This document shows positions 1-39,664 of a stretch of DNA of 39,664 nucleotides, piece by piece. Position numbers and translations under genes: made by a program. The DNA is from a virus (lineage: Duplodnaviria; Caudoviricetes). The notes below the pieces were generated by a model. That model made no database searches and was not told where the DNA came from. It saw nothing but the letters and a program-made list of their open reading frames with translations. The stretch covers positions 1 through 39,664 of the IMG/VR virus record IMGVR_UViG_3300020593_000005. One strand, 5' to 3'. Every line of letters begins with the position of its first letter. Position 1 is the stretch's first letter.

Positions 1-181
1 GACTGCGGTCCATTTCCTCGCCAGTCACAGGATCAAGCGGTGCACCATGCCAAATGCGGATACCGCAAAAGGCGGCGCCAGAGCGCAAGCGCATCCGGTA
101 ATATCCGGCAATCGGCTCATCGGGATCGAAGCCAACCGCGCGAAACTCGCTGCGTTGCGAATAGTCGAGACGCGCCCTCAC
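1..181 (-). CDS. Phage early hypothetical protein (partial, runs off the window)
   Basis: GTG overlaps the TGA of the upstream gene; reads MRARLDYSQRSEFRAVGFDPDEPIAGYYRMRL...GAPLDPVTGEEMDRS; open to the window edge. Confidence 0.6.
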   Translation of the reverse strand, partial: MRARLDYSQRSEFRAVGFDPDEPIAGYYRMRLRSGAAFCGIRIWHGAPLDPVTGEEMDRS

Positions 182-315
182 CATGACATCCCCACAATCA
201 CCCCAATAAACAGGGCGCACAGAAGTATGGACGCCTTATCGAAGGCGGTAAGCGGGATGCAGATGCGGCCTTCGGGGACGGTCAGGGCTGCGTGGGCTTG
301 GTGGAGGATGGTCAT
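178..315 (-). CDS. Small membrane protein (45 aa)
   Basis: ATG overlaps the upstream TAA (TAATG); C-terminal hydrophobic helix ILLCALFIGVIVGMSW. Confidence 0.55.
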   Translation of the reverse strand: MTILHQAHAALTVPEGRICIPLTAFDKASILLCALFIGVIVGMSW

Positions 316-626
316 TAGAAGCCCTCCATCAGCCGGTCGCGGCGGCTCTGCGCCCGCCATTCCGCAGCCTCGATTTCCTCGGACGCCCAATCCTCCATGC
401 ACTCGGCAAGCAGGGCTTCGTCGTCATAGAAATGCTGCGGAATAGTCACCGACTTGTCGGCGCACTGGATCTCGACAATCTCGACGCTGGACGGTTCGGG
501 CGGGTCGATACGATCGCCGCGATAGCCCTTGCTGCGCGAGTATGTGACGCGAACGTCCGCCTCAACTTCGCCACCCCGGCTATCGTGCCACAGGAGCGAT
601 GTTTTAAATGATCCGCGCCCGCTCAT
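315..626 (-). CDS. Phage hypothetical protein
   Basis: Translationally coupled (ATGA overlap) in the PL operon; acidic 103 aa. Confidence 0.7.
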   Translation of the reverse strand: MSGRGSFKTSLLWHDSRGGEVEADVRVTYSRSKGYRGDRIDPPEPSSVEIVEIQCADKSVTIPQHFYDDEALLAECMEDWASEEIEAAEWRAQSRRDRLMEGF

Positions 627-973
627 GGCTTCACCGGCAGGGCATCGACCGCATCGCGGAAGCTGGCGGGCGCGGCGTTATGCTCGCGGATGAGGTTCAG
701 CACGGCCTCTTTGCATTCTGCTGCGGTCTTGAGGACAGGCTTTTCGAGTTTAGCCTGCTCGACCTTGGCGAGCATCTTCTCGACCGCCCCGGCTAGCGTC
801 GAATCCGCGCCATGGCAGAACTTGTCGCGAGCACAGTCCCCTTTAGGGTAGTAGCTACTCGCACTGAACCGATCGCCATCAACTCGCGCACTGAAACCCA
901 TTTCCAGCGGAACGATTGAAGAAATAAAATCCTGCGCGACCTGCGCCTTGTCGATGGTATCAACCATGTTCAA
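623..973 (-). CDS. Phage hypothetical protein
   Basis: AAGGAG RBS upstream; coupled to neighbouring genes. Confidence 0.65.
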   Translation of the reverse strand: MNMVDTIDKAQVAQDFISSIVPLEMGFSARVDGDRFSASSYYPKGDCARDKFCHGADSTLAGAVEKMLAKVEQAKLEKPVLKTAAECKEAVLNLIREHNAAPASFRDAVDALPVKP

Positions 974-1217
974 TCTCCTTCAATTGCCGACGAAGACGCG
1001 GCAGGGTTAAAAGTGCGCTCATGGAGCGTTCGAATTGCTGCACCTGGCTGCGTGGAAGCGGATTGCTCAGGCGGATGAACTTGCGGGCTTCTTCCTGCGC
1101 GGCGGCAAGCTGGCGGGCGATCTCGCCCTTACGCTCAAGCCGCTGACACTCTTCCCGATCCGCGACGTGCTGGCAGTGGTCGCCGTCGAAATAACTAGCC
1201 TCGGCGTAGAGGGTCAC
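960..1217 (-). CDS. Phage hypothetical protein
   Basis: GTG start overlaps the TGA of the upstream small ORF (GTGA); shortened from the ORF-track call 960..1259. Confidence 0.6.
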   Translation of the reverse strand: MTLYAEASYFDGDHCQHVADREECQRLERKGEIARQLAAAQEEARKFIRLSNPLPRSQVQQFERSMSALLTLPRLRRQLKEIEHG

Positions 1218-1360
1218 AGTCCCAACCCTCCCAGGATCATCCCGATCACCAGCGCGCACAGCGAAAGCGTGACAGCCTCGGTCACCGTAAGGCGGATGCT
1301 GGACCAGCCTTCGGGGTCGGTCAGGCGATCAGCGATGTTATGGATTGCGCCCTGCGCCAT
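1214..1360 (-). CDS. Small membrane protein (48 aa), first gene of the PL operon
   Basis: GGAG RBS; MAQGAIHNIADRLTDPEGWSSIRLTVTEAVTLSLCALVIGMILGGLGL; not in the ORF track. Confidence 0.55.
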   Translation of the reverse strand: MAQGAIHNIADRLTDPEGWSSIRLTVTEAVTLSLCALVIGMILGGLGL

Positions 1361-1400
1361 GCTTCATCTCCGTCTGAGCCGGTGGCTCGTTGATGGGGAT

Positions 1401-1452
1401 GGTATGTGCGATTATCGGAAGTTTCGCAAGCACTAAATTGCGATTATCGGAT
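1401..1452 (-). promoter_or_regulatory. PL promoter with two repressor operators (OL)
   Basis: TGCGATTATCGGA at 1407 and 1439 matches the sites between cI and cro; minus-strand TTGCGA-N17-CATACC. Confidence 0.8.
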
Positions 1453-1569
1453 TTTCCTCGCACCGCCCGAATCACCTGCTATAAGCGACGCGCACCCGCC
1501 ACGCACAAAAAGCCCACCAGGGTAGACTCAGCGCCTTCCGCGCCCCATCATCATTACGGGAGGGGAATC

Positions 1570-1746
1570 ATGCTCAGATTGCTTGCTATACCGCTGTTGC
1601 TGCTGGCTGGATCGGCGGTGCCTACGCCGTGTGCCTACGGGCAAACCTGCTGCAAAGTCTGCAAAGCGGGCAAAGCCTGCGGGAATACCTGCATCGCGCG
1701 GGACAAGGTGTGTCGAACGGGCGGCGGTTGTGCGTGCGATGGGTAA
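1570..1746 (+). CDS. Secreted cysteine-rich peptide (58 aa)
   Basis: GGGAGGGG RBS; signal-peptide-like N-terminus; mature part CCKVCKAGKACGNTCIARDKVCRTGGGCACDG. Confidence 0.75.
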   Translation: MLRLLAIPLLLLAGSAVPTPCAYGQTCCKVCKAGKACGNTCIARDKVCRTGGGCACDG

Positions 1747-1752
1747 GGGTAA

Positions 1753-1789
1753 CAAAAAAGGGCGAGCCGAAGCCCGCCCCTTCCTTTTG
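1753..1789. terminator. Probable bidirectional intrinsic terminator
   Basis: A-tract, GC hairpin GGGCGAGC-CGAA-GCCCGCCC, then T-rich tail, between convergent genes. Confidence 0.55.
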
Positions 1790-1800
1790 CAGTGGCGCGA

Positions 1801-1962
1801 TCAGCGCTTGCCGGTGTTGACCTCTGAAACGCGGCCCTGGTTCAGCCCAAGGTCCGCCGCGATGTCGTGCTGGAACTCGCCCAGCGCCAGCCTGCGGCGA
1901 ATTTCCGCGATTATTTCAGGCGTCAATTTAGCGCGCGATCGGCGCGGCCTGTCGTAAGCCAT
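1801..1962 (-). CDS. Small HTH DNA-binding protein (53 aa)
   Basis: AAGGGAG RBS; MAYDRPRRSRAKLTPEIIAEIRRRLALGEFQHDIAADLGLNQGRVSEVNTGKR; not in the ORF track. Confidence 0.75.
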   Translation of the reverse strand: MAYDRPRRSRAKLTPEIIAEIRRRLALGEFQHDIAADLGLNQGRVSEVNTGKR

Positions 1963-2029
1963 CTTCAATTCTCCCTTGATGGCAAATTCTGACGATTGAC
2001 GAAGGGCTCCCAGCAGTGCATTTTGCAGC

Positions 2030-2125
2030 TATCGGGTTTCTCCCATCGCGCGTTTCAGAACCAGTTTCCGCGCGGTGATCCCGATCAGAAGGCTCGGTGT
2101 TGGTAGCACCGGGCCTTCGTCATTT
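2030..2125 (+). ncRNA. Putative small structured RNA, antisense to the mini-HTH leader
   Basis: TTGACG-N17-CATTTT promoter (1996-2024); bulged stem-loop 2031-2085; terminator-like hairpin 2088-2118. Confidence 0.45.
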
Positions 2126-2327
2126 CGGGAATGTCAGAGCGCAGGATTCCCGCGAAATCGAATCTTTGCAAGGGGGTATATGACAGGTTGAAGACTCGGG
2201 TTGTCCCCGTCCTGACTCTGTTTGTCGCACGTTGCAGTCGGCTTATCGGCGCAACTAACGGGCTTCTCTTGGGTGCAGAAATAAAAAGAGGGATCATAGG
2301 CGAGCAAAAATAAATATGGCTTGTCAC

Positions 2328-2388
2328 AAAAAAGCCCGCCTCCGTGGGGAAGCGGGCAAAAGAAAACCCCGCCGGGTGGGGCGGGGCG
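2328..2388 (-). terminator. Tandem intrinsic terminators downstream of the KilA-N gene
   Basis: Two GC hairpins (GCCCGC/GCGGGC and CCCCGCC/GGCGGGG), each preceded on + by an A-tract. Confidence 0.6.
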
Positions 2389-2394
2389 TGGGGG

Positions 2395-3192
2395 TTAATG
2401 CGTAGGCGCAGGCAATAGGCGCGGAAGATAGGTCAACGCCGCTGGGTCGCGCTCCGCGAAATAAGCCGCCGCCCTCTGAGGAAGCCACACCTCTCGGAAG
2501 TGGCGGCGGAAATGATGGAGAAGGTTCTCCGGGTAGGCCTTCGCTTGGACAGGCTGACGCTGATCCTCAAATGTGTGCCAATATGTCGGCATTGCTTTGG
2601 TGTCGACACCATGCTCATCCCGCAGGAACTTTGCGAACATTAGCCCGGACGAAATGTCAGGCCAGAGCTTTTCAGGGATCCGGTAGCCCAACGCTTCCAT
2701 AGGCGCGATTAGGCATAGCGTAAGCTCTGTCAGGATCGAGAAATGGCCGGCGGGGACGTTCCCCTGATTTGCGATATAGCGCCGCAGATGGAAAGGCAGC
2801 TCAGCGGGACGATGCGGGGCGCCGTTGCCCGACATCCAATCGAACACCCATTGCGACACCTGAACCGCGAACGTCGGTGAAAGCCATTGAGCTAGGTTGA
2901 TTGCGATCTGGGGATGAACCCATGTCCCCTGCAATTCTGGATTTCCGCCAACAAGTGATTGAATTAGTTCCGCTATCGGTATTCCGAGGGCGGAAGAAAG
3001 TTCTGCCGCAAAGGCCTTGGCAGTCTGACCTTCCCAATATCGGCTCCATGGCCGACCAGCAGCCTTGCACATCGCTGTAGCATTGATGTAGCCATCCGCC
3101 GCGCGCTGCTGGATTAATGATCCTTGGTAGGTATGGGGGACAAGCGCGAGTTGATATTGGCCGGCGCTATGCTGGGTGGGCGACAAGCTCAT
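2395..3192 (-). CDS. KilA-N domain protein with BstA-like C-terminal domain (candidate abortive-infection factor)
   Basis: KilA-N motifs DGYINATAMCKAAG and GTWVHPQIAINLAQWLSP; C-terminal VPAGHFS, PDISSG, AYPE..FRRHF motifs resemble the BstA family. Confidence 0.8.
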   Translation of the reverse strand: MSLSPTQHSAGQYQLALVPHTYQGSLIQQRAADGYINATAMCKAAGRPWSRYWEGQTAKAFAAELSSALGIPIAELIQSLVGGNPELQGTWVHPQIAINLAQWLSPTFAVQVSQWVFDWMSGNGAPHRPAELPFHLRRYIANQGNVPAGHFSILTELTLCLIAPMEALGYRIPEKLWPDISSGLMFAKFLRDEHGVDTKAMPTYWHTFEDQRQPVQAKAYPENLLHHFRRHFREVWLPQRAAAYFAERDPAALTYLPRLLPAPTH

Positions 3193-3261
3193 ATAAAGAA
3201 AACTCCAAGTAGGTCAGCTTGGAGGCCTTGACGATAGAGCTACAAAAGCACATACGCGTGG

Positions 3262-3345
3262 ATACAGACATCGACCGGGCCTCCTAAGCATCGGTTGCGA
3301 AACGCCAGCGGAGAACCTTCCAAAGTTCCGCTGGCGTTCTTGTTA
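3262..3345 (+). ncRNA. Putative antisense RNA to the KilA-N/BstA-like leader
   Basis: TTGACG-N17-CATACG (3228-3256); 12-bp terminator stem 3301-3338 followed by a T-rich tail. Confidence 0.5.
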
Positions 3346-3431
3346 TAGTCTGATTCCGTTCCCCGGCAAGCATCTCGTTACGATGGGTTAACCACCTATC
3401 CCATCGCCCGCGAAAACATCAGCGGGGAAGC

Positions 3432-3740
3432 CTAATCGTAGGGATACCGCGCAAAGAAATGCGTAGGTATCGCCCCCTTCTCCCTAAATTCTCCGCTCTC
3501 GCACCAGAACCCGGCCCGCTGCTCGCCTTCATTCAGCGCCTTCACATTGGCGTTCATGATCTGCGAAACCATGATGCAATTGTTGAGATTGAAAGGCGGC
3601 TTTTCGGCCGCGCTGAATGTCGCGAACTGGACCCGGAGAGCAGGGTCGAACGGTGAGTTGCGATAAAGGGTGACGACATCGCCCTTGGCTTCGTTACATC
3701 CCACCAGCGCAAGCCCCGCCAGCAATATCCCTGCCCTCAT
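3432..3740 (-). CDS. Lipoprotein (candidate superinfection exclusion)
   Basis: Signal peptide with lipobox LVG-C (MRAGILLAGLALVGC); lies downstream of cI. Confidence 0.7.
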   Translation of the reverse strand: MRAGILLAGLALVGCNEAKGDVVTLYRNSPFDPALRVQFATFSAAEKPPFNLNNCIMVSQIMNANVKALNEGEQRAGFWCESGEFREKGAIPTHFFARYPYD

Positions 3741-3777
3741 CAAATCCCCCACTTATCCACAGCAATCTTGGCCCGCC

Positions 3778-4176
3778 CTAGTCATAAATCTCATCCGGCC
3801 ACCAGTCCGCATCTTCGGACCCCGGAGGCGGCCAGTCTGCGGCGCGCGAGTCGGCATGCTCCGGCAAGACAGGCTCGGTCCCGTCGAGGTGGGCGCGGAT
3901 CGTCGCGCCCCATTTGTCTGCTTGTTGGAAGATCGCGTTCACGCCATGCCGGCGCATGGCCGTGTGTATCATCTGGCAGCGTTCGGCGCGGATATAGCCG
4001 ATCTGGATATGGCGGTCGCTATAAACGGCGATGGCCTGCTTGTCCGCGATGTTCTTGGGTTCCGGCACCAGATGGACAGGCTCGCCGGGGATACACATCG
4101 CTATCTCAAAGCGGCGTGTCGGGCCTTTCTTGTTGGGATGATCGGCCCCGACGACTGCTAGGGAGAGGTGGCGCAC
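3778..4176 (-). CDS. HIRAN domain protein
   Basis: LAVVGADH...LVPEPKNIADKQAIAVY...IGYI is the HIRAN pattern; abuts the ATPase stop. Confidence 0.8.
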   Translation of the reverse strand: MRHLSLAVVGADHPNKKGPTRRFEIAMCIPGEPVHLVPEPKNIADKQAIAVYSDRHIQIGYIRAERCQMIHTAMRRHGVNAIFQQADKWGATIRAHLDGTEPVLPEHADSRAADWPPPGSEDADWWPDEIYD

Positions 4177-5394
4177 TTATTCCCTGCGGATTTGCCAGCG
4201 CAGATAAAAACGAAGGTAAGGATCAACCAGATTGACCTCACGGGTGTCTTCTACCCAGTCAATCGCTGCTTCCTTTCCAAATTCACGGGAGAGCCTCGCC
4301 AGATGCTTCAAGGCTGACGTAATTTCGTGCTTCTGCGGCACTTGTTCTAGCAGAAGATTGTTGAGCTCAGACCTTAGCTCATCATAAGCAACCACGGATT
4401 TTGGTCCAGTCGCGGCTAACGCGAGCAAGATAGCTTGGTAAATATCGGCTGATTCGCCGTTTTTCATAGGTCTTTTTGCTCTGGCTTTCCTGATCTGAGG
4501 CCCGGCCGACAATTTCTGATAAATTGGCAGGCCAGCGTCCGTTGAGATGCGCCTGAACATTTCCTCCATCGAATAATTCGGCAAAAGAGCTTGGCGCGCG
4601 AGCAAAGGGGTCTGTTCTATGTTGTTGTCAAAGCACATTTCCCAACAGAACTTCTGCATCAGGAACGGACTTTCCTGAGCTTCCTCGCAGAGCCGGTCGA
4701 TAACCGGTTCATCCACCTGCAACCTCAACTCATCGAATCCTTGAAGTGGAACCTTTCTCAGATCATTTTGTGACCAGTGAGGCAAAGAAATAGCTGTGAA
4801 ACGTCCCGTCAGTTCCGCCTCTGCCTTGATTGCGTCAAAGACACGATGGCTGACTGACAGCAGTATAACCTTTAGCCCGGTAAAAACTGCTCCTTTAACA
4901 TTCCTCATGACCGTCCGGCGATCATCTTCTGGCAGATAATGAAAATCGTCAATGACGAGCATTATTTTGTCGCGTTGCATCAATGAGAGCGCGGCGGCCA
5001 TGGAATCTACACGAAACACTTTAGTTCTATTTTTTGATTGTAGCCGAGAGCCGCTAGCAGTCGTTATGAACGGAACAGAACCAGAGCCAGTTAAAGATGT
5101 TTCGCTACCTGATTCCTCTTGGAATTCGTAAGGAATAGTCAGCTCAGAAGCCACCTTGTCCCAAAAATCAGTTGCGCTTGCTACTTGGCCGCCGTCAATC
5201 CAGACATATTCGCGCTCGCCTAACGTCCTCTTACATAAAACCGTCTTGCCGGTCTTTGTAGGTCCAGAAAGCGAGACGATCTGATTGGGTGTTGCGACCG
5301 CGCGGGCGAATGAGCGTTCAATGTGTTCTTCTTCGCGTTGGACATACGTAACAGTCGGCTGCCCACCAGCCACGAAAACTTCATCACGATGCAT
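4177..5394 (-). CDS. P-loop (AAA-like) ATPase with probable C-terminal winged helix; accessory
   Basis: Walker A SGPTKTGKT, Walker B LVIDDFH, C-terminal DPYLRFYLRW; visibly more AT-rich than the flanking phage genes. Confidence 0.85.
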   Translation of the reverse strand: MHRDEVFVAGGQPTVTYVQREEEHIERSFARAVATPNQIVSLSGPTKTGKTVLCKRTLGEREYVWIDGGQVASATDFWDKVASELTIPYEFQEESGSETSLTGSGSVPFITTASGSRLQSKNRTKVFRVDSMAAALSLMQRDKIMLVIDDFHYLPEDDRRTVMRNVKGAVFTGLKVILLSVSHRVFDAIKAEAELTGRFTAISLPHWSQNDLRKVPLQGFDELRLQVDEPVIDRLCEEAQESPFLMQKFCWEMCFDNNIEQTPLLARQALLPNYSMEEMFRRISTDAGLPIYQKLSAGPQIRKARAKRPMKNGESADIYQAILLALAATGPKSVVAYDELRSELNNLLLEQVPQKHEITSALKHLARLSREFGKEAAIDWVEDTREVNLVDPYLRFYLRWQIRRE

Positions 5395-5410
5395 CTGCCA
5401 CCCCCGATTA

Positions 5411-5480
5411 CGCGCCGCGCGCGCCGCTATCATTTTGTGCGCGCCGCGCGCGCCGCTATCATTTTGTGCGCGCCGCGCGC
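5411..5480. repeat. Perfect 29-bp tandem repeat (about 2.4 copies)
   Basis: CGCGCCGCGCGCGCCGCTATCATTTTGTG at 5411 and 5440, partial copy at 5469. Confidence 0.9.
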
Positions 5481-5560
5481 CCTACATCTTCCGCACGACA
5501 CCCACGACGCAGACCGTCATCGCCCTCAATGCCTCCGCGCCGACCAGATGACCCGGCCTC

Positions 5561-6259
5561 TCATAGCTCTCGCCCAAACCAGACTGCCCGCCCGTGGATG
5601 CGTAATTCGTCAGCGTCAACCTCGAAGTCCTCGCCCCCGGCCAGCTTGTTATCTGACGAGATAAGGATGCGCCCCTGTCCAGCCGCTCGCAAGCGCTTCA
5701 ACCCGTGCGCGCCCCAATGGTCGATCCAGTAAATGCCGTGCATGCGGGAAAGCGTCTTTTCGGAAGTGTCGATGAGCACCCGATCGCCAGTGCGAAGGGT
5801 GGGCTCCATACTGTCCCCAACCCCTTTGACCTGGCGTAGCATTTGGAATGGCGAGCGTGTGATGATCCGCAGAAGCCCCATGTCCCACTTGACCGGCTCT
5901 TCTTCGACCAAATCCTCGATCAACGTTCCCGGCCCCATGGAGAGGGATAAGTCGAGCGAGATGATTTCCACCGTGCCGTCATCAACCGACGCATTGCGGG
6001 TGGGCATCCGATCCGGGGCATCTCGAATGTTTAGAGGCCTCTTGCTCTGAGACTTCGCCTCAAGCTCCAATGCAGATAACCAATCCCTCGCAGCCAGCAA
6101 TTCCGGACCTTTAAACTGGCGTTCGCCAACCTTGGTTTTGGAGATTTTATTCTCCTCCAAACCGAGCGCTGCCGCCAACTCCCGCTGCTTCAATCCAAGC
6201 GCATCAAGCCGCCGGAAAATGTCGGCCGCTTCAGGCTTGAGATTTGCATAGGGGTCCAT
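5561..6259 (-). CDS. cI: CI-like repressor (XRE HTH plus S24 autopeptidase)
   Basis: HTH LKQRELAAALGLEENKISK; S24 motifs VGDSMEP and LKRL; cleavage-loop-like SMGPG; start moved to ATG 6259. Confidence 0.92.
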   Translation of the reverse strand: MDPYANLKPEAADIFRRLDALGLKQRELAAALGLEENKISKTKVGERQFKGPELLAARDWLSALELEAKSQSKRPLNIRDAPDRMPTRNASVDDGTVEIISLDLSLSMGPGTLIEDLVEEEPVKWDMGLLRIITRSPFQMLRQVKGVGDSMEPTLRTGDRVLIDTSEKTLSRMHGIYWIDHWGAHGLKRLRAAGQGRILISSDNKLAGGEDFEVDADELRIHGRAVWFGREL

Positions 6260-6275
6260 TGGCCTATTGAACGAT

Positions 6276-6345
6276 AACTTCCGACTATCGCAATCGCGAT
6301 TATCGGAACTTTCCACTTGCGATGAACTTCCGATTATCGCATACA
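6276..6345. promoter_or_regulatory. OR region: three operators overlapping divergent PRM and PR
   Basis: Sites at 6276-6293, 6295-6310 and 6325-6342 share the core GCGATWRTCGGAA; TTGCGA-N17-CATACA precedes cro. Confidence 0.8.
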
Positions 6346-6352
6346 TTGGTAC

Positions 6353-6568
6353 ATGAACACCGAAGCTGATCGCATCATTGACGGCTTGGGCGGCACGAGC
6401 GCCGTTGCAAAGCTGATCCAAGCGCCAACCTCAACCGTCCATAGTTGGCGAAGGATCGGCATTCCCGCCTCGCGCATGGCGCACCTGAAATTGGCCGCCA
6501 GACATGCCAAGAAGGTTTGGCCCGTCGAAGCAGCCCGCCCCACCAAGGACACGGAGAGGGCGGCTTGA
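6353..6568 (+). CDS. cro: Cro-like repressor
   Basis: IIDGLGGTSAVAKLIQAPTSTVHSWRRIGIP HTH; divergent from cI. Confidence 0.85.
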   Translation: MNTEADRIIDGLGGTSAVAKLIQAPTSTVHSWRRIGIPASRMAHLKLAARHAKKVWPVEAARPTKDTERAA

Positions 6569-6783
6569 GCGGGCGCAAAGTCAGCAACGCCGCTGATGAT
6601 GCGGTCGCTGTGATTGACGCGTTCATTCAGGCCCATCATGCAGCAGCGATCCCGGCACTAATCGGCGCTGCTGTCATGTGGGCCGTGGATAACGGCGGTG
6701 CCGATGTCGTCAAAGGCTCGCTTCGCAATGCGATTAAGCTGGCCGACGCGATGAGCGCCGCTCGGAAAGCGGGTGCCGCATGA
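6565..6783 (+). CDS. Hypothetical protein
   Basis: TTG overlaps the cro stop; GGAGAGGG RBS. Confidence 0.55.
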   Translation: MSGRKVSNAADDAVAVIDAFIQAHHAAAIPALIGAAVMWAVDNGGADVVKGSLRNAIKLADAMSAARKAGAA

Positions 6784-6968
6784 CCCCGCTGCAAGACGAG
6801 ATCACCCGCAAGGTTCAAGCTGGCCTTGATCGCCTCAAGGCTCGGCCAGTCCTTGCCGCACAACCGCGAGAAGGCCGGTCGCCCCGCATCCGCACGAGCC
6901 ATTTCCAGCCTCGCGCCACTCTCGCCTTCTGGTGGGGCATCGTCGGCATGTTGTTGGGGAGGGGGTAG
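6780..6968 (+). CDS. Hypothetical protein
   Basis: ATGA coupling with the upstream gene. Confidence 0.55.
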   Translation: MTPLQDEITRKVQAGLDRLKARPVLAAQPREGRSPRIRTSHFQPRATLAFWWGIVGMLLGRG

Positions 6969-7433
6969 ATGGCTGTGAACCACGCCTGGCAGGAAAAAAC
7001 AGTCTTGGCGCGGCTTGAGAAGGCTGCTGCCAATAACCTGCCGTGCCCCTCCAACAACGAATTGGCCGAACTTCTGGATGCTGCTTCGGTATCCACGCCT
7101 GTCAATGTTCTGGCCCGTCTCCAGCAAAAAGGGACGATCCAGATTGAGCGGTTCGCGACCAGCAGGATCGTTACGATTTGCGCGACCGGCAAGTCCACTT
7201 ATGGAGACCGGAGCAAAGCAGCGCATTGGCGTGTGACAGGGGCTAAGAATCCCGGAGCCTATACCGGACGAGGCCGCACGCCTTCCAGAGTTCCCGCTGT
7301 CATTCGCAAGGCGGGCCGCACAGATGAGAGCACACTCACATTCGTGAGCCGCGATCCTTGCCCTCGCTGCGGCGTTAGGCGCGATATCGGATGCCGGCAT
7401 GTCAGCGCTCCCCTCTCGATGGGAGCATTTTAA
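6969..7433 (+). CDS. LexA-N-like winged HTH protein with C-terminal Cys motif
   Basis: PCPSNNELAELL...LARLQQKGTI wHTH; CPRCG...GCRH; strong RBS. Confidence 0.65.
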   Translation: MAVNHAWQEKTVLARLEKAAANNLPCPSNNELAELLDAASVSTPVNVLARLQQKGTIQIERFATSRIVTICATGKSTYGDRSKAAHWRVTGAKNPGAYTGRGRTPSRVPAVIRKAGRTDESTLTFVSRDPCPRCGVRRDIGCRHVSAPLSMGAF

Positions 7434-7436
7434 CCC

Positions 7437-7703
7437 ATGCACCACCCGCAAAGCAGCCTCCCCGATACGAACGCAGTCCTCCGCGACCTCAATCGCGCGA
7501 AAGTCGCTTTCCAGATGCGCGCGCTCGCCACCGCCATCGGCTGTTCCTCCATCATCCGCGACGTGGACGGCGATGGCCTCATGCTCACGGTCGAGCCACT
7601 TCAATTCGTCCAGCCTGTCGGGTCGCCCGCAGGTGGCGCCGGGCACAGCCACAATCCGGCCCGGTGCGGTTCTGATTTCCTCCTTCATAGCGGAGATGAA
7701 TAA
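7437..7703 (+). CDS. Hypothetical protein
   Basis: Fills the operon gap; TAATG coupling to the next gene. Confidence 0.4.
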   Translation: MHHPQSSLPDTNAVLRDLNRAKVAFQMRALATAIGCSSIIRDVDGDGLMLTVEPLQFVQPVGSPAGGAGHSHNPARCGSDFLLHSGDE

Positions 7704-8200
7704 TGTTGCGAAGCAGCAATGTCTTGCCGCGCCCAATCGCGCTCACACAAACTTCTATGCAGAACGCCGTCGCCAGCATCGTGAAGGGCATCCAGTCCGA
7801 CACTGGTGAAAGCGATCAGGATACGGCGGATCGCCTTGGCGTTTCGGCGGGCACTATCGCCAATGCCCGCAATGGCAAGGCGTCCTTGTCCATGCTGACC
7901 GTCATGAAGATTGGTGAGGTCTACGGCCTCGACCGTCTCGCGCCCCTGTTCCACCTGATCGGCGGCAAGCTCGCTCCTGAGGCGGCGGTCTGCACGTCTG
8001 ACCGCGATTTACCAATCGGCGCGGCACGAGGGCAGATGTTCCTTGCTGAAGCACTGGCGGACAACCGGATCGACGATAGCGAACTGGCGAACGGCGCTGA
8101 GGATATCGAAGCGGCGGGGCAGGTGTTCGATGCGCTGCGCTATCGGCTGAACGTCCTTCGCGCGTCGGGGATCATCGTTACTCGCATGGGAGGGCGGTGA
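7703..8200 (+). CDS. CII-like HTH regulatory protein
   Basis: HTH DQDTADRLGVSAGTIANARNG; C-terminal ALADNRIDDSE motif typical of phage CII-like proteins. Confidence 0.65.
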   Translation: MLRSSNVLPRPIALTQTSMQNAVASIVKGIQSDTGESDQDTADRLGVSAGTIANARNGKASLSMLTVMKIGEVYGLDRLAPLFHLIGGKLAPEAAVCTSDRDLPIGAARGQMFLAEALADNRIDDSELANGAEDIEAAGQVFDALRYRLNVLRASGIIVTRMGGR

Positions 8201-8895
8201 TGCGCGTTGAAATTATCGGCAACGCCACGCTTTATCTGGGGGACGCGCGTGAACCTGATATTCTGGGGCAGATACTTGCCGACCAGAAGCCGGTCTGCCT
8301 GTTGTCTGATCCGCCGTTCGGCATTGGCTACAAGAGTGGACACGCCACCGATGCGCTTTGGGTAGGCGGGCGCACCATCGCCAATGATGAGAACTGCGAG
8401 GCACGGGATACGATAGCCTGCTTCTTTTCGCACCTGCCGATGCTCATGTTCGGCTCGCGCAAAGCTGCGCTGCCGCCTCATCATCGCATGACGCTGATCT
8501 GGGACAAAGGCCCCGCGCTCGGGATGGGCGATTTGCGCCTGCCATGGAAGCCGACCACGGAAGAAATCTACGTGATGGGCAGCGCCGCCGAGTTCGTGGG
8601 AACGCGTGACAAAGGCGCAGTTGTATATCATCCCCCGGTGCAATCCATGGCGAAGAATGGGCGCCAGCACCCGAACGAGAAGCCGGTGGGACTGCTGCTC
8701 AATCTCCTGCAGAGCCTACCCGCTGGCATGACTCTAGATCCGTTCATGGGAAGTGGCAGCACGGGCGTTGCTTGCATGAAAGAGGGGCGCCCTTTCGTTG
8801 GCGTCGAGATCGAACGTGCCTATTTCGACATCGCCTGCAAGCGCATCGAGGATGCCCAGCGGCAAGGCGACTTCTTCACGGAGGCCGCCGCATGA
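8197..8895 (+). CDS. Orphan N6-A/N4-C DNA methyltransferase (beta class)
   Basis: Motif IV DPPF, HPNEKP, then motif I LDPFMGSGSTG. Confidence 0.9.
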   Translation: MMRVEIIGNATLYLGDAREPDILGQILADQKPVCLLSDPPFGIGYKSGHATDALWVGGRTIANDENCEARDTIACFFSHLPMLMFGSRKAALPPHHRMTLIWDKGPALGMGDLRLPWKPTTEEIYVMGSAAEFVGTRDKGAVVYHPPVQSMAKNGRQHPNEKPVGLLLNLLQSLPAGMTLDPFMGSGSTGVACMKEGRPFVGVEIERAYFDIACKRIEDAQRQGDFFTEAAA

Positions 8896-9065
8896 ACACG
8901 GAAACCGCCCTCAAGGAAGCCGGACGGAAGGCGCGGACGCACATAACCGCCCGCGAACGTGATGAGATCGTGAAGATGCTCCGCACGCTCCCTATCGCTG
9001 AGGTCAAGGACAGGACGCGCCGATCCTACGGGACGCTCTGCAAGATCGCGGAGGTGTCGCTGTGA
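8892..9065 (+). CDS. Small HTH-like hypothetical protein
   Basis: ATGA coupling; GGAGG RBS. Confidence 0.55.
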   Translation: MNTETALKEAGRKARTHITARERDEIVKMLRTLPIAEVKDRTRRSYGTLCKIAEVSL

Positions 9066-9184
9066 AGCGCATCCGCCAATGGCTCGCCTGTCGCAGGCTC
9101 GCAAAGCTCTGCAAGGCCAATGTCGCCCGCCTCCAGTCCGCGCCTGCTCGCGATAGCTGGGGAAGGTTCATTCGACAGACTTGA
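9062..9184 (+). CDS. Small basic hypothetical protein (40 aa)
   Basis: GTGA coupling; GGAGG RBS; MKRIRQWLACRRLAKLCK. Confidence 0.45.
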   Translation: MKRIRQWLACRRLAKLCKANVARLQSAPARDSWGRFIRQT

Positions 9185-9261
9185 GAAATTCGCCGGGGCG
9201 TTTTGGGCCGCGCCCCGATCACCGCGAGACACGGCCCGTCCTACGCAAGGAGCATTATAGA

Positions 9262-9672
9262 ATGGAAGATTATGATGTGCAAACCGGGGAAATCCTTCCC
9301 CCCGCCGCCGATGGCAGGCCACTGCGCCCTGCCGCCAGCACGTTCGGGCAGTTCATCGGTTTTCTGGAAGACGGCCAGTTCGACGCCGATGTCGCCATCG
9401 CTCTGAAAGACATGGCCGCCGAGTTGCAGGACATAGCCGCACAGCAGGGTTCAGCCAAGGGCAAGCTGACGGTGGAGATCGACTTCAAGGTCGAGAATGC
9501 CATGTTCATGATCGCGGCCAAACACAAGATCAAGCTGCCCGATCCGGTTCGGCCCAAGTCGGTCGCATGGACCACAGAGGATAACCGCTTCACCCCGCAC
9601 AAACCCAACCAGGGCCAGCTTTTCGGGGTCCGCGACGTGACGCCGCGCGGTGGCCTGCGTGACGCGAACTAA
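9262..9672 (+). CDS. Conserved phage protein usually found upstream of DUF2303
   Basis: AAGGAG RBS; AKGKLTVEIDFK...KLP pattern. Confidence 0.75.
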   Translation: MEDYDVQTGEILPPAADGRPLRPAASTFGQFIGFLEDGQFDADVAIALKDMAAELQDIAAQQGSAKGKLTVEIDFKVENAMFMIAAKHKIKLPDPVRPKSVAWTTEDNRFTPHKPNQGQLFGVRDVTPRGGLRDAN

Positions 9673-9685
9673 GGGAGGGAAAATC

Positions 9686-10588
9686 ATGGAAGATCAAGGC
9701 ATCATCAAAGACGCGCGCTCGCTGGTCGAGGATTACATCGCGCCGACCATCGAGACGATGGAGGAACCGGGAACGGGCGTTAAGGCACCTGTCGAGATCG
9801 GCAAGGATGGCGTTGCCGCAATTCCATCCACCATCTTCGACGACTACCGCGCCAAGCCTGCGCGCCGGAAGGGAACTGCGACCCTGACCGATCTGGACAG
9901 CCTGATCGGGCACGTCAACCGCTTCAAGGATGACGATACGGTTCTGTTCGCCAGCGACAATCGATCGTCGCCTTCGATCACCGCCGTGCTGGACTATCAC
10001 CGCGCAGGCGCCGATGCCGATCCACGGTTCGGTCAGCATCGTGCGCGCTTCGCTTTCCCGCTCTCCGATGAATGGACAGCATGGAACGCGGGCAACAAGA
10101 AGCCGCTCCGCATGATCGAATTTGCTGCGTTCCTTGAAGATCGCATCATCGACGTTCTGGATGATGGCGGCGAACTGCCTGACGATATGGCGCGCTTCGT
10201 CAAGGCAATCGGTGGCAATATTGCCAGCCCGACAAAGCTGATGGAAATTGCTGTCGGCCTTAAGGTCAATGAGAAGTCGGCGGTGGGCGAGACGGTCAAT
10301 CTGTCCAGCGGCGAGGGCGAGATCAGCTTCGTCTCGCAGCATACCGATGGCGCTGGCAAGCCGCTCAAGGTTCCGAACCTGTTCCTGATCGGCATTCCCG
10401 TTTTCAAGAACGGACCGGCCTATCGGATAGCTGTTCGCCTTCGGTATCGGAAATCCGATGGCGGATTGTCCTTCTGGTATGAAATGTGGCGCGAGGACCG
10501 CGTTTTCGATGACGCCTTCCGTGAAGCTGTCGAGCGCGCCAAGGAAGAAACCGGCCTGCCCGTCCTGATGGGGACGCCGGAAGCCTGA
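9686..10588 (+). CDS. DUF2303 (YfdQ) family protein
   Basis: TAVLDYH, FGQHRA, FAAFLED and IGIPVF motifs. Confidence 0.85.
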   Translation: MEDQGIIKDARSLVEDYIAPTIETMEEPGTGVKAPVEIGKDGVAAIPSTIFDDYRAKPARRKGTATLTDLDSLIGHVNRFKDDDTVLFASDNRSSPSITAVLDYHRAGADADPRFGQHRARFAFPLSDEWTAWNAGNKKPLRMIEFAAFLEDRIIDVLDDGGELPDDMARFVKAIGGNIASPTKLMEIAVGLKVNEKSAVGETVNLSSGEGEISFVSQHTDGAGKPLKVPNLFLIGIPVFKNGPAYRIAVRLRYRKSDGGLSFWYEMWREDRVFDDAFREAVERAKEETGLPVLMGTPEA

Positions 10589-10589
10589 T

Positions 10590-10991
10590 ATGCTGACTTT
10601 CACAGTCCCCGGCACGCCCGTAGCGAAAGGTCGTCCCCGTCTCTCGACGCGGGGCGGCTTCGCGCGCGCCTACACACCGGCGCGTACCGTGGCCTATGAG
10701 GGGCTGATTGCCTTAGCCGCGCAGGATGAGATGGCTGGCCGGGGACTGTTGGAAGGCCCGCTGTCACTCTCAGTCATCGCCACTTTCCAGATCCCCGCAA
10801 GCTGGTCGAAGAAGAAGGCGGCTTCCGCATCATGGCACACCGGAAAGCCTGATGGAGACAATCTGCTCAAAGCGGTTGGTGACGGCCTCAACGGCGTCGT
10901 CTGGAAGGACGACAGCCAGGTCGCGAGCGCGAAGATCATCAAGCGGTATGGCGAAGTGCCGGGACTGCTTGTGGAGGTCGTGCAGCTATGA
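10590..10991 (+). CDS. rusA: RusA family Holliday junction resolvase
   Basis: PVAKGRPR; KPDGDNLLKAVGDGLNGVVWKDDSQV. Confidence 0.92.
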   Translation: MLTFTVPGTPVAKGRPRLSTRGGFARAYTPARTVAYEGLIALAAQDEMAGRGLLEGPLSLSVIATFQIPASWSKKKAASASWHTGKPDGDNLLKAVGDGLNGVVWKDDSQVASAKIIKRYGEVPGLLVEVVQL

Positions 10992-11188
10992 GCGCCAGAC
11001 CGATCGGAGAGATACTGCCAGGCATCATCGAGCGCTGCGCCGAGATGGTCGGCATCCAATACATCCTGTCCAAGATGGACACGGACCATGAGCGCAAGGC
11101 GTTCATTCTGGACTGCCACACGCACGAACTAATTGATGACGAGCAGTGCGCTCTCCTCATCACTGCACACATGTTGGAGGACGCATAA
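10988..11188 (+). CDS. Hypothetical protein
   Basis: Coupled to genes on both sides. Confidence 0.6.
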   Translation: MSARPIGEILPGIIERCAEMVGIQYILSKMDTDHERKAFILDCHTHELIDDEQCALLITAHMLEDA

Positions 11189-11529
11189 TGGCGCGCATAC
11201 GTTCAGTGCATCCGGGCCTTTGGACTGACGAAGCCAAGTGCACGCGCCTAGGCGTCACGCACATCTATGTCATTCAAGAGGGCGATAAAGGGCCGTGCAA
11301 GGTCGGTATCTCCCGCAACGCATTTTGGCGCAGGCAGGATTTGCAATCGGGCAATCACCGCCCTCTGCACCTTCGCGCCCTGTTCGCTGCCGATGATCGC
11401 GGCCATGCGCTAGTCGTGGAAGCATCGGCGTTCACTCACTTCTCAGGCTCGTATCTCTCAGGCGAATGGCTCGACCTTTCCCCCGATGTGATCGCCTCAT
11501 TCATCGAAGAGGAATTCACCCGTGGCTAG
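11188..11529 (+). CDS. GIY-YIG / T5orf172-like endonuclease carrying a replication-protein-like N-terminus
   Basis: IYVIQ...KVGIS...RRQDLQSGN...GEW motifs. Confidence 0.75.
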   Translation: MARIRSVHPGLWTDEAKCTRLGVTHIYVIQEGDKGPCKVGISRNAFWRRQDLQSGNHRPLHLRALFAADDRGHALVVEASAFTHFSGSYLSGEWLDLSPDVIASFIEEEFTRG

Positions 11530-12274
11530 GATTAGGTCTATTCACCCCGGATTCTTCACGGATGAAGAGCTTGTTTGTGTCAGCATGGCAGCGCGCCTGC
11601 TGTTCCTTGGGCTTGGCGTAGAGGCCGACGACAAGGGCGTTTTCGAGTGGAAGCCGCTCACCATAAAGATGAAAATCTTCCCGGCTGACAATCTGGATGT
11701 TGACGTCCTTCTTTCCGAATTACTCCACGCCAACGCTATCCGCCGCTATGAAATTGACGGTCGCAGCTTTGGTGCAATTCGGAATTTCCGCAAGTTCCAG
11801 AGACCCAAGACCCCCAACGACATCCACCCATCCTCACCTGAAATCCGCATTTATGTCGGGTTAGATAATCCCATTTCCGAAACACTTCCCCAATCCGGGG
11901 GAAACGCTTCCGAAATTCGTCCGCAGATGGAGGATGGAGGAGATAAGATGGAGGAGGAAGGAGAGAAAGAAAGAAAGGGTAAGGGCGCGTCCGCTGCGCG
12001 AACGCCAGCGCCTGAGTATGCTTTCTCCGGCAAGGTGATCCACCTGACCAAGCAGGATTTCGATAATTGGCGGGTCGCCTACCATGCAATCCCCGATTTC
12101 CGCGCGGAACTGTTGTCGCTGGATAGTTGGCTCAGTGGCCAGCCAGCCGAGAAACGGAAGGGCTGGTTCCACGTCACCAGCGGGTCACTTAACCGCAAGC
12201 ATCAGGAGCTTTTGCGGGAGGACCGCAAGACCGGCAAGCGAACGGTCGATCCTGAAATGCCGGAACACTGCTGA
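11522..12274 (+). CDS. Phage replication initiator protein
   Basis: MARIRSIHPGFFTDE...ADDKG...IRNFRKFQRPK N-terminal domain; low-complexity linker; lies upstream of the primase-helicase. Confidence 0.8.
   Translation: MARIRSIHPGFFTDEELVCVSMAARLLFLGLGVEADDKGVFEWKPLTIKMKIFPADNLDVDVLLSELLHANAIRRYEIDGRSFGAIRNFRKFQRPKTPNDIHPSSPEIRIYVGLDNPISETLPQSGGNASEIRPQMEDGGDKMEEEGEKERKGKGASAARTPAPEYAFSGKVIHLTKQDFDNWRVAYHAIPDFRAELLSLDSWLSGQPAEKRKGWFHVTSGSLNRKHQELLREDRKTGKRTVDPEMPEHC
11872..11985. other. Candidate replication origin within the initiator gene
   Basis: Repeated TTCCGAAA and GATGGAGGA motifs and a purine-rich tract in the linker-coding region, as in lambda O. Confidence 0.35.
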
Positions 12275-12825
12275 TGGACGCGGCCCTCCACCTCTCCGCA
12301 ATCGGCATCAGGCTGACCAGCTACGCCAACGGCGAGCACACCAGCACCTGCCCCGAATGTTCGCCCCATCGGAAAAAGAAGAAATTGCGCTGCCTGTCAG
12401 TGCTGATCGACGCCGATGGATACTGCTTTTTTTGCCACCACTGCCAATTTTCTGGAGGTTCCCGTGGAACTCAAGACGCCGCACAGAGACTGGCTCGACC
12501 AGCGCGCAATCGACCCGGCACTGGCCGAAAAATTCGGTCTGCATACCGTCCAGAAGGGCGGGAAGAACTGGCTTGCGGTGCCATACGTCGAGAACGGCAA
12601 GACCGTGAACCACAAGTATCGCGTCATCTCGGACAAGTCGCTCCAGCTTATGGACACGGACGCGCCGCTGGTGCTGCTGAACCACGACTGCCTGCTGGAC
12701 GAATCTCTCGCCAATCAGCCCCTGATCATCACGGAGGGGGAATGGGACTTCCTGGCGATCCTGACCGCTGGCAAGCGCCGGGTCGTGTCCGTCCCGAACG
12801 GCGCACCGAAGCAGGCCAGCGATGA
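12274..12825 (+). CDS. Primase zinc-binding domain (first ~62 aa), out of frame with the TOPRIM-helicase
   Basis: CPECSPHRKKKKLRCLSV...CHHCQFSG, a T7 gp4/Twinkle-type zinc ribbon. Confidence 0.7.
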   Translation: MDAALHLSAIGIRLTSYANGEHTSTCPECSPHRKKKKLRCLSVLIDADGYCFFCHHCQFSGGSRGTQDAAQRLARPARNRPGTGRKIRSAYRPEGREELACGAIRRERQDREPQVSRHLGQVAPAYGHGRAAGAAEPRLPAGRISRQSAPDHHGGGMGLPGDPDRWQAPGRVRPERRTEAGQR

Positions 12826-13921
12826 TCAGCAGCTAACCGAAGGCGCGCGCTATTCGTGGTTCTGGCGGCACGAAGCCGCACTGTCCAAAGTGAGGCAGGT
12901 CATCCTCGCGGTCGATAATGACGAGGCGGGCAAGGCTCTCGCGGCGGACCTTTGCCGCCTGTTCGGCCCTGAGCGGTGCATGTTCGTGGAATATCCCGAG
13001 CACTGCAAGGATGCGAACGATGTAGCGGTGCATCACAGTCATCAGCGGCTGTTGGAAATGCTCGACAGTGCCCGCCCCTATCCGGTCAAGGGACTGTATG
13101 CAGCAAGGGATTTCCCCGAGCAGCCCGCCTATACCTGCTATCCCACCGGCGTGGCCGAAGTGGACGAACTGTTTCAGGTCGTGCCACGGACGTTCACGGT
13201 CGTCAGCGGGTATGCCGGACAAGGCAAGACCAGTTTCCTGATGTGGCTTCTGGCCAACCTGATCCGCCGACAGGTTCATGTGACGATCGCCAGTTTCGAG
13301 ACGGACATCAAACCGATATTCATCCGGAAGTTGCGTGCTGCCCTGATCATGGCAGGGGAATTTTCACGCCACAGCCGCGAGGACATGGAATGGGCTGATG
13401 GGCTGATCGACCGATACACCGCCTTCATCTCGCACTCTCCCTATGACGACGATGACAGCCTGGGTGTTGAGGAAGTTCTGGAACTTGGCAGGGCAAGCGT
13501 CATCCGCAACGGAACCCGCCTGCTGCTGATCGATCCATGGAACGAGATCGACCACAAGCGCCGCTCCGACGAGACGGAAACGGATTACACCGGGCGCGCC
13601 ATCCGCATGATGAAGCGCTTCGCCAAGCAGAACGATGTTGCGGTCTGGATCATCGCGCACCCAGCCAAGCCTTTCCCCGGCAAGGCATCGGGAAAGCTCC
13701 CCGGCCTATATGACATCAGTGGCTCCGCGAATTGGGCCAACAAGGCGGACTATGGCCTGATCGTTCAGGCGAAGAACCGCGATTACTGGACTAGCACCAT
13801 CGCCTGCACAAAAGTTCGCATGGGCCTCCCCGGCAAGATGGGCAAGGTCGTCGTCCAGTTCGATCCGGCCAAGTCCACCTATGCCTATTACGGCGAACTG
13901 ATCGAGGATGAGGCAGCATGA
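12464..13921 (+). CDS. TOPRIM primase / SF4 (DnaB/T7 gp4/Twinkle-like) helicase
   Basis: GGAGG-N5-GTG start; IITEGEWD, DND, KDAND; Walker A GYAGQGKT; IDPWN, AHP and YDISGSA motifs. Confidence 0.9.
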   Translation: MELKTPHRDWLDQRAIDPALAEKFGLHTVQKGGKNWLAVPYVENGKTVNHKYRVISDKSLQLMDTDAPLVLLNHDCLLDESLANQPLIITEGEWDFLAILTAGKRRVVSVPNGAPKQASDDQQLTEGARYSWFWRHEAALSKVRQVILAVDNDEAGKALAADLCRLFGPERCMFVEYPEHCKDANDVAVHHSHQRLLEMLDSARPYPVKGLYAARDFPEQPAYTCYPTGVAEVDELFQVVPRTFTVVSGYAGQGKTSFLMWLLANLIRRQVHVTIASFETDIKPIFIRKLRAALIMAGEFSRHSREDMEWADGLIDRYTAFISHSPYDDDDSLGVEEVLELGRASVIRNGTRLLLIDPWNEIDHKRRSDETETDYTGRAIRMMKRFAKQNDVAVWIIAHPAKPFPGKASGKLPGLYDISGSANWANKADYGLIVQAKNRDYWTSTIACTKVRMGLPGKMGKVVVQFDPAKSTYAYYGELIEDEAA

Positions 13922-13922
13922 C

Positions 13923-14129
13923 ATGCCACCCAATCCCGGCCGCAATCCCTTCGAGGGCAATGACAGCCCTCCCCTCGTGGATATCGTCTTCCGAAACGGC
14001 GTCATCGCCCGCTCTGTCGAACCGCACAAGCGCAGGTGGAAGCCATGGCCTGACGGTTCATCCGCATGGGACATCGTTCGGTATCAGTCCGCAACGGGGA
14101 AGGATTATGAGATCTGCTGGCCCACATGA
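13923..14129 (+). CDS. Hypothetical protein
   Basis: VDIVFRNG...RRW...WDIVRY small phage-type domain; an alternative start at 13908 is possible. Confidence 0.55.
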   Translation: MPPNPGRNPFEGNDSPPLVDIVFRNGVIARSVEPHKRRWKPWPDGSSAWDIVRYQSATGKDYEICWPT

Positions 14130-14264
14130 AAAACGACCCGGCAGCATAACCGCCGGGCCAGGTGAGGTTGGAGTGTCCTCCAGCCTTCGGGTCGCAGCGG
14201 AAAGCTACACAGCCTTGGGTGATTCGCATTGCATAAAATGGACGTTGGGTGAAGGGGTTGGGGG

Positions 14265-14387
14265 ATGACGTTCTGGGACTTCTGCACATTCTGTGTGACG
14301 CTTTGGCTCGCGCGTAAATGGGTGCCCAATATTCTGAAATGGATCATGGAAGAGCGCCAGGGCACCACAAGGGACGGAGGTAGGTGA
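14265..14387 (+). CDS. Small hydrophobic protein (40 aa)
   Basis: G-rich RBS; stop overlaps the start of the NusG-like gene. Confidence 0.4.
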   Translation: MTFWDFCTFCVTLWLARKWVPNILKWIMEERQGTTRDGGR

Positions 14388-15058
14388 TGGGCGTAATTAT
14401 CGCGGTTGAGGCTGGCTGCGATGCGCCGGGACGCCTGCGAACGGATCGACGACATCAGTACGGATTTGGGGAGCATGTTGCGGTGACGGACACGAATGAT
14501 CGCTGGTGCATCCTTCGCATGTCGGGCATCTCGACGATCCCGGTCGCAACGGCACTGACGGACGCGGGTTTTACCGTCTGGACGCCAACGGTCACTGAGG
14601 AATGTCGGGTCGGGAAGGCGCGCGAACGCCGCGAGCGCAGCGTATCGCTCACGCCTGGCATCGTGTTCGCAAAGGACGACAGGCTACACGACCTGGCGGT
14701 GATGGCCCGTTCACCGGCACTGACGTTTCAGCGCTGGAACCCGGAGACGAAGCGCATGGAGCGGAAGGGCTGTCCGTCCTTTGCAGTATTCCGGTATCAG
14801 GGGCAGTTCCCCCGCATCAATGACCGCCATCTTGATCCGCTGCGGCAGGCTGAGCAGCGCGCCCAGCCGCGCGACCGTGGCCCGCACTTCAATGCGGGTG
14901 ATGAAGTCCGCATACCGTCTGCCGCGTTCGGCGGACTGTCGTGCGTTGTGGATGAGGTTCAGAGCAGGTTCGCTGTCGTCCGCCTTAATGGAGCCATGGG
15001 CGAGATGCGGATCAGGGTGGAGATGTGCGATCTTCTCCCAGCGAAAACGGCGGCTTGA
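14384..15058 (+). CDS. NusG/RfaH-like antiterminator (probable late-gene regulator)
   Basis: NGN-like WCILR..LTDAGFTVWTP..PGIVF plus KOW FNAGDEVRIPSAAFGG; occupies the lambda Q position. Confidence 0.8.
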   Translation: MMGVIIAVEAGCDAPGRLRTDRRHQYGFGEHVAVTDTNDRWCILRMSGISTIPVATALTDAGFTVWTPTVTEECRVGKARERRERSVSLTPGIVFAKDDRLHDLAVMARSPALTFQRWNPETKRMERKGCPSFAVFRYQGQFPRINDRHLDPLRQAEQRAQPRDRGPHFNAGDEVRIPSAAFGGLSCVVDEVQSRFAVVRLNGAMGEMRIRVEMCDLLPAKTAA

Positions 15059-15090
15059 CGCCGAGTCGCAGGATCGTGTATCTCTTGGGC
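15055..15090 (+). promoter_or_regulatory. Candidate late promoter (PR'-like)
   Basis: TTGACG-N18-TATCTC directly after the antiterminator gene. Confidence 0.4.
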
Positions 15091-15387
15091 GTTGCCGCGA
15101 TTTGCGGTGAAGGCATCTGCCGAAGTGTGGCTTAGCCACTGCGGTCGCCAACGTGCCAAGCATGTGCTTGGACGTGTGTGCGACGCAATGTCTGAAATTC
15201 TTATACTGTTCCGGCTCTGGCTGGTTTCTCCCGGTGCATCCTCTCCGCACTGATCCAGCTATCGGGCTTGCCCAAGGCCAGCGGCTAATCCATCGCTACG
15301 GCGGATGGTAACGCAGACATGCTTTGAGTGTCCGGGCTGGTGACGGGGATAATCTGGGTTCATGGCGTTAGCACGGTCGTCGTAATT

Positions 15388-15412
15388 GGAACCACCGGCA
15401 CCCTGGCTTGTT
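15388..15412 (+). promoter_or_regulatory. EcfG/SigT general-stress sigma promoter
   Basis: GGAAC-N17-GTT, 33 nt upstream of a GGAGG-preceded ATG. Confidence 0.65.
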
Positions 15413-15445
15413 GCCGTCCAAGCAACTCAAGCCGGAGGATGGCAG

Positions 15446-15667
15446 ATGGCTGATAATGACTCCAAGACCGTATACATCGAACGTCGCAGCGGCGGTGGCC
15501 TGATGGCGATAGTCGCTTTAGTGGCGCTGATCGTCATCGCGGCACTCGCCTACACCTATATCGAAAGCAACAATAACAAGAACGATGCGATCACGACTGC
15601 TGCGGGCAAGGTCGGAGACGCCGCGCAGGATGTAGGTCAATCTGCAAAGGATGCTACCGATCAATAA
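15446..15667 (+). CDS. Small single-pass membrane protein (moron)
   Basis: GGAGG RBS; TM helix followed by hydrophilic AAGKVGDAAQDVG tail. Confidence 0.75.
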   Translation: MADNDSKTVYIERRSGGGLMAIVALVALIVIAALAYTYIESNNNKNDAITTAAGKVGDAAQDVGQSAKDATDQ

Positions 15668-15754
15668 TCTTGTTCCACCCTCACAGGTGGAAGCCGCTGG
15701 GGTCGGTGACCCTCCCGGAAATGGCTCCAGCGGCAGCATCATGGAGGTTGTGCG

Positions 15755-16048
15755 ATGCCTTGGCCCACCACATCACGACATGAGCGCGGATACGGCCGCG
15801 AGTGGGAGAAGCTGAGAACAGCAGCCCTCCAACGTGACAAGCATCTGTGCCAGCCCTGTCTTCGTAGGCACCGCGTCACGCCCGCAGCTCAGGTCGACCA
15901 CATCAATCCCAAGGCTAAGGGCGGCACGGACGACATGGATAATCTTCAGTCGATATGTGGCCCCTGCCATGATGCCAAGACGCTGACCGATGAAGGGAAG
16001 CGGGCGAAGGTGCGCATCTCTGCCGATGGTTGGCCGGAGCAGCAATAA
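15755..16048 (+). CDS. Packaging-associated HNH endonuclease (HK97 gp74-like)
   Basis: CQPC...VDHINPK..GG...NLQSICGPCH...KT...DGWP. Confidence 0.88.
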   Translation: MPWPTTSRHERGYGREWEKLRTAALQRDKHLCQPCLRRHRVTPAAQVDHINPKAKGGTDDMDNLQSICGPCHDAKTLTDEGKRAKVRISADGWPEQQ

Positions 16049-16118
16049 AACAATTCGGCCCGACAAGGTGGTGGAACACCGAGCCGGGCCTAACCGCAAC
16101 GAACGGATGAGGTTCGAT

Positions 16119-16685
16119 ATGGCTGACATCGATTACGCCAGCGAGGTCTGGCTGACAATTCCATTTGCCCCCGACTATGTTGTGTCGAACTTCGGCAGAG
16201 TTAAGCGCACGGCTCTTGAACCGGCTCACCGATGTGGGCGTCTGCTTAAGCCGAAGATCAGGCGCGACGGCTATCCAGAGGTCACGCTGTATGTGAACGG
16301 CGAGCCGTTATTCTTTCGGGTTCATCAATTGGTGTGCCGCACGTTCCACGGTGAAAGGCCGAAGGGTAAGGATGAGATTGGCCATATCGATGGTGACCGG
16401 TCCAATCCCCGCGCCGACAATCTCCGGTGGGTGACCAAGGAAGAGAATTACGCTGACCGGAATGGCCACGGCACGCACAATAAGGGCATCAATAATGGCG
16501 CTGCCAAGCTCGACCCGCTCAAGGTGCAGGCTGTTCACATCTTAAGCGAGCGACTGCCGAGCAGGAAGGTCGCCTCAGTCTTGGGAATAAGCAAGTCGCA
16601 GGTGGGTAACATCCTGCGGGGTGAAGCTTGGGCAGGCGATCCTCGCCGCCGACAAAGGCGAGCGGAGGCGAAGCGCGCCGCCTGA
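16119..16685 (+). CDS. NUMOD4-HNH homing endonuclease with C-terminal HTH
   Basis: EVW..IP...YVVSNFGRVK; VHQLVCRTF; HIDGDRSNPRADNLRW. Confidence 0.85.
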   Translation: MADIDYASEVWLTIPFAPDYVVSNFGRVKRTALEPAHRCGRLLKPKIRRDGYPEVTLYVNGEPLFFRVHQLVCRTFHGERPKGKDEIGHIDGDRSNPRADNLRWVTKEENYADRNGHGTHNKGINNGAAKLDPLKVQAVHILSERLPSRKVASVLGISKSQVGNILRGEAWAGDPRRRQRRAEAKRAA

Positions 16686-16770
16686 CCAGGGGGGGGTAGT
16701 CGGAAGTCTGGCCCCTCCCGCCGTAGGACCGATGGGGCCCCAAACTTCGCACGTTTGCAGATTGATTTCC
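16686..16770. other. Probable cos region
   Basis: G-run-containing intergenic segment between the HNH genes and terS, the usual cos location in HK97-like phages; the exact cosN was not identified. Confidence 0.4.
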
Positions 16771-16801
16771 TGAATTGGTCAAAGCGCAAAGGAGGCCGAC
16801 C

Positions 16802-17200
16802 ATGGCCGTTCGCGGCGCAAAACCAAAACCGACCCGCCTGCGTCTGGTCGATGGCACCAACAATGTGACCCGCCATGGACCTGAAGCAGAGGCGCGAAAA
16901 AAGGCAGAAGCGGCAGAGGATCTGTTCGGCAAGCCCGTGTTGCCTTCGGGCATGAAGGGCGAGGCCGCGAAGGCGTGGAAGCGATACATCGTCCCTGCTG
17001 GCTGGCTGGATGCCACCCGTGAGGCCGCCGCAATCGCCTTCTGTGAACTCTGGTCGGAGTTCAGGTTCAACCCAACGGGCTTTCCCGCATCGAAGCACGG
17101 GCAATTGCGCGCTTACATGAGCGAGCTTGGCCTGACCGATGAGCGGAACAGGACGGAAGATGGCACCAAGAAGGAGAAAGACGAGTTCTTCGACGACTGA
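16802..17200 (+). CDS. terS: Terminase small subunit
   Basis: AAGGAGG RBS; MAVRGAKPKPTRLRLVDG...ELGLT..R (P27-like). Confidence 0.85.
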   Translation: MAVRGAKPKPTRLRLVDGTNNVTRHGPEAEARKKAEAAEDLFGKPVLPSGMKGEAAKAWKRYIVPAGWLDATREAAAIAFCELWSEFRFNPTGFPASKHGQLRAYMSELGLTDERNRTEDGTKKEKDEFFDD

Positions 17201-19025
17201 TCGCGGCACACAATGGGCGCGCGATGTCGTCGCGGGGAAAGTTGTTGCCGGACCGCACATTCGCAACGCCTGCCGCCGTCATCTCGACGATTTGGGGCGC
17301 GGGCACGAGCGCGGGCTGACCTATTCGGTTGCGAAGGCCGAGCGCGCTCTGCGGTTCTTTGAGACGAGGCTTCGGCTTAACGGGGGGCAATTCGAGGGCA
17401 AGCCGTTCCTGCTGCATCCGTCGCAGGCGTTCAAGCTGTCGAACATATTCGGATGGCTGCGCGCCGATGGAACGCGCCGCTTCCGCCGGGCTTACATCGA
17501 GGAAGGCAAGGGCAACGGCAAGTCGCCGTTCGCTGGCGGCATCGGTCTCTACGGGATGATGGCCGATGACGAGCCGGGGGCAGAAATCTACGCGGTGGCC
17601 GCGCATCGCGATCAGGCGAAGATCCTGTTCAACGACGCAGTTGCGATGGTGGAGCAATCGCCGGATTTGGATAGCCGCATCACGAAGAGCGGTGGTCCGG
17701 GTCGGGTCTATAATCTCGCTTGGCTGGCGAAGGGTTCATTCTTTCGTCCGCTCAGCCGAAGCGCGGGCAAGTCGGGTTCCGGCCTTCGTCCGCATATCGG
17801 TCTCGCCGACGAGATGCACGAACATCCAAACCGCGATGCGGTCGAGATGATCGAACGCGGTTTCAAGTTTCGGCGGCAACCGCTGCTGCTGATGATTACG
17901 AACAGCGGCACCGACCGCAATTCGATCTGCTACGAGGAGCACGAACACGCGGTCAGGGTGGCCGCAGGCACGATGACGCCGGGCGAAGACTTCGCCTATG
18001 TGGGCGAGCCGATTGATGACAGCACGTTCTCTTTCGTGTGTAGCCTTGATCCGGGCGACGATCCCCTCAACGATCCGTCCTGCTGGGTCAAGGCGAACCC
18101 GCTGCTGGGCACGATCCTCACAGAGGACTATCTCGCGGGTGTGGTCGCGCAGGCCAAGGCGATCCCCGGCAAGCTGAACGGTATCCTCCGCCTTCACTTC
18201 TGTGTTTGGACGGACGCGGAAAGCGCGTGGATGTCTCGGGCAGTGTTGGAGCCATGCCTCGCCGATTTTGATCCGGCAGAGCATTACGGAAAGAAAGTCG
18301 CCATCGGCATCGACCTCTCGCAGTCGCGCGACATCACAGCCAAGGCGAACATCGTGGAGACGGGCAGCCTCGAAGTGGAGGTCACGGTCGACGGCGAGAC
18401 GAAGATCGTCACGAAGCCGACCTATGATGCCTGGATTGAGGCATGGACGCCCGGTGATACGATCGATGAACGATCCACGAAGGACAAGACGCCCTATAAT
18501 GTCTGGGCGCAAAATGGCCATATTCATGCGCCCAAGGGGCAGAGCATCCGCTTCGATCATGTCGCGCAGGCGATTGCGGACGACGACAGGAATTATGACA
18601 TCACAGCGGTTGGGTATGACCGATACGCGTTCCGCCAGTTCGAGAATGAGTGCACGCAGATTGGGCTCAGCGTCCAGTTCGTCGAGCATCCCCAGGGCGG
18701 CACGAAAAAGGGCAAACCGACAGATGCGATGGTTGCTGAGGCGAAGGCCCGCGATGCGGAGCCAGAGGGCCTCTGGATGCCCGGCTCGGTTCGGGAACTG
18801 GAAAGCGCGATGATGGAAGGCCGGATCAGAATCAGGCGAAACCCGGTGCTGATATCGGCGATGATGAGCGCGGTCACCGATGAAGACCGCTGGGGTAATT
18901 ATTGGCTGGCAAAGGAGCGCGCCGTGAACAAGATCGACGCAGCCGTCGCGCTCTGCATGGCTATCGGGGTTGCGGCCAAGGTGCCCCAGCAGCGCGAAGC
19001 TAAATTCCAGATGCTGATCCTGTAA
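17160..19025 (+). CDS. terL: Terminase large subunit
   Basis: Walker A GKGNGKS, DEMHEH, GIDLS, KIDAAVALCMA. Confidence 0.95.
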   Translation: MAPRRRKTSSSTTDRGTQWARDVVAGKVVAGPHIRNACRRHLDDLGRGHERGLTYSVAKAERALRFFETRLRLNGGQFEGKPFLLHPSQAFKLSNIFGWLRADGTRRFRRAYIEEGKGNGKSPFAGGIGLYGMMADDEPGAEIYAVAAHRDQAKILFNDAVAMVEQSPDLDSRITKSGGPGRVYNLAWLAKGSFFRPLSRSAGKSGSGLRPHIGLADEMHEHPNRDAVEMIERGFKFRRQPLLLMITNSGTDRNSICYEEHEHAVRVAAGTMTPGEDFAYVGEPIDDSTFSFVCSLDPGDDPLNDPSCWVKANPLLGTILTEDYLAGVVAQAKAIPGKLNGILRLHFCVWTDAESAWMSRAVLEPCLADFDPAEHYGKKVAIGIDLSQSRDITAKANIVETGSLEVEVTVDGETKIVTKPTYDAWIEAWTPGDTIDERSTKDKTPYNVWAQNGHIHAPKGQSIRFDHVAQAIADDDRNYDITAVGYDRYAFRQFENECTQIGLSVQFVEHPQGGTKKGKPTDAMVAEAKARDAEPEGLWMPGSVRELESAMMEGRIRIRRNPVLISAMMSAVTDEDRWGNYWLAKERAVNKIDAAVALCMAIGVAAKVPQQREAKFQMLIL

Positions 19026-19035
19026 GGAAAAACAT

Positions 19036-19680
19036 ATGCACAGAGCGTATTCGATCCTCGACGTGAAAAGCGTCGATGAAGGAAAGCGTGTGTTTCGTGG
19101 AATCGCAACCACGCCCGCGTTGGATCGCGTAAATGATTCCATCGACCCGCTGGGTGCCTCCTTTGCGAAGGAAATCCCGCTGCTTCATGCACACCAGCAT
19201 GATAAACCAATTGGGACCGTGCGCCTCGGGAAACCGACTAAGGCGGGGATTCCGTTTGAAGCCGAGATCCCGGTCATCCACGAGCCGCCGACGCTGAAAG
19301 AGCGTGTCGATGTGGCTTATGCGGAGTTGGTGCATGGTCTTGTGAAGGCCGTGTCGATCGGCTTCCGCCCCACAAAATCTCCAACTTTCAACGACGCTGG
19401 AGGATTCGATTTCCCTGCGGTCGAGATCATGGAACTTTCTACTGTGGCGATTCCGGCTCAGGCCGAAGCCTTGGTGCACACAATTAAGAGCTTCGATGAA
19501 GCTGCAATGCGGGATGCTGGCGTCGAAAACGACCCTCTTCCCGACCCAGAAATTCCCGCCAAGCCCGATGACGCAGCCGCGACCGGCAAGAGCGTTCGCG
19601 TGGTGAAGCTGGATGCCCCTGCCCGCGACCGGGCGAAACCCTTCGTCATCAACCGCATCGTGCGGACAGGACAGGACTGA
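19036..19680 (+). CDS. HK97-family prohead protease
   Basis: PLLHAHQHDKPIG, VSIGF, ELSTVAIPA. Confidence 0.9.
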   Translation: MHRAYSILDVKSVDEGKRVFRGIATTPALDRVNDSIDPLGASFAKEIPLLHAHQHDKPIGTVRLGKPTKAGIPFEAEIPVIHEPPTLKERVDVAYAELVHGLVKAVSIGFRPTKSPTFNDAGGFDFPAVEIMELSTVAIPAQAEALVHTIKSFDEAAMRDAGVENDPLPDPEIPAKPDDAAATGKSVRVVKLDAPARDRAKPFVINRIVRTGQD

Positions 19681-19685
19681 ACATC

Positions 19686-21077
19686 ATGAAATTCGCTGAA
19701 CAGATCAGCGCCTTCGAACAGAAGCGCGCATCGCTGGTGGCTGCCAATGAGGCCATCATGGAAAAAGCTGCCGGTGAGGGCGCAACGCTCGACGCCGCTC
19801 AGAAGGAAGAGTTCGACGGCAACGCCACTGACATCGCCGAAATCGACGATCACCTGAAGCGCCTGAAGGCGATGGAAGCCGCACAGGGCGCCCAGGCCAC
19901 GCCGGTTGCTGGTCAGAACGCTGCTGAAGCGTCGGCTTCGCGTGGCGGCCAGCGCATCGAAGTCAAGGGCACCAATCTGCCCAAGGGCACGGCGTTCACC
20001 CGCTATGCGATGTCCCTCGCCCGCTCCAAGGGCAATCTGATGCAGGCGCAGGAGATTGCCAAGGGCTGGCAGGATACGCCGGAGGTTGAAATTGTGCTGA
20101 AGGCTGCTGTCGCGGCGGGCACCACGACCGACGCCAGTTGGGCCAAGCCGCTGGTCGAGTATGAGAACATGGTCGGCGAATTCGCCGAACTGCTCCGTCC
20201 CGCCACCATCATCGGCCGCATCCCCGGCCTGCGCCGGGTGCCCTTCAACATCAAGATTCCGCGCCAAACCGGCGGCTCGTCGGTCGGCTGGGTCGGTGAA
20301 GGGAAGCCCAAGCCTGTCAGTGCTCTGGCGTTCGATCAGATCACGCTTGGCATGGCGAAGACAGCGGGGATCGTCGTCATCACCGACGAGCTTGCCCGTT
20401 CATCCAGCCCGGCGGCGGAAGGTGTTGTCCGTGACGATCTCGTCGCGCAGACGGCGCAGTTCCTCGACAGCCAGTTCGTTGACCCGGCCAAGGCCGCTGT
20501 TTCGAACGTCTCGCCTGCGTCGATCACGAACGGCGTGACGCCTGTCACGGCCAGCGGAACGGATGCGGACGCAGTGCGCGCCGATGTGCAGGAACTGATG
20601 GGCAAGTTCATCACCGCCAACCTGTCTCTGGCAGGCGCGGTGTGGATCATGACCGAGATGCAGGCTCTGGGCCTTGCCCTCATGCTCAACCCTCTGGGGC
20701 AGCCGGAGTTTCCCGGCCTCCAGATCAACGGGAACAGCGGCGGCACGTTCTTCGGTCTGCCTGTCGTGCTGTCGGAGAACATCCCGGCGAACGCGGGGGC
20801 GGGCGATCCGGTGGTGGGCGCAGGCGCGCGCATCATTCTTGCGAAGGCCAGTGAAATCCTGCTGGCTGACGACGGGCAGACGATGCTCGATGTCAGCAGC
20901 GAGGCATCTTTGCAGATGGAGAGCAGCCCTGATGCGCCGGCCACTGCCACCACTGTGCTGGTGTCGCTGTGGCAACATAATATGATCGGCATTAGGGCGG
21001 AGCGCTACGTCAATTGGGCCAAGCGCCGCGCCGGCGCCGTCCAGTTCATCGACAGCGCGAATTACGGCACCGCCTGA
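19686..21077 (+). CDS. HK97-fold major capsid protein with N-terminal delta domain
   Basis: Coiled-coil N-terminus; WVGEGKPKP; SLWQHNMIGIRAE. Confidence 0.93.
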   Translation: MKFAEQISAFEQKRASLVAANEAIMEKAAGEGATLDAAQKEEFDGNATDIAEIDDHLKRLKAMEAAQGAQATPVAGQNAAEASASRGGQRIEVKGTNLPKGTAFTRYAMSLARSKGNLMQAQEIAKGWQDTPEVEIVLKAAVAAGTTTDASWAKPLVEYENMVGEFAELLRPATIIGRIPGLRRVPFNIKIPRQTGGSSVGWVGEGKPKPVSALAFDQITLGMAKTAGIVVITDELARSSSPAAEGVVRDDLVAQTAQFLDSQFVDPAKAAVSNVSPASITNGVTPVTASGTDADAVRADVQELMGKFITANLSLAGAVWIMTEMQALGLALMLNPLGQPEFPGLQINGNSGGTFFGLPVVLSENIPANAGAGDPVVGAGARIILAKASEILLADDGQTMLDVSSEASLQMESSPDAPATATTVLVSLWQHNMIGIRAERYVNWAKRRAGAVQFIDSANYGTA

Positions 21078-21136
21078 TCGCAATGAAGCAATGCGCCCGG
21101 CTGCTCACGCGGCCGGGCCATTCACTGGAGATTCTC

Positions 21137-21367
21137 ATGAAGCACCAGGCCTATTTCACCCGAGCGTTGAAGGCGAAGGATCGCCGCTTCGCGCGCATCT
21201 TCGGCAAGCTAGGTTACGAAACCGCACAGATGGTCGCGGAAGATGGCGAGCCCGACATCGATGCCATCCGCGACCTGTATCAGGAGGTTATCGGCAAGAA
21301 GCCATATCACGGCTGGGACGCTGATACCCTTAACCAGAAGATCGCCGAGAAGCGCGCGGAATCCTGA
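21137..21367 (+). CDS. Small head-associated protein
   Basis: GGAG RBS; GKKPYHGWDADTL motif. Confidence 0.7.
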   Translation: MKHQAYFTRALKAKDRRFARIFGKLGYETAQMVAEDGEPDIDAIRDLYQEVIGKKPYHGWDADTLNQKIAEKRAES

Positions 21368-21573
21368 TGCGAGGCTACACCCCCCCCTACACGCCGTCGC
21401 GCCTAACGGCCGTCCCTCGACGCATGGGCGATGATGCTGCGCGGGTTGATTGGGTGGTCCGCACATGGCGCAAGCGCGGCTTGATCTACGAAGCCCCGAA
21501 GGCAGCAGCGATCGCATACATCAACGAAATCGGTCGCGACAGGATCGATGCCGCCATGAAGGCGGCCAAGTAA
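21367..21573 (+). CDS. Hypothetical protein
   Basis: TGATG and TAATG coupling. Confidence 0.5.
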   Translation: MRGYTPPYTPSRLTAVPRRMGDDAARVDWVVRTWRKRGLIYEAPKAAAIAYINEIGRDRIDAAMKAAK

Positions 21574-22925
21574 TGCGTATCCTTGGCCTCACCATCACGC
21601 GCGAGAAGGCGGCCGGTCTATCTTCCGTCGACAATCGCGGAGGATGGTGGCCTGTCGTGCGAGAATCCTTCGCCGGCGCATGGCAACAGAATGTGGAAGT
21701 GAAGGCCGCCAATGTGGTTGCCAATCATGCGGTTTTTGCATGTCAGACGCTGATCGCCAGCGACATCGCCAAGCTGCGGGTCAAGCTGGTGGCGCAGGAC
21801 AGCGATGGCATCTGGTCCGAGGTGAAGAACCCGGCCTATAGCCCGGTGCTGCGGAAGCCGAACCATTTCCAGACGCGCATCCAGTTCTATGAATCGTGGG
21901 TTCTGTCCAAGCTCCAGCGCGGTAATAGCTATGTTCTGAAACAGCGCGACGGGCGCGGCGTAGTGACCGCGCTCTATGTGCTGAACCCTGACCGTGTGAC
22001 GCCGTTGGTTTCGGAGAGTGGCGAAGTTTTCTATGACCTGAAGGCGGACAATCTGATGGGCTTGGAGAACGGCCTGATCGTTCCCGCCCGTGAGATCATC
22101 CATGATCGGTTCAATTGCCTGTTCCATCCGCTCGTCGGCCTGTCGCCGATCTTCGCGAACGGGCTGGCGGCCACACAAGGGCTTGCCGCTCAGAACAGCA
22201 GCACGCTTCTGTTTCAGAATGGCGCCCGCCCCGGCGGCATCCTCACCGCACCCGGCGCGATCAGTGACGAGACGGCATCGCGCCTGAAGGAACATTGGGA
22301 CAGCAACTATTCCGGCGCGAATGCGGGCAAGGTCGCCGTGCTGGGCGATGGCCTCAAGTTTGAAGCCATGTCGATGAAGGCTGTGGACGCGCAGCTTGTG
22401 GAGCAACTGAAATGGTCGGCGGAGGTCGTCTGCTCCACCTATCATGTGCCGCCCTACAAGATCGGCATCGGTCAGCAGCCGACCTACAACAATGTGCAGG
22501 CGCTCAACACCGAATATTATTCGCAGTGCCTTCAGGTGCTGATCGAGGCCATCGAACTTTGCCTGGATGAGGGGCTTGCAACTGGCGAAACGCTCGGGAC
22601 CGAGTTCGACGTCGACAATCTGCTGCGCATGGACAGCGTGACGCAGATGGAAGTGCTTGAGAAGGCGAGCGGCGTTCTGACGATCGATGAGAAGCGGGCC
22701 AAGCTAGACAAGCGGAAGGTGATCGGCGGCGATGCCGTCTATCTCCAGCAGCAGAATTATAGCCTGGCCGCTCTCGCCAAACGCGACGCGCAGAATGATC
22801 CGTTCGGTAACGGAGCCGATGCGCCATCCCCACCGGCGCCTGCTAACGATGAACCTGACCCCGAAGCGCAGCGCGCAGTGTTGGCGCTCTACGAGAAAGA
22901 CCTGCGGGAGGCGCTGAATGCTTGA
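21573..22925 (+). CDS. HK97-family portal protein
   Basis: AVFAC..LIASDIAKL, KPN, GNSY, IIHDR, GLSPI, NGARPGGIL, YHVPP. Confidence 0.93.
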   Translation: MRILGLTITREKAAGLSSVDNRGGWWPVVRESFAGAWQQNVEVKAANVVANHAVFACQTLIASDIAKLRVKLVAQDSDGIWSEVKNPAYSPVLRKPNHFQTRIQFYESWVLSKLQRGNSYVLKQRDGRGVVTALYVLNPDRVTPLVSESGEVFYDLKADNLMGLENGLIVPAREIIHDRFNCLFHPLVGLSPIFANGLAATQGLAAQNSSTLLFQNGARPGGILTAPGAISDETASRLKEHWDSNYSGANAGKVAVLGDGLKFEAMSMKAVDAQLVEQLKWSAEVVCSTYHVPPYKIGIGQQPTYNNVQALNTEYYSQCLQVLIEAIELCLDEGLATGETLGTEFDVDNLLRMDSVTQMEVLEKASGVLTIDEKRAKLDKRKVIGGDAVYLQQQNYSLAALAKRDAQNDPFGNGADAPSPPAPANDEPDPEAQRAVLALYEKDLREALNA

Positions 22926-23832
22926 CACGAAGGCGCTGGCCGCCGCGACCGCATTGATCGTGCGCGAGCATGTAGATGCTGCACTTGCCCCCGTTCTGGC
23001 AGAGAACAAGGCTTTGCGCGAGCGTATGGAAGCGCTGGAAACTGCGCCGATTGTGAGCGCCAAGGACATCACTGTCGAAATCTCGCCCTACTTTGAAGAG
23101 ATGCTCGATGCGCGGTTTTCCGCTCTGCCCGCGCCAGTTGATGGGAAAGACGGGATAGACGGTAAGGACGCCGATCCGGCCCAGATCAAGGCTATGATTG
23201 ATGAGGTTGTGGCCACCCTACCCGCTCCCGAACGCGGGGAGAAAGGGGAAACCGGCGAGCGTGGTCCAGAAGGCCCATCTGGCAAAGATATCGACATGGA
23301 TCAGGTCAAAAGACTGGTCGATGAAGCCGTCGCGTCGTTGCCGCCTCCCGTTCCCGGCGAGCCGGGGCCGCAGGGCATTAAGGGTGAGCCCGGCGAACCG
23401 GGGCGCGACGGCAAGGACGGCGCGGGTATCGCTGATCTTGTGATCGACCGCAGCGGCAATCTGGTCGCCACCTTCACCGATGGCCGGATGAAAGAACTTG
23501 GCCTGATTGTCGGCAAGGACGGTCGCGATGGGATCGACGGCAAGGACGGCGTCCCCTTCGGCCCGGACGATATCGACATGACCCTGATGGAAGATGGCCG
23601 CACCCTCCGCATTGCCTTTTCCAAGGGTGATACGGAATATGCGTTTCAGGTTCCCTTCCCGGCAATGATCTATCGCGGAGTCTGGCGCGAAGGTCAGGAA
23701 TATGCCGAGGGCGATACCGTCACATGGGGCGGAAATCTTTGGCACGCCAACAAAGAGACGGGGGGCAAGCCCGACTGCGGCGATTGGACGCTGTGCGCTA
23801 AGAAGGGTCGAGACGGGAAGGACGCCCGCTGA
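22918..23832 (+). CDS. Collagen-like virion protein
   Basis: Gly-X-Y runs (GEPGPQGIKGEPGEPGRDGKDG); C-terminal YRGVW...GDTVTWGG..W domain. Confidence 0.8.
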   Translation: MLDTKALAAATALIVREHVDAALAPVLAENKALRERMEALETAPIVSAKDITVEISPYFEEMLDARFSALPAPVDGKDGIDGKDADPAQIKAMIDEVVATLPAPERGEKGETGERGPEGPSGKDIDMDQVKRLVDEAVASLPPPVPGEPGPQGIKGEPGEPGRDGKDGAGIADLVIDRSGNLVATFTDGRMKELGLIVGKDGRDGIDGKDGVPFGPDDIDMTLMEDGRTLRIAFSKGDTEYAFQVPFPAMIYRGVWREGQEYAEGDTVTWGGNLWHANKETGGKPDCGDWTLCAKKGRDGKDAR

Positions 23833-24119
23833 TGGCCGCGCTCATCAGTCTCGAAGAGGCCAAGGCGCAACTCGCCATCCTTTCCGACGATCAGGATGCG
23901 ACGATCACACTGGACGCCGAAATGGCGACCGACATTGTGATGGGCTACATCAAGAAGGATGCGGTTGAACTGGAATGGACGGACGAAACCGTTCCGTTCC
24001 GGATCAAGGCCGCGATTATCCTCGTGCTTCGCGCGCTGTTCTTTCAGGATGAGGGCGAACCGTTGAGTGATGCTGCAAAGGCACTGCTCCATCGGGATCG
24101 TGATCCGGCGCTGGCATGA
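23832..24119 (+). CDS. Head-tail connector (gp6-like)
   Basis: ISLEEAKAQL...VP..IKAAI. Confidence 0.85.
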   Translation: MAALISLEEAKAQLAILSDDQDATITLDAEMATDIVMGYIKKDAVELEWTDETVPFRIKAAIILVLRALFFQDEGEPLSDAAKALLHRDRDPALA

Positions 24120-24436
24120 AAGCCCGCAACCGTCACGACCTCATCGTCATCGAGCGCGCCACCATCACGCGCAACGCTTACAATGAGACAGTCGAGACTT
24201 GGGGCGAATATTGCCGAGAATACGCCGCCGTTTTCTACGGCAACGGCACCGAGCAGCGGGAGGCCGCCCAGACGCAGGCGTCCCAGGTCGCCAGCTTCGA
24301 AGTGCTGGCGAACAGCAAGACGCGCGAGATCAGCGTGACAGACCGGATCAGCTTCAACGGCTTGTGGGATATTCGCTCGGTCGCTCCGATGGGCCGGGAT
24401 GGCGTCAAGATCAATGCAGCGCGGCAGGTGCCGTGA
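24116..24436 (+). CDS. Head closure / head-tail adaptor
   Basis: Position and size; G.EQREA...DRI motif. Confidence 0.8.
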   Translation: MKARNRHDLIVIERATITRNAYNETVETWGEYCREYAAVFYGNGTEQREAAQTQASQVASFEVLANSKTREISVTDRISFNGLWDIRSVAPMGRDGVKINAARQVP

Positions 24437-24864
24437 TGAGCGAAGTCTTCAAGCTCACGGGTATGAAGGAACTGGAACAGGCCTTCCGTCAGATCGGCGA
24501 TGTGCCGAAGAACAGACGCATCGGCTTCAAGGCTCTGCGCGCTGGTGGCGAGCCTATCGCCAAAGCGGCCCGATCCATGGCGCCGGTCGGCGAAGGTGAT
24601 CTGCGCGAAAGCATCGACGTTCTGCCGACCCTCGCGCCTTCCCAGCGCGGCGACCGCGGCGCAGTGGCTCCGCTGGAAATGCATGTCGGCCCCGGCCAGC
24701 AGCCGCAGGCGATTACGCAGGAGTTCGGAACGTGGTTTTCTCCAGCGCAGCCATTCATGCGGCCTGCGTGGGAATCGCAGCGCATGACGGCGCTGGACCT
24801 GATCGGCGCAACGCTGGGCATCGAAGTGACGAAGGCCGCCGCGAAGGCTCCGAAAGGGCGATAA
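24436..24864 (+). CDS. HK97 gp10-family neck/tail protein
   Basis: APV..GDLRESI; QEFGT....AQPFMRPAW. Confidence 0.88.
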   Translation: MSEVFKLTGMKELEQAFRQIGDVPKNRRIGFKALRAGGEPIAKAARSMAPVGEGDLRESIDVLPTLAPSQRGDRGAVAPLEMHVGPGQQPQAITQEFGTWFSPAQPFMRPAWESQRMTALDLIGATLGIEVTKAAAKAPKGR

Positions 24865-25257
24865 ATGGAAGCAGACCTTATCGCTCGCTTGCTGGCCGAT
24901 AGCGGGTTGTCGGCGCTTGTCGATAGCCGGATGAACATTCTGGCCCGTCCTCAGCTGGAGGCGCTGCCCGCGATCACGCTTCAGAAAGTCGCTCCGGGCC
25001 GCGCATACACATTTTCGGGCGCTGATGGTGCCCACGGAACACTGATGCAGTTCGATGTCTGGGGCAAGCGCATCTCAGACGTGAAGCCCATCATGGCAGC
25101 GCTCACAGCGGCGCTGGAGCAGCCGTCCACCGTCGGCGGAACACAGTTTGGCATGTCCTTCCTCCAATCGGAGCGAGACAGCCTCGAAGAAGTGCCAGGG
25201 GAAGGCACGATCTACCGCATCAGCGCGGATTTTCTCATCTGGTGGCAACATCTCTGA
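24865..25257 (+). CDS. Tail terminator (DUF3168-like)
   Basis: Position; PAITL, MQFDVW and YRISADF motifs. Confidence 0.8.
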   Translation: MEADLIARLLADSGLSALVDSRMNILARPQLEALPAITLQKVAPGRAYTFSGADGAHGTLMQFDVWGKRISDVKPIMAALTAALEQPSTVGGTQFGMSFLQSERDSLEEVPGEGTIYRISADFLIWWQHL

Positions 25258-25270
25258 AAGGTGAAATGAA

Positions 25271-25714
25271 ATGGCAAATGTGAAAATCGGCTATGGTGCC
25301 GGGCTATGGATCGCGGACGACGCAGACGCTCTGACGGAGATCGCGGAAGTGATTTCGATCAGCCTGCCCAACCCGCAGCAAAACGATGTTCTGGCAACGC
25401 ACTTCAAATCGCCGGGCCGCGCGAATGAGTATGTGCCCGGCTTGATCGACAATGGCGAGGTCACGTTCGGCATCAACTATATCGCTGGCAGCGCGACTGA
25501 CACTCTCATAACCGAGGCGCTGGAAGGCGGCGAAGCGCGCGATGTCGTGGTGGCTATTCCCGCCGGTGCGACGTTCCAGTATTTCGAATATTCGGCGATC
25601 ATCAAGGGGTTTGAAAAGGAAATCCCGATCGATGACCGGCAGACCGCGACGGTCACCATGCGTGTGAACGGCGCTGTCACTCAGTCCAGCGTCAATCCGG
25701 TTCCCGCCCCGTGA
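25271..25714 (+). CDS. Major tail tube protein
   Basis: THFKSPG..EYVPGLIDNGEVTF. Confidence 0.85.
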   Translation: MANVKIGYGAGLWIADDADALTEIAEVISISLPNPQQNDVLATHFKSPGRANEYVPGLIDNGEVTFGINYIAGSATDTLITEALEGGEARDVVVAIPAGATFQYFEYSAIIKGFEKEIPIDDRQTATVTMRVNGAVTQSSVNPVPAP

Positions 25715-26073
25715 CAAATCCGATGAGGGGCGAAGCCTCTTTCGAGGCCGATGGTGAAACCTATGTCATCACCATGAACGCGGATGCGCTGATGATGGCG
25801 GAAAACATCACCGGCAAGCCGATCAGCACCATTCTTGCCCTGTTCGACAGCGGCGCACATCTCGGCATGACGGCGGCACTGGCTTGGTCTGGAACATACC
25901 GGCAATATGCCATCCCATATGACGAAATGGCCGATCGGGTTCTGCGCTGGGGCGTTCCTATGGTGCGCGAAGCCGTATCGAAGGCGATGCAGCACGCATG
26001 GCCTGAAAAGGAGGAAGAGGAGGCAAACCCTCCGAAGCGGGGTCGGAGGAAAGCAGCGGCTGGCACTGGCTGA
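25711..26073 (+). CDS. Tail assembly chaperone (gpG-like)
   Basis: NPMRGEASF; follows the tail tube gene; ends at a slippery site. Confidence 0.8.
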   Translation: MTNPMRGEASFEADGETYVITMNADALMMAENITGKPISTILALFDSGAHLGMTAALAWSGTYRQYAIPYDEMADRVLRWGVPMVREAVSKAMQHAWPEKEEEEANPPKRGRRKAAAGTG

Positions 26074-26345
26074 AGCTCTTTTCGCTGTGGTGCGAAGCTG
26101 GCTTCGACCCCGCGCAATTCTGGTTGCAGACACCTCGCCTCCTGAAGGCGGCGCTCGACGGTTATAGCCAGCGCATTCATTGGGAGCATCGGGACAAAAT
26201 GACCGCCGCATGGCATGGCGCGGCGTTTGGACGGGTGAAAAAAATGCCCGCCCTCGACAAGGTTGTTGGCGAGAAGCGGGCGGTTCCGGTGCATTCGCCA
26301 GAGCAGATGCTGGCGGCGATGCAGTCGCTGGTCGGGAAAAGTTAA
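26025..26345 (+). CDS. Tail assembly chaperone extension (gpT-like), made by -1 frameshift
   Basis: A AAC CCT slippery heptamer at 26025-26031; -1 frame open 26007-26345 and encodes GFDPAQFWLQTPR. Confidence 0.7.
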   Translation, partial: KPSEAGSEESSGWHWLKLFSLWCEAGFDPAQFWLQTPRLLKAALDGYSQRIHWEHRDKMTAAWHGAAFGRVKKMPALDKVVGEKRAVPVHSPEQMLAAMQSLVGKS

Positions 26346-26360
26346 GTGGTCACTAACCAG

Positions 26361-26621
26361 TCATTTGTTGATATTCGACCAATTTTTATAGGCGGCGCTG
26401 GACACGCCGCTTGAGTTCTTCGGCTGAGACTCGTTTTGCGGCTTCTCGAAAAAGCGGTCGCGAAACATCACGCCATGGATGCAGTAAGGTGCTGCCACCA
26501 AAAACACTGCGATTGCCGCCGCTGCTGCTTGTTGGGCGGCTCCTGGCGCGCCCAAAGAGGCGACTATAAGCAGCAGGCCGATTGCTGCTCCTATAAGCGT
26601 TAATATCTTGAAAACCTTCAT
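26361..26621 (-). CDS. Small two-TM membrane protein (moron)
   Basis: GGGAGGG RBS; two hydrophobic helices. Confidence 0.7.
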   Translation of the reverse strand: MKVFKILTLIGAAIGLLLIVASLGAPGAAQQAAAAAIAVFLVAAPYCIHGVMFRDRFFEKPQNESQPKNSSGVSSAAYKNWSNINK

Positions 26622-26698
26622 CTGACCCTCCCATTCTGGAGGGATGTAATCTCAATAGCGGAATGGAAGCAACATACTTGAAACTGGCCGGATGCATT

Positions 26699-26989
26699 TC
26701 ATGATGCCTTCTCCAGCAACCGCTCCACCGCAGCCGGGTCAGTCTTAATCATCGAGAGCAAGACGCGCGCCGGGGCGTCAGGGTTGCGTCGCCCCTGCTC
26801 CCAATCGCGCACCGTGCCGATGGGTAAATGGTAGGTCGATGCGAACGCCTGCTGGGTTTTCTTTGTAGCCGCGCGGATCGCCTTCACGTCCACCGGCTCA
26901 TGAATAACATAGCCTTCACGCGCCCCAGATTTATAGGCGTCAACCTCAGCAAGGCCACGCTTCAGGCTCTCAAAGTCCTCGTTCGTCAC
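26699..26989 (-). CDS. HigA-like XRE antitoxin
   Basis: DVKAIR..TQQAFA...GTVRDWEQGRRNP. Confidence 0.88.
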   Translation of the reverse strand: MTNEDFESLKRGLAEVDAYKSGAREGYVIHEPVDVKAIRAATKKTQQAFASTYHLPIGTVRDWEQGRRNPDAPARVLLSMIKTDPAAVERLLEKAS

Positions 26990-27300
26990 TTGCCTTTTCC
27001 TTTCTTCAAATCACTCTTTTGTGCGGCGGTCAGGTTGGCTTGCTTACCCTTCGAAATGACAGTCAGGACGAAAACCGGCTCATCTTCCATAGTGTAGAAG
27101 GTGATGACCCGATAACCGCCAGACTTGCCTTTGCCTTCCTTCGCGATGCGGACCTTGCGGCATCCACCTGTGCCGGGGATGATATCTCCCGCATCAGGAT
27201 TGTTCGCAAGGAACTCAACGGCGGCCTCGCGCTCCCCGTCTGTCATGCCAGCCTTCTTGGCGGCGCTAAGATATTCGGGCGTTTCGACTACCGTATGCAT
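26986..27300 (-). CDS. RelE/HigB-family toxin
   Basis: NPDAGDIIPGTGGCRKVR...GKSGGYRVITFY; toxin-first order. Confidence 0.9.
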   Translation of the reverse strand: MHTVVETPEYLSAAKKAGMTDGEREAAVEFLANNPDAGDIIPGTGGCRKVRIAKEGKGKSGGYRVITFYTMEDEPVFVLTVISKGKQANLTAAQKSDLKKGKGK

Positions 27301-27306
27301 AAAGAG

Positions 27307-27360
27307 CATATACGGCATTGCCGTATCATAAGCAAGCGTGAAAGCGCGGCATTGCCGTAT
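27307..27360 (-). promoter_or_regulatory. Toxin-antitoxin promoter with palindromic operators
   Basis: ATACGGCA-T-TGCCGTAT (27310-27326) and a second partial copy (27347-27360); minus-strand TTGCTT-N17-TATATG. Confidence 0.7.
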
Positions 27361-27377
27361 ACTTTTAGGAGGCTATT

Positions 27378-29897
27378 TTGGCAAAATCCGTCATCGGCGC
27401 TTTGCGCGTCACGCTTGGACTGGACTCCGCTGAGTTCGAAACTGGCATCAAGCGCGCGTCTAAAACTAACCAGCAGTTCGTGCGTTCGGCAAAGGAAGTT
27501 CGAGGCGCGTCCGATCAGATTTCCCGCTCTTTGCGAGGAATAGGTGCCGCCGTAGGCATCACGTCCATCACAGCAGCGGGCGCGGCCTTCCTCAAGCTCG
27601 CAGACCAGTCGAAGCAGCTTGCCGCTCAACTCAGACTTGCCACGGCACAGTTCGGCAGCTTTGGACAGGCTCAGCAGGACGTGAACCGGATCGCAGCGGA
27701 CACCCGCAACGGCCTCTCGGAAACGGGCACTCTCTACGCGAATTTCATGCGCGCCACGAGGGAACTCGGCGGCCAACAATGGGAAGCTGCCCGCGCCACC
27801 GAAACCTTCTCCAAAACACTGAAGGTCAGCGGCGCCAGTCAAGCCGAAGCTGCCAGTGCAACGCTTCAGTTCGGACAGGCGCTCGCCTCCGGCGTGCTGC
27901 GGGGCGACGAGTTCAACAGCATCATGGAATCGTCGCCACGTCTCGCCCGGCTGTTGGCGGATAGCCTGGGTGTGCCGGTCGGCAGCCTGCGGAAAATGGC
28001 TGAGGAAGGGCAGTTGACTGCGGACAAGCTGTTCAAGGCCCTGACAGATCGCAAGTTTACCGATGCGATTGACGCTGAGTTCAAACAAATGCCGGTCACG
28101 TTCGATGAGGCCATGCAGCAGGTTCGCAACGCGGCTGTGACCACCTTCGGCGATTTTGACCGGGGCGGACAGTTTTCCACCGCCCTCGCCAATTTCGTCA
28201 CGGATGGCGCGAAGGGCTTTGACGATATGGGGTCTGCTGCCGAACGTTTCGGTATAACGACCCGCCAGCAGATCAATTCAGTTTCAGAGGCGGTTAAGCC
28301 TTTAATCGACTTACTCGGTCAAGTGCGCGGATTGCTTTCGGGTATTGAAAATAGTGTCCCGAAGGGAGCGAAGATCAGTCCAGAGGGGGTGGCATCGGGC
28401 ACTGACTTCTTGACCGGGCTGTGGCGGCGACCGCAGGCATTTGGTCGCGGGATTTATTCAGCGGCAACCGGCGGGACGTTTCGCAAGGGCTTTGATGATT
28501 TCATGACGAACACTAGCGCTTCCGCGCTGGTGAACCGAACGAACGCAAATATCAATAATGCTAATACGAAGGCCACACTTGATCGGATCATGCAGGGCAA
28601 CCCCCTGCGAGACGCGCCGAAGACGCCCTCAATTCTCAAGCCCACCACCACCGCTGCTGCCGATGACAAGGCGAGTAAAAAAGCTGCGCGCGAGACAGAA
28701 GCCGCCCGCAAAAAAGCCCAGCGCGAGGCGGAGCGCGCCGCTGATGCCCTGCGCCGCTTCACTGACGATCTCGCTCGCGAAAATGCCGATCTCGTTTCGA
28801 CCACGGCGGATTTGACCGGGACGATCGAGGCGCGCCGCGACGCTGATCTCAATCAGATCGAAGTCGATCGGCAGGTTCGGGAGCGCGCTATACAGTCGGA
28901 CGACGATATTGATGCCGCGAAAAAGCAGCAGCTTATCGAACTGAATAATCAGAACGCGCAGGCGCGCAAGAATCTGGCGACGCAGCGCGCGAAGGAAGAA
29001 ATCGACCAGCGCACCATCAGGCAAGAGCGCGACCGGGCAGATCTAGCGATTGAACTGATGAGCCTGTCCGCCGATGCAGCGCGCACGGCTCGCGAGCGCC
29101 GTGCCGTCGAATTGCGGATACTCGACGCGCAATTCGATATTGAGCGGCGCACGCTGGAAATAGAGGCAGCGTCGAGCGACCTGGAAACGGCCACGCGCGC
29201 GCGCGCAAGACTGATGGCGCTTCCGGCCCTTCAGGCTGGCGCGCGGGATCAGGTCACGCGGCAAGCACAAGGTCCGCTGGAAGCCTATCTGGATCGCCTG
29301 CCCCGCTCGGCTGACGAAGCTCGCGAGGCGCTGGAGCGCGTGCAGGTCGATGGTATTGACGGCATTGTCAACGGCCTTGCCGATGCTGCGACGGGCGCGC
29401 GATCTCTCGGCGACGTGTTCAAGAGCGTCACCAACCAGATCATCGCCGACCTCATCCGCATCCAGTTGCAGAAGGCGATTGTCGGCGGCCTGTCGAACGT
29501 CCTGGGGGGTGTGTTTGGCGGCAATCCGCTTGCCGGATCGCTCACGACGGCCAGCAATAATGTCGCGAGCCTTGCGGCCAATGTCGGCAAATCGCCATTC
29601 GCTGATCTTCCCGGCTTCGCAACCGGCGGCAGCTTCCGGGTAGGTGGCGTGCCGGGGATCGACAAGAACGTCGTCGCCTTCAAGGCCACACGTGGCGAAA
29701 TGGTCGATATTCGTAAACCCGGCAATGACAACGGCGCTGGCGGTATCGCGCATATCGTTCCCTCGCCATACTTCGATGTGGTCGTGGACAAGCGCGCTGC
29801 CGGCGTGGCTCAGCCAATGGCGATGCAGGCTGCAACCGCAGGATCGACTGGTGCGCAGGTCGCTATGGCACGCCAGCGCAGCAGGATCATTCCATGA
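27378..29897 (+). CDS. Tape measure protein
   Basis: AGGAGG RBS with TTG start; QFGQALASGVLRGDEFNSIME; C-terminal PGFATGG. Confidence 0.93.
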   Translation: MAKSVIGALRVTLGLDSAEFETGIKRASKTNQQFVRSAKEVRGASDQISRSLRGIGAAVGITSITAAGAAFLKLADQSKQLAAQLRLATAQFGSFGQAQQDVNRIAADTRNGLSETGTLYANFMRATRELGGQQWEAARATETFSKTLKVSGASQAEAASATLQFGQALASGVLRGDEFNSIMESSPRLARLLADSLGVPVGSLRKMAEEGQLTADKLFKALTDRKFTDAIDAEFKQMPVTFDEAMQQVRNAAVTTFGDFDRGGQFSTALANFVTDGAKGFDDMGSAAERFGITTRQQINSVSEAVKPLIDLLGQVRGLLSGIENSVPKGAKISPEGVASGTDFLTGLWRRPQAFGRGIYSAATGGTFRKGFDDFMTNTSASALVNRTNANINNANTKATLDRIMQGNPLRDAPKTPSILKPTTTAAADDKASKKAARETEAARKKAQREAERAADALRRFTDDLARENADLVSTTADLTGTIEARRDADLNQIEVDRQVRERAIQSDDDIDAAKKQQLIELNNQNAQARKNLATQRAKEEIDQRTIRQERDRADLAIELMSLSADAARTARERRAVELRILDAQFDIERRTLEIEAASSDLETATRARARLMALPALQAGARDQVTRQAQGPLEAYLDRLPRSADEAREALERVQVDGIDGIVNGLADAATGARSLGDVFKSVTNQIIADLIRIQLQKAIVGGLSNVLGGVFGGNPLAGSLTTASNNVASLAANVGKSPFADLPGFATGGSFRVGGVPGIDKNVVAFKATRGEMVDIRKPGNDNGAGGIAHIVPSPYFDVVVDKRAAGVAQPMAMQAATAGSTGAQVAMARQRSRIIP

Positions 29898-30487
29898 TTG
29901 ATCTGCCGGACTATCCATCGCCGAACGGCGCCACGCCCCGCGTGCTCGATTTCGGCGGCTTTCTTGAGCCTGCCAGCGGCGCGCAGGTGCAGCGCATCAA
30001 TCGGATGGGGAGCCGCTATGCGGTTGCCTTCACAATGCCGCCGCTATCGAACCAGAAGCATGGCCGCATCTGGGTTAATCGCTTGGTGCGGGGTCAGCAG
30101 GAGGGCGCGCGGATCGAGTATCCCCTGCTCGACTTCTATCCCGGGACGCCGGGCAATTTCGTTGTCGACGGGGCTGGGCAGGCAGGTAAATCGCTGCACA
30201 TCAGGGGCGGCACCCCGCATTACGCCTTCTATGAAGGTCAGCCATTCAGCCTCGAAATCGACGGACAGCATTATCTGGACTTCATTGCCGCCGGGACGAT
30301 CGCGGATGCCTCTGGCGATGCCACGATCACGCTAACCCAGATGCTACGCGCTGAACCGGCCGATGGTGACCCCCTGCACATTTCCAAGCCGATGATCGAG
30401 GGTTTCATCATGGGCGATCAGCTGTCCTGGAGCATCTCAGTAGAGCGCCTGATTGGCATCTCTTTCGAAATCCATGAGGCGGCGTGA
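29894..30487 (+). CDS. Distal tail protein (Dit-like)
   Basis: Position directly after the tape measure gene; ATGA coupling. Confidence 0.65.
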   Translation: MIDLPDYPSPNGATPRVLDFGGFLEPASGAQVQRINRMGSRYAVAFTMPPLSNQKHGRIWVNRLVRGQQEGARIEYPLLDFYPGTPGNFVVDGAGQAGKSLHIRGGTPHYAFYEGQPFSLEIDGQHYLDFIAAGTIADASGDATITLTQMLRAEPADGDPLHISKPMIEGFIMGDQLSWSISVERLIGISFEIHEAA

Positions 30488-31041
30488 TGCCCTTCACTTC
30501 CCGCGTCCTTCATCTCGTGGCGCTGATGCAGATTGACCTTCCCGCCCGCACCGTTCGGCTGTGCGATGGCGGCTTCGTCTACTGGAGCGGGAACAAGTTC
30601 GAGGGCGTTGACCAAGAGTTCGGCGCGATCGCGGCAGCGGAAACCTTTGAGGAAAAGACAGGCGATGAAGCGCCCGGGGGGAAACTGACCTTCCTGCCGC
30701 CATCGTCAACCGCTGCAACGTCCCTGACTGATCCGGCATATCAGGGCGCGCGCATGCGCTTCTGGCTTGGCGAGATGGATGCGGAAACAGGAACGATCAC
30801 CGGGACGCCCGAACTGACGGCGGATCTTGCGATCGATACTGTGACGCTGAAGGTCGGCAAAGGCACCCGAGCGGTCGATATTGAGTTCGAGAGCGCGGCC
30901 AAGCGCCTCTTCATGGTCATGCGGGGCAATGCCCTGAACGACCGCTTTCACCAAGCTTGCTATCCGGGAGAGAAAGGCATGGCGAACGCCACGGGCATGC
31001 CTCGCTCCACCGCATGGGGCGCGGCGACACCGAACGCATGA
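30487..31041 (+). CDS. Minor tail / hub protein
   Basis: Position; C-terminal HQACYPGEKG...WG. Confidence 0.65.
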   Translation: MPFTSRVLHLVALMQIDLPARTVRLCDGGFVYWSGNKFEGVDQEFGAIAAAETFEEKTGDEAPGGKLTFLPPSSTAATSLTDPAYQGARMRFWLGEMDAETGTITGTPELTADLAIDTVTLKVGKGTRAVDIEFESAAKRLFMVMRGNALNDRFHQACYPGEKGMANATGMPRSTAWGAATPNA

Positions 31042-31436
31042 ACGACATGCTCAGGCGGCAAGCCGCCCTCGAAAAGACGCTGGCGAAGTATCGCAAGCGA
31101 GCGCTGGACTTCGCCAGCGCGGATTGCGTTCGGATGGCGCGGTTCCACCTGTTGCAGATGGGGCACAAGCCGCCCGTGTTGCCGCGCTATCGCTCCCTCG
31201 CTGGGGCCATTCGTGCGCTGAAACAGGCGGGAGGAATGGAGGTTATTTTCGACAGCCTGCTGCCCCGCATTCCGCATGCTCGCATGCTGCCCGGGGACAT
31301 CGCCCTGCTGGAAGGCGACAACGGTATGGACGCAGTCGTGATTTGCGTGGGGCACAAGGTCATCGGATGGCATGAAGGCAGCGATCAGATGGTCAATATG
31401 ATCCCGCTGGAAATCAAGGCGGCCTGGAGGGCTTGA
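31038..31436 (+). CDS. NlpC/P60-like tail-tip peptidase
   Basis: DF...DCV; PGDIA. Confidence 0.65.
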   Translation: MNDMLRRQAALEKTLAKYRKRALDFASADCVRMARFHLLQMGHKPPVLPRYRSLAGAIRALKQAGGMEVIFDSLLPRIPHARMLPGDIALLEGDNGMDAVVICVGHKVIGWHEGSDQMVNMIPLEIKAAWRA

Positions 31437-33091
31437 TGGCTAAGGCCCTCGCAAAGGTCGCCATGCTGGCCGGCGCTGTCGCTCTCGTCGCTACAGGTGT
31501 GGGTGCTGCGGGTGGCGCGGGCCTCCTTTCCATGAGCGCATCAACAGCCGCTACCGTGACGACGGTTGCACAGGTGGCAACGGTCGTCGCTGCCGCTGCG
31601 TCTGTCGGTGCCCAGCTCATGGCGAAAAAACCTGGCGCTATTGGCGCTGTGAACCAGGTTACGATCGGCGCCAATTCGCCCATCCCTTATGGTGTGGGAC
31701 GCTGCTTCTATGCGGGCAGCCAGGTTCATGACGTCGGCTGGGGGAACAAGGTCAACAAGACGAAGAACCCGATCCTGTCGAAGGCTTTCATCTGGAGCGG
31801 CGGCGGACCGATTGAGGGGATCGAAGCCTTCCTGATGGATTGGCAGCCGGTCACCTTCTACGGCACCTCGGCATCCGGCTATTATGGCGGCTGGCTCTGG
31901 AGCGATAACCAACTCGGCTTGCGTCCCGAACCGGACGCACTCTCTCCGCCTATCGGCCTGTGGGGCGTATCCATGCCCGACTGGGGCAACGACTATAAGC
32001 TGTCCGGCTATGCTGCGAGCGTGATCAGCTTCAAGTTCGACCGCGACAACAAGGTATGGGCGAACGGCATTCCTGCCTTCGGCGTCGTGGGCAAATGGGC
32101 GCGGGTCTACGATCCCCGGAAGGACAGCACCTATCCCGGCGGCGACGGCGATCATCGCTTTGCGGACGAAGACACATTCGAGTTCGACCGCAACGTCGCG
32201 CTGAACGCCATCACCTATGCGCGTGGACGCTATGCCATCGACACGACGACTGGCGAACAGACCATCAAGGTTGTCGGCTGCGGGTTCCCCTATGAGGCTT
32301 TCGACTGGCCGCAATGGGTCGCCTTCGCCAATCTCTGTGAAGCGAACGGCTGGAACAGCGACGGCACGGTCTTCGACGGCCCGGGCATCAGCCTGTGGGA
32401 CAATCTGAAGCGCATCTGCATCGCAGGCGGTGGCGTCCCGGTCATCTCCGGCGGCCTGCTCTCAGTTCGCTTCCAGTCGCCGAAGGTCGCGCTCGACACC
32501 ATCACGCCCGATGATTTCGCAGACGGCGAGCGGATCGTGCCCGGGATGCGCACCTATCGCGACCGCATCAACACCATGGTCCCGAAATACCGCTCGGAGG
32601 CCAACAAGTGGGAATATGTCCAGTCCGAGGCCGTCAGCTTCGAGAGCTACATCACCCTCGATGGGGAGCCGAAGGAAGAGGAATATCTCTGCGAGCTGGT
32701 GACGGACAAGGATCAGGCCGCTCAGCTAACCGCCTATGAACTGTTCAACCGGCGCGAGCTTTCCGGGATCACGATCCCGTGCAAGCCCCGCCTGTGGGAG
32801 GCTCGCCTAGGCGAAGCCTATCAGGTAGTCGATCCTGACACGGGCCTCGACCATCTCTGTGTCGTTGCCGCGATCAGCAAGGACGTTTCCACCGGCACGG
32901 TCACCCTGACCTTCGAAACCGAGACGACGGAAAAGCACGCCCTTGCGCTCGCCATGACGGGCACCGCGCCACCGCCGCCGACCCTCGTGCCTCCCGGCCA
33001 AGCCGATGGCGATGCATGGGCCGGTGACACGACCTTCGACAGCGGCGTGGTTTCCTTCGACGCCACCACCTTCACATTTGACGAGGCATAG
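31436..33091 (+). CDS. Tail tip / central fibre protein (gpJ-like)
   Basis: IPYGVGR, VYDPRKDST, INTMVPKY motifs. Confidence 0.8.
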   Translation: MAKALAKVAMLAGAVALVATGVGAAGGAGLLSMSASTAATVTTVAQVATVVAAAASVGAQLMAKKPGAIGAVNQVTIGANSPIPYGVGRCFYAGSQVHDVGWGNKVNKTKNPILSKAFIWSGGGPIEGIEAFLMDWQPVTFYGTSASGYYGGWLWSDNQLGLRPEPDALSPPIGLWGVSMPDWGNDYKLSGYAASVISFKFDRDNKVWANGIPAFGVVGKWARVYDPRKDSTYPGGDGDHRFADEDTFEFDRNVALNAITYARGRYAIDTTTGEQTIKVVGCGFPYEAFDWPQWVAFANLCEANGWNSDGTVFDGPGISLWDNLKRICIAGGGVPVISGGLLSVRFQSPKVALDTITPDDFADGERIVPGMRTYRDRINTMVPKYRSEANKWEYVQSEAVSFESYITLDGEPKEEEYLCELVTDKDQAAQLTAYELFNRRELSGITIPCKPRLWEARLGEAYQVVDPDTGLDHLCVVAAISKDVSTGTVTLTFETETTEKHALALAMTGTAPPPPTLVPPGQADGDAWAGDTTFDSGVVSFDATTFTFDEA

Positions 33092-33547
33092 ATGGCCAAA
33101 CAGACGATCGGCATCGGAAGCGCCGCCAATGACGGCACCGGCGATGATCTTCGCACCGCGGGCGAGAAGATCAACGAGAACTTCACCGAACTCTATGGTG
33201 CGATCTTTACGGCCGTCGCTGGCGGCGCGCTCGCGGGAACAGAGAAGTTCGTTGGCTTCGATGGTGCCACCGCTAAGACCTGGCTGGCCTCACAGATCGC
33301 CGCTTATATCACTGCTCAGATCGTCGACAGCGCACCCTCGACGCTCGACACGCTGAACGAGCTCGCCGCCGCACTGGCTGATGATCCCAACTTCGCCACC
33401 ACCATGACGACCGCACTGGCCGGCAAGCAGCCGCTCAGCAGCAAGCTGACCGCCATCGCAGACGCCACGCCGATCGCGGACGGCGATCATGTCGTTGGCG
33501 GCATCACGATCACCACCGCCGGCGGCATCATCACCGCCCTCGCCTGA
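33092..33547 (+). CDS. Short tail-fibre-like protein
   Basis: MAKQTIGIGSAANDGTGDDLRTAGEKINENFTELY plus SAPSTLDTLNELAAALADDPNFATT. Confidence 0.75.
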   Translation: MAKQTIGIGSAANDGTGDDLRTAGEKINENFTELYGAIFTAVAGGALAGTEKFVGFDGATAKTWLASQIAAYITAQIVDSAPSTLDTLNELAAALADDPNFATTMTTALAGKQPLSSKLTAIADATPIADGDHVVGGITITTAGGIITALA

Positions 33548-33558
33548 CCGGAGAAACC

Positions 33559-33954
33559 ATGACTATCACGCGCGACTTGCTCGCGGCGCGGAACAGGCTG
33601 TTCGCGCCGACGATGGAGCTTGAATATAAGGGTGACCCGCTGCCGCTGACCGGCGCGTCGATTTCCATGCAGGTGCGGCTCTATCCCGGTGCGGATGGCG
33701 CGGCGCTGGCGGAACATGCCGCCATCCCCTTCGAGGATGTGGCGCACGACACGGAAGGAGGCGTGCGCGTGCTTCGCCTCAATCCCGAGATCTCGCAGGC
33801 GATCCTCGTCGCATTTCCGACCGGCCTCAACCAGCCCGAGGTCGGGGAGGCCGACGCCTACGCCTATGAAATCAAGCTGACCTATGCCGATGGCGCGGCC
33901 GACGCGCTCTGGATCGGCAATTTCATCCTCGAACCCGGAGTGAACGAAGCATGA
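33559..33954 (+). CDS. Baseplate upper / fibre adaptor-like protein
   Basis: PLTGASISMQVR...YAYEI...GNF.LEPGV. Confidence 0.6.
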   Translation: MTITRDLLAARNRLFAPTMELEYKGDPLPLTGASISMQVRLYPGADGAALAEHAAIPFEDVAHDTEGGVRVLRLNPEISQAILVAFPTGLNQPEVGEADAYAYEIKLTYADGAADALWIGNFILEPGVNEA

Positions 33955-35834
33955 GCTTTCAAGCGCCTATCCGCGACCGCGAACGCGGGCTGCGTGGTCC
34001 GGGTTTGTCCGTCGCGGACAAAAGTTATTTCGACGGGCGAGTTAGTGATGCGGAAGCGGCTGCAGTCGATGCCACCACTAAGGCGGATGAAGCAGCCACC
34101 AGTGCCGCCAATGCTGCAACTACCGCCGATACCCGTATTGCGGCTTATGACCTCTCCCGCCTGGCGATCATCTGGCCTGATGACCCGCTGAAGGGCGGCA
34201 GCCTGACCGTCAACGATAGCGGCGAAGTGCTATCGGGCGTGCTGGCCGATGGTCGGGTCTATGGGAAAACTGCCGAGACGCTGATCGTCTGGCCCGATGA
34301 CCCCTATTACGGGACCGGCGCGACGGTGAACGACGACGGGATGGTCCTATCCGGCCAGGCATTGGAAGCGTCCGCCCTGGACGCGCTGGCGGTCGGTGTG
34401 CTGGGGGATGGCAATGTCTGGGCGGTCGGGCCGGATGCGAGCGTGCGCCTGTCCGATCCGGTCGGCACGGCCTATAACCCGCAGCTGCGCGACAGCACCG
34501 TCTATTGGGTGGACGGCACCAGCTACCGGTCGATGGACCTTGATGCGCTGTCGGACATTCCCGGCTCCATCACGAAGCTGGTCATGGTGCCGCTGCTCGG
34601 TCAATCGCTGGCCGCGTCCTTCTCGGACAGCGGCATGACGGCTCTGACCACCAACGCGGCGGCGCGCACCTATATGTTCACGGGTGGGACCGTGCCCATT
34701 CAGGACGCAAAGCTGGATGCCCAGCCCGTGGGCCTTGCCGAAATAGACGACCGGCAACTGGCGGGCCTTGTCCCGCTGGTCGAGAAGGTGCGGCGCACCA
34801 CGGCGCCCAGCGCGGGCTATGGTGAAAGCATGGGCGGCGGCCTTGCGGCTGTGCTGGCGGCGGCGCGCCCCGCCAATGAGGCGATCGTGTTCGCGTCCTT
34901 CGCTGTCGGATCGACCACGATCAGCCAGCTTGGCGCGACCTCCTACCCTTTCCAGAACATGATCCGGGGCATCGAGCGCATTGCGGCATGGTGCAAGCTC
35001 AAGGGCATTGCCTTCGACTGCCCCGTGATGGCGTGGCTTCAGGGCGAGGGCAATATCGCCGACAATACCTCGCCCGCGACCTATTCCACCTCGCTGCTGG
35101 CGCTCCAAGGGGCGTTCAAGACGGCGGTCGATGCGGCGGTCGGAACAGTAACCGACCGGCCCATTGTGCTGCTTCAGCCCGGCAGCGCATCCTTCTACGC
35201 CAAGACAAATATCCTGCCCGCCTCGCTCATGGACGTGGCGCTCGCCAATCCGACCAAGGTCAAGGTGGCGGGCGGGCTGTATCATCAGCCCAACTACGCG
35301 ACCGGCGGGGTGCATATGACCTCGCTGGGCTATCGCAGGACAGGCGAGGAGTTCGGTCGGGCCATTGCCCAAGTCATTGCCGAAGCCGAAGCGGGTACCG
35401 TTGCAGACGCTGATACGGGCGCGCTCTATGTCACGGCGGCGGGCAATGCTGCAATGACGCTGACGATCACGACCAGCGCGGCGACCCAGCTTGTGCAGGA
35501 CACCGCGACTGTCACCGATCCGGGGCAGTCCGGCCTGGTGCTGCGCAAGGTGTCGGATGGAACGACCGTGGCCCTGTCCAGCATCGCCGTGTCGGGCACG
35601 AACCAGATCACCGCCGCGCTGGCCGGTGCGCTGGAGGCAGGCGCGCAATATCAGCTTGAGGTCGGGCAGAACCTCGCTTCGGTCACGCCAGCGGGGTCTG
35701 TCTTCGCCGGGCCGACCACCGGCTACCGTGCCTGTTTCCGCGACAGTTCACCCGACACCTATTCCGCAACCGGCGGCGGCGGGGCGATGCGCCGCTGGAT
35801 CGCCTACCAGGCCTTCACCTTCACCGCATCCTAA
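33951..35834 (+). CDS. Tailspike with SGNH O-acetylesterase (SASA-like) domain
   Basis: GQSL, WLQGEGN and GVHMTSLGY blocks. Confidence 0.75.
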   Translation: MSFQAPIRDRERGLRGPGLSVADKSYFDGRVSDAEAAAVDATTKADEAATSAANAATTADTRIAAYDLSRLAIIWPDDPLKGGSLTVNDSGEVLSGVLADGRVYGKTAETLIVWPDDPYYGTGATVNDDGMVLSGQALEASALDALAVGVLGDGNVWAVGPDASVRLSDPVGTAYNPQLRDSTVYWVDGTSYRSMDLDALSDIPGSITKLVMVPLLGQSLAASFSDSGMTALTTNAAARTYMFTGGTVPIQDAKLDAQPVGLAEIDDRQLAGLVPLVEKVRRTTAPSAGYGESMGGGLAAVLAAARPANEAIVFASFAVGSTTISQLGATSYPFQNMIRGIERIAAWCKLKGIAFDCPVMAWLQGEGNIADNTSPATYSTSLLALQGAFKTAVDAAVGTVTDRPIVLLQPGSASFYAKTNILPASLMDVALANPTKVKVAGGLYHQPNYATGGVHMTSLGYRRTGEEFGRAIAQVIAEAEAGTVADADTGALYVTAAGNAAMTLTITTSAATQLVQDTATVTDPGQSGLVLRKVSDGTTVALSSIAVSGTNQITAALAGALEAGAQYQLEVGQNLASVTPAGSVFAGPTTGYRACFRDSSPDTYSATGGGGAMRRWIAYQAFTFTAS

Positions 35835-35846
35835 GAGGTAACCGAC

Positions 35847-36635
35847 ATGGCACGTCCCGACATTGCTGAAATCCGCAAGGGTGCGATCGCGCAGAGCGGC
35901 GCTCCGACACTGTTGCACGAAACCACCGATCTGGATCGCGCGCTTTATCGGTTCGACCAGGTCGTTCCGGGCGGCATCGTCGCTTATTCGCGGGCCATAG
36001 ACCGCAACGACGCGCTACCCGCGTCCTTCAAGGATCGCATGGCGGGCAGCATCGTTCCCGGCGCGGGCGGCGCGATCGCCAATGACAATGCCAATTTCGG
36101 CGGGAAAGACACCTACGACATGACCGGCATGAATACGGTCGGTTTCCCCTCATCCGCCACGCTCTGCCCGGCCAGCTTCACCTTCATCCTGCCGTTCCGC
36201 ATGAATGCGCTGCGCACGAACAATTCCATCTTCAGCGTCACGGAGTCGCAGTTCGTCGCCTATATCAATGGCCTCAACAAGCTTGTGATGGATGACAAAT
36301 TCGGGGCCGGTGAGGCGTCCTTCTCCTTTGCCAACAGCCTAGTCATCAACACCACCTATCTGCTGTGGATCAGCCATGACGCGGTGAGCAAGACGAGCCG
36401 CTACGGGATTACCAACAATGTGGCGGAAAGCCATGTTCACACGCTTGGCCATGCCCCCGGTGCGGCCAGCTTCGCGCGGTTCGCTTCCTGGTATACCTCG
36501 CTCGCCAACACCACGATCAACGGCCATGTTGAGGGATGGGCGTTGCTGTCGGGTGCCTATGCCGCCTCGGGATCGGATGCGGACGATGCTATCGCCGATG
36601 TCCTGACGAACTGGCGGGATTTGCTAGGGCTGTGA
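35847..36635 (+). CDS. ConA/LamG-like beta-sandwich virion protein
   Basis: GAGG RBS; beta-rich; SFTF and INGHVEGW patterns; follows the tailspike. Confidence 0.55.
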   Translation: MARPDIAEIRKGAIAQSGAPTLLHETTDLDRALYRFDQVVPGGIVAYSRAIDRNDALPASFKDRMAGSIVPGAGGAIANDNANFGGKDTYDMTGMNTVGFPSSATLCPASFTFILPFRMNALRTNNSIFSVTESQFVAYINGLNKLVMDDKFGAGEASFSFANSLVINTTYLLWISHDAVSKTSRYGITNNVAESHVHTLGHAPGAASFARFASWYTSLANTTINGHVEGWALLSGAYAASGSDADDAIADVLTNWRDLLGL

Positions 36636-36781
36636 TGCGCGGGCTCGCCTTCATCACCGGCCTAGCCTCCGCGTCCCTCGCCGCCGTCGCGCTAATCAAA
36701 GGCTGGTCCCTGCTCTGGGCCATCCCCTTCGCCCTGTGGTTCGCCTTCGTGTTCGTGCCGGACATGAATCGCGATGAGTAG
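36635..36781 (+). CDS. Small membrane protein
   Basis: TGATG coupling; two hydrophobic stretches. Confidence 0.55.
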   Translation: MRGLAFITGLASASLAAVALIKGWSLLWAIPFALWFAFVFVPDMNRDE

Positions 36782-36959
36782 GGTCGTCCTCTATCTCGCC
36801 CTGATCGCGCTCCCGATGCTCACCCTTGATTGGCTGGATGGCATTGTGAGCGCTGCGGCGCTGGTCCTGTCGTTCGGGGCCGTCGATCTGGCGCAATGGC
36901 TTTGGGGCGAACACACAACGGCGAAAACGCCAAGGGTCGGGGCAACCCGCGATGAATAG
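36774..36959 (+). CDS. Small membrane protein
   Basis: Two hydrophobic stretches; overlaps both neighbours. Confidence 0.55.
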   Translation: MSRVVLYLALIALPMLTLDWLDGIVSAAALVLSFGAVDLAQWLWGEHTTAKTPRVGATRDE

Positions 36960-37254
36960 CGCAACAACAGCGGGAACGAACGGCATGGATCTATTGGGTG
37001 CGGACGGGGGGAGCCTCGCCGCTGCCTTCGGATCGGGGTGCGTGGCGACATGGGGTTTCATTCAGATGGTCCTGATCGGCCCGCTCAAGAAGCAACTCCA
37101 GGAACTGAAAGACGAGTGCAAGGAGCGGGATGACAGGTCCGTCCAGCGCATCCAGCAGCTTGAAACGCTGCTTCTCCTGCATGGGCCGGGACAGCTTCGC
37201 CAGCAATTGCAGGCCGCGCTTTCGGAAGAGCGGGTGATGGGGGACAGGGTATGA
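36952..37254 (+). CDS. Membrane-anchored coiled-coil protein (holin/antiholin candidate)
   Basis: One TM helix plus coiled coil, directly upstream of the endolysin. Confidence 0.55.
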   Translation: MNSATTAGTNGMDLLGADGGSLAAAFGSGCVATWGFIQMVLIGPLKKQLQELKDECKERDDRSVQRIQQLETLLLLHGPGQLRQQLQAALSEERVMGDRV

Positions 37255-37820
37255 GGCAACCAATCTTCGACGCGATCCGCGATGTTCGCGGCAAGGGCTT
37301 CACCCCTGCCGAAGTGAACATGACAGATGCCTTTCTGGATAGCCTGGGCATAGCGCGGGATACGCAGGCAGGGCGATCGATCAGCAAGAAGGGCCTCGAC
37401 CTTATCAAGCAGTCCGAAGGCTGCAAGCTGACCGCATACCCGGATCCCGGCACTGGCGGCGCGCCGTGGACTATTGGCTACGGCCATACCGGGCCGGAGG
37501 TAAAAAAGGGCTTGGTATGGACGCAGGCGCAGGCTGACAGCGCACTTGCAGATGATGTATCGCGGTTCGCCGATGGGGTCTCCGCGCTTTTGGGGTCGGC
37601 CCCCACGACGCAAGGCCAGTTCGATGCGATGGTCAGCCTCGCCTACAATATCGGTTTGGGCAACTTCCGCGAAAGCACCCTGCTCCGCCTCCACAAGGAA
37701 GGTGATTACGCGGGCGCGGCTAATCAATTCGCCCGGTGGCGGTTTGCGGCGGGGAAGGAATTGCCGGGGCTGGTGAAGCGGCGAGCGGCTGAGGCTGCGC
37801 TTTACTGGGGGCAGGCATGA
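37251..37820 (+). CDS. Endolysin, GH24 lysozyme
   Basis: EGCKLTAYPDP...WTIGYGHT; FDAMVSLAYNIG; LPGLVKRRAAE. Confidence 0.93.
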   Translation: MRQPIFDAIRDVRGKGFTPAEVNMTDAFLDSLGIARDTQAGRSISKKGLDLIKQSEGCKLTAYPDPGTGGAPWTIGYGHTGPEVKKGLVWTQAQADSALADDVSRFADGVSALLGSAPTTQGQFDAMVSLAYNIGLGNFRESTLLRLHKEGDYAGAANQFARWRFAAGKELPGLVKRRAAEAALYWGQA

Positions 37821-38038
37821 GACTCCCGCCCATGAACATGGCGGCGGCCCGGATCATCGCTGGTGGCGGCGTATTCGTCCTGACAGTCCTGATCCTCGCG
37901 ATGCTCGCGTTCAAACCTGAACTGGCGGAATCCGACCTGTTCAAGTCTTTGGCGCAGGCCATTGTCATTCAGGGGCTGATCGGCCTTGTGATGGCGTTCC
38001 TTTACACCGGGAAGAATGGCGGGGGGAAGGAAGAATGA
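37817..38038 (+). CDS. Holin candidate (two TM helices)
   Basis: Two TM helices and a charged C-terminus; lies between lysin and spanin. Confidence 0.6.
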   Translation: MRLPPMNMAAARIIAGGGVFVLTVLILAMLAFKPELAESDLFKSLAQAIVIQGLIGLVMAFLYTGKNGGGKEE

Positions 38039-38547
38039 ACGCCCTCCCCTTCCCCCTGTCCACCCTGCGCGCCCACTGGAAGCTCATAGGAGCCGCTTTC
38101 CTGCTATTGGCCCTCATCATCCAGACATTCCGCCTGAGCGCCACAGAGGGCGCCCTGAGCGCGGAGAAGGCGGGAAGGCGGGCTGACCGCGCTTCTTATG
38201 AGAAGGCGCAGGCGCAGGCCACCGCAGAAGCCTTATCCGCCAAGCTGAAAAAGGATGCCGAAAATGCTCAAGCTGCACAAACTGCCGACGCTGGCTATAA
38301 TGCTTTGCGCGAGCGGTATGATCGCCTCTTGCGGGTCAAAGCCGCTGATCGTTCATCCGGCAGAACCATTGCCCCCGCCGAAGGTTACGCTCCCAGCGTT
38401 CATGAAAGCGCCCCCGCCATGCTTGACGGTTTTCGCCCCTTGCCAGAATCCGACTGGCTGAAACTGCCCGCCCTGCAATCTTACGCTGACCAATGCTTTA
38501 ACTGGTCGATGTCTCTCGCTAACGAGGAAGGCCATGGCGATCAGTAA
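38035..38547 (+). CDS. Inner-membrane spanin (Rz-like)
   Basis: N-terminal TM plus alanine-rich coiled coil; contains an embedded lipoprotein ORF. Confidence 0.75.
   Translation: MNALPFPLSTLRAHWKLIGAAFLLLALIIQTFRLSATEGALSAEKAGRRADRASYEKAQAQATAEALSAKLKKDAENAQAAQTADAGYNALRERYDRLLRVKAADRSSGRTIAPAEGYAPSVHESAPAMLDGFRPLPESDWLKLPALQSYADQCFNWSMSLANEEGHGDQ
38255..38461 (+). CDS. Outer-membrane spanin (Rz1-like), embedded in Rz
   Basis: +1 frame; lipobox IAS-C; proline-rich mature region. Confidence 0.72.
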   Translation: MPKMLKLHKLPTLAIMLCASGMIASCGSKPLIVHPAEPLPPPKVTLPAFMKAPPPCLTVFAPCQNPTG

Positions 38548-39073
38548 AACCCAATCGGGCCTGCGCTTTACGTCGAGCAATGACAGCCTCCTCGATTGTA
38601 GAGAAGGTGCCGAGGTAATGCTTTTTAACGCCGAGGCTAATTTCCGCCCTGTATTTCCCGCGCACGGCGACCACGCCGACGTGTCCCGTGGAGTTGGCGC
38701 GCGAAAGACTGCGATTTTTGGAATTGTCACTCCCAGTCACAACTCTAAGATTCCGGAGCCTGTTGTCGGAACGAATACCGTTGATGTGGTCAATCTCCCC
38801 ATCGGGCTCCGTCCCATGGACCATCTTCCACATCAGTCGGTGCACGTAGTAGAACCTACCGTCCAGAGTGAGGCGGATGTATCCGCTTGGGGTGATGCGC
38901 CCGGCCTCCTTCCCTGCTCGGTCGTTGTTCCAGCGCAAAGTCATATAAGCATCGGATCGAGAGCCGGAAGCGGGGCACAGATCACGGCGCTTCCATAGCA
39001 GGGAGCCGGTGTCTTGATTGTAATGCAGCACCTTGCGTAGATAATCCGCGTCGGGCAGTTTCAGTTTAGCCAT
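38519..39073 (-). CDS. HNH-AP2 homing endonuclease
   Basis: VHRLMW, IDHINGIRSDNRLRNLR, NSTGHVGV, YLGTFSTIEEA; AAGGA RBS. Confidence 0.88.
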   Translation of the reverse strand: MAKLKLPDADYLRKVLHYNQDTGSLLWKRRDLCPASGSRSDAYMTLRWNNDRAGKEAGRITPSGYIRLTLDGRFYYVHRLMWKMVHGTEPDGEIDHINGIRSDNRLRNLRVVTGSDNSKNRSLSRANSTGHVGVVAVRGKYRAEISLGVKKHYLGTFSTIEEAVIARRKAQARLGFTDRHGLPR

Positions 39074-39162
39074 AGTGCAGTATCCTTGCATTTTGGTCAG
39101 GGCTGGGTCGCTGTTAGCGCAGCTTCCCGGCCCGCATTTCTTAGCAGAATCAGGTTTTGTTC

Positions 39163-39306
39163 TCAAGCAGCGACGGACCCGGTGGAGGTGCCGTCTTTCC
39201 TGTCGGGTCAATCCTGATCCCGGAGAGCGATACTTTCATATGCGCGACGAACACGGCCCGGTTGCAGGCGGTGAGGGAATGGGCTGTGTCGCTCGACCAA
39301 CCCTAA
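39163..39306 (+). pseudogene. Orphan 3' end of an alternative Rz spanin gene
   Basis: Startless frame ...IPESDTFICATNTARLQAVREWAVSLDQP* aligns with the Rz end LPESDWLKLPALQSYADQCFNWSMSL (PESD-x16-W-xx-SL). Confidence 0.55.
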
Positions 39307-39509
39307 TCATCCGGCAAATACTCCGCCAGCTTCTCCGCATAACCCTGATGCCCCTCTTCCATCAGCGCCTGAACCACGTCCCAAATCTCGTGCGGGTCCA
39401 CATAATGCCCCGCATCGATCTGCTTCTGGAGGGCCGTATATTCGTCCACCGCTGGGCCGCGTCCGCCTATGGGCCGGAATTTCTCGGCATTATGTAGCAA
39501 ACGCACCAA
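39303..39509 (-). CDS. Hypothetical protein (start uncertain)
   Basis: Acidic helical ORF, convergent with the lysis operon. Confidence 0.45.
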   Translation of the reverse strand: MVRLLHNAEKFRPIGGRGPAVDEYTALQKQIDAGHYVDPHEIWDVVQALMEEGHQGYAEKLAEYLPDD

Positions 39510-39552
39510 GCTCTAGATAGATGTAATCGCCCGCGTAGCGTAATGTCATCAT

Positions 39553-39664
39553 ATGACGGACTACGCCTTAGATGCGCTCAAACGAAAGCGCGCGGAGATG
39601 ACCGGCGAGATTGCCTTGTGCCACGCTCGCCTTCAGCAGCTATCCACCGATCTGGAGCATTTGG
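39553..39664 (+). CDS. Hypothetical protein (partial)
   Basis: MTDYALDALKRKRAEMTGEI...LEHL coiled coil, open to the window end. Confidence 0.55.
   Translation, partial: MTDYALDALKRKRAEMTGEIALCHARLQQLSTDLEHL

Follow-up and report, generated by a model that had tools for sequence, protein, structure and literature searches.

A portable cassette of the SymR/RepX kind, probably encoding an antisense RNA, precedes two homing endonuclease genes in a phage genome

Two hairpins upstream of the two free-standing homing endonuclease genes of a phage genome are, with good probability, each part of a portable cassette of about 80 nt of the SymR/RepX kind, which is likely to give rise to a translation-repressing antisense RNA with two hairpins. 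For the family to which the two copies belong, sequence comparison established the architecture, the covariation of the stems, the selection of the antisense strand, an antisense -10 box at a fixed position in most relatives, and full-length matches that include the 5′-ends of SymR and RepX. A sense promoter would start the mRNA a few bases ahead of the first hairpin, and a counter-promoter in codons 4–7 would start an RNA opposite codon 2. This antisense RNA of 75–80 nt would end at a GC-rich hairpin followed by the U-rich complement of the sense -10 box. Its pairing with the nuclease mRNA would begin loop to loop and would yield a full duplex, in which the Shine-Dalgarno (SD) motif and the AUG would be hidden, so that the expression of a DNA-cutting or otherwise toxic gene would be kept low.

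Two cassette copies and their nuclease genes

The window, i.e., the whole stretch of DNA that was analyzed, is a complete record of 39.7 kb (39,664 nt, IMGVR_UViG_3300020593_000005), and 36 ORFs were scanned. The genes include repressor-like, primase/helicase, RusA, terminase, capsid, portal, tape-measure, and lysozyme genes, and the window reads as a temperate phage. The terminase region is 65–70% like that of phages of Rhizobium, Paracoccus, and others, and this resemblance points to an alphaproteobacterial host group. A RelE-family toxin gene with small neighbours is located on the opposite strand amid the tail genes (26386–27318, minus strand), and a region directly ahead of the late genes (14384–15058) has a weak match to UpxY/NusG-type antiterminators.

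The first nuclease gene (16119–16685, plus strand) was identified with Pfam as a free-standing NUMOD4-HNH_3 endonuclease gene; empty alleles indicate that it was inserted together with its cassette before the G-run that precedes terS. The second (38519–39073, minus strand) encodes a free-standing HNH_3 endonuclease according to Pfam and PHROG and is convergent with the lysis genes. The domains that a first-pass annotation had assigned to the two proteins were thus recovered with one exception, i.e., the AP2 domain of the second protein, for which there was no Pfam call at E ≤ 1e-3. AP2 is present in several other HNH_3 proteins encoded downstream of the cassette. The two nucleases can be aligned over 70 aa of the HNH core only, with 40% identity, and both genes begin with ATGGCT. 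A resident small HNH gene (15755–16048, plus strand, Pfam HNH), which we take to be gp74-like by its position, lies upstream of the terminase genes, and its TAA stop codon forms the first half of the putative sense -10 box of copy 1.

The annotation had described a hairpin motif with an 8/2/4/6/4/2/8 geometry and a 3′ TRACC at 16057–16095 (plus strand) and 39133–39095 (minus strand), ending 23 and 21 nt before the respective ATGs. All of this was confirmed in the sequence, with the ATGs at 16119 and 39073. The 39-nt motif represents the 5′ half of each cassette of about 80 nt. Longer folds of both sites revealed a second hairpin that extends into the start codon, and the complete order is sense -10, hairpin, CTRACC, second hairpin over the SD motif, and ATGGCT. 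Both hairpins are real, and chance does not explain them. When the two strands of the window were scanned with a descriptor, three loose matches were obtained, and a 6-nt loop together with at least seven of eight outer pairs was limited to copies 1 and 2. In 100 genomes simulated with the dinucleotide content of the window, such matches numbered 0.02 per genome, none with TRACC. The 34-nt hairpins folded with z-scores of -4.1 (copy 1) and -3.6 (copy 2).

In copy 1, the putative sense -10-like hexamer TAAAAC (16046–16051, plus strand) occupies the position of a TAnAAT block of the relatives, and its complement would give the predicted antisense RNA a U-rich tail. On the minus strand, this RNA would consist of a 5′ stem-loop with a GUUA linker (16091–16124), which was predicted by folding and is complementary to the SD region and the first two codons, and of a 3′ stem-loop (16057–16090), which is the hairpin described initially and has eight of eight outer pairs on the minus strand versus seven of eight on the plus strand. 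In copy 2, the predicted RNA has the same parts on the plus strand, i.e., a 5′ stem-loop with a GUCA linker (39068–39099), again predicted by folding and complementary to the SD region and the first two codons, and a 3′ stem-loop (39100–39133), the second of the hairpins described initially, which was supported by folding, the match to the covariance model introduced below, and RNAalifold. A putative sense promoter of copy 2 (TTGAGA, 17 nt, TAAGAA; 39138–39166, minus strand) was read by eye and was not called in the promoter scan; similar hexamers at a distance of 17 nt are present in two relatives (L003 and L042). The covariance model matched copy 1 from 16124 to 16046 with 49 bits (E 7.5e-12) and copy 2 from 39068 to 39144 with 51.5 bits (E 1.6e-12). 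Pairing between the two cassettes (-56 and -58 kcal/mol) was far weaker than self-pairing (-170 and -168 kcal/mol), and therefore, cross-regulation is unlikely.

A third, degenerate copy (2063–2129, plus strand; 18.6 bits, E 0.0015) has an intact 3′ stem-loop and a poor 5′ stem-loop. On its sense strand (minus), it heads a five-codon ORF, which is followed by a 55-aa DNA-binding-like ORF (1801–1968). In addition, the leader (3193–3285, minus strand) of a KilA-N gene (2395–3192) contains a long hairpin closed by GC, downstream of which are CTGACC and GGAG; an AnnnTA is present 13 bases past codon 2 of the gene. This leader is possibly a divergent relative of the cassette; the covariance model gives it no score.

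Family architecture, selected strand and counter-promoter

The layout of the window cassettes is repeated upstream of relatives of the second nuclease, and further members were collected from IMG/VR with two patterns. With pattern 1, in which only the loop and CTRACCA were fixed, 120 of an estimated 370 stretches were fetched, and 80 of 104 distinct matches had a hairpin with a six-base loop. With pattern 2, in which the flanks were fixed and the loop, the second hairpin, and the gene were free, 121 of about 250 estimated stretches were fetched; 111 of 112 distinct matches passed the hairpin-and-start filter, 94 start with ATGGCT, and the loop of copy 1 recurs four times. After removal of repeats, 103 phage members remained. 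As the patterns were derived from the first examples, this sample leans to one subtype, and the counts ignore kinship; U-rich tails were demanded by the second pattern and were thus left out as evidence. The same kind of pattern yielded 82 matches in GTDB genomes, and 56 loci fitted the model in full length at E ≤ 1e-3. The carriers include cultured Rhizobium, Brevundimonas, Variovorax, Pseudomonas, Xenorhabdus, Pantoea, and Streptomyces; matches in MAGs may be misbinned phage contigs. Some loci contain paired cassettes, which either precede successive genes in tandem or stand back to back (L096, 86–158 and 872–944; L359, 872–952 and 968–1047). A BLAST search with one cassette against annotated phages retrieved three records, none of them with an RNA annotation.

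The covariance model R1 was built from 99 phage sequences. The window, E. coli, P22, and plasmids contributed none of these, so that SymR, RepX, and sar were left out; the E-values of the model are rough. In 188 kb of lysis-region phage DNA (36 of 80 fetched loci), it found no match at E ≤ 0.01. In the model-fitted alignment, both sides change in 11 of 17 pairs, and 93% of the cells pair, compared with 30–47% in slid controls. RNAalifold with 17 hand-picked sequences indicated covariation of 13 of 17 pairs. On the sense strand, 63 members have an apical loop of the form ..AAC and 16 one of the form GTT..; 4 combine the two forms, and 20 show neither. This flip fits loop-to-loop pairing, with a UU-led loop on either partner, and UU-led loops are associated with the idea of a U-turn in loop-loop pairing.

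To determine the selected strand, each stem of the 103 members was aligned in a strand-neutral way, and isolated mismatches were counted in sense letters. Hairpin 1 had 91 A·C versus 7 G·T mismatches (18 of other types), and hairpin 2 had 98 versus 3 (66 of other types), while the base composition predicts ratios of about 1.6:1 and 2.2:1, respectively. The bacterial-genome members (52 best matches, 51 distinct) gave 44 versus 7 and 51 versus 2. An A·C on the sense strand is a G·U on the antisense strand, and the A·C excess in this comparison thus shows that the cassette fold was selected on the antisense strand. In 94 of the 103 members, the z-score was lower for the antisense than for the sense fold, and an invariant G·U pair, possible on the antisense strand only, was found in all 17 hand-picked sequences, including SymR, RepX, and both window copies. 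In each outer stem of the window hairpins, one A·C mismatch of the sense strand corresponds to an antisense G·U pair, and such an A·C is present in each of the two hairpins of both copies.

The second characteristic of the family is the counter-promoter. In 69 of the 103 members, AnnnTA, which corresponds to a TAnnnT -10 box on the opposite strand, is present at offsets of 5–8 past codon 2; among 241 other ORFs from these loci, only 10 have it. Offsets 6, 7, and 8 hold 14, 51, and 4 members. The box falls in codons 4–7, and all three frames are used. Synonymous recoding (500 trials) gave a mean of 20 and a maximum of 36, and codons 5–7 of the members encode 64 different tripeptides, so that AnnnTA is not forced by the protein sequence. 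It was found in 41 of 51 members of the bacterial-genome set and in 43 of the 64 hairpin-positive sequences of the first set that had a recognizable start, while the 27 hairpin-negative sequences of that set included two with a recognizable start and one with the box. Two observations count against the antisense reading: AnnnTA is absent from 34 of the 103 members, and a -35 consensus behind the box was sought among the members and was not seen. symE and repA carry the antisense -10 box at the modal offset of 7, and two silent changes in the symE box abolish SymR and raise the level of SymE protein more than sevenfold (PMC1891008).

In the window copies, the counter-promoter deviates from that of the family. 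The candidate antisense -10 box of copy 1 (TAATCG; 16130–16135, minus strand) is weak, lacks the last T, is located 1–2 nt closer than usual, and was not called in the promoter scan; its TA is at offset 9, which was found in one of 103 relatives. In copy 2, TA is missing from the family position, where the Leu codon that supplies it in L002 and L042 reads CTG. A displaced candidate antisense promoter (TTGTAA, 16 nt, GATAAT; 39018–39045, plus strand) has 9 of 12 consensus matches, with 0.1 expected in shuffles, and is located about 16 nt farther inside the coding sequence than the promoter of SymR. Because one counter-promoter looks weak and the other displaced, repression is less certain for the window genes than for the family. 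An antisense -10 box that is weak or missing at the family position in both copies would also suit an explanation that we regard as unlikely, namely that the family is interpreted correctly, but that the window copies no longer make their own antisense RNA and act as a promoter plus structured leader. The gene of copy 2 faces the lysis genes, and read-through from these convergent genes may silence it instead. However, both copies retain G·U pairs that exist only on the antisense strand and score 49–51.5 bits, and copy 2 has the displaced promoter-like site. Moreover, about a fifth of the members of set 1 also keep the TA without the last T (57 of 64 have TA with or without it, versus 43 with AnnnTA), as is expected for alphaproteobacterial promoters.

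The strand test bears on a further explanation, i.e., a sense leader of the kind found in T4 homing endonuclease genes, in which the ribosome site is masked by an mRNA hairpin and becomes accessible once this hairpin is opened by a different promoter or a factor. The sense strands of the window copies fold as well (-28.5 and -26.9 kcal/mol), with the start codon region paired, and hairpins that sequester the ribosome binding site are known for I-TevI, segB, and mobE (PMC2988022, accessible part). We nevertheless consider such a leader improbable. The mismatches favour the antisense fold by 13:1 and 33:1, the SD-like bases of both copies sit in a loop and are 70–79% unpaired, and the antisense -10 box would be left unexplained. 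It is still less probable that the main hairpin is a mere intrinsic terminator or insulator of opposite-strand transcription that is carried along with the gene. The antisense strand has a GC-rich stem followed by a U-rich run, and the terminator of P22 sar has been annotated on a similar hairpin, but the strand bias of the second hairpin, the conserved pairing between CTRACC and ATGGCT, and the fixed -10 box would not be explained, and neither of the window hairpins was called in the terminator scan.

Cargo genes and insertion of the cassette

The genes downstream of the cassette were characterized in a gene-blind set, in which 61 of 65 eligible ORFs were scanned. Endonucleases accounted for 52 of the 61 (HNH, GIY-YIG, and Endo VII; two of them weak), six belonged to phrog_1743, one was excisionase-like, and two had no assignment. 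The first-pass annotation had proposed to examine enrichment before endonuclease genes with a covariance model and a table of downstream genes, and the enrichment turned out to be strong. Its suggestion that a cis-regulatory element restrains the nucleases is most likely correct, with the modification that the working fold is on the opposite strand. All five tested proteins of the phrog_1743/6196 type with a match of their own are Icd-like host division inhibitors. In bacterial genomes, Pfam classified the 48 cargo genes as 21 endonucleases, two TnpB, one integrase, three DUF2637, and one DUF4329, and 20 had no match. The cassette heads TnpB (IS605 OrfB) genes, which encode RNA-guided nucleases, in two GTDB MAGs (L326 and L336), genes for DUF2637 proteins in Streptomyces (L335, L351, and L393), and genes for excisionase-like proteins (phrog_733) in two viral contigs (L245 and L098).

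The cassette is optional, as 15 of 53 loci of HNH relatives have one (three of these are in the training set). At site 1, comparison of alleles shows that cassette and gene insert as one unit. In a locus that is 95.7% identical over the terminase region (L407), the stop codon of a divergent small HNH gene abuts the G-run, without cassette or nuclease. A low-depth contig of an RNA run (one run, share 0.07, contigs) joins 16011 to 16689 and likewise skips the cassette and the nuclease. None of 46 terS relatives has the NUMOD4-HNH nuclease of the window, and relatives of this protein were found at one locus only. The gap between the small HNH gene and terS comprises 101–320 bases in 27 of the 33 relatives that have this gene, versus about 757 in the window. 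Two loci (L429 and L446) carry a cassette with different HNH genes at the same site before terS. The sense -10 box starts with the TAA of the resident HNH gene in the window (16046–16048) and in L429 (about 885–890), i.e., in two independent insertions. For the empty site of copy 2, no close relative was found among 80 lysozyme loci.

Joint insertion of cassette and gene could also be accommodated by a mobile-element end, and the loop geometry common to the two window copies by a protein-binding RNA or single-stranded DNA site set by the AA/GA internal loop. RepX binds FinO (PMC8136791, accessible part), so a chaperone may act on the antisense RNA. Such an explanation nevertheless has very little probability, as AA/GA occurs in none of 103 relatives, the apical loop varies and is found in both polarities, and the sense strands, folded as DNA, gave weak z-scores (-1.1 and -1.6). 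The AA/GA loop, which had been described as conserved, is thus common to the two window copies only and was rejected as a binding motif, and no finding calls for the phage or host factor that had been suggested to bind the element.

Comparison with known RNAs

Rfam scans of the window and of both sites, at the gathering score and at E ≤ 10, gave no relevant family for copies 1 and 2 and no match to ribozyme or c4-type RNA families, in accordance with the initial view that the motif belongs to no named family. This view holds at curated thresholds, but the relatives match symR and Plasmid_R1162 in full length below threshold, and the family model recovers both RNAs. The Rfam family symR (RF01809, threshold 61 bits) gave full-length matches of 27–44.5 bits to the antisense strand in 13 of 19 phage loci, and 20 further loci gave four matches to symR and two to Plasmid_R1162 (RF00043). 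Over all relatives, the symR scores were 27–46.9 bits, and the Plasmid_R1162 scores were 39.9–43.2 bits, below the threshold of 55 bits. In the reverse direction, model R1 scored SymR with 32.3 bits, from its annotated first base, and RepX of pRSF1010 with 33.1 bits in full length. A model search of the E. coli K-12 and P22 genomes found no match and is uninformative, since it missed even symR, to which an unfiltered search gives 32 bits. Rfam assigns symR and Plasmid_R1162 to no clan.

On balance, we favour the view that a single old family of plug-in antisense cassettes comprises SymR, RepX, and hundreds of phage and prophage leaders that have not been catalogued. Such a cassette would supply a promoter, a ribosome site, the first codons, and a counter-promoter of its own to dangerous genes that are unrelated to each other, i.e., those for HNH, GIY-YIG, and Endo VII nucleases, for TnpB, for Icd-like inhibitors, and for an integrase. 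It may be a general means of tolerating free-standing homing endonucleases in temperate phages. To our knowledge, control of free-standing homing endonucleases is known mainly for T4-type lytic phages, and the cassette offers a concrete and easily tested restraint mechanism for temperate phages. It would also link two Rfam families without a clan, turn SymR from a one-off toxin-antitoxin RNA into one use of a portable module, and ascribe the common 'MA...' starts of unrelated phage nucleases to the cassette instead of protein function. The mechanism itself is already known, as cis-antisense occlusion of the ribosome site is textbook knowledge. Neither such a cassette on phage nuclease genes nor the link between SymR and RepX was found in a literature search that covered mainly freely available articles without their supplements, in which motif catalogues could contain them.

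The leaders of T4-type homing endonuclease genes share with the cassette the translational restraint of such genes. In I-TevI, segB, and mobE, sense-strand hairpins sequester the ribosome binding site and are freed by late promoters, and the accessible part of PMC2988022 describes no antisense RNA or shared sequence family. In contrast, the SD-like bases of the window copies are largely unpaired, and the fold was selected on the other strand. P22 sar is closer, with a length of about 70 nt, a promoter annotated in the ant coding sequence, and a similar GC-rich 3′ hairpin with a six-base loop closed by G-C. However, it has neither CTRACC nor ATGGCT, and the annotated RNA ends short of the AUG. 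Model R1 matched the sar hairpin alone (15.5 bits, E 0.01), the window copies have neither full-length likeness to sar nor an ant target, no sar match was obtained in Rfam scans of the window or the relatives, and sar and SymR are listed separately in the accessible part of PMC5415839. Sar works alike; the sequence likeness is limited to the hairpin and does not establish kinship.

RepX is a very stable, FinO-bound RNA of 75 nt with two stem-loops and a GUUA linker that covers the ribosome binding site and start codon of repA (PMC8136791, accessible part). It thus resembles the cassette RNA in length, stem-loops, and linker, and its target shares the ATGGCT start and the -10 box at offset 7. 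It differs in controlling plasmid replication genes and in binding FinO, and in the phage members it is the mRNA strand that fits the RF00043 model. The window has no match to this family, which is defined by 55 bits and a position over IncQ repA. Contrary to the RepX account, a review table lists no antisense system for IncQ (PMC12361487, accessible part). A 47-bit copy of the cassette is located on the MOBQ plasmid pZM1P1 (L480, 838–916), between a replication initiator gene and a small ORF.

SymR is a 77-nt cis-antisense RNA that starts opposite codon 2 of symE, with a promoter in the first codons at the shared offset. Like the predicted cassette RNA, it has two stem-loops and a six-base loop closed by G-C and covers the SD motif and AUG of a harmful gene. 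In contrast, its target is an AbrB-fold toxin under LexA control and not an endonuclease. The window copies are below any symR match, and thus below 61 bits, precede HNH endonuclease genes instead of symE, and have no canonical -10 box at the place of that of SymR. SymR and RepX are both proven cis-antisense repressors of translation. Both window copies have the architecture of these two RNAs, i.e., two predicted antisense stem-loops over the SD motif and start codon with a 5′-end opposite codon 2, and they match in full length, with 49 and 51.5 bits, a model that also recovers SymR and RepX.
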